The position numbers and the translations under genes are program-made. The notes below the pieces were generated by a model. The model worked only from the letters and a program-made list of their open reading frames with translations. It was not told where the DNA came from and did not search any database. A stretch of DNA of 64,000 bases from Candidatus Latescibacterota bacterium (lineage in GTDB: Bacteria > Latescibacterota > UBA2968): positions 3,872,001 to 3,936,000 of the forward strand of contig OZ244960.1 in assembly GCA_965222605.1 (NCBI GenBank), read 5' to 3'. Positions 1 to 64,000 of the stretch are shown here, piece by piece. Numbering within the stretch: position 1 is the stretch's first letter; each line of letters begins with the position of its first letter.

Positions 1-267
1 TATGCCGGTAAGATGGATTTTTATCTGAATCTGCTCAACGAAAAAGAGCGTGCCACAGACGACAATCCTTCCATCGGCATCATACTGTGCGCGGACAAGG
101 ACAATCTGGAAGTAGAGTTCGCTCTGAAGAGCAAAACCAATCCCATCGGCGTGGCGGAATACCAGGTGCAATCGACTTTGCCGAGAGAATTGAAAGGCAA
201 GCTCCCAACGTCCGAGCAACTGAGCGCGGCCCTGCATCTACCGATAAAAGAGAAGCATAGAAGGTAG
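1..267 (+). CDS. YhcG/DUF1016-family PD-(D/E)XK nuclease domain protein, C-terminal part (runs in from before the window)
   Basis: Frame is open from base 1 (YAGKMDFYLNLL...DNPSIGIILC...VEFAL...PIGVAEY...LP), the typical YhcG C-terminus. Confidence 0.85.
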   Translation, partial: YAGKMDFYLNLLNEKERATDDNPSIGIILCADKDNLEVEFALKSKTNPIGVAEYQVQSTLPRELKGKLPTSEQLSAALHLPIKEKHRR

Positions 268-298
268 CTCATGCCGGAACCAACAAGAGGAGAAGACC

Positions 299-1320
299 AT
301 GTCAGAACAATCAGAGGAGAAGAAGATCGCTTGGTTCAACAGGGCTAAACCGTGGGGCAAGGACGCGTTCAAGATATTTAAGAAGGCCAGTCGTGTGTTT
401 ATAGGTTATCCCTAAAAAAAAAGTGGGGTGAAGTGTGATCCCCACGCGCTTCGCTCTTATCTCGTTGATCCAACCTGTTCCGATGATGAATGGGAGTACT
501 ACAAACCAAGTGGGCGAAAAGGGGGGATGCTAGGAACCGTAATTTCATTCGCTACGTAACGAAGGGATCAATTGTCGTCATCCCTCGCCCGGAGGAAGGT
601 GCTATTTATGTTGGTCGCATCAACGGCCCGTTCAAGATTGTCGATTCATCGGACTGGGGAGAGGACTATCTAAGACTTCGGGAATGCCAAAAGCTTGAGC
701 GAAAAGATGAGCACATTGCAGAGGTAGCACAAGGCTGGCTGGTAGATGGATATAGGCGTTTCCCTCTGTCTGTTGTTCCGGGATGGATGCGTCGTTCAAT
801 GTTTGGTCGGTCAACTTTTGGTAAATTCGAAGATTACCACCCGATTGACACGAACACGACGTCTTGGGGCGTGCTCAATCAAATCCTCAAAGGCCAGTAC
901 AAGGTTCCGACATGGTGGACGCTTGATCTTGAGGAAATCAAGCGTCGTCTCGTTGATACGATGACCGCGAACGCGTTTGAACATCTCGTTGTATTATTGC
1001 TTCAGATCGAGCACCGGAACGAAATCTGGCACCAGACCGGTGGTCCTGGCGATGGCGGAATTGACGGGCTCGGAAGCAATGAGAACGGCGATGTTGTCGG
1101 TCTGATGCAGGCGAAACTTTACTGTTCATCACCCTTGAACTTGGGTAATCTAGGCCACCAAAGATCACTGCGACGCTACGCGGCGATTCTTATTCCGGAA
1201 AAACCAAGGCTGCCGACCGATGGAACGGAGCTTCTGGACTTGGAATGGATTGCGGGTGCAGTGCACCGCCACTGGCGAACGCTGCCGCAGGCACGCGCCA
1301 TGCGCATTGGGGAAGAGTAA
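299..1320 (+). pseudogene. Mrr-like (type IV) restriction endonuclease, apparently disrupted
   Basis: RBS GAGGAG and ATG at 299; in-frame TAA at 413-415; a frameshift near 500-526 joins this frame to ORF 490..1320, which carries FEHLV..LL, GGPGDGGIDG and QAK Mrr_cat motifs. Confidence 0.65.
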
Positions 1321-1433
1321 AGTTCTATGTTGGACAAGGGTGCGACGACTCGAGAGAAGGCATTTCGCTCAAACAGTTTATCGATGCTGGCAATGGTCGA
1401 GAGAGCGTCGGCGATTGAGAATTGAGAGGAGCC

Positions 1434-2426
1434 ATGATTCCAACAGAAATCAAACGGGCACATATTTTGGATGCTCTACAGCGCATCAGCCGAGAGGGCG
1501 TTCCTCCGCGGAGGATTAGCCGAGGGTATTGTCTGGTAAAAGCTGGGCATCACTTTCCTCCGAAGTACACCATTGCCTTGGCTCATGAAATAGCTACTGG
1601 ACAGATTCTGTCCTCAAATGAGTTTTCAGGTGGCTCCGAGTCCAACAGCTTTCTCAAAGCCCGCGGCTTTGATGTGGTTGAATGCAATTGCGGCTGTAGC
1701 CTTCCGTTTGGCCCAATCACGTCCCCGTCTGGCCCGTCCGTAAAGAAAATACCTAAGAATCCATCCACACGTCATTCTGAGCGGTGTCCAGAATGCAAGA
1801 TACGTGTCCGCGAACTCCTGGAGCGTATATATGGGACCTGCCTGCAGAACCACAGGTTTTCTTGGTCAGCACACCTCTCTTTTTACGCAGGAACCTCCAT
1901 TTTCCCTACTCTACGGAAAGTGGCGACGGCTCTGGAATCATACCGGGGCTTCGATTTTGAAGATTTCGTAAGGGCCAAAACGGTGAGACCCTGTGACTTC
2001 TGGGTCCCCGACCCCGGTTTCATTGTGGAGTTCGATGAGAGCCAACATTTTACAAGCCCACGGAAGTTGGTGCTTTCTGCATACCCTGATGATCATCCTA
2101 TAGGATTCTCCAGAGATCGTTGGATTGCCCTTTGTGGGAAGCACAATGCCAGGGATAACGATCCCCCTTACCGAGACGAGCAGCGGGCATGGTATGATAC
2201 GCTGAGAGACCTTCTCCCCTCACTTGAAGGACTTCAGCCAACTGTGAGAATATACGCCTCCGATTACGCCTGGTGTTCACTTGACCCCGATAGCAGTAAC
2301 GACTTGCTACAGTTCTTGGAATACCTGGATGAACTGGAAGAGAAATACTTGGCCTTACATCGCTTAGAGAAGCCCGGCAAGCGTTGGACCTTAGACGAGA
2401 TGGAGCAAGGTTGGGACAAAGTATGA
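1434..2426 (+). CDS. Putative nuclease: ScoMcrA-like N-terminal head domain plus PD-(D/E)XK-like domain, with an antitoxin-like tail
   Basis: N-term HILDAL...YCL...FPPKY...FSGGSESNSFL..RGF; core CDFWVP...IVEFDESQHF...RDEQRAWYD; RBS GAGGAG before ATG 1434. Confidence 0.6.
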   Translation: MIPTEIKRAHILDALQRISREGVPPRRISRGYCLVKAGHHFPPKYTIALAHEIATGQILSSNEFSGGSESNSFLKARGFDVVECNCGCSLPFGPITSPSGPSVKKIPKNPSTRHSERCPECKIRVRELLERIYGTCLQNHRFSWSAHLSFYAGTSIFPTLRKVATALESYRGFDFEDFVRAKTVRPCDFWVPDPGFIVEFDESQHFTSPRKLVLSAYPDDHPIGFSRDRWIALCGKHNARDNDPPYRDEQRAWYDTLRDLLPSLEGLQPTVRIYASDYAWCSLDPDSSNDLLQFLEYLDELEEKYLALHRLEKPGKRWTLDEMEQGWDKV

Positions 2427-3544
2427 CGCGAGATGATCTTAATGCGCCTCCCACAGAGGGGATCAAATACGCCGGGTCTAAGTTGAGACTTCTTCCGCAT
2501 ATCCTGCAACTAATAAAAAAAGTTGGTGCAAAAACGGTTTTGGATGGGTTCTCGGGCACGACGAGGGTATCGCAGGCACTCGCACAGCTAGGCTACACGG
2601 TCGTTTGCAATGATATTGCGGTTTGGTCGAAGGTTTTTGGGATGTGCTATTTGCTGAATAAAAAGAGGCGAGAGGATTACCAACTGCTTATTGAGCACCT
2701 CAATGCGGTTCCGCCTGTGGATGGGTGGTTTACGGAGTACTATGGGGGTCAGCCCAATAATGGCTGTGCGATACAGAGAGATGGACGCAAGAAGCCGTGG
2801 CAAATACACAATACCCGTAAATTGGATGCGATTCGGGAGGAGATCGACGCGCTTAAGCTCGATCCCGTCGATGAGGCTGTGGCACTCACAAGTCTGATTT
2901 TAGCTCTGGATCGTGTCGATAGCAGCTTGGGGCATTATGTCTCTTATCTCAAGGACTGGTCGCCTCGTTCTTATAAAGAACTCGTGCTGAAGGTGCCGAA
3001 TATTTTTCGATCATCGGGGGAACATCAGGTATTTCAAAGGGATATTTTTGATCTCGTTCCTCAGATATCTGTTGATCTGGCGTATTTCGATCCTCCTTAT
3101 GGATCAAATAACGAGAAGATGCCGCCATCGCGCGTGCGATACGCTTCGTATTACCATGTGTGGACGAGTGTGATCCGCGCCGATAAACCAGCCCTTTTCG
3201 GGAAGGTCAATCGCCGCAGGGATACGTCGGATACTGTGGCGGCATCTGTGTTTGAGGAATTTCGGCGGGGTGAGGGGGGGCGCTTTATCGCTGTTGAGGC
3301 GATTGAGAATCTGATCGCGGCGACGCGAGCGCGGTGGATTATCCTGTCGTACAGTTCTGGCGGGCGGGCGACTGCCAGGGCGTTGAACGATGTGATGCGG
3401 CGCAATGGCAAGCTGATAGATGTGGTCGCGCTCAATTACAAGAAGAATGTGATGGCGGGGATGAAGTGGACGAATGAATGGTTGAGAGATGCAGAGCAAT
3501 CAAATCGGGAGTTTTTGTTTTTACTCGAGAAGAAGGTAGCCTGA
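2423..3544 (+). CDS. DNA adenine methyltransferase (D12 class, N6-adenine)
   Basis: IKYAGSK, VLDGFSGT motif I, DLAYFDPPY motif IV; ATGA overlap with the upstream gene. Confidence 0.9.
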   Translation: MTRDDLNAPPTEGIKYAGSKLRLLPHILQLIKKVGAKTVLDGFSGTTRVSQALAQLGYTVVCNDIAVWSKVFGMCYLLNKKRREDYQLLIEHLNAVPPVDGWFTEYYGGQPNNGCAIQRDGRKKPWQIHNTRKLDAIREEIDALKLDPVDEAVALTSLILALDRVDSSLGHYVSYLKDWSPRSYKELVLKVPNIFRSSGEHQVFQRDIFDLVPQISVDLAYFDPPYGSNNEKMPPSRVRYASYYHVWTSVIRADKPALFGKVNRRRDTSDTVAASVFEEFRRGEGGRFIAVEAIENLIAATRARWIILSYSSGGRATARALNDVMRRNGKLIDVVALNYKKNVMAGMKWTNEWLRDAEQSNREFLFLLEKKVA

Positions 3545-3552
3545 CAAATACT

Positions 3553-4299
3553 ATGTCTCCAATTCTCTTTGAATACGGGCCGATTCGCATCGGCGTTTAC
3601 GGTGTTATGCTCGCGGTTGGTTTGCTTTGTGCGTCGTGGGTGCTCAAACGCGGGTTCCGTCGTCGTGGTCTTGATCCCACGCTGTCAGACCGCATTGCGT
3701 TTGCCGCTGTGATTGGCGGTATTGTGGGCAGTAAAATTTTTCACGTTTTCGAGTATCCCCACGCTTTTGTCGCCGATCCTTTTGGTACGATTTTTTCCTC
3801 TGTGGGTTGGGCCTGGTATGGGGGTTTTTTAGGCGGGGCTGTGACTGTGCTTTTCTGGCTTCGCCGTTATAACGCGCTCGATTGGCCCGCCCTGGATGCC
3901 ATTGCGCCGGCTCTTGTGGTGGGGTACTTTTTTGGGCGAGGGGGATGTGAGCTTTCGGGCGATGGATGCTATGGTATTGCCACGGATTTGCCCTGGGGCA
4001 TGGCTTATCCCAATGGTCTTGTGCCCACGCTCGATTTTGTGCATCCGACGCCGATTTACGAGATGATTCAGATGGTTTGTATTTTCGGGATTTTGTTGGC
4101 TCTGCGCGATCGTCTCAGACCTGGTAGGGTTTTTGGCCTTTATCTCGTTTTGATGGCTGTTGCCCGCTTTTTTGTCGAGTTTGTGCGTCTCACGCCCGAG
4201 GTTTTTATGGGTCTCACGGTGCATCAGTGGGTCAGCATTGGTCTCGTGGTTACAGGGATTTATCTCATCAATCTGCGTCGAAGAAGGCCTCAGAATTGA
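3553..4299 (+). CDS. lgt: Prolipoprotein diacylglyceryl transferase
   Basis: [43 protein letters not shown] motifs; hydrophobic. Confidence 0.92.
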
Positions 4300-4333
4300 C
4301 AAAACTGTGGTCCCGATTTATTTTCTAACTCAC

Positions 4334-5833
4334 ATGGATATTCGATTTTACAATACGCTGACGAATCGCGAAGAAGTTTTTGAGCCGCTCGATCCTCCGA
4401 ATGTGGCGATGTATTCCTGTGGTCCAACGGTGTACGATTTTGCCCATATCGGCAATTTCAAGACTTTTTTGTTTTCCGATGTGCTCCGTCGCTTTCTCGA
4501 TTTGGTCGGTTATAATGTTACCCATGTGATGAATATTACCGATGTGGGACACATGACGGATGACGATGTGGCCGATGCGACTGGCGAAGACAAAATCGCG
4601 GTGGCTGCGCGCAAGCTCAAAGAGGCCAAAAAATTGGGCACGTTGCCCGATGATGCGGTTTTCAATCCCGATGATCCATATCAGGTGGCGCAATATTTTA
4701 CGGATGCATTTGTCGAAGATGCGCGTTTGCTGGATATTAAAGTGGCGCACGATTATCCGCGCAATATGCCGCGTCCCACGGAACATATCGACGCCATGCA
4801 GGTGATGATTCAGAAGCTTTTGGACAAAGGCCACGCCTATATTGCCGATGATGGTGTCGTTTATTTTAGTGTTGAATCTTTTCCCGAATACGGTCGTCTG
4901 TCGGGCAATGATCTCGAACAACTTATCGCGGGTTCGGGTGGGCGCGTGCTTGAAGAACACCAGGCGATCAAGCGCAATCCCGCTGATTTCTTTTTGTGGA
5001 AACCCGATCCGTCTCATATTATGAAATGGCCTTCTCCATGGGGTGAGGGGTATCCCGGCTGGCACATCGAATGCTCGGCCATGGCGATGAAAATGCTACG
5101 GCGCGAGGTTATTGATATTCACACTGGGGGCGAGGATAATATTTTTCCGCACCACGAATGCGAGATTGCACAATCGCGTTGTGCGACGGGGCATTCTCAT
5201 TTTGCCAGGTACTGGATTCACTCGCGCTATCTTATAGCCGAAGGCGAGAAGATGTCCAAGAGCAAGGGCAATTTTTTCACCGCGCGCGATGTGCTCGAAG
5301 GCAAGATAACCGGTCGTCCTGTTCATCCTTCGGTTTTGCGTTACGAACTCATCAAGACGCATTATCGCACGCAGACCAATTTTACGCAAAAAGGTCTTCA
5401 AGATTCGGCCAGTGCCGTGCAAAAATTTCACGAGTTTGGGCAAGGACTCGCTCAGGCGGCGAATGGCAGTGCGACGGAAGTCGGCAACGATCATCCCGTT
5501 ATTGCCGATTTTCTCAGTGCTCTGTCCAGTGATCTCAATATTAGTGCAGCACTTGCTGTGGTGCATAACTGGATGGGGCAAGAGGTAGATGACCCGTCCG
5601 AAGCGCTGGATGTGTTTGACAAGATCAATAGTGTGCTCGGCATTGCGGATGTCAATTCGTCTGAATCATCGGATGAGACAGATATCGGCGAAGCGATCTG
5701 CAAACAGATTGACGAGGCCCGAGCATCCAAAGATTACGATACTGCTGATCGTCTGCGTCAGGAACTCATTGACGCGGGGTACGAGGTTCGCACTACGCCG
5801 GAGGGGACGGTTGCAGTGAAGAAGTTGGCGTAG
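4334..5833 (+). CDS. cysS: Cysteine--tRNA ligase
   Basis: [50 protein letters not shown]. Confidence 0.97.
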
Positions 5834-5843
5834 AAGAAGGTGG

Positions 5844-6824
5844 ATGACTTTTATGACTTTTCCCATTACCCGCATGCGCCGTTTGCGCGGGAGCGAGACC
5901 ACGCGCCGAATGGTGCGTGAGAATCACCTGCGCGTTGACGATTTGATTATGCCTCTGTTTGTGTGTCCGGGCAGAGGCGTAAAAAAAGAAATTGGGTCTA
6001 TGCCGGGCAATCATCAGATGTCGATAGATGTCGCGGTTGAAGCATGCAAGGAAATTGCCGATTTGGGTATTCCCGCGGTGATTCTTTTTGGTATTCCCGA
6101 TCACAAGGATGCGCGAGGCAGTGGGGCTTATTGCGATGATGGCATTATTCAGCGTGCGATATCTGCGATTAAAGAACATGCGCCTGATCTTTATGTGATT
6201 ACGGATGTGTGTTTGTGCGAATATACGGACCACGGGCATTGTGGTGTTATTGTGGATAACGATGTGCATAATGATGAGACGGTCGATTTGCTTGTCAAAG
6301 AGTCCCTTTCCCATGTGCGCGCGGGTGCAGATATGGTCGCGCCTTCTGATATGATGGATGGCCGTGTTGGAGCTATTCGCTCTGCTCTGGATGCCCAGGG
6401 GTTTGATCGCATACCGATTATGGCATATTCGGCCAAATACTGCTCGGGGTTTTACGGTCCATTCCGCGAAGCGGCAGAATCCGCGCCACAATTTGGCGAT
6501 CGCCGGTCCTATCAGATGGATCCGGCAAATGGCGACGAGGCCATGCGCGAAGTGGCTCTGGATATCGAGGAGGGCGCAGATATTGTTATGATCAAACCCG
6601 CGTTGCCCTATCTGGATATTATTTACCGGGTCAAATCAGAGTTTGGCGTGCCGGTTGCCGCGTACAATGTCAGCGGCGAGTTTGCGATGCTCAAAGCTGC
6701 TTTCGCAAATGGATGGCTGGATGAAGATCGGGTGCGAGACGAGGTTCTGGTGAGTATTAAACGCGCGGGCGCAGATCTTATTCTGACCTACTTTGCGCGC
6801 GATATTGCGCGGGTGTTGAGGTGA
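5844..6824 (+). CDS. hemB: Porphobilinogen synthase (Zn-type)
   Basis: [52 protein letters not shown]. Confidence 0.97.
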
Positions 6825-6833
6825 GAGGTTTTT

Positions 6834-7253
6834 ATGGATATTACGATTGATCGCATTATGCAAAATTTTGATATTCTCACAGATTGGGAAGATCGCTACC
6901 GGTATATTATTGAACTCGGTCGCAAATTGCCGTCTTTTGATGAGAAATACAAAGTTGATACCAATCTCGTGCAGGGGTGTGTGAGCCAGGTGTGGCTCAT
7001 AACCGATGTTCGAGATGGCGAGCCTCCTGTGATCGAATTTCGCGCAGATAGCGATGCCCAGATTGTCAAGGGTCTGGTCGCTATTTTGTTGTCGCTATAT
7101 TCCGGTAAGAGCGCTCGAGAAATTCTCACGGCTGATATTCGCAGCATTTTTCAAAAGCTCGAGCTCGCCAGGCACCTCAGTATCAACCGCGCCAATGGCT
7201 TTGCCTCTATGGTCAAGCGCATTCACGAACTCGCGCTTGCCACAGCGGCATAG
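6834..7253 (+). CDS. sufE: SufE family Fe-S assembly sulfur-transfer protein
   Basis: DWEDRYRYIIELG, VQGCVSQVW, ADSDAQIVKGL, R.NG. Confidence 0.9.
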   Translation: MDITIDRIMQNFDILTDWEDRYRYIIELGRKLPSFDEKYKVDTNLVQGCVSQVWLITDVRDGEPPVIEFRADSDAQIVKGLVAILLSLYSGKSAREILTADIRSIFQKLELARHLSINRANGFASMVKRIHELALATAA

Positions 7254-7266
7254 GGTGAGGAATAAT

Positions 7267-7310
7267 AAAAAGGGCCTTTGAGAGAGAAACTCATAGGCCC
7301 TTTTTTTTTT
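7267..7310. terminator. Bidirectional intrinsic terminator between convergent sufE and folE2
   Basis: AAAAAGGGCCT..TGAG-loop-CTCA..AGGCCC followed by T10. Confidence 0.85.
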
Positions 7311-7324
7311 GAAACTATATGTTG

Positions 7325-8170
7325 TTAGACTATCAACGCGTTTTCCGCTTCTTTGCGGTGTGTCAATAGCGGACCGCGCACACCGCGCTCAATTTTGGCA
7401 TAAGCATCGTGGTTGTGGATACTTTCATAATTGTTGCTCGATACGTAAAACCACGAGATGCGCTCTTCGTCCATCATGGATAGCAAATCTGTCGCCACAT
7501 CGCGCACAATGTCTTCGACAAATTTGGGGTTGTTATATGCGCGTTCGGTTACGTATTTTTCATCTGTTCGTTTCAGAATGGGATAGAGTTGACACGACGC
7601 ATGGTATTCGCCGATGTCGATCAAATCTTCAAACCAGATGAATTCATCCTCATAAGGCCGCACGTCCATTGTGATTTCAGAACGTTGATTGTGTGCGCCG
7701 TAATCGCTGATTTCTTTGCTACACGGGCAGAGGCTTGCCACGTTGGCACGCACGCCGATCAGCTTGTCTTGCATGCCCTCATTTGTCAACATTGCCTTAA
7801 ATTCACAGTTGTAGTCCAGCATGCCTTCAATGCCTGTGATAGGTGCTTTGCGCGATAAAAAAATGGGAAATGCCATGCTCATAAACGCTTCTTCAGCTTC
7901 TAATAATTCGAGCATTTCTTTGAGTACGATGTGTACGCTATCAGGTGTAAAGTGTTTGTGTTGCTCATTCAGGGCAATCATAAACCGCGACATGTGGGTG
8001 CCTTTTTGGTGGTGGGGCAAGCTCACGGTCATGGATAGATTGGCCACTGTGTGAAATTCACCATTATCGCGTAGCGGCAAGGTCAAAGGATAGCGCACGT
8101 TGGATACACCGACCTGGTCGATTTCAATGCCGCGTTTGTCATGTGAATTTTGTATGTCTGGTAGAGTCAT
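7325..8170 (-). CDS. folE2: GTP cyclohydrolase IB (FolE2)
   Basis: LPDIQ...IDQVGV, KGTHMSRF, SLCPCSKEISDYGAHNQRS, KRTDEKYVTERAYNNPKFVED, ESIHNHDAYA; start trimmed to ATG at 8170. Confidence 0.95.
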   Translation of the reverse strand: MTLPDIQNSHDKRGIEIDQVGVSNVRYPLTLPLRDNGEFHTVANLSMTVSLPHHQKGTHMSRFMIALNEQHKHFTPDSVHIVLKEMLELLEAEEAFMSMAFPIFLSRKAPITGIEGMLDYNCEFKAMLTNEGMQDKLIGVRANVASLCPCSKEISDYGAHNQRSEITMDVRPYEDEFIWFEDLIDIGEYHASCQLYPILKRTDEKYVTERAYNNPKFVEDIVRDVATDLLSMMDEERISWFYVSSNNYESIHNHDAYAKIERGVRGPLLTHRKEAENALIV

Positions 8171-8227
8171 TCTGTTCTCCGTGGCGGAATTTTCAAAAGT
8201 TCCGCCTAATATACCGTAAAATGCAAA

Positions 8228-8503
8228 ATGGTCAATCCTATAAAAATCTTCGATAGAGTGTTGGCAACGATAGCGCGTGTGATCATCAAGGGCTATCAAT
8301 ATGTGCTGTCGCCTCTGATGCGCTTTTTTGCCATTGCGTCCAGTCCATGCCGCTATCAACCCACATGTTCGCACTACGCCCTCGAGGCTTTTCGCCAGCA
8401 TCCCTTTGCGTATGCTCTTTCTCTTGTGATACGACGTATTTTGCGCTGCCATCCGTTTGCTAAAGGTGGGTACGATCCGGTTCCTCCGCCTTCCGATCAA
8501 TGA
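8228..8503 (+). CDS. yidD: Membrane protein insertion efficiency factor
   Basis: YQYVLSP...CRYQPTCSHYA.EA...RILRCHPF..GGYDPVP. Confidence 0.93.
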   Translation: MVNPIKIFDRVLATIARVIIKGYQYVLSPLMRFFAIASSPCRYQPTCSHYALEAFRQHPFAYALSLVIRRILRCHPFAKGGYDPVPPPSDQ

Positions 8504-8507
8504 TTTT

Positions 8508-8858
8508 TTACCTCGCCAACATCCTGCCCAGAGGTCGTCCGCCGAGCAGGTGCATGTGGATATGATACACTTCCTGGCCTCCGTTGCGATTGCAGTTGAT
8601 GATGAGGCGATACCCGTCTTCTGAAATGCCCTTATCTGTTGCGATTTTTGCCGCTACAGTTATCATGCGCCCGAGTGCTGGTTCGTCTTCTTCTTGTACG
8701 TCGTTGATTGTGGGGATCAATTTATTCGGCACTATCAATATGTGGATGGGTGTCTGGGGGTTGATGTCTCGAAAGGCGGTTACCAGGTCGTCTTGATAAA
8801 CGATGTCTGCATTGATTTCGCGTCGAATAATTTTGCTAAAGATCGTTTCTTCGGCCAT
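8508..8858 (-). CDS. hinT: Histidine triad nucleotide-binding protein
   Basis: [15 protein letters not shown]...AFRDINPQ...[16 protein letters not shown]. Confidence 0.95.
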
Positions 8859-8967
8859 TGTTCTCTCCCTGGTTGGATGTTTGCGAACGCAAAACTGTAT
8901 GATAGCGAATAGGATCGGTTTTTGCCAACTCGATTTTGACTGTTGGTTGAAAATCAATACAAAATTC

Positions 8968-8996
8968 TTGATGTTATAAAGGTAACACTGTATATT
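8968..8996 (+). promoter_or_regulatory. Putative sigma-70 promoter for rpmG-rpmB
   Basis: TTGATG-17 bp-TATATT; a TGTTA-N6-TAACA inverted repeat (8972-8987) overlaps it. Confidence 0.5.
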
Positions 8997-9055
8997 TCAA
9001 CTTCTTGCCCCGCCGCGTGTTGGCGGTTTAACAAAAAAAGATACTGGAGGAAGCT

Positions 9056-9220
9056 ATGGCTAAGCGACAGGGCAGCCGCACTCTCATTAGAATGAAAAGC
9101 ACAGAGAGTTCGCACTATTATCACACGGAAAAAAATCGACAGAATCATCCCGATCGCCTCGAATTGAAAAAGTTCGATCCCATACTGAGGAAGCATGTGG
9201 TGTATCGGGAAGATAGATAG
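9056..9220 (+). CDS. rpmG: 50S ribosomal protein L33 (Cys-free type), absent from the ORF track
   Basis: Manual translation [54 protein letters not shown] (54 aa); RBS GGAGG. Confidence 0.95.
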
Positions 9221-9248
9221 CGATAAATATTGAGAAGAGGATTTTTCC

Positions 9249-9491
9249 ATGGCCAGACGTTGTAGTATTACGGGTAGGGGACCGCTGAGTGGCAATCACG
9301 TGTCCCACTCCAAACGAAGAGTCAAGCGGGTGCAGAAACCCAATTTGAAGAGCAAGCGCATTTACGTTCCCGAACTGGGTCGCTTTGTGCGTATCAAACT
9401 TTCGGCTCGCGCACTGCGAACGGTGAACAAAAAAGGTCTTTTACCGTATCTCAAAGATCGTGGTCTTTCAGTGGAGGAAGTTACGTTATAG
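9249..9491 (+). CDS. rpmB: 50S ribosomal protein L28
   Basis: MARRCSITGRGPLSGNHVSHS..R.KR.QKPNL...LSARALRTV.KKG. Confidence 0.96.
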   Translation: MARRCSITGRGPLSGNHVSHSKRRVKRVQKPNLKSKRIYVPELGRFVRIKLSARALRTVNKKGLLPYLKDRGLSVEEVTL

Positions 9492-9514
9492 TTAAAAATT
9501 AAATCTGTACTCTC

Positions 9515-9663
9515 GGATTTGGGTTGCAGTATAAGGGAAAACGGTGAAAATCCGTTGCGGTCCCGCCGCTGTAACTGGGGATGTTTCTTGCACTATGCCA
9601 CTGGTAAAAACCGGGAAGGCGCGAGAAGCATGAGACCCAGAAGCCAGAAGACCTGCCTGAATC
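9515..9663 (+). ncRNA. Cobalamin (B12) riboswitch
   Basis: AAGGGAA-ACGGTGAAAATCCGT-TGCGGTCCCGCCGCTGTAA, GCCACTG...GGGAAGGC and B12 box AGCCAGAAGACCTGCC; lies upstream of btu-like genes. Confidence 0.95.
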
Positions 9664-9744
9664 TTAGACCTTATTGATTTCCTCGTGGATTGGGAAAAGG
9701 TGAGATCATGCGTGCGTTTCGGCTTTTTATCGCGTACAGCTATG

Positions 9745-9781
9745 TCCCTGATTTCCGCAAGGAAGTCGGGGATTTTTTTTT
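9745..9781 (+). terminator. Riboswitch expression-platform terminator
   Basis: TCCCTGATTTCC-GCAA-GGAAGTCGGGGA followed by a T run, just upstream of the first btu gene. Confidence 0.85.
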
Positions 9782-9796
9782 GGGAAAGCGAGGCGT

Positions 9797-10915
9797 GTGT
9801 TGAATCTAAAAATATGGATACAGATGATATGTTGTATCGGGGTTTGGACCATACCTGTTCAGGCGCAATTGTCTTTGCAATATGCGCAGGGTTTTCGCGT
9901 TGATTATTTCGATGCGTACAGGGTTGTAACAGTGCTCGCGTCCGGGAGTGGAACACAAAAAAAGTTTCAGTATATCCTGGTGCAGCGCGGGGATAAGTCG
10001 CCCGATGGCTATGAAGGTGTTCCGAGAATAGAAATTCCCGTGCGGACTGTGATTACGACATCCACGACGCATCTGCCACATATCGAAAAGCTCGGTGAGA
10101 TTCATAGCCTGATTGGGATTGATAATATCAAGTACGTCAGTTCAGAGGCTGTCAACCAGCGCTTTGCGGCGGGTAAGTTGGCCGAAGTTGGGCGAGATAG
10201 GTCTATTGATTTGGAAAAAGTTCTGGTGCTTCAACCCGATCTCGTTATTACAGATTCGCAAGCGCAAGATAATGCCCTTGTTGCACTTCAAGAAGCGGGT
10301 GTGCCCGTTGTGATTAACGCTGCATACGCGGAACCTTCTTTGCTGGGACGCGTGGAGTGGATCAAATTTGTGGGTACTTTTTTTGATAAAGAAGGGCTGG
10401 CATCGGCCCAATTTGATAGCATTGTTGCGAGGTATGAGGCGCGCAGAGCTTTGACCCAGAATTTGCCGGCAGATAAGCGTCCCACTGTTTTTGTGGGGTC
10501 TCTCTGGCGCGGAACCTGGTTTATGTCTGGAGGAAAAACTTATGCCGCACAGTTGCTCAGAGATGCAGGGGCAAATTATCTGTGGGCAGATGATGGTTCA
10601 CAACAGAGTTTGGCGCTCGATTTTGAAACGGTTTACGAAAAGGCGCACGATGCGGATTGCTGGATCACGATGCGCAATGCGTGGTATTCTCGAGACGATG
10701 TTGTTGCCGAGGACGCGCGTTACAGAAAATTCGCGGCGTTCAAGACGGGGAATGTTTTCAATGCCAATGCGCGTCTCAATGCGCACGGGGGCAATGATTA
10801 TTGGGAAACGGGGCTTATTGAGCCAGATGTTGTGTTGGCTGATATTATTAAAATTCTACATCCCGACCTGTTGTTAGACCATCAACTCAAGTATTATCGA
10901 AAGCTCGATCCATAG
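9797..10915 (+). CDS. Cobalamin/Fe-siderophore ABC transporter substrate-binding protein (BtuF-like)
   Basis: Signal peptide, YAQGF, IPVRTVITTSTT, EPSLLGRVEWIKF, NDYWETG..EPDVVLADII.ILHP; riboswitch context. Confidence 0.85.
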   Translation: MLNLKIWIQMICCIGVWTIPVQAQLSLQYAQGFRVDYFDAYRVVTVLASGSGTQKKFQYILVQRGDKSPDGYEGVPRIEIPVRTVITTSTTHLPHIEKLGEIHSLIGIDNIKYVSSEAVNQRFAAGKLAEVGRDRSIDLEKVLVLQPDLVITDSQAQDNALVALQEAGVPVVINAAYAEPSLLGRVEWIKFVGTFFDKEGLASAQFDSIVARYEARRALTQNLPADKRPTVFVGSLWRGTWFMSGGKTYAAQLLRDAGANYLWADDGSQQSLALDFETVYEKAHDADCWITMRNAWYSRDDVVAEDARYRKFAAFKTGNVFNANARLNAHGGNDYWETGLIEPDVVLADIIKILHPDLLLDHQLKYYRKLDP

Positions 10916-10918
10916 CTT

Positions 10919-13114
10919 ATGAAAACGATGCGTTTTTTAATTTTTTTGATTCTTTGCGCGAATACGCCGCTTTGGGCAGCACAGATTGTTGGTCGCGTTA
11001 CTGATGCGGAGACCCGAATGCCCATCGCAAGTGTGCGTGTTCGCGTTCTCAATACAGATTTTGCGACGCAGACAGATGAGAGCGGGCGCTTTGTTTTTTT
11101 TGATCTGATGCCCGGTACTTATACGCTTTCTGTGACACATGTGGCTTACGGTGTGGGTCAACGCACGGTCCGCGTGGCCGAAACGGCTGAGGTTTTTATT
11201 GCGCTGTCTCACAGGACGCTTCCCCTCGATGAGTTTTCGGTGATTGCCGATCCGATAGGGGCCAGCGATATTCACAGGAATCCGGCGTATGCGACGGTTA
11301 TTACGCGCGAAAGTTTTGAAGGTAGAGAAACATCTTTGCCCGATGTATTGGCTGAAGCTACGGGCGTACACGTCAAACGCCTGGGTGGGTTGGGCACTTT
11401 TAGCACGCTTTCATTGCGCGGTTCATCAGCCGATCAGGTTGAGGTTTATCTCGATGGCATTTTGCTCAATACCGCTTTTGGTGGGGGAGTAGATCTCAGC
11501 AATTTGCCTTTGGCTCACGTCGGACAGATTGAGGTGTATCGCGGTGCAGGTGCTGGCGGCAATGGACTGGGTGGTACTGTGCATGTGCGCACGCGACGGA
11601 CGCAAAGGCGATGGTTTCATGGGATTCGAGGATCTTGGGGTGCTCTTGATACGCGGTTGCTGAGTGGGGTGTTCGGAGGCGGGTTTGGTCAGTCGGAGTT
11701 TCTCGTTGTGGCTGATTATGCACATAGCGATAACGATTTTGCATTTCTCGATGATAATGGCACGGAATACAATGCCGATGACGATGTTTGGAGCAGACGT
11801 CAGAATAACGATCATCGATCTTTCAATTTGTTGGGCAAGTGGCGTCGCGCTTTTGGGGAGGATAGAATTTTATCCATCCACGAGACCGCGCACTGGAAAT
11901 ATCAGGGCATGCCCGGTATTAGCAATAATCAGTCGCAGAATGCACATTTGGACGCTTTCCAGACGATGACGGAGATCGCTTATGAAGATCGCGTTCTGTT
12001 GCGGGGCGTGAATACGCGGCAATCGCTTTATGTCACGCATGTCAAAGAGCGGTTCCGCGATCTGGATGGCGAAATCGGGATTGGTCGCCAGGATAACGAT
12101 TATCTCACGCGCACTTATGGGTGGCAGGGCCGTTTGCAAACGGTTTTGTTTTCGCGCTGTGATATCGCGGCTGCGATTGGTTTGCACAGGGAGACTTATT
12201 TGCCCACGACGCGCGTCCGGTCTGTCGCCAATTTGTTCGATAGTCAGCGGTGGATTTTTTCCGCACGCACGGGTCTCGATATTTCTTTGCCAGGTGAGAT
12301 CGGCATCTGGTCTTTTGGCGCGGAACAACGGCGGATATACAGTTCGTTTACGGGTGCCAGTCCTTTTAATTTTTCGCCGTTCGCGCCCGATTCGGCCAAT
12401 ACGCGCAATCTCACCAGTCTGCGCTCAGGTGTGCGGTTAGATCTGGCATCTCATCTGATGTTTAAGGCCAATGCGGGGCGCGTATTTCGAGTGCCCTCTT
12501 TTTACGAACTTTTTGGTGATCGCGGCGGTGTGGTCGGCAATGTCAATCTCAGGCCCGAGTATGGTCTCACGTGGGATGCGGGTCTGCGTTATGCAGATGG
12601 GATGACTACCTTAGAAAGCGCGTTTTTTGACCATCGCTATGAGGATTTGATCCAGTTTGTTCACACGTCACAGGCTACGTCGCGTCCGGTCAATATCGGC
12701 AAAGCGCGTGTGTATGGGGTTGAAATGACCGCGCAAAGACGCTTTGGTTCTCGGGTCGATCTGTCGGGTAATTACACGTATCAAAAAGCTACCGATAAGT
12801 CCAATATCCCCCATTTGAATGGCAATATTTTGCCCAATCGCCCGCCCCACGCACTATTTGTTCGTGCGACGATGCGCCTGGGGCGCTGTACTGTGTTTTA
12901 CGATTATACGTTTGAAGATGGCAATTTTCTCGATCGGGCGAATCGGCGTCCACTATTTTCGCGGCATGTTCACAATGCGGGCGTGAAAGTGGATACGAGA
13001 TTGGGGTTTCACATTGGATTGGAGGTGAAAAATTTAACCGGGGCACAAATCGCCGATACCTGGGGTTATCCGCTGCCGGGCCGCGCGTTTTTTTTGAGTG
13101 TGAATGCGGATTAG
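10919..13114 (+). CDS. TonB-dependent outer membrane receptor, probably for cobalamin (BtuB-like)
   Basis: Signal peptide, carboxypeptidase-regulatory-like N-domain, plug SLRGS...V.VYLDGI, FRVPSFYELF, YPLPGRAF; riboswitch context. Confidence 0.88.
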   Translation: MKTMRFLIFLILCANTPLWAAQIVGRVTDAETRMPIASVRVRVLNTDFATQTDESGRFVFFDLMPGTYTLSVTHVAYGVGQRTVRVAETAEVFIALSHRTLPLDEFSVIADPIGASDIHRNPAYATVITRESFEGRETSLPDVLAEATGVHVKRLGGLGTFSTLSLRGSSADQVEVYLDGILLNTAFGGGVDLSNLPLAHVGQIEVYRGAGAGGNGLGGTVHVRTRRTQRRWFHGIRGSWGALDTRLLSGVFGGGFGQSEFLVVADYAHSDNDFAFLDDNGTEYNADDDVWSRRQNNDHRSFNLLGKWRRAFGEDRILSIHETAHWKYQGMPGISNNQSQNAHLDAFQTMTEIAYEDRVLLRGVNTRQSLYVTHVKERFRDLDGEIGIGRQDNDYLTRTYGWQGRLQTVLFSRCDIAAAIGLHRETYLPTTRVRSVANLFDSQRWIFSARTGLDISLPGEIGIWSFGAEQRRIYSSFTGASPFNFSPFAPDSANTRNLTSLRSGVRLDLASHLMFKANAGRVFRVPSFYELFGDRGGVVGNVNLRPEYGLTWDAGLRYADGMTTLESAFFDHRYEDLIQFVHTSQATSRPVNIGKARVYGVEMTAQRRFGSRVDLSGNYTYQKATDKSNIPHLNGNILPNRPPHALFVRATMRLGRCTVFYDYTFEDGNFLDRANRRPLFSRHVHNAGVKVDTRLGFHIGLEVKNLTGAQIADTWGYPLPGRAFFLSVNAD

Positions 13115-13153
13115 GTGGATGAAAGGTTCTTTTTTACGCAAGAGGAGGATGTG

Positions 13154-14386
13154 ATGAGATGGTTTTTAGTTGTTCTGTTTTTTGCATCAGAAGCACTGGC
13201 AAATCAGGCGGTTATTACGACGACGGATTATAGCAGTGGTAGTTTTTCGAGTATGGATCTCAGCACAAATACGGCAACGCACGATCATTTGACTATTCAC
13301 TCGGATGCGGCGGTGCGGACGTATCGGGATAAGGTGTATATTCTCAATCGTTTGAGACAGGATAATGTGATTGTTTTGAGTCGCAGTGATCTGAAGACGC
13401 CATTGACACAGTATTCGACGGGCAATGGTTCAAATCCGCACGATATGGCTTTTGTCAGTGAGGAGAAAGCGTATATTTCGCGGTATGAGCGCACGCAATT
13501 GCTAATAGTAAATCCCATTACGGGCGATTCACTGGGTGCGGTAGATTTATCGGCATTTGCAGATGCGGATGGTTTGCCCGAGATGAATCAGCTTGCGCTG
13601 TATGACAATTATTTGTTTGTCGCGTGTCAACGGCTGGATCGAGATAATGGATTTGTGCCGACGGATGTTTCGGTGATTGCGGTTGTCGATGTGATGACGG
13701 ATCAGGTGGTGGATGTGGATGCAAATACAGCGGGTGTGCAGGGGATTGTGATGGCGGGTAAGAATTCCGTGAGTGCAGATCAGCGGCATGACAAATGGAT
13801 TTTGAGCACTGTCAATTCATTTTCAGACTTCACCGATGGGGGTATTGAAGTTGTTGATTTGGAAAATTTGAGGAGCGAAGGTATTGTTATTGATGAGATA
13901 GCTTTGGGCGGCAATACAAATTCTTTAGCGATGATTTCTGACAACAAGGGGTATGTTGTTGTTTCAGATGCGAACTTTGTCAATGAGGTGAAAATTTTTG
14001 ATCTGACGAGGCAGTCTGTATCATCGCGTTTAAGCGGTGTCTCTGGTGGTTATATACCTGATTTGGGCGTATTCGGAGGGCGGTTGTACGTTTTGGATCA
14101 AGGGAGTTTTGTCGATCCGACATCTGCTGGGGTGCGGGTCTATGATGTGAAGACGGATCAGCTTGTGGCCGGTCCGATCAGTACGGGGCTGCCGCCTTCG
14201 GGTATTGCATTTGTGGGCAGTGTGGCTGATTTTAATGGCGATTGTGTGGTTGATTTTAGCGATTTTTTGGCTTTTGCTTCCGCGTTTGGGAAAATAGAGA
14301 GCGATGTCAGGTTCGATTTAAACGGCAATGGTTCGGTTGATTTTCCCGATTTTCTGATTTTTGTTTCGGAATTTGAAGGTGAATAA
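13154..14386 (+). CDS. Secreted beta-propeller (BtuG/YncE-like) with C-terminal dockerin-like double EF-hand
   Basis: Signal peptide, repeated blades ([18 protein letters not shown]), tail [17 protein letters not shown]...[17 protein letters not shown]. Confidence 0.7.
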
Positions 14387-14415
14387 AAGCCTTTATTTTC
14401 GTTAGAGAGGTTTCT

Positions 14416-14976
14416 ATGAGTGCCAGAAAAGAGACAGAACGCAAGCGGCATGTGAAAAAGGGTCTGGTGATGGTCAATACCGGAGATGGTAAGGGTAAGA
14501 CCACAGCCGCGCTGGGGGTGATGACCCGCGCATGGGGGCGCAAGATGCGCGTGGGCGTGATTCAGTTTTTGAAGCATGAGAATGCCAATTTTGGCGAGAT
14601 TCGCGCGGCCAGGCGCATGGAGATCGATTGGATTGGTACGGGCGATGGGTGGACGTGGACGAGTAAGGATATAGATGAGACACAGGCTCGGGCATTGCGC
14701 GGCTGGGAAGTGGCGCAGGAGCGGATTGTTAGCGGGAATTACGATCTGTTTATTTTGGATGAGTTTACGTATTTGATGGCTTTTGGCTGGTTGGATGCGA
14801 CAGAGGTGGTGGCGTGGTTGCGAGAGCACAAGCCCGAGATGTTGCATGTGATTATTACAGGACGCGATGCGCCAGACGAGTTGATGGATTTTGCCGATAT
14901 GGTGACTGAAATGCGCGAGATTAAGCATCCGTTTAGTGATCAGGGTATTGTTGCTCAACCCGGGATTGATTTTTAA
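14416..14976 (+). CDS. cobO: Cob(I)alamin adenosyltransferase (CobO/BtuR)
   Basis: [52 protein letters not shown]. Confidence 0.93.
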
Positions 14977-15033
14977 GATGGATGAGTTTATCGATGCTGG
15001 CGGTTTTATATGTGTTCCTAATTCCAGAGGTAT

Positions 15034-16044
15034 GTGGTGGTTGAAGCGATTCTTAAAACACAAAATCTCGCTGTGGGTTATAAACACGGTCGTCGTTCAT
15101 CTCGCGTTGTGGCTCGCAATATAGATGTGTCGCTCCGCCGTGGTGAATTTGTGTGTTTGCTGGGTCCCAATGGTGCGGGCAAATCCACGCTTATACGCAC
15201 GCTTGTGGGGATGCAGCCGCCGCTCGATGGGCATGTTTATCTTATGGGTAGAGATATCGCGGATATGTCTGCAACAGAAGTTGCACAGGTGCTCAGCGTG
15301 GTGCTCACAGATCGCATTAGTGTTGGTATTATGGCTGTGCGCGATTTGGTCGGTCTGGGGCGATATCCCCATACGGATTGGATCGGACGCTTTACCGATG
15401 AAGATGAACGGGTTGTTTCCTGGGCGATTCGGGCGGCCCGCGCTGAGGATTTGGCATATCGCAATGTGGCAGAACTCAGCGATGGCGAGCGTCAAAAGGT
15501 TATGATTGCACGCGCGCTGGCGCAGCAGCCCGATCTTATGATTCTGGATGAACCTACGGCTTTTCTCGATTTGCCGCGCCGCGCTGAAATCATGGCTTTG
15601 TTACAAGATCTGGCACATTCTACGGGTAAGGCGATTTTGCTTTCAACACACGATTTGGATCTGGCGCTGCGCTGTGCAGACCGTATCTATCTTTTGCCGT
15701 TTGAGGGCGCGTTGCAGACCGGTGCGCCTGAGGATTTAATTCTCAATGGTGCATTTGAAGGTGCGTTTCAGAGTGATGGCGTGCGTTTTGACGCAGATAC
15801 GGGTGCGTTTAAGCTCAATGCACAACGGGGCCGCGCCTCAGTTGCTGTTTCTGGGGAAGGGCGACGCGCGTATTGGACAAAGCGCGCGCTGGAGAGGGCC
15901 GGGTTTCGAGTGAGAGATGCGGGGGCTGAGTGGTGTGTCGATATTCGCGAAGGTGATACCTGGTGTGTTGAGCACAGTGGATCAGTTCGGGAATACGATT
16001 CTATTTGCGATTTGATTGCGGCACTGAAAAGCGATCATGGATGA
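15034..16044 (+). CDS. ABC transporter ATP-binding protein (BtuD/FecE-like)
   Basis: GPNGAGKST, LSDGERQK, LDEPTAFLD, STHDLD. Confidence 0.92.
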   Translation: MVVEAILKTQNLAVGYKHGRRSSRVVARNIDVSLRRGEFVCLLGPNGAGKSTLIRTLVGMQPPLDGHVYLMGRDIADMSATEVAQVLSVVLTDRISVGIMAVRDLVGLGRYPHTDWIGRFTDEDERVVSWAIRAARAEDLAYRNVAELSDGERQKVMIARALAQQPDLMILDEPTAFLDLPRRAEIMALLQDLAHSTGKAILLSTHDLDLALRCADRIYLLPFEGALQTGAPEDLILNGAFEGAFQSDGVRFDADTGAFKLNAQRGRASVAVSGEGRRAYWTKRALERAGFRVRDAGAEWCVDIREGDTWCVEHSGSVREYDSICDLIAALKSDHG

Positions 16045-17127
16045 ATGGGGGTGATCGGGATGGAGGCTCAAAACAAGGATGAAGCGCGAGGAGGATCGCG
16101 GCGTGCGGTTATTGTGCTGGGGTTATTTTTTCTGCTCCTGATCGCGTTCGGTTTGAGTTTGTCGCTGGGGTCGGTTCGTATTCCATTCGCAGGTTTGTTT
16201 GGCATTCTTACGGGTGGAGAAGTGTCTTCTCCGGCATGGGCGATTATTGTTCATACAATTCGACTGCCCAAGGCGATGACCGCTGTGTTGGCGGGTGCGG
16301 CGCTTTCTGTGAGTGGGTTGCAGATGCAAACGCTTTTTCGCAATCCGCTGGCAGATCCTTTTGTGCTGGGTATCAGTGCTGGCGCGAGTCTCGGCGTTGC
16401 TATTGTGGTGCTGACGGTGGGTTCGATTGGTAGTGCGCTTATCGCGGGGTTGGGTTTTCTGGGCGATTTGAGTTTGGCTGTTGCGGCTATTATAGGTGCT
16501 GCCACTGTGTTGGGGTGCGTGCTGCTAATTTCTCGCAGTGTGCAGAGTGTGATGACGTTGCTGATTTTGGGTCTGATGTTTGGGTATGCGACCGGAGCTT
16601 TTGTCAGTATTTTGATTTATTTTAGCGTTCCCGAACAAATTCAGTCGTATATTTTGTGGACTTTTGGCAGTTTTGGGAGTGTGACATGGCGACAGATGCC
16701 CGTGCTTGTCTCTGCTATTTTTTTGGGGCTTTTGCTGGCGTTTTTGTGTATTAAACCGCTCAATGCGCTTTTGCTCGGGGAAAATTATGCGCGCAGTATG
16801 GGTCTGAATGTCAAGCGCATCCGATTATGGATTTTGATCAGTGCATCGATTCTGACGGGCGCGACCACTGCTTTTTGTGGTCCGATTGCGTTTTTGGGTC
16901 TGGCTGTGCCGCATCTTTGTCGCAGTTTGTTGCATACGTCGGATCACCGCGTGCTTATGCCTGCGGTCACTTGTCTGGGGGCGACGCTGGCACTGCTATC
17001 CGATTTGATTGCCCATTTGCCGGGGAGTCAATTTGTTTTGCCGCTGAATGCAGTGACGTCCCTGATTGGCGCACCAATTGTAATCTGGTTTATTCTGTAT
17101 CGCAAAAATTTGAGTCAGGCGTTTTAG
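16045..17127 (+). CDS. FecCD/BtuC-family ABC permease
   Basis: IRLPKA, GLQMQTLFRNPLADPFVLGISAGA, LLLGENYARSMG, GPIAFLGLAVPH; start may be 16060. Confidence 0.92.
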   Translation: MGVIGMEAQNKDEARGGSRRAVIVLGLFFLLLIAFGLSLSLGSVRIPFAGLFGILTGGEVSSPAWAIIVHTIRLPKAMTAVLAGAALSVSGLQMQTLFRNPLADPFVLGISAGASLGVAIVVLTVGSIGSALIAGLGFLGDLSLAVAAIIGAATVLGCVLLISRSVQSVMTLLILGLMFGYATGAFVSILIYFSVPEQIQSYILWTFGSFGSVTWRQMPVLVSAIFLGLLLAFLCIKPLNALLLGENYARSMGLNVKRIRLWILISASILTGATTAFCGPIAFLGLAVPHLCRSLLHTSDHRVLMPAVTCLGATLALLSDLIAHLPGSQFVLPLNAVTSLIGAPIVIWFILYRKNLSQAF

Positions 17128-17135
17128 TATGGATA

Positions 17136-17924
17136 TTAATTATTCGGACTTTGCTCGAGGGTTTCCAGCCAGCGATAGCCGTAGGTTGGGATGTTGGATG
17201 ACGGTGGGGTTGTGCTGCTGGTAAACATGTTGAATCGCTCGGCTCGCAGACGGTAGCTATAGTTGTGCCAGGGCTGGAAGTTCACGATTTCACTGCGGAA
17301 GGCTTCGCCATTGACGACGTTGCAGTACACGGGGTAGTTGTCGTCGCATCTGGTTCTGTGAGGTCCTACGGTTATTTCTTCTTCTGTGCCCGTCACTTCA
17401 GTTTTTGAGACTATTTCAGTCAATACGTATCGGCCATCGCTGTATTGGTTTGCGTTGAGGGTATAGTGATAACCGGTTTCGTAATCAAAGTTGGTGATGA
17501 TATCGTCGTATGGTACACCGTTAATCAGCAGGCAAAAGTCGTCTATTTGCACACATTTTACTCGCGTTGGTCCCACAGATAAGGTTGCAGGAGTGGATGG
17601 CGCGCGGGTTTTTTCCAGTTGTTCCAGCAGGCGATAACTGTATTGGCCGGCATCCTGCGGCGGTTCTTCTCCATCCCAGGGGTCGTATTTGCCGATTCGC
17701 AGACGATAGTTGTAGCCCGCTTCGAAGTTGAAGCCCTCAATGCCGTCGTAGAATAATGAGCCGTCAACTACCATGCAAGACTGTTCGCCCACGCCATAGC
17801 ATCTGGCCAGGGCTGGGCCGACGGTTACTTCCCGTATCTCAATGTATTCGGAATTGGTCGGATCCAACGGAACTTCACAGGCAGTAAGGAACAGAGCGAA
17901 GAGGAAAAACCATCTGGTGAGCAT
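17136..17924 (-). CDS. Lipoprotein with three tandem DUF4377-like domains
   Basis: Lipobox LTAC; three repeats of VGP...C...C..V.G...I.(G/N)F..E.GY.Y.L. Confidence 0.7.
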   Translation of the reverse strand: MLTRWFFLFALFLTACEVPLDPTNSEYIEIREVTVGPALARCYGVGEQSCMVVDGSLFYDGIEGFNFEAGYNYRLRIGKYDPWDGEEPPQDAGQYSYRLLEQLEKTRAPSTPATLSVGPTRVKCVQIDDFCLLINGVPYDDIITNFDYETGYHYTLNANQYSDGRYVLTEIVSKTEVTGTEEEITVGPHRTRCDDNYPVYCNVVNGEAFRSEIVNFQPWHNYSYRLRAERFNMFTSSTTPPSSNIPTYGYRWLETLEQSPNN

Positions 17925-18125
17925 TGGATTACTCCTTTTTGTACGGCGCGGTAACGGTTTACGATATTAAACATCGTGAAGGGCAAATGGGTTCCTTTAT
18001 ATGAACATTGATTGACTTTCTGAGGTCAGTCCCTTAAATTTTCTTCTCAGAAGAAATACAGTCTCACGCTTGCCGAAATGATGAAAGAAAAGTAAATTTT
18101 GCAGCAGAAACGAAGGAGGTTCACC

Positions 18126-18368
18126 GTGGCTGAAACAATGCTCGAAGAAGATGGTCACCTGCTTTTGCCGCAAGAAATAAGGGAGCATCTACATCTCCAT
18201 CCAGGAGACAGATTGAATATTGTTATTCAAAACAATGGAGATGTGGTTATAAAATCAAATCTGCGAGATGTTCGGGATTTGAAAGGTATTTTGCCCCCTC
18301 CCTCTAAGCCGGTCTCTATTGAGGATATGAAACGGGCTATTCGTTTGCGAGGTAGTAAAAATCAATGA
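18126..18368 (+). CDS. AbrB/MazE-family antitoxin (VapB-like)
   Basis: G.LLLPQEIRE.L.L.PGDRL...DLKGIL...VSIEDM..AI; RBS GGAGG before GTG. Confidence 0.85.
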   Translation: MAETMLEEDGHLLLPQEIREHLHLHPGDRLNIVIQNNGDVVIKSNLRDVRDLKGILPPPSKPVSIEDMKRAIRLRGSKNQ

Positions 18369-18751
18369 TGGGCTTGGATACCAATGTACTCGTTCGTTAT
18401 CTTACGCAAGATGATCCTGAACAATCGAGAATCGCAACACGCGAAATTGAGACAGATAACGTCTCCTTTTTCATCACATCCATGGGCATGTGCGAACTTG
18501 TTTGGGTGCTGGAAACGGCATATAATTATGACAGATCAACGATTTCAGACACACTTAAAAAAATACTTCAAACACGTCAATTCGCTTTTGACGATAGAGC
18601 ATTGATGGAGAAAGCACTGGCTGATTATAAAAAAAATAAAGAGGGTTTTTCGGATTATCTACTTGGTCATGAAAGCAAACAAGCTGGATGTGATAAAACA
18701 CTTACATTTGATCGTGCGCTGAAAAATCACGCGCTATTTCAAACCCTTTGA
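18365..18751 (+). CDS. vapC: PIN-domain toxin (VapC)
   Basis: GLDTNVLVRYL..DDPEQ, ELVWVL, FSDYL, TFD; ATGA overlap with the antitoxin. Confidence 0.9.
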   Translation: MMGLDTNVLVRYLTQDDPEQSRIATREIETDNVSFFITSMGMCELVWVLETAYNYDRSTISDTLKKILQTRQFAFDDRALMEKALADYKKNKEGFSDYLLGHESKQAGCDKTLTFDRALKNHALFQTL

Positions 18752-18767
18752 AAATCGGGAGTTTGTT

Positions 18768-19031
18768 GTGTCACTCATCACAGTAACCCTTGATACCGAT
18801 CTGGCAGTTCTGTTGCAGGAACTTAATCAGCCTATTCAAGAAACGGCTCGTGAGATGATTATTCTGGAGCTATATCGTCGAGGAAGTATATCCAGTGGCA
18901 AAGCGGCTCAATTATTGGACATGTCACGCTGGGAATTTATTCAGCATGCATCTCAATTGGGCATTGCTTTTTTTGATCTCAATGCGGAGGAATGGAAGCG
19001 CGAACGACTTCAGGCTGATGAGACTGAGTAA
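18768..19031 (+). CDS. UPF0175-family antitoxin-like protein
   Basis: ELYRRGSISSGKAAQLLDMSRWEFI. Confidence 0.85.
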   Translation: MSLITVTLDTDLAVLLQELNQPIQETAREMIILELYRRGSISSGKAAQLLDMSRWEFIQHASQLGIAFFDLNAEEWKRERLQADETE

Positions 19032-19136
19032 TTGATATTACGCACGGATGCATGTCACTGTTGGAATAAGATGGGATATTTTGTATATTTAAGAGGTCAA
19101 AAAGCCTGGTTTAATTATTAAAGGCACAATATTGAG

Positions 19137-19415
19137 ATGAATCTACACACCAAACATCCACTCGTCAAAGCCCTGGTTGCCGTATTGCTCGTTGGCGCGT
19201 TTGCCTTTGGATTTGGGCATGTGGTTGACCATGTTGAGCATGGTATCCATTGTGTTGTTTGCGATTGGGTTTATAGCTTTTTGGGTCTTATCAGTGCCAT
19301 AGTTGTTTTTGGTGCGTTATACGCCTGTTGTTTTTTCGCTTCGCCGAACGCCACATTAGTATCCCACCAGTTTTTCCTCTCGCCTCAGGGCCGATCCCCT
19401 CCGGTAGTCTCCTGA
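19137..19415 (+). CDS. DUF2946-like membrane leader protein (HCxxC and C-terminal RSPP)
   Basis: TM1-HVVDHVEHGIHCVVC-TM2...PQGRSPPVVS, upstream of a lipoprotein and TonB receptor. Confidence 0.7.
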   Translation: MNLHTKHPLVKALVAVLLVGAFAFGFGHVVDHVEHGIHCVVCDWVYSFLGLISAIVVFGALYACCFFASPNATLVSHQFFLSPQGRSPPVVS

Positions 19416-19557
19416 ATCTCGTAAGACAAACTTTTGCATTATCTTTTCATTTTTTGTATTTTTACGCCTTTTTTGCGAGCGCGGGCAGTGTGTCTTCCTC
19501 TGTGTGCTCTGCCCGTGCGGGCTGTACAGGTGATTTTACCATTCAGGAGACTGTATC

Positions 19558-20049
19558 ATGTTTTTTGCAAGAAAAACGTTTCAACGCACTTTTGCCGTTG
19601 TGGCAGTTCTGACTCTGTTTGTGATTGGTTGTGGCAGCGAAGATCCCATGTCTGAACACGAAGAACATTTCGAACCCGAGGGTCTGGTTCTCATAGATTC
19701 GGGCAATCGGTTTTTCCGCTATTTTCAAGGACAGATTGATGCCAGTGGTGGTCGGGTAGGCGAACTCGAAGTTCCCAATGGTGGACTTACCGCTCAATGG
19801 AGCATTCGGTTCCTCGATGAAGATGGCGACGAAATTGATCCACCGGATGAGCCAGATGACAAATTTACCTCGACCATTGCCGATCCCACTGTTGTCGAAG
19901 TTTATCAGGCTCCCGCAGATGTGGGAAAATTTGAATTCCAGCTGCGCGGCCTCAAGGTAGGCGAAACCACTATTGTCCTCGAAGTCACGCACGACGATCA
20001 TATAGATTTTCGCACGGTCCCCATTCCCGTGCGTGTCGTAGATCAGTAA
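19558..20049 (+). CDS. His/acidic-rich lipoprotein, probable metal-uptake accessory
   Basis: Lipobox VIGC, EHEEHFEPEG, HDDHIDFRT; RBS AGGAG. Confidence 0.7.
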   Translation: MFFARKTFQRTFAVVAVLTLFVIGCGSEDPMSEHEEHFEPEGLVLIDSGNRFFRYFQGQIDASGGRVGELEVPNGGLTAQWSIRFLDEDGDEIDPPDEPDDKFTSTIADPTVVEVYQAPADVGKFEFQLRGLKVGETTIVLEVTHDDHIDFRTVPIPVRVVDQ

Positions 20050-20056
20050 CTGTCTT

Positions 20057-20098
20057 GCCCTCACCCGGTTTTCCCAGGATAGAGTGAGGGCTTTTTCT
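20057..20098 (+). terminator. Internal terminator-like hairpin between lipoprotein and TonB receptor
   Basis: GCCCTCAC...GTGAGGGC followed by TTTTTCT. Confidence 0.55.
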
Positions 20099-20114
20099 CA
20101 GATAGAGATACGTT

Positions 20115-22316
20115 TTGAAATTCACAGCTTCTATTCTGGTTGTTGTGTTCTGTTTTTCCGCGATCAGCGCGTCGGATGAGACGCGTTTGCTCGAGGGATA
20201 TGTTTTTGATAACAAGACTCAACGCGCAATTGGCAATGTCGATATCAAACTCGATGATGGCGCAGCGGGCACGATAACCGATGAACAGGGCCGTTTTGTC
20301 CTGCGTCTATCGGAGGGCGTTCATCGCCTGTCTTTTTTTCGTCTCGGCTATCGGACAGCGCGTCGAGAAGTGAAGGTCTCAGGCTCGAAACTTCCCATTC
20401 TGTACGTCGAAATGGTCGCCCAGGAAATCCAGATTGATACCATTAACGTGTTGGGAAAAGATGCGGAGACTCGCTTTGAAGAATTGTACGAAGCCACTGG
20501 CGTGCTTTCTGGAGATGAACTTCAGAAGAAATACAGCCTCACGCTTGCCGAGACGATGAAAAACGAGATTGGCGTTGCCATCCGCAGCATGGGCCCTGCA
20601 CCTGCTCGACCAGTTATACGCGGCCTCAGTGGCGACCGCGTGCAGATCAATATAGACGGTATCGAGACCCGTGATCTGTCTGCCACTTCTGCTGATCACG
20701 CTGTTACTCTCGAACCTTTTAATTCAGAACGCCTCGAAATTATCCGGGGGCCGCGCACGCTGCTTCACACGGCATCGGCTATTGGCGGGGTTATCAATGT
20801 CGTGAAACAGAAAATTCCCGAGGAGCATCCGCAGAGCATTTTTGGCAGTGTTGGTGCTTATGGAGAGACGGTCAATCGGGGATATCTCTCAGCCGCTGGT
20901 ATTACAGTGCCCGTGGGTCCGCTCGCGCTTTATGCCGAGACCACGTACCGCAATACCCGGGATGTGCAAACCCCCATTGGCAGGCTCGCCAATACACCTA
21001 TTGACACGCGCACGCATACGCTCGGTCTGTCATATCCCACTGATCGGGGGTATGTCGGTGCCTCTTTTGATCAGTTCGATACCCAATACGGCATTCCCGG
21101 CGGATTTATTGGCGGGCATCCCAATGGTGTAGATCTGGATATTGAGCGCCGCGTGTTTGATGGCAAAGCGGCCTACCATTTTGATCGCCAGGTGCTCAGT
21201 AGCGTAGAGATGGATTTTACCAGGACCTTCTATCATCACTTCGAGTTCGAATCCAGCGGCAGTATTGGGTCCGAGTTTTTGTTCCACGACTACGGCGGCG
21301 ATCTCAAATTGCATTTGAACACACAAGGCCAGACGCGAAATACCGTTCTCGCTCTCGGCTTTGGCCATCACAATCTCAAATTGGGCGCGTTTGTTTTTAC
21401 GCCGCCCACGCGAGAGCAAAACGCCTCCTTAGGTCTTTACCACGAATTTACCTATCGCGACATCGAATTTCAGGCCTCTGCTCGTTATACGTATGCCGAC
21501 TTTGATCCGCGTCCCAGAACAAGGACGACCGCGGATCTCGATGTAGATCGCACCTTTCACGCATGGTCTGCGGCGATCAGTCCGCTTGTGTCCATTACCG
21601 ACCGGGTAACCGGCGGTTTGAACCTTAGCCGATCCCAGCGCGTGCCCACGATTGAAGAGCTATACAACGATGGGCCGCATTTAGCTGCGTACACTTTTGA
21701 GGTGGGCAATGTCGATCTCGAGGCCGAAACGAGTCTGGGTTTCGAGGTTTTTTTTCACTATTTGCAACCAGGTCTCAATTTTGTTTTGAGCGGATATTGG
21801 AACGAGTTTGATATTTATATTGCTCCGCGCAATACCGGAGAGATCAATTTCGCCCAACTTCTGCCGATCTACGCTTCCGATGGTGTTGCCGCGCGATTTT
21901 TGGGTGTGGAGATGCATCTGGGGTGGCGTTTGAATACCCGTCTGAATCTGGAATTTAACGGCAGTTACGTGCGCGGCGAGAATAGGGATGAGGATTTGCC
22001 CTTGCCCGAAATGCCGCCGCTCAAGTTTGTTGGTAGCGCAACCTATGAGCACCCCTGGCTTACTGTTGGCGGGACTGCGGAATTTGTCGCAGGACAGGAT
22101 CGCGTGGATATATTCGAAGAGCCTACGGATGGCTATGCTGTTTTCAGTGTCTATGCCCAGCGCGACATTAACACCGACCATACCCGCCATAGTATTATTC
22201 TCTCTTTGGACAATCTTTTCAATACGGAATACCGCAACCATCTCTCGCGCATTCGATCCGTGATGCCCGAAACAGGGCGGAGTATTAAAGCGCATTACAA
22301 GATGTCTTTCTTTTAA
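20115..22316 (+). CDS. TonB-dependent receptor, ZnuD-like metal transporter
   Basis: TLAET...SMGPAPARPVIRGLSGDRV, SADHAV, EELYNDGPHLA, NLFNTEYRNHLS; C-terminal Phe. Confidence 0.85.
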   Translation: MKFTASILVVVFCFSAISASDETRLLEGYVFDNKTQRAIGNVDIKLDDGAAGTITDEQGRFVLRLSEGVHRLSFFRLGYRTARREVKVSGSKLPILYVEMVAQEIQIDTINVLGKDAETRFEELYEATGVLSGDELQKKYSLTLAETMKNEIGVAIRSMGPAPARPVIRGLSGDRVQINIDGIETRDLSATSADHAVTLEPFNSERLEIIRGPRTLLHTASAIGGVINVVKQKIPEEHPQSIFGSVGAYGETVNRGYLSAAGITVPVGPLALYAETTYRNTRDVQTPIGRLANTPIDTRTHTLGLSYPTDRGYVGASFDQFDTQYGIPGGFIGGHPNGVDLDIERRVFDGKAAYHFDRQVLSSVEMDFTRTFYHHFEFESSGSIGSEFLFHDYGGDLKLHLNTQGQTRNTVLALGFGHHNLKLGAFVFTPPTREQNASLGLYHEFTYRDIEFQASARYTYADFDPRPRTRTTADLDVDRTFHAWSAAISPLVSITDRVTGGLNLSRSQRVPTIEELYNDGPHLAAYTFEVGNVDLEAETSLGFEVFFHYLQPGLNFVLSGYWNEFDIYIAPRNTGEINFAQLLPIYASDGVAARFLGVEMHLGWRLNTRLNLEFNGSYVRGENRDEDLPLPEMPPLKFVGSATYEHPWLTVGGTAEFVAGQDRVDIFEEPTDGYAVFSVYAQRDINTDHTRHSIILSLDNLFNTEYRNHLSRIRSVMPETGRSIKAHYKMSFF

Positions 22317-22463
22317 TTTAGCGGTCCGATATGCTGCCCTTTACCACGCCCCAGTTCAGTCTGCTGATCTGGGGCTTGCTCTTTTCGAGGTCAAATCCTA
22401 TCTTTTGATTTGGGAAGGATAAAAAATAAATTTTGTAGCAAAATACACAAATGGAGGCCTGAA

Positions 22464-22703
22464 ATGGCAACCGATTCCATGTTGGCAGAAATTTTGAATA
22501 CAACGCGTTCTCTGTCAGTTGAGGAGAAAGTTCAATTGATTCGGGGTATGACCGATCAAGTCGAACAAGATCTTAAAGGTATAAAGAAGACTCAAAAGAG
22601 ATCTCTACGAGGTGTCTGGAAAGGACTGGACATCACAGATAGAGAGATTCGTCAAAACCGCGAGGAAATGTGGGGCAATTTCCCTCGAGAGGTTTCCCAA
22701 TGA
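22464..22703 (+). CDS. Putative antitoxin
   Basis: LSVEEKVQLI...KRSLRGVWKGL.IT..EI...REEMW.NFPRE; ATGA overlap with the PIN gene. Confidence 0.75.
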   Translation: MATDSMLAEILNTTRSLSVEEKVQLIRGMTDQVEQDLKGIKKTQKRSLRGVWKGLDITDREIRQNREEMWGNFPREVSQ

Positions 22704-23101
22704 CTCGTGCAGTCACCGATACGCATGGTTTGATCTGGTATTTGGAGGGTAGCGTTCTTTTGGGATCCAAGGCCAGCCAAATTTTTGATGCCTGTGAACA
22801 AGGCGACGCTTTCATTTATATACCCACGATCTGTTTGGTCGAGATTCTTTATTTACAAGAAAAAGGTCGTATTCCACTTGAAAACCAGCAACTACTTCAA
22901 GATAATCTAAAAGCAGGTGAGAGCAATTTGGCTTTGGTAGATCTAACCCAGGATATTGTTCACAAAATAGCCGAGATACCCCGAACAATAGTGCCTGATA
23001 TGCCTGACCGCATCATTGCGGGTACTGCGCTGTATATGGAATTGCCGCTGATAAGTAAAGATGAAAAAATTCAGCAATCACAAGTAGCAACAATCTGGTA
23101 A
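22700..23101 (+). CDS. PIN-domain toxin (VapC-like)
   Basis: VTDTHGLIWYL, IPTICLVEI, DMPDRIIAGTA, LISKDEKI. Confidence 0.88.
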   Translation: MTRAVTDTHGLIWYLEGSVLLGSKASQIFDACEQGDAFIYIPTICLVEILYLQEKGRIPLENQQLLQDNLKAGESNLALVDLTQDIVHKIAEIPRTIVPDMPDRIIAGTALYMELPLISKDEKIQQSQVATIW

Positions 23102-23129
23102 GTAGTCATTGAAACAGGAGTCTGTTGAC

Positions 23130-23843
23130 ATGCATCATTCCACTGAATCGAAAGAAAAACTCGATATTCTCGAACATGGCGCGCCTGTTGATGGGGAGCC
23201 GCAAACGAGTGATAGGCGGCTTTACATGCAGTTGCAGGTTTTTACGGGTGTCGGAGATGTCTATGCCGTATCTGAGGCACTCGAACGAAGTGGTCTCGAT
23301 GCGGCGCTCTATCTCGACGCGCACGATCCCTATGGCATTGGTATTGTTTTTTTGGCTGAATCACCCGATTTGTTTGTTACCGATATTCGCGCGCTGCTCA
23401 ATAGCGATCCATTCTCTGCCTGTACACGTCGTCCTGAACTCACCATGCTCGGGCGCACGTATGCCACGGGTTACGAGCCGGATCTCAAATACGCTCTTAT
23501 TGACCGACCGCGCGATAATGTGCTCAATCCCGAGTGGCCCTGGGCGATCTGGTACCCACTGCGCCGCAATGGGGCTTTTGCCCGCCTTGACCACAGGGAA
23601 CAGCGCAAAATTTTGATGGAGCACGCATCTATCGGACGCGCTTATGGACGCGAAGATTACGCGCACGATATTCGCCTGGCCAGCTATGGTCTCGATGCCG
23701 ATGATAATGATTTTATCATTGGTTTGATCGGTGCAGAACTCTATCCGCTCTCTCGCGTTGTGCAGGATATGAGAAAAACCCAGCAAACCGCACTTTATAT
23801 CGAAACGCTGGGTCCTTTTTTTGTGGGGAAAAAATATGAATAA
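23130..23843 (+). CDS. Chlorite dismutase / coproheme decarboxylase (HemQ/ChdC) family
   Basis: WYPLRR...ILMEHASIGRAY...DIRLASYGLD..DNDFIIGL...VQDMRKT.QT..Y...GPFFVG. Confidence 0.85.
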   Translation: MHHSTESKEKLDILEHGAPVDGEPQTSDRRLYMQLQVFTGVGDVYAVSEALERSGLDAALYLDAHDPYGIGIVFLAESPDLFVTDIRALLNSDPFSACTRRPELTMLGRTYATGYEPDLKYALIDRPRDNVLNPEWPWAIWYPLRRNGAFARLDHREQRKILMEHASIGRAYGREDYAHDIRLASYGLDADDNDFIIGLIGAELYPLSRVVQDMRKTQQTALYIETLGPFFVGKKYE

Positions 23844-23900
23844 GGGTGAGGATTAGTGATTGGTAAAAAATCGATAGCTGTTAATAGGAGAACAGGTGTT

Positions 23901-24708
23901 ATGCACGGAGATCACAGTGAAAGAGTCAGACTTAAGGAAGCTACAACCATTATCATTGCAGGTGGGGTCACAAACGGCATACTGGGAGCCGTAAAAATCG
24001 TCCTCGGTAGTTTTACAGGTTACCTCCCATTGATTGCTTCAGGGGTCCACTCGCTGTCGGACATTGTATCCGATGTCGTGGCTTGGGTCGCCGTGCTGAT
24101 GGGATCGCAGTCTAAGAAACAGCATGAAGATTTAAGGTTTCATTATGGTCGCCGTCGTATCGAAACTCTCCTGTCGCTTTTTGCAGCTTTTCTTCTGGCG
24201 TTCGTGAGTGTAGAACTGATCCTTGATGCTTTTGGCTATCACGGCCACGGTCATGGGATGTCCATAAATATTGTGAAAAAAGCGGAGATGCCTGTTACTA
24301 AAGACGATCATGGTCATGAACTTCCCGTAGAAACGCCTGATGCGAAAGAGGATCACGGTCACGAGCATCCCACAACGTCTGATACCAAAGAGGCCCACGG
24401 TCATGAACTTCCCGTAGAAACGCCTGATGCAAAAGAGGCCCACGGTCACGAGCATCCCATAGGCCATGATGAAGATGGCTCAAGTTATTTGTTCCTCATC
24501 AGTGTGGTCATCATCATTTCAATAATTGCCAAGGAAATATTTTTTCGCATTACTCGGCGAACCGGATATCACGATAGCAGAAGGGCATGATATCGCTAAA
24601 CAGGTCCGTGAGAATATTATGGATCAAGTGCCCAATGTGATTGATGTGACCACCCTGTTGACGCCTAAAGGTGAATACGTGCGGCAGTTTCTGGATTCGG
24701 ATGCATAA
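23901..24708 (+). pseudogene. Cation diffusion facilitator (FieF-like) with His-rich repeat loop; internally deleted and frameshifted
   Basis: HSLSDIVSD, HYGRRRIETL, TM4 KEIFFR, then stop at 24590; the C-terminal domain EPDITIAEGHDIAKQVR..I...VPNVIDV is in another frame; TM5-6 are missing. Confidence 0.75.
24309..24458 (+). repeat. About 87-bp in-frame tandem duplication encoding HGHE-rich units
   Basis: HGHELPVETPDAKE(D/A)HGHEHP occurs twice, 29 codons apart. Confidence 0.85.
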
Positions 24709-24716
24709 GTGCTTTC

Positions 24717-25463
24717 TCACAACTTTTCCAAAATCATCTTACGCATCGCATATGCCATCAGGGGTGGGCACCATTTGCCCAGGAGGGCGAGCATTCGATT
24801 GTTGGCACCTGGGACGATAAGGTGTCTTTTCTTTTTTATGCCGCGAAAGATGTGGTGCGCCAATTTTGCGGGTGGCATGCGTTTTTCTTCGCGTGTGTTG
24901 TGTGGGCTGTGACGCCGCGCGTGGGCTGTGCGCGTTGGGCCGGGGAAAACTGTCATGACGTGAATATTCTGCGGTGCAAGGGCGATGGATAAACTGCGTG
25001 CGTAGGAGGCTAACCCGCTCTTGGTTGCAGCATAAGTTGCAGCACCCGGATAGCTTGTGTAGTGGGAAAGGGAGGAGATGAAGATTATGGACGCGCCTTT
25101 TGCGATCAGGTCGGCTTTTAGCAATGCCGCTGTGAGCACCATAGGTGCGTAGAAGTTCACGGCGATTATTTGTTCTTGATTTTCTATGTCTATGTTGGGA
25201 AATCGCCCCACGGCGTTGATGCCCGCGTTGTGAATCAATACGTCAATGGCTTTTCCCTGGATCAGTTCGGGGAGAACTCGCGCGATGTCCGTTTCAGAAC
25301 GCAGGTCTGCAATGACAAATCGCGCATTCAATTCCCGTTCGACTCTCGCTGCGCCCGCGGTATCTATATCCACGCCCGTTATGGCATGTCCCGCCTGTGC
25401 AAAGCAATGGGCAAGTGCTTTGCCGATTCCAGCCGCCGCGCCTGTAATGACCGCGTGTTTCAC
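24717..25463 (-). CDS. Short-chain dehydrogenase/reductase
   Basis: VITGAAAGIG, HNAG, YAATKSG; GTG start overlaps the upstream TGA. Confidence 0.9.
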   Translation of the reverse strand: MKHAVITGAAAGIGKALAHCFAQAGHAITGVDIDTAGAARVERELNARFVIADLRSETDIARVLPELIQGKAIDVLIHNAGINAVGRFPNIDIENQEQIIAVNFYAPMVLTAALLKADLIAKGASIIFISSLSHYTSYPGAATYAATKSGLASYARSLSIALAPQNIHVMTVFPGPTRTAHARRHSPHNTREEKRMPPAKLAHHIFRGIKKKRHLIVPGANNRMLALLGKWCPPLMAYAMRKMILEKL

Positions 25464-26194
25464 GTTGCACGCACCATAGAGTTGACCATGCCTTCGCAAT
25501 AGCGTCCCAAAAATCGCGCCCAGGCGTTTCGCCGTCCAATTGTCACGACAAAACGCCGTCCATCTATCGCCTGTGTGATTTTTTGGGCGACCTGTTCTGC
25601 CGGTGGAAATCCTTTTGTCTTTTCGTTGTCCATGCCAATTTTTCGATGTAATCCCGTGTGTGTTGCACCCGGGTGAATGATCTGTACATTTATGTCGCCC
25701 TCGATTTGCAAATTGCGTCCCAGCGCGTTGAGGGCTTCTTTGCTCGCTGCGTACACGGCGTAATCGGGACAGGGAAAGGCATGTGTGATTGAGCCGATCA
25801 ATACGAGTTTTCCATTGGTTTTTTTCAGGTATGGAATCAGGGCGTGTGTCAAGCGCAAAGGGGCCATGAGGTTGACTGCGAGGATGTCTCGAATGCTTTC
25901 CGCGCTTTGCTCTGCGATGGATCCGAAATATCCGGTGCCAGCATTCTGAATCGCCAGATCTATGGCGTCGATTTTTTGCGCGTTCAGAAATTCGCATACC
26001 CGATTTGCACAATCGTTCTGCGATAGGTCTGCACGACAATATGTGTCTTTGGTGTACAACGCATCATTGAGTGCGCTCAGTGCGCGTCTGCCCACCATTA
26101 CCAACCGTTCTCCGCGCGCCCGATAGATTTTTGCAAGTGCCCGACCAATCCCATCTGTTGCGCCGGTGATCAAGACTGTTTTTTTTGATTTCAA
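25460..26194 (-). CDS. Short-chain dehydrogenase/reductase
   Basis: LITGATDGIG, QNAG, YAASKEA. Confidence 0.9.
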   Translation of the reverse strand: MKSKKTVLITGATDGIGRALAKIYRARGERLVMVGRRALSALNDALYTKDTYCRADLSQNDCANRVCEFLNAQKIDAIDLAIQNAGTGYFGSIAEQSAESIRDILAVNLMAPLRLTHALIPYLKKTNGKLVLIGSITHAFPCPDYAVYAASKEALNALGRNLQIEGDINVQIIHPGATHTGLHRKIGMDNEKTKGFPPAEQVAQKITQAIDGRRFVVTIGRRNAWARFLGRYCEGMVNSMVRAT

Positions 26195-26292
26195 AAAGGT
26201 TTCCTCACCTTTATCCCTGGCTGTGTGGATTTGCGCTTGACGCTTTTCTTTTCGTCATGTACTATGCTCCTAACTTAATGCAGGAGTTCCAC

Positions 26293-27495
26293 ATGATCCA
26301 GCGTCTTGAAACCCTTTATTATCAGTGTTTGCGTCATATCGAACAGGATCTCACACCTTTCCACATGCTGGTTGGTGCCAATGGTAGCGGTAAGACGACT
26401 TTTCTCGACGCTATTGCATTTTTTGGGGATTTTGTGCGCGATGGCCTCGATGCAGCTATTTACGGCCGGGCGAGTGATTTACGCGATCTGACCTGGCACG
26501 GTTTTGCAGATCGATTTGAAATCGCTGTTGAATTGGCTGTGCCCGCGCACGAATCCAATCTGTTTTCCGATCGGAATTTTTCGCGGTGTCGATACGAAAT
26601 CGCTATTGGCGTGACCGAAGAAAACGGTGAAGTCGGGATTCTCTCCGAGCGGGTGCTTTTGCTCACAGATATTCAGCGAGATGATCGCGCTGTTCAAGAA
26701 TCGCTTTTTGTCGTAGATAAGCCCACACCGCAAACTCTGGCGACGCCCAGGCTGCGCGGCGTCAAAACCATTGTCAATAAAGTACCTGGTGGCAATGATA
26801 AATTTTATGATGAATCCGGCACGGGATGGGATCCTTCTTTCAAACTCGGCGCGAGGCGTTCAGCTCTGGGCAATTTGCCCGAAGATGAATCGCGTTTTCC
26901 CATCGCAACATGGCTCAAACACATTCTTTCATACGGCATTCGCAAATTCGATCTCAACGGCGAACGCATTCGCCGCCCCAGTCCACCAGGGCAACCGCGC
27001 ACGCTGTTATCCGATGGTGCCAATCTACCCTGGGTGGTTGCTGCCCTGAAAGAGAATGAGCCGAGCAAGCATGCAGCCTGGCTGGCGCTTTTGCGCACTG
27101 TTTTGCCGGGTTTATCGGCTGTTCACACGGTTGTGCGTCCCGAAGATCAACACTGCTATCTCGTGGTCAAGCACCACAATGATCTCGAAACACCGTCGTG
27201 GATGTTGTCCGATGGAACTCTGCGCTTGCTGGCTCTAACATTGCTGGTTTATGCGCCCGATGGCGATGGGATATGTTTGCTCGAAGTTCCGGAAAACGGT
27301 CTTCATTCTGGCGCGGTAGAAGCGGTCTTCAAGGCATTTAGTGCTGTAGCACAACACGAGGATAGGGCGCGTGCCCAAATTTTGACCACTACGCATTCGC
27401 CCGTTGTTCTCGACCTGGCTGATCCGGAGCAATTGCTCTGTTTTGTGACTACTGAAACAGGTGCGACACAAATTGTATCGGGTGCTGACCAGTAG
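26293..27495 (+). CDS. AAA_21/ABC-type ATPase, MAD3-like, possibly degenerate
   Basis: Walker A GANGSGKT, SDGTLRLLAL signature, altered Walker B LLEVPENGLH, TTHSP. Confidence 0.75.
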   Translation: MIQRLETLYYQCLRHIEQDLTPFHMLVGANGSGKTTFLDAIAFFGDFVRDGLDAAIYGRASDLRDLTWHGFADRFEIAVELAVPAHESNLFSDRNFSRCRYEIAIGVTEENGEVGILSERVLLLTDIQRDDRAVQESLFVVDKPTPQTLATPRLRGVKTIVNKVPGGNDKFYDESGTGWDPSFKLGARRSALGNLPEDESRFPIATWLKHILSYGIRKFDLNGERIRRPSPPGQPRTLLSDGANLPWVVAALKENEPSKHAAWLALLRTVLPGLSAVHTVVRPEDQHCYLVVKHHNDLETPSWMLSDGTLRLLALTLLVYAPDGDGICLLEVPENGLHSGAVEAVFKAFSAVAQHEDRARAQILTTTHSPVVLDLADPEQLLCFVTTETGATQIVSGADQ

Positions 27496-27561
27496 TGCTG
27501 GGTGGGCTGATGGCTGTTGACATATATGTAGCCTCCTGTTATATTGGTTTTACTAATAATA

Positions 27562-27639
27562 TCTGACGCAACTGGCGAATATCCGGATAACCGGAGGGGA
27601 GCGTTAGAACTAAAAATTCAAGGGGTCGATCGCCTGGGC
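27562..27639 (+). ncRNA. ZMP/ZTP (pfl) riboswitch
   Basis: P1 TCTGACGC/GCGTTAGA, ACTGGCGAA, CCGG.TAACCGG.GGGGAGC, A-rich linker, 3' CGCCTGGGC; upstream of purH. Confidence 0.9.
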
Positions 27640-27668
27640 TCAATCCGTTAGAGGATTGGGCTTTTTTT
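27638..27668 (+). terminator. ZTP riboswitch terminator
   Basis: GCTCAATCC-GTTAGA-GGATTGGGC followed by a T run; overlaps the aptamer 3' end. Confidence 0.85.
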
Positions 27669-27688
27669 CTTTTCAAGAGGATTGTCTT

Positions 27689-28864
27689 ATGTCTCAAGAT
27701 GGACTGATTCTTCGCTATGGTTGCAATCCGCATCAATCTGATGCGCGTGCGTACTCTCTTGATGGCAAATTGCCTTTCGCGGTGCTCAATGGCGCGCCGG
27801 GTTATATTAACTTGCTCGACGCGCTCAATTCATGGCAACTCGTGCGCGAGCTTAAAGAGGTGCTCAATCTGCCAGCGGCTGCTTCTTTTAAGCACTTAAG
27901 CCCTGCTGGTGCGGCTGTTGCCGTTCCCATTTCCGACGCGCTGCAACGGGCGTATTTTGTCGATGATTTCGATCTTTCGCCTCTGGCTACGGCTTATGCC
28001 CGCGCTCGGGGTGCGGATAGGCTTTCTTCTTTTGGCGATTGGGTGGCTTTAAGCGATGAGGTGGATCAATCGACTGCGCGCTTGCTCAGTCGCGAAGTGT
28101 CCGATGGTATTATTGCGCCGGGCTATCAACCGGAGGCATTCGATATTCTTAAGAAAAAAAAAGGCGGCAGTTATGTCATTCTCCAGATGGATGAATCGTA
28201 CGCGCCTGCTGGCCCGGAAACCCGCGATGTTTTCGGCGTTGTTCTGGAACAGACGCGCAATGCCAGGACTGTTAACACAGATATTCTCACGAATATTGTG
28301 ACAAAGAATAAAGAGGTCTCTCCCGAAGCACAGCGCGATATGCTCGTGGCGACTATTGCTCTTAAGTACACGCAATCCAATTCGATGTGTTTTGCCTTTG
28401 ATGGGCAGGTTATCGGCAATGGCGCGGGGCAGCAAAATCGCCTGGCCTGTACGGACATTGCCGCGGGAAAGTCCGAGGCGTGGTACTTGCGCCAGCATTC
28501 GGATATTCTCGATTTCAAATTTAGAAAAGGTCTCAAACGCCCCGAGAAGATCAACGCTATTGAAGCCTATTTGCGCGGCGATATGACTCGTGAGGAACGT
28601 CGGGTTTGGGAAGCGTGTTTCGATACTGTGCCCCTGCCTTTGAGCGAGGACGCGCGGCGAGCGTGGATTAGACAAATGGACGATATTGTGCTCAGTTCCG
28701 ATGCGTTTATCCCTTTTCGAGACAATATTGATCGGGCTGCTCGCACGGGTGTCAAATATGTGGTTGAGACCGGAGGTTCAGTGCGCGACGACGATGTCAT
28801 CGCAGCTTGCGATGAATACGGTATGCTTCTGGTTATGACCGGGGTGCGTTTGTTCCATCATTAA
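27689..28864 (+). CDS. purH: AICAR transformylase (short PurH without the IMP cyclohydrolase domain)
   Basis: LRYGCNPHQ, GYINLLDALN, SFKHLSPAGAA, KYTQSN, SDAFIPFRDNI, GGSVRD, RLFHH. Confidence 0.92.
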   Translation: MSQDGLILRYGCNPHQSDARAYSLDGKLPFAVLNGAPGYINLLDALNSWQLVRELKEVLNLPAAASFKHLSPAGAAVAVPISDALQRAYFVDDFDLSPLATAYARARGADRLSSFGDWVALSDEVDQSTARLLSREVSDGIIAPGYQPEAFDILKKKKGGSYVILQMDESYAPAGPETRDVFGVVLEQTRNARTVNTDILTNIVTKNKEVSPEAQRDMLVATIALKYTQSNSMCFAFDGQVIGNGAGQQNRLACTDIAAGKSEAWYLRQHSDILDFKFRKGLKRPEKINAIEAYLRGDMTREERRVWEACFDTVPLPLSEDARRAWIRQMDDIVLSSDAFIPFRDNIDRAARTGVKYVVETGGSVRDDDVIAACDEYGMLLVMTGVRLFHH

Positions 28865-28878
28865 AACTGCTGATTGCC

Positions 28879-28966
28879 AAACCTTAACGTAACGTCAAAG
28901 TTTTTCGTTGACATTGATGTTGTGTTAAGGTATATTTTTTCTAACTTTAACGTAACGTCAAAGTTT
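28879..28966 (+). promoter_or_regulatory. Sigma-70 promoter flanked by two palindromic operators
   Basis: AAC(C/T)TTAACGT-A-ACGTCAAAGTT at 28880-28902 and 28943-28965; TTGACA(28908)-17 bp-TATATT(28931) between them. Confidence 0.8.
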
Positions 28967-29000
28967 GTCTGTTCCGCTCATAAAAACGAGGTGATTTGTT

Positions 29001-29507
29001 GTGTCAAAATGCAATGATGGTTTGATACATATTGGGAAATTGGCAAAAGAAGCCGGCACGACCACCCGCACAGTGCGCTATTACGAAGAGATGGGGCTGA
29101 TATGTCCCGAATGTCGAAGCAGCGGTGGTTTTCGATGTTATTCCCACGAGCAACTTGCGCGGTTGCGCATGATCTTGAGTCTGAAAGAGATGGAATTTGA
29201 TCTCGAACATATCAAGGTCATTATTGACAAACGAGAAAAACACAAAACCGCAGGCGAACTCGCGCATGATATTCTCGAAGATCTCAATGGTCGTCTTCGT
29301 GAAGTTGAAGAACAGATTGCACACTACAAGCATATACGCGAAACACTGACCCAAACCATAGCCAGTATCTGCGCGTGTTTGCCCTGTGATCTCAGAGTTG
29401 AAGAGCGTCTCTGTCCAGCGTGTCAAACGCTCAACCAACCGACGTGTCAGTCCGTACCATTTTTTCACTCCCTATCAACTGCCGAGACACTGGAATTAAA
29501 ACTATGA
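29001..29507 (+). CDS. MerR-family transcriptional regulator with Cys-rich C-terminus
   Basis: IGKLAKEAGTTTRTVRYYEEMGLI...R.SGGFR.Y; tail CACLPC...CPAC...C. Confidence 0.9.
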   Translation: MSKCNDGLIHIGKLAKEAGTTTRTVRYYEEMGLICPECRSSGGFRCYSHEQLARLRMILSLKEMEFDLEHIKVIIDKREKHKTAGELAHDILEDLNGRLREVEEQIAHYKHIRETLTQTIASICACLPCDLRVEERLCPACQTLNQPTCQSVPFFHSLSTAETLELKL

Positions 29508-30412
29508 AAAAAGAACAAAGAAAATCAGCAAATCTCCCGTATAAAACCACTACGGGACAGGCTCTATCTGGAAGCGATTCCCCTTTGGGTGATCCTTCCC
29601 AAGCACAACTCACAGATCTTTATTTGCGCGATATTCGCAAATACACCCCGCTTTCCCGCGAAGATGAAGTCAAAGCCATCAATGCTGCGCGCAAGGGCAA
29701 TCAAAAGGCACTGAATCATCTCATTACAGCCAATTTGCGCTTTGTTGTGCGCGTGGCTGGCGAATATACGGGGCGCGGATTGCCCCTTTCCGATCTCATT
29801 GCCGAGGGCAATATGGGCCTTATACGCGCTACTCAAACATACGATCCCGAGCGCGGGTACAAGTTTATCACTTATGCGGTGTGGTGGATTCGCCAGGCCA
29901 TGCTCTCTGCTCTCAATCGCCAGACGCATCCGGTGGCGTTTCCGGTCAATCAAATAGATGATCGCGATGCGCTCAATAAAGTGTCTGCCGCACTTTCACA
30001 AGAATACGGTCGCGTTCCCACTGTTGACGAGTTGGCTTCAGAAACCGATTTCTCAACTCGACGAGTGCATAAGGCGCTTCAAACAAGTCTGGCATCTGTC
30101 TCGCTTGACGGGCCAGTATATGAAGATAGTGACCGCCGGTTTGCCGATGTTGTTCCCGATGATGCACCCCAGCCAGATGAGGATGTGCACGCCAACCGAT
30201 TGCGCGATCTTTTGCACAAGGGCCTGGCCGATTTGCCCGAACGCGAAGCCGAGATTATCAACCGCTATTTTGGCCTGGATGTTGACAACGCAGAATCGCT
30301 GGAGCAAGTGGGTAAGCGCTTTCACATTAGCCGCGAGCGCGTGCGCCAGCTCAAAGACCGCGCGCTTGGGCTGTTGCGCCAGCACATGGATGTAGAAGAG
30401 GTTGTATTATAG
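29504..30412 (+). CDS. Alternative sigma-70 factor (RpoD/RpoS-like, no region 1.1)
   Basis: YLRDI..Y.PLSREDE, ANLRFVV, DLIAEGNMGL, KFITYAVWWIRQ, LEQVG..F.ISRERVRQ; ATGA overlap with merR. Confidence 0.92.
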   Translation: MKKEQRKSANLPYKTTTGQALSGSDSPLGDPSQAQLTDLYLRDIRKYTPLSREDEVKAINAARKGNQKALNHLITANLRFVVRVAGEYTGRGLPLSDLIAEGNMGLIRATQTYDPERGYKFITYAVWWIRQAMLSALNRQTHPVAFPVNQIDDRDALNKVSAALSQEYGRVPTVDELASETDFSTRRVHKALQTSLASVSLDGPVYEDSDRRFADVVPDDAPQPDEDVHANRLRDLLHKGLADLPEREAEIINRYFGLDVDNAESLEQVGKRFHISRERVRQLKDRALGLLRQHMDVEEVVL

Positions 30413-30423
30413 AGGAGTAATAG

Positions 30424-31254
30424 ATGATTATCGATACGCATATCCATATTTACGATCCCACTCGTCCAGAGGGTGTGCCTTTTCCCGAACCAGATGACGA
30501 GATTTATCGCCGCGTTATGCCCGAAGACTACAGAGTGCTGGTCGCGTCTGAAGGTGTTACGGGGGCTATTATTGTCGAGGCGAGTACATGGGTTGAAGAC
30601 AACCAGTGGGTGCTCGATGTGATCGAAGATGATCCGTTTATCGTGGGACTGGTTGGCAATCTCGATCCGCGGGCTGAGGATTTTGGCGATCATCTCAATC
30701 GCCTAAGTCCCAATCCGCTCTTTTTGGGTATTCGCCCGCGCACTCATCCCTGGGAGCGAGAAGATTTGGGCAAGATGGCGGGTGCTTTTGAAAAGCTTGT
30801 CGAACACGATCTTGAACTCGATTCGGGGATCGGCGATGCGGTTGTGGAAATCGCGCGTCGATTGCCCGATCTTCGCATTGTGATCAATCACTGCGGCAAT
30901 GTCCCGGCAGATGGCAATCCCATTGCACCCGAGCGTTTGGAGCTTATGCAAAAAGCCGCGGAACAGCCCAATATTTTTTGCAAGGTGTCGGGTTTGATGG
31001 ATTTGCGCTGTCAGGTTATTCCGGCGCCCACAGATCTCGATTTTTATGTATATTTGCTCAACGCGCTCTGGCATCTTTTTGGTGAAGATCGCGTGATTTA
31101 CGGCAGTGATTGGCCGGTTCTCGAACGCAGCAAGCGCACCCCTGCCGAGGCGCAACGCCTTGTGTATGATTATTTTTCTCAGAAGGGTGATGCGGTGTTG
31201 GAGAAGTATTTTTGGAAGAATGCAAAGGTCGCGTATAAATGGCTCGATAGATGA
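30424..31254 (+). CDS. Amidohydrolase_2 family protein (sugar-lactonase-like)
   Basis: IIDTHIH, VINHCG, CKVSG, FGEDRVIYGSDWPV. Confidence 0.88.
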   Translation: MIIDTHIHIYDPTRPEGVPFPEPDDEIYRRVMPEDYRVLVASEGVTGAIIVEASTWVEDNQWVLDVIEDDPFIVGLVGNLDPRAEDFGDHLNRLSPNPLFLGIRPRTHPWEREDLGKMAGAFEKLVEHDLELDSGIGDAVVEIARRLPDLRIVINHCGNVPADGNPIAPERLELMQKAAEQPNIFCKVSGLMDLRCQVIPAPTDLDFYVYLLNALWHLFGEDRVIYGSDWPVLERSKRTPAEAQRLVYDYFSQKGDAVLEKYFWKNAKVAYKWLDR

Positions 31255-31264
31255 GGTTCGAACT

Positions 31265-32068
31265 ATGCAAATTATCCCTTCTGGCGGCGCACTGGGCGCG
31301 GAAATTCGGGAGCTTGATATTTCGCAGGCACTCGACGATGACACCGTCCAGGCTATTCGCCAGGCATTGCTCAATTACTGTGTTGTGTATTTTCGCGATC
31401 AGGATTTGAGCGAGGAAGATCAGATTCGCTTTACCGATTATTTTGGTCGCGCAGTCGAACACGTTCGCAAACAGCTCGACCGCGAACACAAAGAAATTTT
31501 TATTGTTTCCAATATTGAAGAGAACGGTCAGCCCATCGGTGCTTTGGGCGATGGGGAGGTTAGCTTTCACTCCGATTTGTCATATCTCAAGCGGCCTGGT
31601 ACGATTTCCGTTCTTTATGCTCTTGAAATTCCCAGTGCAGGGGGCAATACCCAGTGGTGCAATTGTTATGCCGCGTATGAAGCGTTAGATGAAGATATAA
31701 AAAAACGGCTCACAGGATTGCGAGCCGTACACCGTCATTATGTTGGAGAACAAAATCCACCCGAACGCGTTGACCATCCGGTCGTGCGCACCCATCCAGA
31801 AACCGGGCGCAAGTCGCTTTATGCCGGTCCCCATCTGACCAAATATATTCTCGATATGCCCACCGATGAAAGCGACGCGCTTCTCAAGGCGCTTTTTGAG
31901 CACGCCGCCCGTCCCGAATTTTTGTGGACCCACATATGGGAGGTCGGCGATCTGGTGATGTGGGACAACCGCCCCACGATGCATCGCCGCGAACCCTTTT
32001 CTCCATCGGAACGCCGCATGATGAAACGCACGCAGGTTTTCAATGCGGATGATATACCGTTTGAATGA
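31265..32068 (+). CDS. TauD/TfdA family 2-oxoglutarate dioxygenase
   Basis: FHSDLSY, HPVVRTHPETGRKSLY, WDNRPTMHRR. Confidence 0.9.
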   Translation: MQIIPSGGALGAEIRELDISQALDDDTVQAIRQALLNYCVVYFRDQDLSEEDQIRFTDYFGRAVEHVRKQLDREHKEIFIVSNIEENGQPIGALGDGEVSFHSDLSYLKRPGTISVLYALEIPSAGGNTQWCNCYAAYEALDEDIKKRLTGLRAVHRHYVGEQNPPERVDHPVVRTHPETGRKSLYAGPHLTKYILDMPTDESDALLKALFEHAARPEFLWTHIWEVGDLVMWDNRPTMHRREPFSPSERRMMKRTQVFNADDIPFE

Positions 32069-32083
32069 GGGGTAGGGGTTGCG

Positions 32084-32974
32084 TCACACCCGATGCAGAT
32101 GGGTGCCTTTGCTCTCTCGCAGGTCCGTTACCCACCGCGTACACCATTCATCAAAGCTGTCTTGCACAGATGCGGGATTTTCTTTGCTCTGGACGATAAA
32201 TTCGGGCCAGAATGGTCGTCCTGTAGGTGTGCCCGTTTTTTGAAATCGCAGATCCATGCTCCAGCGCACCAGATTTGTGCGGTTTGGCTGGCCCCTGTGC
32301 GGGGTGTACGCGCTCATCATGAGTACGTCTCCGCGTTTCATAATACAATTTACAGGTTCAATTTCTGGCATGTACATGGGTTTGATCATGGTGCCGCCTT
32401 CGCGCTGGTGTTCGAGCAGTCCCATGGGTACTACGCCCGGCAATACTTGTAAGCACCCGCGTTCTGGGGTGACATCTACGAGTGGTATCCAGCAAGTTAT
32501 GATTTCCGAGATGTCCGCCTCTTCTTTTGTGACGCCCTGGTCCTGATGCCATGGTACCTGTCCGGGTTGTATTTCGCGCGCGGGCAAGTAGGGGCGAAAA
32601 TGTTGAATTGGACTCAGGGTTATTTCTGGTCCTATGAGGCTCTCGACTGCCGATAGTAATTGCTCATTGAAGAAGATGTCGAACATCGGTTTCACGCGCG
32701 CGCGCATGATGTCGAATCCACCCGCAAAACTGCGCAGTGCGTCATATCCCTCATCGTCTAATTCCCGTGCAATTGCAGCCAGGCGATGGCTGAAGGGCTT
32801 GTCTGCATGTACGGATGAGATCGCCCCTTCTTCTAATAGCTCTTGCGCCTTTTGATTGATCAATACGTCATAATCGTGTTCAATCGGTTCAAAGGCCGCG
32901 TCATCTAATACATTTTCCGCAATCAAAACTCCCCGATCGCGATACTGATTAATTTGATCTTGTGTCAATGGCAT
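32084..32974 (-). CDS. Phytanoyl-CoA dioxygenase (PhyH) family
   Basis: LT.DQI.QY...G, PWHQD, WIPLVD..PERGCL, H....N.T..VRWSMDLRF. Confidence 0.88.
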   Translation of the reverse strand: MPLTQDQINQYRDRGVLIAENVLDDAAFEPIEHDYDVLINQKAQELLEEGAISSVHADKPFSHRLAAIARELDDEGYDALRSFAGGFDIMRARVKPMFDIFFNEQLLSAVESLIGPEITLSPIQHFRPYLPAREIQPGQVPWHQDQGVTKEEADISEIITCWIPLVDVTPERGCLQVLPGVVPMGLLEHQREGGTMIKPMYMPEIEPVNCIMKRGDVLMMSAYTPHRGQPNRTNLVRWSMDLRFQKTGTPTGRPFWPEFIVQSKENPASVQDSFDEWCTRWVTDLRESKGTHLHRV

Positions 32975-33032
32975 GGTGTGTTTTCTCCTGAAAAAATTGG
33001 CGGTCAGGCGGGCTGACGCATGGTGGTTTTAC

Positions 33033-33746
33033 CTATCGCAAAACGATTTCGACCCGCGCTACGCCCTTTACATTTGCACAGCGGTCGTCGTGTCCGGGAA
33101 TGATCAGACGCAGAGGGCCGCCGTAACTGGCGGGCAAGGGTTGTCCCTCCAGTCCGTAGATTAACAATCCTTGTTCCCGAACGAGGGCGAGATCGACGGT
33201 AGCGGAAAAACGGTCGGCGTCTGCGTAAAAGATCGCGTCGGCATCGGCTGTGTCGTCCAATACCTCGCGCATCCAAACGCCCTGTCCCTGGCGGTCGGGC
33301 ACGAGCGTGCTTACGTCTCCAATCTGATTTGGTAGTGTTGCAAAATTTTCAAAGTCGAGGGTTCGAGATGTATTCGGTGCTTCTATTGTCAATATGGGTG
33401 TGTTTTGTGTGCTCTTTAGTGCGGCTGCCATGCGGTCCTGGATCATGTCGAACAAGCGGGGGTCACTGCCCAATGGGCTGGTCATCAGGATGCGTATTTG
33501 CGGGTTTTCATTTTGTAGGGATTTGATGCGTTGCAATAAGTTTTCGCGCATTGTATCGGGGAGGGCGATCAGTGCGGGAAAGACGACGATTTGATCTATG
33601 CCTTCACTGGTACGCACGCTTTCTTCCAGTTTATCGAAAGAAGTAGCCACTACCTGATCGGCGAGGTTGGCGTCGATTGCCGCGTTGATAAATTGGCGAG
33701 AAACTTGTACTTTACTTTCAGCACAAATTAAGAGTAATGTGTTCAC
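33033..33746 (-). CDS. Fusion of a degenerate CbiX/SirB chelatase-like domain and a molybdopterin-oxidoreductase-like domain
   Basis: N-half IVVFPAL...PLGSDPRL..MIQDR; C-half LIYGLEGQPLP..YGGPLRLIIPG...ANVKGVARVEI. Confidence 0.6.
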   Translation of the reverse strand: MNTLLLICAESKVQVSRQFINAAIDANLADQVVATSFDKLEESVRTSEGIDQIVVFPALIALPDTMRENLLQRIKSLQNENPQIRILMTSPLGSDPRLFDMIQDRMAAALKSTQNTPILTIEAPNTSRTLDFENFATLPNQIGDVSTLVPDRQGQGVWMREVLDDTADADAIFYADADRFSATVDLALVREQGLLIYGLEGQPLPASYGGPLRLIIPGHDDRCANVKGVARVEIVLR

Positions 33747-33806
33747 GATATTCGCGTCCTATTCAGACGACGCTCGGCAAAAGCGATAATAACTGGTTTA
33801 CCCATC

Positions 33807-33944
33807 ATGTATCCGATCATTCCATTTGAAAACTTACCTTTAGGCGTCCAGATTTTCCTGGTTCTCACGTCCGTTTTCATCTTAGTCGGCATTGGTTCTA
33901 TTTTGTGGCAGATGATCCGCGCAATACGCGATAAAAGAGAATAA
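33807..33944 (+). CDS. Small single-TM membrane protein (45 aa), absent from the ORF track
   Basis: MYPIIPFENLPLGVQIFLVLTSVFILVGIGSILWQMIRAIRDKRE fills the intergenic gap; TM followed by a basic tail. Confidence 0.5.
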   Translation: MYPIIPFENLPLGVQIFLVLTSVFILVGIGSILWQMIRAIRDKRE

Positions 33945-34007
33945 TGGGTGGTCGCTTTACCCCGTATTACACTCTACGGGGCAGGCTCTCTTACGTCTTA
34001 CCTGCTT

Positions 34008-34847
34008 TCAAACGGCCATTTCCGCGCGGATGGTGTCGTGGTGCTGATAATTGATGAGTTCAAAGTCGTCCATTTCAAAATGGTCGATTTCGGTTTGACC
34101 ACGGTCTTTAATCCGCAATTTGGGCAGGGGATATGGCTTGCGAGATAGTTGTTTTTTTACTGCGTCGAGATGGTTTAAGTAGATGTGTGCGTCGCCGAGG
34201 ACGTGGATAAATTCGTGGGGGACGAGACCCGTAATTTTTGCGACCATGTGCAACAATACGGAATAGGACGCGATGTTGAGCGGAACGCCTAAAAACATGT
34301 CGCATGATCGCTGATACATTTGTAAGGACAATTTGCCTTCTGCTACATAAAATTGAAAAAAGTTGTGACACGGGGGCAGTGCCACGTCCAGAGAGCCTAT
34401 TTCCGCTGCGTTCCAGGCATCGACCATGATGCGTCGGGATTCGGGATTTTCTCGGATTAAATTAATCGCATTTTGAAGCTGATCTACCACTTTTCCATTG
34501 GCACCTTTCCATCGCCGCCACTGTACTCCGTAAATACGTCCCATGCTGCCGTCGTTTTTATCTATTTCCAGGCGGTTCAAATAATCCTCATAATTGCCAT
34601 CCCACAGCCGATTGCTTTTCAAATAGGTTTTCAAGTCGCGGATGTTGTCGGATCCGGATATAAACCACAGCAGTTCCGATAACATTGATTTCCACACCAG
34701 TCGCTTGGTGGTTACTGCGGGAAATCCGTCTGCCATTGCATAGCGCGCATGCAGGCCAAAACACGAGATTGTGCCCACACCCGTGCGGTCGCCCTTTTTT
34801 ACGCCGTGGTTGAGGACATGTTGTAGTTGATTGAGATATGTGTGCAT
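34008..34847 (-). CDS. thyA: Thymidylate synthase
   Basis: DRTGVGT, ELLWF, YGVQWR, SRR, LPPCH, YQRSCDMFLGVPLN, DAHIYLNH. Confidence 0.97.
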   Translation of the reverse strand: MHTYLNQLQHVLNHGVKKGDRTGVGTISCFGLHARYAMADGFPAVTTKRLVWKSMLSELLWFISGSDNIRDLKTYLKSNRLWDGNYEDYLNRLEIDKNDGSMGRIYGVQWRRWKGANGKVVDQLQNAINLIRENPESRRIMVDAWNAAEIGSLDVALPPCHNFFQFYVAEGKLSLQMYQRSCDMFLGVPLNIASYSVLLHMVAKITGLVPHEFIHVLGDAHIYLNHLDAVKKQLSRKPYPLPKLRIKDRGQTEIDHFEMDDFELINYQHHDTIRAEMAV

Positions 34848-34926
34848 GAAGACCCCAGTGCAAAAAATATTAAAATAAAAGGGGGAGAGAAGTTAAGAGA
34901 TTGGAGCTAGTGGTGGAGGAATTGTA

Positions 34927-34983
34927 GTAGGGGCGGTGCCCCTGTGCCCGCCCGTCGTAGGGATAACCCCCTGTGGTTGTCCT
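34927..34983 (+). repeat. Two GTAG-type REP elements in tandem
   Basis: GTAGGGGCGGTGCCCCTGTGCCCGCCC and GTAGGGATAACCCCCTGTGGTTGTCC. Confidence 0.8.
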
Positions 34984-35038
34984 GTTTTGTATGATCAGTA
35001 CCCCTGTGCTGAATGCGACTGGTTGGTGTTGAGCCGCC

Positions 35039-35071
35039 GTCATCGCGGCATGTTTTTGAGCCGCGATCCAG
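35039..35071 (+). repeat. GTCAT-type palindromic repeat, copy 1
   Basis: GTCATCGCGGCATGTTTTTGAGCCGCGATCCAG; near-identical copy at 46472. Confidence 0.7.
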
Positions 35072-35099
35072 AGGTTTTGATCGTCATCATCGTGAATAA

Positions 35100-37709
35100 T
35101 TATCCATTGATCGGTTTGCCATAAGAATTCACAAAGATAAGGAAATCAGAAAAGCCAACCTCTCCATTGCCATCGAGATCGAATTTTAGATCGAAGTTCT
35201 CCTGTCCGCTGTGGGTTCCAAACGCATGAACAAAAGCCAAAAAGTCTTCGAACGCGACCTGCCCATCACCATCAAAATCGGCAGAAATAAGGGGAGTATC
35301 GCTTACCTCAAAGCGGATGATTTCAGTAAAGTTCGCCCGAAGAATGTTATAGGCTTTATCATATACTTGCATTTCAGCCAAACCCCATGTTCCGGGGATA
35401 CTACCAACAGGCAAGATGACTGTGTGATGGTAGGTTTGGTACACCGTCGGCTCTCCAGAAAAATAGATATTGGAATAACTCGGTTCTGGTACATAATGTC
35501 TAAAGTCTCCGTGCATTACGCCTTGGGGATCGCGTAAATACATGCGTGCTTCACGATATCCGCTGATATTATCTAGGACTATAAAAGTAATATCAACTCG
35601 GGTTTCGCCATTTGGTGCTTCTGGATGTGTCGGCACCGCCTTGATGGTGATTCGGTTGAGATCGAGCACAGGCGGTATGGTATCTGGATTTGTCGTCTGG
35701 ACCTCAATCGTGGCTGGTAACTCATCAATCGCTATGTCTTGGTCCCTTAAATTGTGTCCAGGATCGGTAAAATAGACAACGCGCACGTTTCGTGCTCCAT
35801 CCTCCATCCTGATATAGTTAAGTTTGTACATCCCGCCTGGAAAATAGTCCGGAATCACAAGTTTACAAACCGCTTCTCCAGTTTGTAGATCATATTCTCC
35901 ATAGTCCTCCGAGCGACGTGAATAGGTTTCGGCATTGGCATCGTTCAGTCGTGCCAAGACGCTCTTAACATCGTTTTTTTCATCAAGTCGCCAACGAGCG
36001 GCAACAACTTGATAAGGTCTGCCATTTTCCTCGCGTTGTGATAGCGAAAGTTGCATAGAATTTCTGATATATTCTGGTGGTTCATAATCTGCAAGTGGAT
36101 TGTTGATATAGAGTTTCCATCCAAAATCGGTCTGGGATTCGTGTCGCTCATTGCGCTGGGCATCTCTCAAGGTAATTTGTTCTGGAGCCCAGTATCCATG
36201 TGCTACGTACTTCGATAATGTTTTATTTCCTCGCAAAATATGACTCGCATCTTCTCTCCCAAGACGCTGACCATTGGGGCCTGTAGGATAAAGCCGAAGG
36301 TCAAAGTAAGTGCCTTTGTCGCTGTATATCCTGACATCTGACCATTGGGCTTTATCAAGGTCGCCTGATTGGTGAATTTCAATCTCTATTGTTATCTCCT
36401 TATCTTCTTCCGGTTCGCCCTCAACCTGTATATCAACCCGGATGATCCGACCCGGATACACGACATCCGGATATAGATTATATACCTCAAATGTCAAATC
36501 AGGACGGATGCGCGATATGTAGCGCGTGCCGTGCATGACCCGATCCCGAATAAATTCGTATTTGGCAGGAGAACGTGAACGTAATTTATCCGGGTTCACA
36601 ATGTAATAACTGATACTTTCTGCCATATCCTCATTCGGATTTTTCTTGTGTGCATAAGCAGATACAAACTCGGTCTGCTTGGTCGTTGACCAGCCGTCAC
36701 TATCATCGGGGTTTATATACCACCCACCAAGCTCAATCCAATCCTGTTTGAGTTGATCGTCGAAGAGGTGCGCCCATAAAAAATGTGCCTTTTCATGGAG
36801 GATTAAGCGGTGGATGTAGTCGAGTCCTTGTTCCTTAAACGCAGATTCCATAAACTCAATATAGCCCTCGCTCGGCCAGGCTATAGCTGGAGCAGTCGGG
36901 TTAATCGGATGAGGTGTCCCATCTAATCGCCGCACCAGATATTGCAGCCCTGGTGTGCTGAGCAGGCCCTGTGGATATTCTTCAAACATGCTTACAATAG
37001 CCATCAATTCCTCGTTCTTGAACTCTCCAAACCGACCTGCATCTTCCTTCGTTGTTCTTCGCGTGAGTTCGGTATAGTCCGGTACATCTATACTTATGCC
37101 ATAGCGTTTCTCTAAAATCTGCTTCAGTGCGCGTCTATCTCTGCCATCATCGGTTACATAACGCACTATTGCATGGTGTAGTCTTTTAGAAAAGAAACGA
37201 CCTCTTACTCCTTCTATTTGGGCCAGCGCAGGCTCGGCATAAGTAAAGGCTTCAAGAGCTACGGTGACTATTTTTTGCCCTTCTCGAACTTCGATTTCTA
37301 TATCATTTTGAATATGCTGGTCTGATAAGCGCCACAGCGAGTGGGGAACCGTTAGAGTTTCTTCTCGAAATTCATTGCTTGGTTGTGGTATAGAGTCAAA
37401 GGTTTGGAGTAATCGGTAAGCCTGACCGTCACTCCATTCGGTGCCGAGTAATACGGAATATTGTTGCATGAGACGCAGGGACGCACTGTGCGGCACGACC
37501 TGTATTGGCTCGTCTAAGAATAGTACCTGCACGGGTTGAACGAGGTTTACTGAGTCCGCTCCCTCGAAGGTCGTATCGGTTTTCCAAGTATAAGAGTATT
37601 GTGCAAAAGCGGGTCCGCTGAAAATGAATACGATCAGGAGGACAACACTACTCAGGTAGGTAAGTTTTTTGGTTTTCTCAGAGCTGTTTTGATATGTCTT
37701 TTCTGCCAT
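35100..37709 (-). CDS. Secreted zinc-metallopeptidase-like protein with Ig-like repeats and C-terminal dockerin-like double EF-hand
   Basis: Signal peptide (PAFA-Q), ILHEKAH..., FVSAYA..NPNEDMAES, tail ADFDGDGQVAFEDFLAF...FDLDGNGEVGFSDFLIF. Confidence 0.7.
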   Translation of the reverse strand: MAEKTYQNSSEKTKKLTYLSSVVLLIVFIFSGPAFAQYSYTWKTDTTFEGADSVNLVQPVQVLFLDEPIQVVPHSASLRLMQQYSVLLGTEWSDGQAYRLLQTFDSIPQPSNEFREETLTVPHSLWRLSDQHIQNDIEIEVREGQKIVTVALEAFTYAEPALAQIEGVRGRFFSKRLHHAIVRYVTDDGRDRRALKQILEKRYGISIDVPDYTELTRRTTKEDAGRFGEFKNEELMAIVSMFEEYPQGLLSTPGLQYLVRRLDGTPHPINPTAPAIAWPSEGYIEFMESAFKEQGLDYIHRLILHEKAHFLWAHLFDDQLKQDWIELGGWYINPDDSDGWSTTKQTEFVSAYAHKKNPNEDMAESISYYIVNPDKLRSRSPAKYEFIRDRVMHGTRYISRIRPDLTFEVYNLYPDVVYPGRIIRVDIQVEGEPEEDKEITIEIEIHQSGDLDKAQWSDVRIYSDKGTYFDLRLYPTGPNGQRLGREDASHILRGNKTLSKYVAHGYWAPEQITLRDAQRNERHESQTDFGWKLYINNPLADYEPPEYIRNSMQLSLSQREENGRPYQVVAARWRLDEKNDVKSVLARLNDANAETYSRRSEDYGEYDLQTGEAVCKLVIPDYFPGGMYKLNYIRMEDGARNVRVVYFTDPGHNLRDQDIAIDELPATIEVQTTNPDTIPPVLDLNRITIKAVPTHPEAPNGETRVDITFIVLDNISGYREARMYLRDPQGVMHGDFRHYVPEPSYSNIYFSGEPTVYQTYHHTVILPVGSIPGTWGLAEMQVYDKAYNILRANFTEIIRFEVSDTPLISADFDGDGQVAFEDFLAFVHAFGTHSGQENFDLKFDLDGNGEVGFSDFLIFVNSYGKPING

Positions 37710-37786
37710 TGTGTCGTGTCTTTTATTTGCACAGCGGTACCAACTCTTAAAGCTGCGTAACAACATCAGCGGAATCAAGCGTCTTC

Positions 37787-38995
37787 TTAGTCGCGCTCGT
37801 TCATAAAGGTATCCACTGCGGGGGTGACGACCTTTATGAAACGCCTGAGTGTATCAGCCAGGGATTTGGCGAAATCGTCGTTCAGTTCATGACTACCGAA
37901 ATCAACCTGGACGATCCGTCCCTGTCTGCCTCGACGGTCTAACCTTTGGCCTTTTTGGATATCCAGATTATCCAGGATGTTTTTCAGTGAATCGCTTTCA
38001 CCAACAGAAAGGTTGCCGATTTTCCCTTGTTTGTCGAATGAGTATCTGATTGCGACGAGTGCATTGTTGCAGAATTTTGTGTCCAGGGATGGGTCGAGCT
38101 CGATTTTGTAGAACAGTTGCCAGTTTTTCCAGGGCTGCCTTGAATACCATAAGTGGTAGTAGCGGTGGCCTTGCTTGTGTACAGATGCATATTGGCTTTT
38201 GCCATTCGGTTTGATATCATCAGGTAGTCCGTCAGTAGCCAATGTTGCGACTTTCTTTACAAAATGCGTCACGTTATCATTTCTGAGTGGGTTGCTACTT
38301 CGCATTGAGCGGTCCTCTCGTGCCGCAGGTTTCTTTCCTTCTGCCGTATCGCTACTCTTGATGTCGTAATCTTCTATTTCGGGCATGGTATCGATTCCAT
38401 ACAGCTTGAAATATTTTTCTATTTCTTGCCCCAAACGACGCTTGGCATAATCATCTATTCTTCCTATGAATCCCGAAAGAACGACTGCAAAATCGTGCTT
38501 GCCATTTTGAACGGTATATGAAGTATGTTTCTGTCTTGTAGTCTCAGGTGGATATAACTGACATAATTTGCGGCTTACGTCTGCGCCATTACAGATAATA
38601 ATCTTCGGTTTGTACGTTTCAATCTGTTGTTTCAAATACCCACTACAGTTGGCGATGATTTCCTTCCTACCACCTCTTTGCATTGTTTTGGGTGGAAAAT
38701 TGTTGGAGTAACACTTTACTAAATCTGTATGTGCGACGCCATTGGGGTGGCCCAGAAGTTTATGGAGGTCTGGAGAGACTTTCTTGAAATCATTAAAATA
38801 TCCGTGAACGTTATTGCTTTGAAAATATTTTCTCAATTGGATGATGTCACCCTCGTCATTATACCCTTCAGCACCCCTGGGGTTGAGACCTATTATCCAA
38901 ACAGGTGCTTCACTTGCACCAACAATTGATTCTATGGGAGAATATTTTCGCTGAAAAAAGAGGCCATGTTTTTTACACTTCAAGCATTTTTCCAT
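37787..38995 (-). CDS. Uracil-DNA glycosylase-like domain fused to an unknown C-terminal domain
   Basis: CLKC, VWIIGLNP, TDLVKC, NCSGYL.QQIE..KPKIIICNG. Confidence 0.65.
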   Translation of the reverse strand: MEKCLKCKKHGLFFQRKYSPIESIVGASEAPVWIIGLNPRGAEGYNDEGDIIQLRKYFQSNNVHGYFNDFKKVSPDLHKLLGHPNGVAHTDLVKCYSNNFPPKTMQRGGRKEIIANCSGYLKQQIETYKPKIIICNGADVSRKLCQLYPPETTRQKHTSYTVQNGKHDFAVVLSGFIGRIDDYAKRRLGQEIEKYFKLYGIDTMPEIEDYDIKSSDTAEGKKPAAREDRSMRSSNPLRNDNVTHFVKKVATLATDGLPDDIKPNGKSQYASVHKQGHRYYHLWYSRQPWKNWQLFYKIELDPSLDTKFCNNALVAIRYSFDKQGKIGNLSVGESDSLKNILDNLDIQKGQRLDRRGRQGRIVQVDFGSHELNDDFAKSLADTLRRFIKVVTPAVDTFMNERD

Positions 38996-39024
38996 TGAGT
39001 GCTCGCTTTTGTTTAAAATGATGC

Positions 39025-40272
39025 CTACACTTCTTGTAGAGATTTGGCGGCAAAAATGGTCAAGCGCAATTCTTCGTCGAACAATTCATAAACAGGCGTT
39101 TGACCGCTGAGGGTCTCGCTTTCGTTTAAGATGATGCCCACGCCTTCGCCCCGTCGTTCCAAAAAATGTCGCCGGATTACTTGTCTGCTCATTGTATCAT
39201 GCAAGGTGATTTCCGAGAGTAAGCGGGCGAGCAATTCATTGCGGGTGGCTTGTGCATAACGCAAATTTTCCACTGTTATGGTGTTTGCCAACGCGCCAGG
39301 CGAATATAGTTCGAGTCTGTCTGAAAACATGAACAACCGAATTTTCGAGCCGATTTTTGAGTAATCTCTGTGTACAACGGCGTTCACCAGGGCTTCAAAA
39401 ACGGCTCGCATGCTGTATTGTGGCCGTTCAATTCTGCCAATGTCTTTGCGTGCTGATACCTCATTGAATTTTTCGACAAATTTGAAGGCGTCTATGATCT
39501 GTTGGTCCAGGGGCCCCTTAAAATCTTTGGCATCGATCTGGTAGTTCGCATCCTTTTCTATCCCTCGATAAAAAACAGCTTGAATGAAACTGTTGTAGAG
39601 GTACTCATCGGGACTGTCATGGCACATTAACACACCTGCGACCGATGCGCGATATTCTCCCCCTTCTTTCACGAGCAAACGCCTTTTGAGTAGCAGGTCT
39701 TCGTCCTCATGGTTGAAGACGCCTGTGGGGATAAATCGCTGATAGAGTTCTCGCCTTAGTGTGTCTTTATTCGTGTTCGGCACGAACTGTTCGTCAAAAG
39801 AGATAATACGCGCCTGTGAACGAGCTTGTAGCAATCTGCCCAATTGCTCTGTTGTCATTTTGCGCCTGGTATCTCCTTGTCGTAAAAAGAATCCGTTGCT
39901 GCTTTGATGTGCCCACAAGCTCCGTGCAATATTGATATAAACCAGTGTTTTTTGTTCTCCCGTCTCATCGGGAACCCGGATACTATCTACGAAATAATCT
40001 ACGAGAGGAGGTTCTACCAGGTCGTGGCATATCTCCGTAATAAAATGAATCAGTCTCGGAACATTTTCGATATCGATACCGAGGATTTCCCGATTATCAG
40101 AAACGCCGAAAATCACGACTCCCCCTTGCTGATTGGCAAAAGCGGCGATCTCATCGGACAGCCCATCCCGATGCGGCCTGAATTGTCCACCAACAAGTTT
40201 TACTTCTTTGAACTCAACACCGGAGCTTTCTCCCGATTCAATTTTTTCCAAAATTTCCTGTTCGCTGAGCAT
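39025..40272 (-). CDS. Schlafen/AlbA_2 domain plus RecG-C/HATPase-like protein
   Basis: GESSGVEFKE, IAAFANQQGG.VIFGVSD, EALVNAVVHRDY, SPGAL, RNELLA, ERRGEGV. Confidence 0.85.
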   Translation of the reverse strand: MLSEQEILEKIESGESSGVEFKEVKLVGGQFRPHRDGLSDEIAAFANQQGGVVIFGVSDNREILGIDIENVPRLIHFITEICHDLVEPPLVDYFVDSIRVPDETGEQKTLVYINIARSLWAHQSSNGFFLRQGDTRRKMTTEQLGRLLQARSQARIISFDEQFVPNTNKDTLRRELYQRFIPTGVFNHEDEDLLLKRRLLVKEGGEYRASVAGVLMCHDSPDEYLYNSFIQAVFYRGIEKDANYQIDAKDFKGPLDQQIIDAFKFVEKFNEVSARKDIGRIERPQYSMRAVFEALVNAVVHRDYSKIGSKIRLFMFSDRLELYSPGALANTITVENLRYAQATRNELLARLLSEITLHDTMSRQVIRRHFLERRGEGVGIILNESETLSGQTPVYELFDEELRLTIFAAKSLQEV

Positions 40273-40365
40273 ATCAATTCTCCAGATGAATACGCTTGTC
40301 ACATGCTCAAACGCCCTCTGACTACCCTTTATAATACTGAATTTCCACTACCGCCAAAGAGGACC

Positions 40366-40830
40366 TTACTTCCCACGTTCATAATATACGATTGTGAATT
40401 GATCGTGTGTCTCTTTTTTTGATATGATCCATTCATCTTCGTCAAATTCGGGGAAGTATTCATCGCCTGCGTATTCACCGTCGATGTACGATAGAATCAT
40501 CCGATCGGCTTTTGATAGCGTGGCGCGATAAATTTCGCCGCCTCCGCAGATAAATACTTCGCGGCTATAGGATCTGGCTTTTTCTATGGCTTCTTCGAGC
40601 GATCTGCACACGTCCACGCCTTTTGTGTCGGGCATGGTGCGGCTTACAATGACATGCGGGCGGCCCGGCAGGGGTTTGCCGCCCCAGGATTCAAAGGTTT
40701 TGCGCCCTACCAGGAGGACGTGTCCAGTGGTGGTGCGCCGAAAGTGCTTCGATTCTTCAGAGATATGCCAGGGCATTTTGTTGTCCCGGCCAATGACGCG
40801 GTTTTTGTCCATTGCAGCGATAATGGTCAT
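40366..40830 (-). CDS. folA: Dihydrofolate reductase
   Basis: IAAMDKNRVIG.DNKMPWH, GRKTFES, PLPGR, ICGGGEIY, GDEYFP. Confidence 0.95.
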   Translation of the reverse strand: MTIIAAMDKNRVIGRDNKMPWHISEESKHFRRTTTGHVLLVGRKTFESWGGKPLPGRPHVIVSRTMPDTKGVDVCRSLEEAIEKARSYSREVFICGGGEIYRATLSKADRMILSYIDGEYAGDEYFPEFDEDEWIISKKETHDQFTIVYYERGK

Positions 40831-40843
40831 TGTTTTTCCTTTT

Positions 40844-40923
40844 AGCGGTCAGCGGTTAGCCCCCAGTCCCCAGCCCCTCTTTACCTCTCGCCTTTCATCT
40901 GCGTTCATCTGTGTTCATCCGTG
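40844..40923. repeat. Short tandem heptamer and decamer repeats
   Basis: AGCGGTC-AGCGGTT-AGCCCCC-AGTCCCC-AGCCCCT, then (TTCATCYGYG)x3. Confidence 0.65.
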
Positions 40924-42291
40924 GTTGCTTTTGATTTTGTGGTTGCTTTCCCCATTTTTTACGGGTGCAATGTCCAATAGGGAATTGGTTTTTACGACTT
41001 GTCCGATTAAATCGTGTTCGGTTGTATCGGTGATTTCGACTTCGACGAAGTCACCGATATTTGCAGGGCCCGTGAAAAATACGGCGCCGTCGATTTCTGG
41101 AGCGTCCATTCGGGTGCGGCCGATGTAGTGATATGCCGGGTCGTCTGAGGCTTCATCTACGAGTACTTTGAAGGTGTGTCCCACGTGCACGGCGTTTAAT
41201 TCGCCCGATATTTGCGCTTGCAATGCCATCAGGTCGTTTAGCCGTTCGCGCTTGATGTCTTCGGGTACGTCGTCTTTTAATGCGCCCGCCTGCGTGCCTT
41301 CTTCGTGTGAATAGGTGAATCCAACGAGGCGGTTGAATTGCATTTCATCGACAAAGTCCATGAGTTCTGCAAAGTGTTCATCGCGTTCGCCGGGAAATCC
41401 GGTGATGATTGATGATCGGATGGTCAAATTTGGTATGCGTTCGCGCAAGGTGTGGACCAGTTTGCGAATGCCCGTCTTTGTGGTGCCCCGGTTCATTGTT
41501 TTTAGTATGGGGTCTGATGCGTGCTGGATGGGCAGGTCTATGTAGGCGCACAATTTTTCTTCGGTCACCAGGAGGTCGATTAACTCATTGCGCCAACCGG
41601 TTGGATAGGCGTATAACATCCGCACCCAGTCGAGTCCTTCGATTTGGATCAGTTCTTTTAGCAGGTCTATTAGCCGGGGTTTGCCGTACAGGTCTGCGCC
41701 GTATCGCATGGTGTCCTGGGCGATGAGGGCGATTTCGCGCACGCCGTTGCCGACCATGCGATAGGCTTCGGCGATGAGGCGGTCCAGGTTTTCACTTTTG
41801 TTTTTTCCGCGAAAACTCGGGATGGCGCAAAATGCACATGTTCTGTCGCATCCGTCCGAGATTCGCAAGTACGCCCAGTGTTTTGGGGTGAGTAGATGAC
41901 GCGCTTCTGCATCTCGAATGGTGTGAATGCGCGATGTGCCCAACAGGGTATCGCAATGCGCGACGATTTCGCGCTCTCCGGCAAGGCCCACGATCAGGTC
42001 TGCTTCGACGAGTTCGGTTTCCAATTCTTTGCGGTATCGCTCGGCCAGGCAGCCCGTGACGATGACGCCGCGACATCGTCCATTTTTTTTGTATTCTGCG
42101 GCGTCCATTACTGTTGCAATGGATTCTTCTTTGGCTGGCTCGATGAATCCGCAGGTATTGACGACGATGATATCGGCGTCTTCCGCGTCGTCCGAGAGGT
42201 CGTAGCCGTTGAGCTTGAGGAGGTGGTGCATGCGCTCGGAATCGACGGTGTTTTTGGGGCAGCCCAGGGTGATGAGGTTGATTGTTGGCAT
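40915..42291 (-). CDS. rimO: Ribosomal protein S12 methylthiotransferase
   Basis: LGCPKNTVDSE, NTCGFIEPAKEES, ISDGCDRTCAFCAIP, APEIDG TRAM domain. Confidence 0.95.
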   Translation of the reverse strand: MPTINLITLGCPKNTVDSERMHHLLKLNGYDLSDDAEDADIIVVNTCGFIEPAKEESIATVMDAAEYKKNGRCRGVIVTGCLAERYRKELETELVEADLIVGLAGEREIVAHCDTLLGTSRIHTIRDAEARHLLTPKHWAYLRISDGCDRTCAFCAIPSFRGKNKSENLDRLIAEAYRMVGNGVREIALIAQDTMRYGADLYGKPRLIDLLKELIQIEGLDWVRMLYAYPTGWRNELIDLLVTEEKLCAYIDLPIQHASDPILKTMNRGTTKTGIRKLVHTLRERIPNLTIRSSIITGFPGERDEHFAELMDFVDEMQFNRLVGFTYSHEEGTQAGALKDDVPEDIKRERLNDLMALQAQISGELNAVHVGHTFKVLVDEASDDPAYHYIGRTRMDAPEIDGAVFFTGPANIGDFVEVEITDTTEHDLIGQVVKTNSLLDIAPVKNGESNHKIKSNHG

Positions 42292-42319
42292 AGTGTATTT
42301 TTGGTTTTATGGTTTAGGT

Positions 42320-43225
42320 TTAATTTTTGGATATGGCTTGTACGCCGAGTTGTGATCCTGTGAGGACCTGGGCTTCGATGCCTGCTTGTGTGTCGCGGGT
42401 CAGGTCGTTGTCAAAGACAATGCGCCCAGGCTCGAACAGGAGTACCAGCGTAGATCCTCCAAATTGGAAATAGCCCTTTTCCTGTCCCCGCTTTACATTG
42501 CCCGGCTGGTATGTTTGGACAATGCGCCCCACGCCCCAGCCCGCTACTTCCATGATCATGATGCGTCCAAAGTGTTCGGTTTCAAGGTATGTCACTTCGC
42601 GCTTGTTGTGGGCAAATAAATCGGGTTTTACGTCGAGGGCAATGGGGTTGACGAGATAGTAGCGTCCAGAAATTTCAGCAGATGCGGTTGCGATGCTGGC
42701 AACGGGAAAATGGTAGCGGTGGTAGTCTGCCGGGGCCAATCGAATGACGAGAGCAGCACCATTTCTATAGGGGATTGCGGATTCTTTTGATGATAGGAGA
42801 TGTGCAATATCGACATGGGAACCTTTGACGGGTAAACGGATTTGTGCATCCAATTTGGGATATGCGAGTACTTTTCCATCGGCGGGTGAACAGAAGATGT
42901 GAGGGTCGGCGATAAAGGGACGTGCGTCGGGTTTGAGTTTGCGCGAGAAGAACGCATTTAAGTTTTCGTATTGTTCCAGAGGCAATTCGATTTCGTCCAG
43001 GTTGATGTCGTATTTTTGCACAAATGCTCGAATTTTCTTTCGCGATCCCGATAGGTCCATCCATTTGCCCAGTAGCCAGCAAAATGGGTATGTGTTCAGG
43101 AGTATGTTGTAAACAAATATCGCGACGCGAGATTGTGCGACAGCATATTGAACGCGGGGCAATATGAGCGGTTCGGAGATCATTTCTCCCGTTTTGCGGT
43201 TGCGATAGGTTATTTGTTCGGTCAT
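42320..43225 (-). CDS. psd: Phosphatidylserine decarboxylase
   Basis: FFSRKLKPDARP, SPADGK, RLAPADYHRYHFP, KGYFQFGGST. Confidence 0.92.
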   Translation of the reverse strand: MTEQITYRNRKTGEMISEPLILPRVQYAVAQSRVAIFVYNILLNTYPFCWLLGKWMDLSGSRKKIRAFVQKYDINLDEIELPLEQYENLNAFFSRKLKPDARPFIADPHIFCSPADGKVLAYPKLDAQIRLPVKGSHVDIAHLLSSKESAIPYRNGAALVIRLAPADYHRYHFPVASIATASAEISGRYYLVNPIALDVKPDLFAHNKREVTYLETEHFGRIMIMEVAGWGVGRIVQTYQPGNVKRGQEKGYFQFGGSTLVLLFEPGRIVFDNDLTRDTQAGIEAQVLTGSQLGVQAISKN

Positions 43226-43245
43226 GAGTGGGGTGTGTCCTAAAG

Positions 43246-43893
43246 CTATGTAAAAGACTTAGTCCAAAATGTTTCTGGCTGGGTTTCAAAGGTTATCGGT
43301 TCTTTTTTTGTCGGATGTGTTATGGTCAGGGCCTGGGCGTGGAGGGCGATGGCGCGGTTGGGAAATGGTTTGCGCGATCCGTACTTATAATCGCCCAATA
43401 CGGGGTGGCCCATGTCTGCGAATTGTACGCGTATTTGATGATGGCGTCCGGTGGCGAGGTTCACGCGCACTGAGGATACTCCGTTGCGGTATGCCAATCG
43501 CTCGTAAGAGAGTTCTGCGCGTTGTCCCTGAGGGGCGTTTACGATGCGGCTTTTTGTCTGCCGCCGCGCGATGTAGTTTACAAGACAGCCCTTTTCGGGG
43601 GTTTTGCCATGAACGAGAGCTAAATAGCGTTTTTCAACGGTTCGCTCTCGAAATTGTTGTGATAAGCGGCGCGCTGATGTTGATGTGCGCGCAAAGACTA
43701 CCACGCCTGATACGGGACGGTCCAATCGGTGTACGAGTCCGAGAAATACGTTGCCGGGTTTGTTGAATTTGACTTTGAGATAGGCTTTGCCTATGTCCAG
43801 CAAGTTTTTGTCGCCGGTGTGGTTGCCCTGTACGAGTATGCCAGCGGGTTTGCGTACGACCAGCAGGTGATTGTCGAGGTAGAGGATGTCCAT
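43246..43893 (-). CDS. RluA-family RNA pseudouridine synthase
   Basis: KPAG, VHRLDRPVSG, TGRHHQIRVQ, GDYKYG, LHA. Confidence 0.92.
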   Translation of the reverse strand: MDILYLDNHLLVVRKPAGILVQGNHTGDKNLLDIGKAYLKVKFNKPGNVFLGLVHRLDRPVSGVVVFARTSTSARRLSQQFRERTVEKRYLALVHGKTPEKGCLVNYIARRQTKSRIVNAPQGQRAELSYERLAYRNGVSSVRVNLATGRHHQIRVQFADMGHPVLGDYKYGSRKPFPNRAIALHAQALTITHPTKKEPITFETQPETFWTKSFT

Positions 43894-44016
43894 TGTGACT
43901 GAAATTTACATGCTAAAGAGGAAAAGCGCAACTGATGTGGACATTTTGCGGTTGACCGCTGGGGGTGAATGGGATAGCTTGCAGCGGTTGGTGGATGGTG
44001 GTTTAGCGTCTGATAT

Positions 44017-44043
44017 GTAGGGGCGGTGCCCCTGTGCCCGCCC
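44017..44043 (+). repeat. GTAG-type REP element
   Basis: Identical to the copy at 34927-34953. Confidence 0.8.
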
Positions 44044-44065
44044 GTGCTTCTTGTGAGAGATCGAA

Positions 44066-45499
44066 ATGAAAAAACTTTTTGTTCTGCTCGTGATAGTTAG
44101 TGCGCCTCTCGGTGCGGATGAGGGTCTCCATCAATCAGCGATTGATGCGATGGTTATGGCGACGCGCTATTTTCGCACCGATGTTGCGACAAATGGCGGT
44201 TATTTGTGGCGCTACAAGACCGATTTTTCTATGCGCGAAGGCGAAGGCACGGCGTCACCTACGACGATTTGGGTGCAGCCTCCCGGTACGCCTGCTGTGG
44301 GTATGGCATTTCTGGAAGCTTATGAGGCTACGGGCGATACGCTGTTTCTCAATGGTGCTGTTGAGGCGGCGCGCGCGCTTGTATGGGGACAACTCGCTTC
44401 GGGCGGTTGGGATTATCGCATTGATTTTGATGCCGAGCAAAGCAAGCGCTGGCATTATCGGCGCGATGTCGAACGGGGCGATGTCGATACGGGCGGTCGT
44501 CGCAATCGCACGACGCTTGACGACAATAATACGCAGAGTGCGTTGCAATTGCTGATGCGCGTCGATAAGGTGCAAAATTTTGTGGATGGGGAAATTCACG
44601 CGGCGGTACAATTTGGCCTCAATGCGCTTCTCAAAGTGCAGTATCCAAATGGCGCGTGGCCGCAGCGGTTTGAGGTTTTTCCCGATCCGGAAAATTTTTC
44701 GGTGAAGAAGGCGCGTTATCCCAAAACGTGGTCGCGAACCCATCCCGATACGCGCTATTTGGATTATTATACGTTTAATGATAATGCGATTGCCGATGTG
44801 GTCGAGACGATGGTTGAGGCGTACGATATTTATGGGGATGTCCGCTATATCGATGCGGCTAAGCGCGGTGGCGATTTTATTATTTTGGCGCAGATGCCCG
44901 AGCCACAGCCCGCGTGGGCGCAGCAGTACAATTTGGATATGGAGCCGACCTGGGCGCGTCGTTTTGAGCCTCCTGCTGTTACGGGTGGGGAGAGTTTTGG
45001 GGTTTTGCAGATGCTTTTAGATTTGTATGTGGCGACGGGCGAGGACCGTTTTCTCGATCCGATTCCCAGTGCTCTCGATTGGGCCAAACGCTCGCGTTTG
45101 CCCGATGGTCGTCTGGCGCGGTTTTACGAGCTTCAGACGAATCGGCCGCTGTATTTTACCCGCGATTATGTGCTTACTTATGACGATTCAGATATGCCTA
45201 CGCATTATGCGTTTAAGGTGGGGGGTAGTCGGATTGAGAGGATTGAGGTTCTGTACAATCGCGTCAGGGCAGAGGGGCGCGAGAAGATTCTGTCTGAGCG
45301 CGGGCGCATTACCAGTCCGGGTGCCGACCGCGTGAAAGAAATTATTGACACGCTTGATGACCAGGGTCGCTGGGTGGAGCGCGGGTTGTTGAGGAATCCA
45401 GAGAATCGGCGCGAGCGCATTGATGCCGAGGTTCTCTCGTGCCGCACGTTTATTCGGAATCTTAGATTGCTGGCGCATTATGTAAGAGGTGAGAAGTGA
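44066..45499 (+). CDS. Secreted PL10-like pectate lyase family protein
   Basis: Signal peptide, Q..SGGW, TLDDNNTQ, QYPNGAWPQ, TFNDNA, WAQQY...P.WARRFEP. Confidence 0.8.
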   Translation: MKKLFVLLVIVSAPLGADEGLHQSAIDAMVMATRYFRTDVATNGGYLWRYKTDFSMREGEGTASPTTIWVQPPGTPAVGMAFLEAYEATGDTLFLNGAVEAARALVWGQLASGGWDYRIDFDAEQSKRWHYRRDVERGDVDTGGRRNRTTLDDNNTQSALQLLMRVDKVQNFVDGEIHAAVQFGLNALLKVQYPNGAWPQRFEVFPDPENFSVKKARYPKTWSRTHPDTRYLDYYTFNDNAIADVVETMVEAYDIYGDVRYIDAAKRGGDFIILAQMPEPQPAWAQQYNLDMEPTWARRFEPPAVTGGESFGVLQMLLDLYVATGEDRFLDPIPSALDWAKRSRLPDGRLARFYELQTNRPLYFTRDYVLTYDDSDMPTHYAFKVGGSRIERIEVLYNRVRAEGREKILSERGRITSPGADRVKEIIDTLDDQGRWVERGLLRNPENRRERIDAEVLSCRTFIRNLRLLAHYVRGEK

Positions 45500-45523
45500 A
45501 TGCGATACAAATGAGGAGATGTT

Positions 45524-46444
45524 ATGCCCGAACTCGAGACGCGACGTCTTGGTCGCACTGAACTTACACCTAAAGCGATTGGTCTTGGTTGTGCCTTTCT
45601 CGGCAGTCCGCAGCGCGTTTCTGACGATGAGGGGATTGCGACTGTGCGGGAGGCGATTGATCGGGGGATTAATTTTGTCGATACGTCTGCTGCTTATGGC
45701 GGGGGCGAGAGTGAGCGGCGCGTGGGTCTCGCGCTTCAAGGGGGATACCGGGAGAAGGTTTATTTGCAGACCAAGGCGGGTACCCATCCGGATCGACGAC
45801 ACGATTTTTCGGCTAAGTCCATCCGCTGGACGGTTGAGAATAGTCTGAGACAACTCAAGACGGATTATATTGATGCGGTGCTTATCCACGATCCGAAGGA
45901 TATAGAAGAGGCTTATTCACCGGGATATGCTTCGGATGAGCTTTTGAAGATGAGAGACGAGGGCCTGATCGGATATACGGGTGTTGGCTGTCGCTCGCAC
46001 GATTTTCACCGCTACGCGATTGAGACGGGGGTTTGCGATATTGTTATTACGTTTCTCGATTATACACTGCTGAGTCAAACGGCTGCGGAGACGACTATCC
46101 CGGTTGCGCTTGAGCACAATGTTGGTATTATTCTGGCGAGTGTGCAGGGTATGGGCGTTCTGGCAGGTCCTAGGCCCGATGTCGAACTGTCTGGTCGCCG
46201 GTATCCGGGGCAGGGCGACCGCGCCGTTGCGATGTGGGAATGGTGCAATGCACGCGGGATTAGTATTCGCCGCTTTGCTCTGCAATTTTGTCTGGCCGCA
46301 CCCTTAAATGGCAATGGTATGCTTCTGGTGGGACCGGCTTCTCCCCGCGAACTCGACGAGGTTCTCTCCGATGCCACTGCCGATGTCGATGTCGATCTCT
46401 GGGGGGAATTTGAGAGGGCGTTTGGTGTGGGGTTGGAAGTGTGA
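45524..46444 (+). CDS. Aldo/keto reductase
   Basis: LGRTEL, GIN.VDTSAAYG.GESE, VENSLRQLKTDYID..LIHD. Confidence 0.9.
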   Translation: MPELETRRLGRTELTPKAIGLGCAFLGSPQRVSDDEGIATVREAIDRGINFVDTSAAYGGGESERRVGLALQGGYREKVYLQTKAGTHPDRRHDFSAKSIRWTVENSLRQLKTDYIDAVLIHDPKDIEEAYSPGYASDELLKMRDEGLIGYTGVGCRSHDFHRYAIETGVCDIVITFLDYTLLSQTAAETTIPVALEHNVGIILASVQGMGVLAGPRPDVELSGRRYPGQGDRAVAMWEWCNARGISIRRFALQFCLAAPLNGNGMLLVGPASPRELDEVLSDATADVDVDLWGEFERAFGVGLEV

Positions 46445-46471
46445 AGTATGATCAGCCCCATCAATAGCGAC

Positions 46472-46600
46472 GTCATTGCGGCATGGTTTTAGCCGCAATC
46501 CAGCGGAATTAAAGAAATAACTCAACCTTACGAGCCAATTCCAGCCATCAGCCGCAACCTTACATAACGCTTGAGTAGGGGCGACCCCCTGTGGTCGCCC
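46472..46600 (+). repeat. GTCAT-type palindrome (46472-46503) and GTAG REP (46575-46600) at the left edge of the defence island
   Basis: GTCATTGCGGCATGGTTTTAGCCGCAATCCAG; GTAGGGGCGACCCCCTGTGGTCGCCC. Confidence 0.75.
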
Positions 46601-46714
46601 TGTTTTTATGACTGTTGCTGACGACCCATAATGTTATGCTGATGGATCAGCAGTTGTTGCGCTGGGACGAAATGTGGGTGGCAGAAAGGGATGGGCTCGG
46701 ATCGTGGAGCAAAC

Positions 46715-49700
46715 ATGAAAATTGCAAATATTAACTTTCCCAAACCTCTATTAAACGCTTTGCGCAACGGCGAACTGGTGGTTTTCGCTGGAGCTGGTGT
46801 TTCGATGGGTGAGCCGACTTGCCTTCCGAGCTTTGAAGACTTAGCGAATAGGATCGCACAAGGAACTGGTAAAACTCGGCAAGAGGGAGAACCGATAGAT
46901 CGTTTCCTCGGACGATTGCAACATAATGGGGTAAATGTTCATGTCCGTGCCGCAAGGGAACTATCTCTACCAGGTCTGAAAGCTACTGAGCTGCATAAGA
47001 ATCTTCTAAGGCTTTATTCCAAAGCCGAACAGGTTCGCGTCGTTACCACCAATTTCGACCTTTTGTTCGAGCAGGCAGCAGAAGGTGTTTTTAACAATAG
47101 CCAGCCCAATGTGTTTCGGGCACCCGCATTGCCCTTGGGGCATCAGTTCAACGGCATCGTCCACGTCCACGGCGCAGTCAGCCATGCCGGCGAGATGGTA
47201 ATTACGGACGCAGATTTTGGTCGCGCCTATCTGACTGAGGGATGGGCACGGCGTTTTCTCGTCGATTTATTTCCTTCTTTCACAGTGCTTTTCGTCGGCT
47301 ATAGCCACGATGATACCATTATGAATTATCTGGCGCGTGCCTTGCCGGTAGGCGAGGCTGACCAGCGTTTTGTTTTAATCGGTGAAACGGACAATGACGC
47401 AGACCGTTGGCGTTTACTCGGGATCGAACCTATCAGCTATCCGCAGCCAAACGAGCACGATTACAGCGCACTATACGAGGGTGTCCGCTGTATAGCCAAA
47501 CATGTCAGGCGCAGTGTCCTCGACTGGCAAAGCGAGATTACTGCTATAGCAAAAAGTCCGCCGCCTCTTGACGAGGAAACAGCAGATATCATTGAGGATG
47601 CACTTGGGGATGCAACACGGACCCGATTCTTCACAAAAGCGGCGTCAGATCCTGACTGGGTTGATTGGCTCGACAAGCGCGGGCTTCTAAAAGCACTATT
47701 TGGGGACGGTACGCTTAACGATCGGGATCGAGACTTGTCATGGTGGCTGACCGATCGCTTCGCCTATGACCATGCTTATAAGCTGTTTCTATTGATTGGC
47801 AAGCACAATATGCGTCTGAATCCGCATTTCTGGGATGCTCTGGGTTGGAAAATCGGAAGAGATAAAGAAACTTCGCTGGATAAGGATATTTTATCCCGCT
47901 GGATTTCACTTTTGCTTGACACCGCTCCGATGCATGAAAACACTGATGATCTACTACATCAGATTGGAGAATGTTGCATTAAGCACGAAATGTTAGATAG
48001 TCTATTACAGATTTTCGATACTATGGCGGATAGCCGCCTACTGATCGAGGAGGGCTTCAAGTGGCCTGATGAGGAGGACGATAATGAGTGTCCGCCCGTT
48101 GATGTGGAATTGCCGCTGATAGGTGATCACTTCGAATTAGAAAGACTGTGGACGCACGGTCTGAAGCCAGAATTATCTCAAGTAGCCGAACCTTTACTTG
48201 AGAGGGTTACCAGGCGTCTGGAAGAACGATATTTCACATTGTACGCATGGCAAAAGGCAAATCGCGAGTGGGAAAGCGAGAGCTATAGTCGCTCGGCTAT
48301 TGAGCCGCATGAGCAGGACGTGATTCCTAAAGCGGTTGATGTGTTAATTGATGTAGCCCGCGACTGTCTTGAATGGCTGGCCTCAAATCAGGTAGAAACG
48401 GCGGCACAATGGTGCGACCGACTTGTGAGTTCAGATGCGCCACTGCTGCGCCGCTTGGCGGTGTATGGGATATCCAAACGCAAAGACATGACCGCAGACG
48501 ACAAAGTTGATTGGTTGCTAAAACATATAGGGCTACACGATTGGTGTGCTCACCACGAAATATTTCGAGCAGTAAGAAAAGTTTATCCCGATGCCAGTTC
48601 GCAATATCGAGAATCCCTCATTAAGGCTGTATGGGCCTATCGCTGGCGGAATGATGAGGACACTAAAAGAGAAAGGCGTACCGCCTATAAGCATTTCGCA
48701 TGGTTTGACTGGCTCCATAAATCAGACCCTAACTGTGCCCTGGCCAAGCAAGCCTTGGACAAGGTGTTAGAGAAGTATCCACAATTCGAGTCAAGCGAAC
48801 ATCCAGACCTGACGCGTTGGTTTGGGTCAGGCCCGGTATACATAGAAAGTCCCTGGACTATTGAAGAATTGCTGGCAAAGCCGGCCGCTGATTGGCTTGA
48901 CGATTTGTTGTCATTCCAAGGTTCGGAATGGGATGGCCCCAGCCGTAGCGGACTCATGGGTAACGTCGCAGAAGCAGTGAAACAGAATTTTGACTGGGGT
49001 CTTGAATTGGCCGATACATTAGCTAGGTCTGGAGAGTGGGATGTTGATCTCTGGTCGGTCTTGATACGGTCCTGGTCAGAAATGGTGTTGGATGAAAACA
49101 AGCATAGTAAAGTGCTCCACTGGCTCGGCAAGACCAATTTATACCCGGAATATAACCATCTGATCGCCGATACGCTTTACACGCTGGTGAAAGGAGGCAG
49201 CACCACCTATGCCTTGAATTTACTCCCACAGGCTAACAAGATTGCTACGGCTTTGTGGCATTATCTTGATTGCAATGGGGAGGAAAAGAACGACTGGCTA
49301 CACCAGGCCATCAATCACCCTGCGGGGATCCTTACCCAATTTTGGGTGTTGGGATTTTCGCTCTGGCGCAAGCAACAAGATCCCGAGCCAACGGTCCTGA
49401 GTGATGAGTATCGCCTGGTACTGTCGGACATCGTGCAGGACCAGAAGCTACCGGGCAAGTTCGGGCGGACGGTTCTTGCAAGTCACTTTGCATTTCTCCT
49501 GGCTGTTGATGAGGAATGGACACGAGAAAATCTGCTCCCGCTTTTTGATCCGGACAATAGTGATTTCCAAGAAGCATGGGATGGCTTTCTCTCCTGGGGG
49601 AACCTTAATCCGGCTGTAGCTGAGGTTATGGCTGATCTTTTTCTCAAAGCTCTTGAGCGGATCGACAGCGACCTATCCCATCAATGCAGGCAGTTTATCG

Positions 49701-50236
49701 AATACTATACCTACATGCTTGTATATTTCGTTGAAGACCCTATCGATCAGTGGATTCCCAAACTTTTTAAATATGGCAGTCAAGATGACAGACAAGACTT
49801 TGCATACAATCTGAACCGCTATTTGCAAGACATGGATGAAGTTGCACAACAGGAATTATGGCAACGTTGGCTCAAGCAATATTGGGAGAAGCGCTTGCAA
49901 GGTGTGCCGGCGGTTCTTGAGCCGGGCGAGATCGAAAATATGCTTAAATGGATACCGTCCTTGATAGCGGTATTTCCTGAAGCCGTTGATTTAGCAGTCC
50001 AGATGCCCAAGGATGTCCCTTTGCGGCATTTCCGCCGGGTGATAAACGACCTCAATGAAAGCCATCTATTGGAGCATTATCCCGAAGCGATAGCTAAATT
50101 GTTGATTTATTTGTGGGAATGCGATCCACCGAAATATACATGGGTTTCAGGGCGGGAACTCATCGATAAGCTTCTTAAACAAGACATCTCATCGGAACGT
50201 AAGCAGGCACTGAAGGAAATAAAAATTCAACTATAG
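46715..50236 (+). CDS. Defence-associated sirtuin, Dsr1-like (SIR2 plus long helical DUF4020-like region)
   Basis: [41 protein letters not shown]; about 1170 aa. Confidence 0.82.
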
Positions 50237-50330
50237 CTATGGAATTTTCCCCCTTGATAGTCAAACGTTTTTTATATTTTCAATTATCTATCGCCAAGCC
50301 ACAACTTGAATTAAGATAAAAGGGTTTTAA

Positions 50331-53300
50331 ATGCCTCGTATCTTTGACAATATTGATCAACAGCTTCTTCCTGCTCTCAGAAAGACGCTTGAAATTGCCA
50401 GGCATGCAGACTTTTGTGTCGGCTATTTTAACCTTCGTGGTTGGAAGGCACTGGGTTCCTACATTGAATCTTGGCGTGGCGGTGAAGGTGAATGCTGTCG
50501 TTTGCTGGTGGGAATGCAACGCTTGCCCGAAGAGGAACTCCGTCAGGCCAGGCGTCTTGATAAAGGGGATGGCGGAATTGACAATCGAACGGTATTGCGT
50601 TTGAAACAAAGATTAGCAGAGGAGTTCCGCGAACAGTTGACAATTGGTATGCCGACTCTTGAAGATGAAAAGGGTTTGCGTCAATTGGCGTATCAAATTC
50701 GAGATGGGAAGGTAAGGGTAAAGCTGTTTCTTCGCCATCCACTCCATGCAAAGCTCTATTTGCTTTATCGACCTGACGACCCAATCACGCCAATTGTGGG
50801 TTATCTTGGCAGTAGTAACTTGACTCTTGCTGGACTGTCACAGCAGGGCGAACTCAATGTTGATGTTCTCGATTCAGACGCTTGTCAGAAGTTAGAAGAT
50901 TGGTTTGAAGAACGATGGAATGACCGTTGGTGTATAGATATTTCTGATGAATTGATTAAAATTATTGAGCAGAGTTGGGCGCGTGAGGAACTAATTCCGC
51001 CATATCACATTTACGTCAAGATGGCCTATCACCTTTCGCAGGAAGCACGAGCGGGTTTGAATGAATTTCAGATTCCACGCGACTTTGGGGCAAAGCTGTT
51101 TGAATTTCAAACCGCAGCGGTTAAAATCGCAGCGCATCACCTGAATAGACGCGGCGGGGTTCTGATCGGTGATGTTGTTGGTCTCGGAAAAACTCTGATG
51201 GCAACGGCACTTGCGCGAATACTTGAAGACGATTATGGATTTGAGACCTTGATTATCTGTCCGAAGAATCTGGTGAAGATGTGGGAAGATTATCAGTACG
51301 AGTATCACCTGCATGGAAAAGTGCTTTCAATTAGCCAGGTCATCAATGAATTGCCCAAGCTTCGACGTTATCGACTTGTTCTGATTGATGAAAGTCATAA
51401 TCTCAGAAACCGTGAGGGCAAACGCTATCGTGCGATACAGGAATATATCCAAGAAAATGAGAGCAAGGTTATCCTGTTATCTGCAACGCCCTACAATAAA
51501 ACCTATCTCGACCTCTCTAACCAGTTGCGCCTGTTTGTTGATGAAGGCAAAGATCTGGGGGTTCGACCCGAACAATTGCTCAAGGCATTAGGCGGTGAAA
51601 CCGAGTTTATTCGCAAACACCAAAGCGGTGTTCGAACGCTTCCAGCGTTTGAACAGAGCGAACATATTGACGATTGGCGTGAATTGATGCGATTGTATCT
51701 TGTGCGCCGAACGCGCAGTTTTATCATGGAAAACTACGCCGAAACAGAACATGAGACGGGCCGGAAATTTCTCACCTTTTCCGATGGAACACGTTCCTAC
51801 TTTCCCACACGGGTTCCAAAAACGGTGAAGTTTACAATTGATGACCAAAACCCCGACGACCACTATGCACAGTTATACTCTCGGCATGTTGTGCGGCTAA
51901 TTAGCAATCTGAAACTTCCTCGATACGGGCTTGGGAATTACATTGTTGACACACCATCGAAACCGCCGACCCCAGCGGAGCAAAGACAATTGGAAAATCT
52001 TTCTCGTGCAGGAAAGCGGTTGATAGGCTTTAGTCGGACGAATCTTTTCAAGCGACTTGAAAGTAGCGGACAGGCTTTCATCCAATCTGTCGAACGGCAC
52101 ATTCTGAGAAACTATATTTACCTTCATGCCATCGAGACCGATGACCCACTACCAATCGGTACACAAAATAGTGAGATGCTCGATGCGCGTGTCTATGATG
52201 AAGACGCTGATGATGCGAATCTCATATCGGATCCTTTCGAGGACGACAGTGACACAAAAATTGATGCCACCAACTTACAATTCTCCTCACATACAACAGA
52301 CTATTTCAAACAACGAGCTGCCCAAATCTATCAGCTTTATACGACAAAATATGGAGGTCGGTTTAGATGGATACGTCCGGATCTCCTCTGTCCCTCGCTT
52401 CGTAAAGATCTCACTGACGACGCGCATGCGCTCCTCAAAATTTTGCAAAGATATGGTACATGGGATGCCGAAAAAGATGCAAAACTCAACGCGCTTGAAG
52501 ACCTCATAACTAGGATACACCCAAATGATAAAGTCCTGGTTTTTACACAATTTGCCGATACGGTGCGTTATCTAAAAGCGGCACTTTCGGCGCGTGGGAT
52601 TTCTCAGATTGCGGAGGTAACTGGAGACTCACCAGATCCGACCGGGCTGGCATGGCGGTTTAGTCCCGTGAGCAATAATAAGCTGGATAGCAGCACGCTT
52701 CAAAAAGAGTTACGGGTTCTTATTAGCACAGATATACTGAGTGAAGGACAGAATTTACAAGATTGTTCGATTGTTGTGAACTATGACTTACCCTGGGCAA
52801 TTATACGGTTGGTTCAACGTGCTGGACGTGTTGACCGGATTGGTCAAGAGGCTGAGAATATTTTGTGTTATTCGTTTCTACCGGCTGAAGGTGTAGAACG
52901 CATCATTCGTTTGCGTGGCCGCGTCCGGACACGCCTTCGTGAGAATGCAGAGGTTGTTGGCACGGACGAAGCATTTTTTGAAGATGACGGTGATAATAAC
53001 GCGATTGTAGATCTATATCATGAGCGTGCAGGCTTGCTTGACGATGAACTTGATAACGATGTCGATCTCGCTTCTTATGCGTATCAGATTTGGAAAAATG
53101 CGATTACCCAAAATCCACGCTTAGAAAAGGTCATTCCTGAACTCCCATCAGTAGTTTATTCGACACAATCGCATGTTGCAACAGATACTGAACCCGAAGG
53201 GGCATTGGTTTATATGCGAACGGGTGAGGGAAATGATGCGCTGGCATGGGTGAACCGAGATGGGCAGAGCGTGACGGAATCACAATTTGCCATTCTTCAA

Positions 53301-53744
53301 GCAGCAGCTTGCGAGCCGAATACTGTTGCGCTTCCACCGCTTGAAGAACACCATCGCCTCGTTCAAAAAGCCACGACACTGATCATCACTGAGGGCAGGT
53401 CCGTTGGTGGACATTTGGGACGACCATCGGGTGCACGTTTCCGGACTTATGAACGCCTGATGCAATACGCCGATGATGTCAAATACACGCTATTTGACAC
53501 GCGAGAACTTAATCAAGCCATTGAGGACATATATCGATACCCGTTGCGTCAGACAGCGACCGATACTCTCAATCGTCAGCTTCGTAGCGGTATTTCCAAC
53601 GAAGATCTTGCGGTTCTCGTGATTACAATGTGGAATGAGGATCGGCTTTGTATTATTGAAAGAGAAAGACGAACGCAAGAACCACAGATTATCTGTTCAC
53701 TGGGACTTGCCAGAAGAGGAGAGGAGAACGCCGATGCAAATTGA
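50331..53744 (+). CDS. PLD (HKD) nuclease fused to SNF2-type helicase
   Basis: DFCVGYF, LHAKLY, GSSNLT..GL, DVVGLGKT, IDESHN, LSATP, FTQFADT, SEGQNLQ, QRAGRVDRIG. Confidence 0.9.
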   Translation: MPRIFDNIDQQLLPALRKTLEIARHADFCVGYFNLRGWKALGSYIESWRGGEGECCRLLVGMQRLPEEELRQARRLDKGDGGIDNRTVLRLKQRLAEEFREQLTIGMPTLEDEKGLRQLAYQIRDGKVRVKLFLRHPLHAKLYLLYRPDDPITPIVGYLGSSNLTLAGLSQQGELNVDVLDSDACQKLEDWFEERWNDRWCIDISDELIKIIEQSWAREELIPPYHIYVKMAYHLSQEARAGLNEFQIPRDFGAKLFEFQTAAVKIAAHHLNRRGGVLIGDVVGLGKTLMATALARILEDDYGFETLIICPKNLVKMWEDYQYEYHLHGKVLSISQVINELPKLRRYRLVLIDESHNLRNREGKRYRAIQEYIQENESKVILLSATPYNKTYLDLSNQLRLFVDEGKDLGVRPEQLLKALGGETEFIRKHQSGVRTLPAFEQSEHIDDWRELMRLYLVRRTRSFIMENYAETEHETGRKFLTFSDGTRSYFPTRVPKTVKFTIDDQNPDDHYAQLYSRHVVRLISNLKLPRYGLGNYIVDTPSKPPTPAEQRQLENLSRAGKRLIGFSRTNLFKRLESSGQAFIQSVERHILRNYIYLHAIETDDPLPIGTQNSEMLDARVYDEDADDANLISDPFEDDSDTKIDATNLQFSSHTTDYFKQRAAQIYQLYTTKYGGRFRWIRPDLLCPSLRKDLTDDAHALLKILQRYGTWDAEKDAKLNALEDLITRIHPNDKVLVFTQFADTVRYLKAALSARGISQIAEVTGDSPDPTGLAWRFSPVSNNKLDSSTLQKELRVLISTDILSEGQNLQDCSIVVNYDLPWAIIRLVQRAGRVDRIGQEAENILCYSFLPAEGVERIIRLRGRVRTRLRENAEVVGTDEAFFEDDGDNNAIVDLYHERAGLLDDELDNDVDLASYAYQIWKNAITQNPRLEKVIPELPSVVYSTQSHVATDTEPEGALVYMRTGEGNDALAWVNRDGQSVTESQFAILQAAACEPNTVALPPLEEHHRLVQKATTLIITEGRSVGGHLGRPSGARFRTYERLMQYADDVKYTLFDTRELNQAIEDIYRYPLRQTATDTLNRQLRSGISNEDLAVLVITMWNEDRLCIIERERRTQEPQIICSLGLARRGEENADAN

Positions 53745-56700
53745 TGTAAGCCAGATGCGCCAATATCTTAAAGACTTTGAAATTGAGACACTCCTGATTG
53801 AAGAACTCGGTTGGGATTATCACACACAAAGGCTCAATATTACAGTTGAAGAAACCGAATATTTATTGACCGCAATTGCTGAAAAACGCGGTATGGTTGT
53901 TTTTCTTTATTCGGCAATTGCTGATGGTCACATTCCAGATTATGCGACCCGGCGTAAAATTCAAAGGCAGGTTGCCAAATCCGTCCATGAGCACTTTATC
54001 ATTTATACCGATGACGCAAAAATCGAGCAAATCTGGCAGTGGGTAAAACGGGAGCCGGGGAAACCCGCCGCATGTCGTGAACACCGTTATCAGCGGGAAC
54101 AGTCTGGTGAGTCACTTATTCAAAAGCTGAGAACAATTGCTTTTAGCATTGAGGAGGAAGAGGGACTTACACTGGTGGATGTGACAGGGCGTGTTCGGGT
54201 AGGTTTTGACATTGAGCGTGTGACCAAACGATTTTATGATCATTTCAAGAAGGAACACGGCGCATTTCTCAAATTTCTCGAAGGGATTCCTGATGAAGAG
54301 ATGCAACGTTGGTATGCTTCAGTTATGTTGAATCGGTTGATGTTCATCTACTTTATTCAGAAGAAGGGATTCCTGAATGATGATCAAGAATATTTGCGTA
54401 CCAATTTGACACAGAGCCAAGTAAACGGCAAAGATCAATACTACACAGCGTTTCTATGTCCCCTATTTTTTGATGGGTTTGCAAAACAAGAAACCGAACG
54501 GACCAGAGAGGTGAATCGTCTGCTCGGAAAAGTGCCTTACCTGAACGGTGGCATCTTTCAGCGACACCAGATTGAGGAACTCCATGGTGAAACTATTCAG
54601 ATTGCCGATGCTGCCTTTGAACAGCTTTTTGATTTTTTTGAGAAATATCATTGGCACCTCGATGATCGCCCACTGCAGAACGATTACGAGATTAACCCCA
54701 ATGTGCTCGGTTATATCTTTGAAAAATACATCAACCAGAAGCAGATGGGGGCTTACTACACCAAAGAGGATATCACAGAGTATATCAGCAAAAATACGAT
54801 AATTCCATTTCTCTTTGATGCAGCACGAAAGGGATGTAAAATCGCTTTCGAGGGGGATGCGAGTGTTTGGAAACTTCTACAAGCTGATCCTGACCGCTAC
54901 ATCTACGATGCTGTGAAAAAAGGTGTCAAATTGGATTTATCGAAAGATATTGCTGTGGGGATTGAGGATGTATCCAAACGGGCAGAATGGAACACGCATG
55001 CGCCCGATGAATACGCCTTGCCGACGGAGCTATGGCGAGAGACCGTCTCACGACGGCAAAGATACGAAGCGGTTCGAGTCAGGTTGTCAAACGGAGAAAT
55101 AGAGGACATTAACGCGCTCATTACGGACAATCTCGACATCCGTCAATTTGCACAGGACGTGATTGAAAATTGTGAAGGCCCCGAACTGCTACGGGCTTTC
55201 TGGAAAGCTATCAATCAGGTGACAATTCTTGATCCGGCCTGTGGTTCTGGTGAGTTCTTTTCTGCTGCCCTCAACATACTTGAACCACTCTACGAGGCAT
55301 GCCTTGATCGGATGGAAGTATTTCTTGACGAGTTACAGTATGCCGAAAAAAAGCCGCGAACCGAAAAATTTAGAGACTTCCGCGAAATTCTTGAACGTAT
55401 TGAAAAACACCCGAACCGCCGTTACTTTGTTCTCAAGTCGATTATTATCAACAACCTCTACGGTGTAGATATTATGGAGGAGGCAATAGAGATTTGTAAG
55501 TTGCGGCTTTTCCTCAAAATGGTGGCACAGATTGAGGATGTAAAACAGATTGAACCGCTTCCCGACATTGACTTTAACATCCAGGTTGGGAATACTCTTG
55601 TGGGATATGCGACATACAATGAGGTGGAAAAAACGGTTACCAGTAAGTTAGACTTTGATAACACCATGAAGCGCATCGAAGAAAAGGCGGAGGATATTGA
55701 GCGTTTGTTTGCCCTGTTTCGCCAGCAACAAACAGAATTGGGTGGTGTGGTGAAACTTGCCGATAAACAGGCGTTGCGGGATAAACTCAAGGTGTTAGAA
55801 GATGAACTCAACCGATATCTTGCTGGAGAATATGGCGTAAATCCAAATAAAGGCTCTGATTATCGGGATTGGCTCTCTTCGCACAAACCTTTCCACTGGT
55901 TCATTGAGTTTTACGGGATTCTCAAAGATGGTGGTTTTAATGTGGTTATCGGCAACCCGCCGTATGTAAGCTATTCAAAATCAAAAAAAGAATACTGTGT
56001 AATTGAGAGCAATTTTGAAACCATTAAATGTGGAAATCTCTATACATTGGTTACAGAAAAAGTTTTTGATTTAGTTATAAGACAGGGGCGGTTTGGTGTC
56101 ATATTGCCATTGAGTAGTACCAATGCTAATAAAAACTCCTCCTTACAATCAAAGCTGCGAGCTTTTTCTTCACTTCACATTTCCCATTTTGCAGTTAGAC
56201 CAAGTAAATTGTTCGTCGGGGTAGATATGAATCTAACCATCATTTGCGGAACTTGTGAGTTAAATGAAATGCGGAATTATTATACTACGTCATTTTTCAG
56301 ATGGCCTTCAGGTTTTCGACCTTTCCTCTTTCCGAATCTTTCATATGTTAAAAATGAAAAGGCTATTAAAACTTCAGGATTTGCGAAATTTGGCAATGAT
56401 TTAGAAATTTCTATTTGGTCAAAGTTATCTGTTGGAAGCAATCCAATAGCTTCTATCTTGGCTGCCGATAAAATGGATTCACAAACGCAATTGGCTTTCC
56501 ATAGTTTTGGACGTTATTGGCGAAAATGTATTTGCGAAAAATTGTCTGATAACTATCAGGTATTCGATATAAATGAAAAATATTCCTCGTGTGTTTTGTG
56601 CATATTGAATAGTCAGTTGTCCTATTGGTATTGGATTATGTCTTCAGACTGTTATAGATTTACAAAAACCGATGCTCTTAATATTTCGCTGCCTCCCAAA

Positions 56701-56949
56701 CCAGATCTACCTCTCTATACTAAGCTGGCAAAATTACTTCTAAAATCATATGAAGAAAATTCTATACTTCAAAAAAAGAAAGCTAGAAACCGTCAAATAG
56801 TTATAGAGAAGCAATTTTTTCCAGCAAAATCTAAACTCATTATCGATGAAATTGACAGTGTTCTTGCTCAACACTACGGCTTCACAGATGAAGAATTGGA
56901 CTTCATTATCAACTACGATATCAAATACCGTATGGGACTGGGAAAGTGA
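53734..56949 (+). CDS. Eco57I/type IIG-like DNA adenine methyltransferase with target recognition domain
   Basis: PYLNGGIF, LGYIFEKY..QKQMGAYYT, LDPACGSG, YGVDI, VIGNPPY. Confidence 0.9.
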   Translation: MQIDVSQMRQYLKDFEIETLLIEELGWDYHTQRLNITVEETEYLLTAIAEKRGMVVFLYSAIADGHIPDYATRRKIQRQVAKSVHEHFIIYTDDAKIEQIWQWVKREPGKPAACREHRYQREQSGESLIQKLRTIAFSIEEEEGLTLVDVTGRVRVGFDIERVTKRFYDHFKKEHGAFLKFLEGIPDEEMQRWYASVMLNRLMFIYFIQKKGFLNDDQEYLRTNLTQSQVNGKDQYYTAFLCPLFFDGFAKQETERTREVNRLLGKVPYLNGGIFQRHQIEELHGETIQIADAAFEQLFDFFEKYHWHLDDRPLQNDYEINPNVLGYIFEKYINQKQMGAYYTKEDITEYISKNTIIPFLFDAARKGCKIAFEGDASVWKLLQADPDRYIYDAVKKGVKLDLSKDIAVGIEDVSKRAEWNTHAPDEYALPTELWRETVSRRQRYEAVRVRLSNGEIEDINALITDNLDIRQFAQDVIENCEGPELLRAFWKAINQVTILDPACGSGEFFSAALNILEPLYEACLDRMEVFLDELQYAEKKPRTEKFRDFREILERIEKHPNRRYFVLKSIIINNLYGVDIMEEAIEICKLRLFLKMVAQIEDVKQIEPLPDIDFNIQVGNTLVGYATYNEVEKTVTSKLDFDNTMKRIEEKAEDIERLFALFRQQQTELGGVVKLADKQALRDKLKVLEDELNRYLAGEYGVNPNKGSDYRDWLSSHKPFHWFIEFYGILKDGGFNVVIGNPPYVSYSKSKKEYCVIESNFETIKCGNLYTLVTEKVFDLVIRQGRFGVILPLSSTNANKNSSLQSKLRAFSSLHISHFAVRPSKLFVGVDMNLTIICGTCELNEMRNYYTTSFFRWPSGFRPFLFPNLSYVKNEKAIKTSGFAKFGNDLEISIWSKLSVGSNPIASILAADKMDSQTQLAFHSFGRYWRKCICEKLSDNYQVFDINEKYSSCVLCILNSQLSYWYWIMSSDCYRFTKTDALNISLPPKPDLPLYTKLAKLLLKSYEENSILQKKKARNRQIVIEKQFFPAKSKLIIDEIDSVLAQHYGFTDEELDFIINYDIKYRMGLGK

Positions 56950-57578
56950 CTCAACCGATTGAACGCATTACGCAAACAGACTCAAATTATCCAGAGCAGT
57001 TGAGGGGCTATTTGAAGACAGAAACTCCAGAAATTATCTGGGCGCGAGGAAATAGTGCCTTGTTAACGGGTCAGAACAATTTCGGAGACCTTTGGGCACT
57101 GTTCTGTTCCGGCAAATGTCCTGCTGAGATTATTTTAAAAACACATGACTTGGCTCAGCAATTGCAGCAATTAGGGAAACCTACCATAGGGGGTTATCAT
57201 TCACCGGTTGAAGAGGAATGTCTGCGCGTTTTGTTACGTGGGTCACAACCGCTCATCGTATGTCCAGCCCGTAGTATCGAAAATATGCGATTGAGACCCG
57301 AGTGGAAACAGGGGTTATCCGAAAGTCGTCTTTTAATCCTGTCTATTTTTGATAGTAAATATCGGAGATCAACCGTAGAATTGGCAAGAAAACGTAACGC
57401 ATTTGTTGCGGCACTTGCGGACAAAATATTTATCGCCCATGCCTCAGAAGATAGTAAGACACTGCAATTCGCACATAAGGTATTGGAATGGGATAAACCT
57501 CTTTTCACCTTTAATACACAAGCAAACAAATCGCTCTTTCAACTTGGGGCACAAAGGATAGAAAGTCTCAGTCCCTGA
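56946..57578 (+). CDS. Divergent DprA/Smf (SLOG) domain protein
   Basis: YPEQL...P..IWARGN, LFCSGKCP, GGYHSPVE, RNAFVAALAD, S.T; GTGA overlap with the MTase. Confidence 0.75.
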   Translation: MTQPIERITQTDSNYPEQLRGYLKTETPEIIWARGNSALLTGQNNFGDLWALFCSGKCPAEIILKTHDLAQQLQQLGKPTIGGYHSPVEEECLRVLLRGSQPLIVCPARSIENMRLRPEWKQGLSESRLLILSIFDSKYRRSTVELARKRNAFVAALADKIFIAHASEDSKTLQFAHKVLEWDKPLFTFNTQANKSLFQLGAQRIESLSP

Positions 57579-57772
57579 AACCTCTGAAAGGCGCAGTTAT
57601 CCATCTCAGATAATGAACAGGTCTGGAGATGGGTTACAATGAGCCGTCGCATATTTTTTAAAAATTACTTTGCTCTTATGCAAAAACTATATACATTTTC
57701 GTCATACAAGGGTGACCCTACCCTGCTTAGAACAGTTTTAGAGATATATTCTTATGGCGAACTGATCCCGTA

Positions 57773-58810
57773 ATGGCCACCCCTAAATCTGGTTTATTGA
57801 AGCAGCAATTATCGCATGAGCAAGTAATCAATTGGTCTGGCTTTGAGGTCAGTGATCAAGGTGTGTTGCCTCCTCTTCGCAAGGGGTATTATTATAATGT
57901 GGTAGGCCAGGTCATTGCGGGCGACGCTCCAAAAGGCTTTATACGCGCCTACACTTATGGTGAAGCTGATCGATCCAATCCTCGCAAGTGGCCTGCATAT
58001 ATTGCCAAGGTGGGGCATAAGTGGTATCCCAATGAGTCTATTACGGAACACCTGCTTACACGAATCGGGCAACTGATTGGCCTGAAAATGGCTGAGTCTT
58101 CTATTGTGTCAGCACATGGTCAGATCCGCTTTCTAAGCCGGTATTTTCTCGGGCGCAACCAAAGCCTCGTTCACGGAGCACAGATCTTTGCAGGCTATTT
58201 GAAAGATGATGAATTTGTAGAGGAGGTAGAGCAGGTTGGCGCGACCCAGGACATGTTTACGTTCCAATTTATTAAGGAAGCAATTCAAGAGCAGTTTCCC
58301 CGTCAGGCGAGTTCCATTCTGGAGGGTTACACTCAGATGCTCGCCTTTGACGCTATCGTGGGGAATAATGACCGGCATCATTACAATTGGGGAGTGGTAG
58401 TTCATGAACACCGTAGGCATGAGCCTTACTTTTCCCCTATTTATGATAGTGCACGGGCACTTTTCTGGAACGACTCAGAATCAAAACTTGGAGATATTAA
58501 AAAGCATCCTGACCCGCAACGGTTGCCTGCTTTCATTAACCGGTACGTCAAAAACTCGCGTCCAAAGACAGGGTGGGATGGTGTAAATAGCCCCAATCAT
58601 TTCATCTTGATTCAAAACATTTACCAGGATTATCCCGATCTCCGTTCAGTGATGTCGGCTCTTTGTCACCCACAACTTTTACAACGCGTCCAGGAAACGC
58701 TCAACAGCGAGTTCCGCCCACTTATGAGTGCCTTGCGCCGGGAAATGATCCTGGATTGCTTAAAACATCGGTTACATCTGTTTCAAAAAGCGGTTGGCGT
58801 TGATAGCTGA
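57773..58810 (+). CDS. HipA/CtkA-like Ser/Thr kinase
   Basis: YIAKVG..., ESITEHL, FDAIVGNNDRHHYNWG, FSPIYDSARAL. Confidence 0.85.
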   Translation: MATPKSGLLKQQLSHEQVINWSGFEVSDQGVLPPLRKGYYYNVVGQVIAGDAPKGFIRAYTYGEADRSNPRKWPAYIAKVGHKWYPNESITEHLLTRIGQLIGLKMAESSIVSAHGQIRFLSRYFLGRNQSLVHGAQIFAGYLKDDEFVEEVEQVGATQDMFTFQFIKEAIQEQFPRQASSILEGYTQMLAFDAIVGNNDRHHYNWGVVVHEHRRHEPYFSPIYDSARALFWNDSESKLGDIKKHPDPQRLPAFINRYVKNSRPKTGWDGVNSPNHFILIQNIYQDYPDLRSVMSALCHPQLLQRVQETLNSEFRPLMSALRREMILDCLKHRLHLFQKAVGVDS

Positions 58811-58824
58811 TCCAAATCCCTCTA

Positions 58825-59253
58825 ATGGAGTATGCTATGATATCGACCCTGAAGAAAATTCTGTTCCGGCAAGACGGTCAGGAACACCTTTACACCCCGC
58901 AACATGAGACGGCCGAATTTTTGTTGCGATACCGCAATCTGGATGTGGGGCATCTATCACTTCATGATGGAAAGTGGCATTTCAAGTACGATGATGCTTT
59001 TCGGGAGAAGGTAGGAGTTTGTCCAATTATGGACTTCCCGAATCTGGATAAGCACTACGAATCTGATGTGTTGTGGCCATTTTTCGTGGTTCGCATCCCA
59101 GGCCTGGGGCAACCGGCCATCCAGCGTGTGATCCGCGAGGAGAAGCTCGACGGACGCAATGAGGCCCAACTGCTCAAGCGTTTTGGCAAAACCACAATCG
59201 CCAATCCATTTATCTTGATCCCAAAAGACAATCCAGACGAATCCGAAGATTGA
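58825..59253 (+). CDS. HipA N-terminal-domain-like protein (HipS-like)
   Basis: VGHLSLHDGKWHFKYDD...FP.LDK.YES..LWPFF..RIP; start may be 58837. Confidence 0.75.
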   Translation: MEYAMISTLKKILFRQDGQEHLYTPQHETAEFLLRYRNLDVGHLSLHDGKWHFKYDDAFREKVGVCPIMDFPNLDKHYESDVLWPFFVVRIPGLGQPAIQRVIREEKLDGRNEAQLLKRFGKTTIANPFILIPKDNPDESED

Positions 59254-59278
59254 TTATTTTCTTCAAGTACAATACAAC

Positions 59279-59314
59279 AAGCCCGTTAATCACAGCCGAT
59301 CAACGGGCTTATTT
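59279..59314. terminator. Hairpin between convergent genes
   Basis: AAGCCCGTT-N14-AACGGGCTT-ATTT. Confidence 0.55.
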
Positions 59315-59362
59315 CATGTGGTCATTTGGTCCGGAAATGGACACAGCCAGTTTGAAGATAGC

Positions 59363-59572
59363 TTAAGCCGCCGGAGGCTGCATTTCTGGTTTATTCAACA
59401 CCTGGTCGAGTGAAACCCGACCCGATTCAATGGCTAAAATGGCTCTTAGAACGTGCAGTTCAAACATCATCTCATCATCGGGAAATTCAGATCTGACTTG
59501 ATGGCATATTTGATCCAGATGCTCATTTTTAATGCCGGTTCGATGTGCAGCACTGAGATAGTCAAACATCAT
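59363..59572 (-). CDS. Small hypothetical protein (69 aa) with the IS inserted at its start
   Basis: MMFDYLSAAHRTGI...VRSEFPDDEMMFELHVLRAI; the target duplication overlaps its ATG. Confidence 0.6.
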   Translation of the reverse strand: MMFDYLSAAHRTGIKNEHLDQICHQVRSEFPDDEMMFELHVLRAILAIESGRVSLDQVLNKPEMQPPAA

Positions 59573-59594
59573 AATTGAGTCCCCTCCGAAAAGG

Positions 59595-59634
59595 GTGTAA
59601 TAGAGTGTAATAGAGTGTAATAGAGTGTAATAGA
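59595..59634. repeat. 10-bp tandem repeat x4 inside the IS end
   Basis: (GTGTAATAGA)4. Confidence 0.9.
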
Positions 59635-59636
59635 GA

Positions 59637-61316
59637 TTATAGGTTTTTTGTGAGCGTTGGGTCTGTCTGTGTCGCCTTTGGTGGTAACGTATGGTATTGG
59701 GGGTCTTGTATAGAGTGCCCGTGCTTTGCAGGCGTGCTGACGAGGTTACAAAGTGCATGTTTGGGTGAACAGGGTGCACCTATTGGGGAGTCTTCATTTG
59801 GCTGGGCGAGATAATTCTTGATCCTTACCAGATTGATCCATAAACTGCGGCACCATGCCCAGACTTGATGGGGCAAAAGCCGACGATAACGCGTTTTACC
59901 CCCTGTTGTGTGATAGCTCAACTGGAAGATGCTGGCCTCAACATTATGGCGTCGATTGCGGATGTGCACAGGCATGTCTTCAATCTGTTTTCGCCGGTGA
60001 TAGGCAAGGATGTCTTGTTGGGTAATATATCGCGGCTTCCCTGCGATGAAGAGTTTGTATTTGCCCGGTTTATATTCTTGTGCAAGCTGAATTTCTCCAC
60101 TTTCTCGATCAATGACTTCAACCCCTTCTTCTGTGCGTTCATACATCAAACGTCCCGGTCTGCCTTGTAACCCACTGTAATAGAATTGCTTGTCCTCTTT
60201 GTCGGCATACGCACTGTTGCAAGCCGCATGGTAAGCCCCATCCATCGACGACACGTCCGAGACCTGTCCGACCACCTCCTGTGTCCGTTCTATGGCCGGT
60301 TGGACAAAAGCGTTATCGGCAGCCGTTGCAGGTTTGACTTCTACATCCGTGATCAAATTGAGGCCCTCCCCATCACAGGTCTCAGTGAGATTGACACTAT
60401 ATCCCTTGACCTTCTGCACCCCTTTTCTGCGAAAGGTCGCATCTGGATCATGGACAGACTGTAAGGAGGAAGAAGAAATAGATTGTGATGGCTTGGGAAG
60501 CACTGATTTTTCACTGGCGGAGACACGGACGGTGTATTGGTCAGAAAAAACACGCACGATCAGACCATATTCATCGCTGTCTTTCTCCTGATAGGCCGAC
60601 AACAGTCTGCACACTAACAAACCGAGGGCTTCGAGCTTCTCCCCTTTTTCTGCACTGCTGAGTGGATACCCAACCTGATGCGGCTTCACCTTGAGCAAGG
60701 CGTCCAAAACCTCGCGGTCTGCTGCGCATAATCGTTCCTTTGCGCCCTTGTCTAACGAGCCCCAGAACCTTTGTAAGCACCCAACGACCAACTGCAAGCG
60801 ACAACAGGTGGCAATATTGGCGCCGATTAACTTGCTGTCCATTCGCACCTGATCACCCGTCACGCCAAAGACTCTCGCCTGTGTCTTGGTTAAACTAAAA
60901 AAAGTCTCCCCAATCAGATTGCGACCCGTTTGCAGGCCATAGGCATACACGGACTGCTTGAACAGATAATACGTCGAAGCCACAGGCACCTCATCCGACA
61001 GATTCATCAACCCTAAAGCACGCATCACCAGAATGTTGAACCCACAATGCTCAAAAAGTTGCGCATCGCTCCACCCAAAGCCCTCTTTCAAGATCATCAT
61101 CGACACCAAGCGGCGCACAGAAGCATTGGGACGGCCTTGCGCACGATCAAACAACACCGAAAAGACATCTTCATCTATCTTGCAGGTGATATGGGCGTAG
61201 AACACATTATGCCAAGCACTCGGATCATTCAACTGCGCCTGCTTGCTTCCTTTGAAATGGGACTCAAAACTCGAAAACAGATCCGGTTGGCTCGAGGGGG
61301 CACTTCTTCTAAACAT
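59637..61316 (-). CDS. DDE transposase
   Basis: DUF772-like GRPN...LKEGFGWSD, RMDSK, SLQSVHDPDATFR.K, DGAY, R.NVEAS. Confidence 0.9.
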   Translation of the reverse strand: MFRRSAPSSQPDLFSSFESHFKGSKQAQLNDPSAWHNVFYAHITCKIDEDVFSVLFDRAQGRPNASVRRLVSMMILKEGFGWSDAQLFEHCGFNILVMRALGLMNLSDEVPVASTYYLFKQSVYAYGLQTGRNLIGETFFSLTKTQARVFGVTGDQVRMDSKLIGANIATCCRLQLVVGCLQRFWGSLDKGAKERLCAADREVLDALLKVKPHQVGYPLSSAEKGEKLEALGLLVCRLLSAYQEKDSDEYGLIVRVFSDQYTVRVSASEKSVLPKPSQSISSSSLQSVHDPDATFRRKGVQKVKGYSVNLTETCDGEGLNLITDVEVKPATAADNAFVQPAIERTQEVVGQVSDVSSMDGAYHAACNSAYADKEDKQFYYSGLQGRPGRLMYERTEEGVEVIDRESGEIQLAQEYKPGKYKLFIAGKPRYITQQDILAYHRRKQIEDMPVHIRNRRHNVEASIFQLSYHTTGGKTRYRRLLPHQVWAWCRSLWINLVRIKNYLAQPNEDSPIGAPCSPKHALCNLVSTPAKHGHSIQDPQYHTLPPKATQTDPTLTKNL

Positions 61317-61668
61317 TGCGATACTCCCACAGGCTTACTTTATAGGTTATACATCCGTTACGAGGCCACAGCCTCACACACGTAATTTAACTCTTTTTAC
61401 ATAAAAATAAAATCGACTTTTCGGAGCGGACTCATAATTGAAATCCTTAAAAAAATACCGTTTTCCAGATAAAGATTTGCAAATATACAAAAAAAAGTAG
61501 CCAAGACAATGGGCGAACTCATTTTAGGTGTAAAGTTAGGGATATTAAGTCTCCAAAATACATAATCCTAATCCCCATAACCGTCTCGGTGTGTGACCGG
61601 AGGCCGAGGTGCGAGTTTTAGTACATCAGGAGTTGACAGATGCCTGACAGGGGCTATATTTCTTTCAT

Positions 61669-62001
61669 ATGCTAATTGCAAAAATTCCTGACGATGCCCT
61701 TGTAGTTCGTGGCGGTAAAAACCGACCCGAAGACATTCAACGTGGAAGCGGAACACATCCCAGTGGAATCACAGGCGTATCAGTAGAAAGTGGTGAAGGT
61801 GTATCCATCTCTGAATTGGCAAGGACGATTCCACATGGACAAGTTGGCGTGACAACCGTTGGTGAAATCCGAAAAGCTGGCGGTGATGTAGTGCGAACTT
61901 CTGGACGAAGCCCTTATCATGCGACATTGACTGGACTTACGTCTGGACAAATTAGTGAACTTTTTGCGCCAATAATTCCAAATCCTGCACGGGAGAAGTA
62001 A
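61669..62001 (+). CDS. Hypothetical protein resembling a polymorphic-toxin C-terminal domain
   Basis: VVRGG...GVSV...ELA..IPHGQVGVTTVG.IR.AGG.V...PYHATL; TTGACA-16 bp-TATATT promoter ends 8 nt before the ATG. Confidence 0.6.
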   Translation: MLIAKIPDDALVVRGGKNRPEDIQRGSGTHPSGITGVSVESGEGVSISELARTIPHGQVGVTTVGEIRKAGGDVVRTSGRSPYHATLTGLTSGQISELFAPIIPNPAREK

Positions 62002-62003
62002 AA

Positions 62004-62276
62004 ATGAACAAACCAAGAGTGTTCGCAGACTTTCACAACGCAGATGCAAAAGGCAGGTTGCGTTTGAACTGCGTTGGCACTGTGGAAGACCTCGCATGCC
62101 AGAAAATTTCTCTGACAGAAGGGCAATCGCTGATCCTTTACAGCGAAGATTTAGAAGTTGATGGTGTGGTTAGATTCTCCCAAAAAGAAAATCTGTGGGT
62201 TGCTGTGATTGATTGGGATGCCATTCGAGAGGTTGCCCCTGTAGTGTCTCAAACAGAACATCACAGCCCGGTTTGA
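62004..62276 (+). CDS. Hypothetical protein, candidate immunity protein/antitoxin
   Basis: VFADFHNAD..GRLRLNCVGT..DL...WVAVIDWDAI; starts 2 nt after the previous stop. Confidence 0.6.
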   Translation: MNKPRVFADFHNADAKGRLRLNCVGTVEDLACQKISLTEGQSLILYSEDLEVDGVVRFSQKENLWVAVIDWDAIREVAPVVSQTEHHSPV

Positions 62277-62312
62277 CAGCCAGCAAACCGTTCAATCGGA
62301 TCTTATTTTTTT

Positions 62313-62348
62313 AAGCCCAACGGCCTCTTCCAAACCGTTGGGCTTTTT
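62313..62348 (+). terminator. Intrinsic terminator
   Basis: AAGCCCAACGG-loop-CCGTTGGGCTT-TTT. Confidence 0.75.
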
Positions 62349-62483
62349 CTATTGGGGCCTCACTGATGGCTTCAGTAGATTTGTCTCCGAGCATGAGAAC
62401 AGAGAACCACAAGCAAAATCGGTCTTGATAAATTTCGATTCTCAATGTATTCTCATTGAGGATGCGACAAGGGCTGACTACTG

Positions 62484-62559
62484 CGGACGGCACAGGGACC
62501 GTCCCCTACGATGATATTGTTAATCCGGTGTTTGTAGGGGCGACCCCCTGTGGTCGCCC
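62484..62559. repeat. Divergent pair of GTAG REP elements at the right edge of the defence island
   Basis: Minus-strand GTAGGGGACGGTCCCTGTGCCGTCCG (62484-62509) and plus-strand GTAGGGGCGACCCCCTGTGGTCGCCC (62534-62559, identical to 46575). Confidence 0.8.
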
Positions 62560-62595
62560 GCTGACTACAAAAGGAGACACAAAAAAGGGACACAT

Positions 62596-63342
62596 ATGAA
62601 AAAAATTCTCATTACAGGCATGAGCGGGCTTATTGGCGGGGCTGTTCACAAGCAGCTTGAGGGCAAGTATGAACTTCGCGCGCTCAATCGCCGCGATGTG
62701 GCTGGCGTGGATTGTCGGCGTGCTGATATTTCGGATTTTGACGCGATTTATCCGGCGTTTGAGGGGATTGATACGGTTGTTCATCTGGCTGCTGCGATCA
62801 AAAGCGATTTTGAGGGATTTGTCGCGCACAATATCGTGGGCACTTATAATGTTTTTGAAGCAGCGCTCCGCGCCGGGGTCAAGCGCGTTATTTTTGCCAG
62901 TAGCGGATCGGTGACAGCGGGTTGGGAGAACGATTCGCCGTATGATGCGATTGTGGCGGGGCGATACGATGATGTGCCCGAGTCCTGGGATAAGTTTTCC
63001 CACAAGACGCCCACGCGCCCGCGCGGTATTTACGGTTGTACAAAGGTCTGGGGCGAGGCTGTGGCACAGCATTATGCCGATAGTACGGATCTGTCTGTTA
63101 TTTGTCTCCGTATTGGTGCGGTGAATGCGGAGGATCGCCCTAACGGTACGCGTGGTTATTCTGTGTGGTGCAGTCAAAATACGATTGCTGGCATGGTCGA
63201 GTCGTGTATTGAGGTATCCGACGATCTCAGATTTGATATTTTCTATGTTGTCTCGGATAACAAATACAGCTATCGGGATATGGCGCATGCGCGCGATGTG
63301 CTCGGTTTTGAACCCGAAGGCGATGCAGAGGATTATCGCTGA
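62596..63342 (+). CDS. NAD-dependent epimerase/dehydrogenase (uronate dehydrogenase-like)
   Basis: ILITGMSGLIG, VVHLAA, NIVGTYNVFEAA, YGCTKVWGE, CLRIG. Confidence 0.88.
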   Translation: MKKILITGMSGLIGGAVHKQLEGKYELRALNRRDVAGVDCRRADISDFDAIYPAFEGIDTVVHLAAAIKSDFEGFVAHNIVGTYNVFEAALRAGVKRVIFASSGSVTAGWENDSPYDAIVAGRYDDVPESWDKFSHKTPTRPRGIYGCTKVWGEAVAQHYADSTDLSVICLRIGAVNAEDRPNGTRGYSVWCSQNTIAGMVESCIEVSDDLRFDIFYVVSDNKYSYRDMAHARDVLGFEPEGDAEDYR

Positions 63343-64000
63343 TGTACACGACTATTTTTTTTGATGGGTATGGGACGCTTTTTGATAAGGCGTTTGACGC
63401 GCTGTATGAGACGTGTCAGATTATTGTCGATGATTTGCAGATCGATATGAGCAAGGAAGCGTTTCTCGATTATTGGGACCAATACTTTTTCCCGCTGCTG
63501 AGAGAAGGCGATTTTATCCCGTTTTGGGACGCGCATATCATCGGCCTGGAGAAGACGTTTACGGATCTGAATGTACGGGCGGATCCCAAATTTTATATGC
63601 TACACCTTTTTGACGCTTTTGGCCGCGCGCCCGTGTTTTGCGATGTCAAACCCGCTCTTGATGCACTTTCCGATGTGCAAACCGGGGTTATTTCCAATGC
63701 GGACCACGGGCATCTCACATTGGCTCTGAGTAATAACGATCTGAGTTTTCCGGTTGTGATCAGTTCAGAGTCTGCGCGGTGTTATAAACCCAATTCCGAT
63801 ATTTTCTTTTCCGCGTTTGAGGCTCTCGGTGCCGATCCCGATCAGACCCTGTATGTTGGCGATTCTCAGGAGGACGATATTGTGGGTGCAAGGCGGGCTG
63901 GCATTTCCGTTGCCTGGCTCAACCGGGATGGGGCTGTGCGGAGGGACGATATTCCAGAGCCAGACTATGAGATCAGTAGTTTATCGGAGTTGTGCAATAT
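63342..64000 (+). CDS. HAD-family hydrolase (runs off the window; absent from the ORF track)
   Basis: Manual translation MYTTIFFDGYGTLFD...ISNAD...YKP..DIF...YVGDSQEDDIVGA..AG. Confidence 0.88.
   Translation, partial: MYTTIFFDGYGTLFDKAFDALYETCQIIVDDLQIDMSKEAFLDYWDQYFFPLLREGDFIPFWDAHIIGLEKTFTDLNVRADPKFYMLHLFDAFGRAPVFCDVKPALDALSDVQTGVISNADHGHLTLALSNNDLSFPVVISSESARCYKPNSDIFFSAFEALGADPDQTLYVGDSQEDDIVGARRAGISVAWLNRDGAVRRDDIPEPDYEISSLSELCN

Follow-up and report, generated by a model that had tools for sequence, protein, structure and literature searches.

A dockerin-family module on a BtuG-like propeller of a Latescibacterota cobalamin operon, and cohesins with T9SS sorting domains as its candidate partners

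In Bacteroides, BtuG is a surface propeller that captures vitamin B12 and passes it to the TonB-dependent receptor BtuB. A cobalamin operon of a Candidatus Latescibacterota bacterium encodes a similar propeller with a signal peptide, no lipid anchor and a short C-terminal module shared with a second secreted protein. What is this module, and how might it keep the propeller near its receptor? We analysed the surrounding 64,000 nucleotides (the window), the genome they belong to and related genomes.

One module closing two secreted proteins

The two carriers of the module had the following features in the window:
13154..13201, plus strand: signal peptide of the propeller (aa 1–16, predicted cleavage between EALA and NQ), without cysteine; from reading the sequence
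13205..14215, plus strand: BtuG-like beta-propeller domain (aa 18–354); from the AlphaFold2 model, Foldseek and the family profile
14225..14377, plus strand: dockerin-family module with a double calcium loop (aa 358–408), short-linker subtype; from BLASTP to the second tag, the tag alignment and the profile against solved dockerins
35100..37709, minus strand: second tag carrier, an ORF of 869 aa for a secreted HExxH protein, a putative zinc metallohydrolase
35121..35282, minus strand: dockerin-family module of the HExxH protein (aa 810–863), long-linker subtype; from BLASTP and the tag alignment

The propeller ORF (13154–14386, plus strand) encodes 410 aa, with an AGGAGG 8 nt upstream of the ATG at 13154. 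BLASTP between the propeller and the HExxH protein gave one significant stretch, aa 358–407 against aa 810–863, with 30 of 54 positions identical (56%, E 3e-13). The only other alignment with E < 1 (E 0.001) paired the first repeat of one tag with the second repeat of the other, and the remaining ones had E >= 7.8. This confirmed the original prediction that the same module closes two unrelated proteins: the ~54 aa were their sole common part by BLASTP, and the consensus proposed for the module was correct. Both proteins had a signal-peptide-like N-terminus. Cysteines were found only at residues 158 and 364 of the propeller and at residue 615 of the HExxH protein. With no cysteine near either N-terminus, neither protein has a lipobox, as had been claimed for the propeller. 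The second carrier had been named a peptidase, a label that is putative: the HExxH motif is present (aa 305, nt 36783–36797), but the scores against Pfam Peptidase_Mx1 (18.8 bits, cut-off 25.6) and NCBIfam TIGR04549 (17.8 bits, cut-off 75) were below the cut-offs. A tagged paralogue of this protein was found at genome positions 2556095–2558689.

The propeller tag consists of two 12-residue loops, with FLxF after each. The same pattern recurred across 108 genomic copies, as two repeats of a loop D-x-[DN]-x-[DN]-G-x-[VI]-x-x-x-D with F-L-x-F-x-x-x-F-G behind it. When a profile of 103 tags was searched against solved structures, the best match was the dockerin 2y3n_B (E 4e-14 over 61 residues), followed by 4wi0_B and 4u3s_B; the best EF-hand protein had 5.8e-9. 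On its own, the propeller tag scored below the cut-offs of Pfam Dockerin_1 (PF00404; 18.3 bits, cut-off 22.9) and NCBIfam dockerin_GC (26.9 bits, cut-off 29). The latter, NF041540 (GC-type dockerin domain-anchored protein; E 4.6e-6), was its best NCBIfam match and is a family compared by name only. Dockerin_1 was passed at E <= 1e-5 by 12 of the 57 C-terminal carriers, the best with 38.5 bits. In 50 orthologues, the invariant positions were D359, F360, D370, F371, F374, G379, D388, L389, D396, D399, F400 and F403 (propeller numbering), which are calcium-ligand and helix positions. With 108 genomic copies and these invariant residues, the module lies well outside what chance would produce. Judged by its sequence, the common module belongs to the dockerin family, as had been proposed: two EF-hand-like calcium loops in tandem, each followed by a helix, in ~60 residues. 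In the duplicated calcium loop and helix it resembles the cellulosomal pairs of Pseudobacteroides cellulosolvens (Cel48 dockerin–cohesin, 2Y3N) and Clostridium thermocellum (type II, 2B59).

The propeller, its cobalamin operon and its anchors

The propeller gene lies in an operon of the order cobalamin riboswitch, btuF-btuB-propeller-cobO-btuDC, the other elements of which are:
9504..9674, plus strand: cobalamin riboswitch aptamer, the first element of the operon; Rfam RF00174 (114.5 bits, gathering score 31.5)
9797..10915, plus strand: BtuF-like periplasmic binding protein; Pfam Peripla_BP_2, E 2e-27
10919..13114, plus strand: BtuB-like TonB-dependent receptor with an N-terminal CarboxypepD_reg domain; Pfam Plug and TonB_dep_Rec_b-barrel
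14416..14976, plus strand: ATP:corrinoid adenosyltransferase (CobO/BtuR); Pfam CobA_CobO_BtuR, E 8.8e-62
15034..16044, plus strand: BtuD-like ABC ATPase; Pfam ABC_tran, E 3.8e-29
16045..17127, plus strand: BtuC-like FecCD permease; Pfam FecCD, E 9.8e-77

The best NCBIfam match of the BtuB-like receptor was TonB-B12 TIGR01779, with 144 bits, below the cut-off of 599.7. The AlphaFold2 model of the propeller protein had a pLDDT of 88.6 overall and 96–98 over aa 18–354. Within Foldseek ranks 1–16 against the PDB, all 14 listed matches were BtuG1, BtuG2 or BtuG3, with TMt of 0.73–0.81 for all but the 626-residue BtuG1 chain 8blw_B (0.43); 8okv_A gave E 4.1e-16 and TMt 0.81. A single propeller sequence matched BtuG with E ~1e-3. 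The propeller family profile reached BtuG3 with E 2.6e-12 and BtuG2 with ~5e-9, the next match being WDR5 (1.8e-5).

The propeller is thus like BtuG1/2/3 of Bacteroides thetaiotaomicron (PDB 8OKV, 8BMX, 8BLW, 3DSM) in its fold, for which they are the best structural match, in its profile homology, and in a gene adjoining a BtuB-type receptor under a cobalamin riboswitch, with btuFCD genes. It is unlike them in its low identity (15–17%), in the missing N-terminal lipoprotein anchor (no cysteine before residue 158), in its C-terminal dockerin module and in its host, a member of Latescibacterota. Sequence and model together indicate that it is a distant BtuG homologue, and a putative corrinoid binder. 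The predicted BtuG-like propeller was hence borne out by fold and profile homology, and by its place in a B12 operon with a riboswitch and btu genes. In an excerpt of the 2018 BtuG paper (PMC6143338), the BlastP criteria used there confine BtuG homologues to Bacteroidetes.

A TonB-dependent receptor gene was directly upstream in all 22 propeller loci, including Nitrospirota and Granulosicoccaceae records, and a cobalamin riboswitch was upstream in eight of the nine loci scanned. Three studies contributed four RNA libraries whose contigs covered pieces of the operon, mostly at 90–95% identity; each run contained only 5–8% of the sampled words. The tag region was covered in two of the four runs; these contigs come from relatives and are no proof of transcription.

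The propeller family comprised 2,039 cluster representatives at E <= 1e-3. Among the best 150 of these, one carried the tag, 48 a T9SS CTD and 35 a strict lipobox without extension; the others were 27 full-length proteins (several with a lipobox-like cysteine), 15 proteins extended at the N-terminus and 24 fragments. All 13 extensions tested matched FlgD_ig at E <= 0.01, some of them Por_Secre_tail as well, and 11 passed a curated cut-off. A CTD-bearing form was found in Latescibacterota MAGs, and the tag was retained in all 15 complete Latescibacterota orthologues of the propeller. Because the same propeller has a lipobox or a T9SS CTD in its relatives, the tag stands where other anchors stand. 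To this extent the idea that the tag replaces a lipid anchor held; the docking itself is a proposal. According to an excerpt of PMC10404256, the lipid anchor in Bacteroides is next to BtuB, within a tight lid complex. Tethering through the C-terminus to a separate anchor would differ from this in geometry.

Tag copies and candidate cohesins

The original prediction had suggested counting the tag genome-wide with an HMM. With the two window copies as the seed, a search through the six-frame ORFs of the genome (6.3 Mb, a single contig, 98.7% complete) gave 108 modules, each in an ORF of its own, in agreement with an abundant tag. Fifty-seven copies were C-terminal (ending <= 25 residues from the stop codon, most of them <= 3), 31 were just behind a signal peptide and 20 were internal. 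A signal-peptide heuristic flagged 40 of the 57 C-terminal carriers, of which at most 31 are credible, as in nine the chosen start was in or just before the tag and gene starts were not modelled. The tagged proteins included WD40, Ig-like and LRR proteins, chondroitin-type lyases, one sulfatase and peptidases, matching the diverse, non-cellulolytic cargo expected. Within this order, the genomes had 41–125 tags each. Outside the genus, 28 of 30 sampled genomes had 0–6 tags, and the other two 26–28. The tag had been called lineage-specific, which applies to this expansion in copy number and not to the module itself.

Five clear cohesin modules (type B) were recognized by a custom HMM, each with a T9SS CTD immediately behind it. 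Three of them form minimal proteins of 268 aa, composed of a signal peptide, the cohesin and the CTD. Pfam Cohesin (PF00963) was at or above its cut-off of 24.1 bits at four genome places (24.1–37.1 bits); for two large cohesin ORFs, Cohesin was absent from the hmmscan listing though matched in the genome Pfam search. The model of a cohesin–CTD protein (pLDDT 84) had cohesins as nearly all of its best Foldseek PDB matches (e.g., 2xdh, TMt 0.64; 5nrm, TMt 0.70). Type B modules thus combine scores above the Pfam cut-off (24.2–37.1 bits) with a predicted cohesin fold, the beta-sandwich of cellulosomal cohesins. Fifteen N-terminal modules (type A) had 18.6–23.8 bits on Pfam Cohesin, below the cut-off, and the 7–8 modules of type C had no Pfam match. 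By hhalign, types A and C were related with E 2e-4 (probability 46%) and types A and B with E 0.05, and types B and C gave nothing. From these sequence comparisons, we call types A and C cohesin-like. The three types add up to roughly 28 modules; examples are found at genome positions 2787078–2787917 (type B), 2781132–2782949 (type A) and 2786254–2787006 (type C).

Tags and CTD-linked cohesins co-occur across the phylum, as counted in the same 41 genomes, 30 of them outside the genus. Outside the genus, a CTD-linked cohesin was present in all seven genomes with at least three tags, versus one of 13 without a tag. The cohesin partners looked for therefore exist as modules and co-occur with the tag. 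A classical scaffoldin with many cohesins was not found among the proven cohesins, each of the clear ones being a lone module joined to a T9SS sorting domain.

The CTD of a cohesin carrier scored 34.1 bits against TIGR04183 (cut-off 23). The genome had 14–16 type-A CTDs, with 14 places passing the cut-off (TIGR04183 / PF18962), including all five type B carriers. A SprA homologue was above its cut-off. A PorV-like match had 155 bits (cut-off 250), and a PorU-like protein had 237 + 72 bits (cut-off 420). The search for GldM (TIGR03517) was silent in this genome, but also in the control genomes.

Cellulosomes are usually held by SLH or sortase anchors. Unlike them, the system proposed here has a diderm host, T9SS sorting domains behind the cohesins and cargo other than cellulases; 31 of its dockerins are N-terminal, and 15 directly follow a cohesin-like module. 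Another likeness is the predicted cellulosome-like cohesin–dockerin–T9SS system of Ca. Stygibacter (Cloacimonadota), for which an excerpt of PMC8542988 describes enzymes, an S8 peptidase among them, that have a signal peptide and a C-terminal dockerin, and a cohesin protein with a T9SS CTD, inferred there to be attached to the cell surface. In the same excerpt, the scaffoldin is one protein of 3,755 aa with many cohesins and CBMs, whereas each clear cohesin of the genome studied here stands alone. The ~108 dockerins found here, with a putative nutrient-capture propeller and numerous repeat proteins among their cargo, likewise differ from the system in that excerpt. For Latescibacteria, a passage of PMC7081726 cites Farag et al. 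2017 for cellulosome-affiliated enzymes. A literature search, with subscription journals outside its scope, gave no paper joining BtuG with dockerin, and nothing useful on dockerin or cohesin in Latescibacteria, Poribacteria or sponge symbionts.

Proposed docking and the alternative readings

With moderate confidence, we propose that the dockerin-tagged B12 propeller and ~100 other secreted proteins are held on cohesins with a T9SS CTD, in place of a lipid anchor. Cohesin proteins with a T9SS type-A sorting domain would be exported and fixed on the outer membrane. Dockerin-tagged proteins, namely the B12 propeller, the HExxH protein and ~100 others, would then plug into these cohesins in a calcium-dependent manner. 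The docking would keep the putative B12 binder at the surface, close to its receptor, and in this Latescibacterota order the dockerin module would replace the lipid or T9SS CTD anchor of other lineages. We infer the binding of tag to cohesin, and likewise which cohesin would take which tag. A complex prediction for the cohesin of a minimal protein (residues 20–180) and the propeller tag (350–410), run without controls, gave 0.02 versus a mark of 0.32, which counts neither for nor against binding. Several observations weigh against the proposal: the excess of tags over clear cohesins, the sub-threshold scores and short-linker subtype of the propeller tag, the PorU-like and PorV-like matches below their cut-offs, the low identity to BtuG, the different geometry of a C-terminal tether, the single-tag genomes without a CTD-linked cohesin, and tagged proteins with Sec-type signal peptides in a genome where no secretin was found. 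As a whole, the original prediction was partly supported: the tag, its cargo, the cohesins and the propeller stood, and the sorting signal and the many-cohesin scaffoldin did not.

Instead of pairing with cohesins, the tag could be a calcium-binding module with another role, stabilising secreted proteins or binding glycan, matrix or host material. Dockerin-like modules without cohesins are reportedly common outside cellulosomes, which favours this reading. It also fits the excess of tags over clear cohesins (108 versus 5) and the absence of a CTD-linked cohesin from seven of ten sampled single-tag genomes. We nevertheless regard it as unlikely, given the 15 proteins with a cohesin-like module fused straight to the tag, the CTD-linked cohesin in every sampled genome with three or more tags, and the solved cohesin-binding dockerins as best profile matches.

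Another reading concerns the export route. The dockerin might be a detachable T9SS passenger tag that binds a cohesin–CTD adaptor in the periplasm, both leaving via SprA. Apart from two, the ~108 tagged ORFs had no CTD of their own, and their signal peptides were of the Sec type only (heuristic calls). No secretin (PF00263) was found in the genome, by a search that gave hits in the controls of six genomes, and no T2SSK was found either, yet a SprA homologue is present. The three proteins with nothing more than signal peptide, cohesin and CTD, and the CTD carried in cis by the same propeller in relatives, also point in this direction. We consider it quite unlikely, as we know of no case of such piggy-back transport through a T9SS. 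The 14–16 type-A CTDs would have to serve ~108 passengers, and other export routes are possible; the signal-peptide calls are heuristic. If true, one sorting domain could serve ~100 cargoes in a genome without secretin, which would account for a BtuG-like family that swaps lipid, cis-CTD and dockerin anchors. Such export would be an addition to the docking model and compatible with it: the passenger would stay docked after its carrier is fixed.

The Sec-type signal peptides and the missing secretin would also fit tagged proteins in the periplasm, where they could reside; the propeller might, for instance, act there as an additional binder of B12. This location is rather improbable for the propeller: a BtuF-like periplasmic binder is already encoded in the operon, and the clear cohesins carry export domains. 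Moreover, its homologues are T9SS CTD bearers or, according to an excerpt of PMC6143338, surface lipoproteins in Bacteroides.

It is highly improbable that a translocon directly recognizes the tag as a C-terminal signal for secretion or sorting, although most of the 57 C-terminal copies end within three residues of the stop codon and the tag takes the place of the T9SS CTD of relatives, because 51 of the 108 copies are N-terminal or internal, the fold family is that of dockerins, no dedicated translocon gene adjoins the tagged genes, and the 33 PorV-like paralogues are no nearer to them than random places (median 31 kb versus 30 kb; eight within 10 kb versus 7.9 expected).

If the proposed reading is true, BtuG-type B12 capture would not be confined to Bacteroidota; records from Nitrospirota, Granulosicoccaceae and Latescibacterota do link the propeller family to cobalamin riboswitches and TonB-dependent receptors. 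Surface nutrient binders would have interchangeable anchors (lipid, T9SS CTD, dockerin), and the swapping of anchors would be a natural experiment on the contribution of the anchor to transport. Cohesin–dockerin pairing would then serve as a general surface display of ~100 proteins in a diderm lineage, among which are a sulfatase and many chondroitin-type lyases or repeat proteins of eukaryote-like kind.

The shared C-terminal module and its relation to dockerins

Two proteins encoded in the window carried the same module at their C-termini:

13154-14386, plus strand: open frame of 410 aa, BtuG-like propeller protein
35100-37709, minus strand: open frame of 869 aa, HExxH protein, a putative zinc metallohydrolase

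A Shine-Dalgarno-like AGGAGG was found upstream of the ATG at 13154. Compared with each other by BLASTP, the two proteins had this module as their sole significant match (30 of 54 residues identical, E 3e-13), confirming the original prediction of a common module on otherwise unrelated proteins. The internal repeat of the tag also matched (E 0.001), and none of the remaining alignments was below E 7.8. Both N-termini were signal-peptide-like and without cysteine. The first Cys was at residue 158 in the propeller protein and at 615 in the HExxH protein, therefore neither has a lipobox, as had been proposed for the propeller.

We built an HMM seeded on the two window copies and searched it iteratively against every ORF, in all six frames, of the genome (6.34 Mb, one contig). 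It converged on 108 modules in 108 ORFs. Their alignment showed a twofold repeat, each a loop D-x-[DN]-x-[DN]-G-x-[VI]-x-x-x-D followed by F-L-x-F-x-x-x-F-G. When a profile from 103 copies was searched against all PDB sequences, dockerins ranked first (2y3n_B, E 4e-14 across all 61 residues), followed by 4wi0_B (E 8.7e-12) and 4u3s_B (E 1.9e-11), with 5k39_B and 2b59_B lower; the best non-dockerin EF-hand protein had E 5.8e-9. The predicted dockerin likeness thus holds for the family. Pfam Dockerin_1 exceeded its cut-off (22.9 bits) at E <= 1e-5 in at least 12 of the 57 C-terminal carriers. The propeller's own tag was below the curated cut-offs (Dockerin_1, 18.3 bits vs 22.9; NCBIfam dockerin_GC, 26.9 vs 29). 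The linker in this tag is 4-6 residues shorter, a trait of a subtype common to nine C-terminal carriers. In this subtype, the carriers whose catalytic domain could be recognised were a sulfatase, a subtilase and an M10 peptidase with a fused YncE-like propeller, and one more carrier had a DUF1501 domain.

Elsewhere in the window, a ZMP/ZTP riboswitch (27558-27646, plus strand, 56.5 bits vs a gathering score of 39) lay just upstream of ORF 27656-28864. Adjoining the HExxH protein, at 37787-40302 on the minus strand, were a 402-aa protein with a uracil-DNA-glycosylase-superfamily domain and a Schlafen/AlbA_2 plus HATPase_c_4 protein, which may form a defence-type pair.

A BtuG-like propeller family with putatively exchangeable anchors

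The propeller gene is part of an operon headed by a riboswitch:

9504-9674: cobalamin riboswitch, 114.5 bits

After it came a BtuF-like binding protein, a TonB-dependent receptor, the propeller, a corrinoid adenosyltransferase, an ABC ATPase and a FecCD permease. As a single sequence, the propeller matched BtuG chains weakly (E ~1e-3), the PDB entries being BtuG2 and BtuG3 according to the data-availability section of the BtuG paper. A profile of 85 family members matched BtuG3 at E 2.6e-12 and BtuG2 at ~5e-9, the next protein being WDR5 (1.8e-5). The AlphaFold2 model had a pLDDT of 88.6 overall and 96-98 over the propeller. Within Foldseek ranks 1-16, all 14 rows listed were BtuG1/2/3, with 15-17% identity and a TMt of 0.73-0.81, except 8blw_B, a BtuG1 chain of 626 residues (0.43). 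Profile, fold and riboswitch bear out the assignment to a BtuG-like protein in a B12 operon.

The family comprised 2,039 cluster representatives at E <= 1e-3, and the closest loci were from Latescibacterota MAGs. A TonB-dependent receptor was directly upstream of the propeller in 22/22 loci, including Nitrospirota and Granulosicoccaceae records. A cobalamin riboswitch preceded it in 8 of the 9 loci scanned, the ninth being cut at its 5' end. The 2018 eLife paper on BtuG (PMC6143338) reports no homologues outside Bacteroidetes under the BlastP criteria that it used. The present family looks like a distant BtuG counterpart outside Bacteroidota.

Among the best 150 of the 2,039 representatives, one had the tag, 48 a T9SS C-terminal sorting domain (CTD) and 35 a strict lipobox without extension. 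The rest were other full-length proteins (27, several with a lipobox-like Cys), forms with N-terminal extensions (15) and fragments (24). FlgD_ig, in some cases with Por_Secre_tail, was found by Pfam at E <= 0.01 in all 13 extensions tested, 11 of them above a curated cut-off. One CTD form came from Latescibacterota MAGs, and one lipobox form from Deltaproteobacteria and Spirochaetota MAGs. The tag was kept in all 15 complete propeller orthologues of Latescibacterota loci (73-100% identity), and its Ca-ligand positions were invariant in 50 orthologues. Thus the tag stands in place of known surface anchors, including the lipid anchor that it had been suggested to replace.

Tagged cargo and candidate cohesin partners

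The tag ended within 25 residues of the stop codon in 57 of the 108 copies, mostly within 3, directly followed the signal peptide in 31, and was internal in 20. Fifteen of the internal copies stood directly behind an N-terminal cohesin-resembling module of ~135 aa. By a crude hydrophobicity rule, signal peptides were flagged in 29/31 N-terminal and 16/20 internal carriers, and at most 31/57 C-terminal carriers had a credible one. Pfam searches of the 57 C-terminal carriers (E <= 1e-5, best 25 families per protein) gave the following cargo:

10 WD40 proteins
14 He_PIG/PKD Ig-like proteins, also fn3 and cadherin-like proteins
LRR protein with a chondroitinase B domain
PL8 lyase
sulfatase
S8 subtilase with FG-GAP repeats
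M10 peptidase with a YncE-like propeller
NHL/FG-GAP protein

Sixteen carriers, both window proteins included, had no family at this threshold. Cellulase-like families were absent from the matches listed for the 57, in line with the diverse, non-cellulolytic cargo predicted.

Two loci (L044, genome 778410-792637; L075, 3455859-3474786) had arrays of 6 and 9 He_PIG/PKD Ig-like ORFs, 0.7-1.8 kb apart, each ORF ending in a near-identical tag and many lacking a credible start. These may be fragmented giant genes or repeated cassettes. One gene pair occurred three times (L043, L068 and L074; genome 698847-702028, 2781132-2784025 and 3390738-3394014): a small protein of 230-248 aa with an N-terminal short-linker tag, and a protein of 605-830 aa with a cohesin-like module, a tag and a further C-terminal part, which was LRR in the one pair scanned.

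A search for cohesins, the expected partners, was positive. Pfam Cohesin matched eight genome places, four at or above the cut-off of 24.1 bits. We distinguished three types of module. Type B (n=5) was in each case directly followed by a T9SS type-A CTD:

genome 2787078-2787917, 85724-86566 and 6190333-6191166: minimal, paralogous proteins of ~268 aa (signal peptide, cohesin and CTD only)
ORFs of 1336 and 1564 aa: large carriers, in the order dockerin-cohesin-CTD

One minimal protein had 24.2 bits for Cohesin and 47.1 for FlgD_ig; TIGR04183 gave 34.1 bits vs a cut-off of 23. In its AlphaFold2 model (pLDDT 84.2), nearly every top Foldseek match was a cohesin (2w1n, 3kcp, 5nrm with TMt 0.70, and 2xdh, a non-cellulosomal Archaeoglobus cohesin, 0.64), the exception being a Vpr fibril at rank 2. 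The cohesin-CTD family is widespread, with 4,121 matches, partly owed to the CTD. The best 120 were all 207-365 aa long, mostly 266-270, and were named, where a name was given, hypothetical protein or T9SS type A sorting domain-containing protein.

Type A modules (n=15) were N-terminal and each fused to a tag, in proteins of 527-3,090 aa, with 18.6-23.8 bits on Pfam Cohesin vs 24.1. Type C modules, seven or eight in five ORFs including that of 1336 aa, had no Pfam match and a weak link to type A (hhalign E 2e-4); one carrier of 699 aa had two modules and a CTD. The genome had 14-16 type-A CTDs in all, so five or six are on cohesin or cohesin-like carriers. At L064 (genome 2627272-2638095), three consecutive genes encoded CTD-bearing proteins of 699, 1336 and 1564 aa. 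Type C cohesin-like modules were present in the first two (two to three per protein), and the second and third each had a dockerin together with a type B cohesin. Of all loci in the genome, this one comes closest to a scaffoldin cluster.

All 30 relatives, which represent two families within this order, had 45-125 tag matches each. In a phylum sample of 41 genomes (E <= 1e-8), 30 of them outside the genus, the latter had no tag in 13 cases, 1-6 in 15 and 26-28 in two. Type B cohesin was present in 10/10 same-genus genomes of this sample and, outside the genus, in 7/7 with three or more tags, 3/10 with one and 1/13 with none. The co-occurrence spans at least five families, the sampled genomes being kin and not independent.

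Export and proposed surface attachment

A SprA homologue was above cut-off in the genome; PorV-like and PorU-like proteins scored below theirs. Secretin (PF00263) and T2SSK were not found in this 98.7%-complete single contig with many secreted proteins, the secretin search being positive in six control genomes; neither therefore accounts for how tagged proteins bearing just a Sec signal would cross the outer membrane. There were 33 PorV-like open frames, mostly of ~320-360 aa and all below the NF033710 cut-off; at these 33 genome places they did not cluster with tagged genes. The best PorV-like gene (155 bits) was followed, at genome 1504701-1510147 (L055 and upstream), by a protein with an N-terminal tag and a CTD-bearing homologue of a T9SS-dependent M6-like inactivated metalloprotease (368.8 bits vs a cut-off of 600).

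We lean cautiously towards a system of sockets and plugs. Cohesin proteins sorted by the T9SS would form sockets on the outer membrane, dockerin-tagged proteins would plug into them, and the B12 propeller would thereby be held near its receptor. Alternatively, tagged proteins may be exported piggy-back through the T9SS, or the tag may be a calcium module independent of cohesin. It could also be a direct sorting signal, an option of the original prediction that fails in its purely C-terminal form, which the 31 N-terminal and 20 internal copies exclude (51 of the 108 tags). Lastly, the tagged proteins could be periplasmic.

The proposed sockets and plugs have a counterpart in a Cloacimonadota genus, for which PMC8542988 describes a predicted cellulosome-like system: enzymes with signal peptides end in dockerins, and a cohesin scaffoldin bears a T9SS CTD, as the type B cohesin proteins do here. 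For Latescibacteria, PMC7081726 cites Farag et al. 2017 on cellulosome-affiliated enzymes. In the literature collection searched, no paper dealt with both BtuG and dockerin. New here are the genome-wide scale of tagging with its unexplained export route, the three-way anchor swap inside one propeller family, and a dockerin on a BtuG-like nutrient binder.
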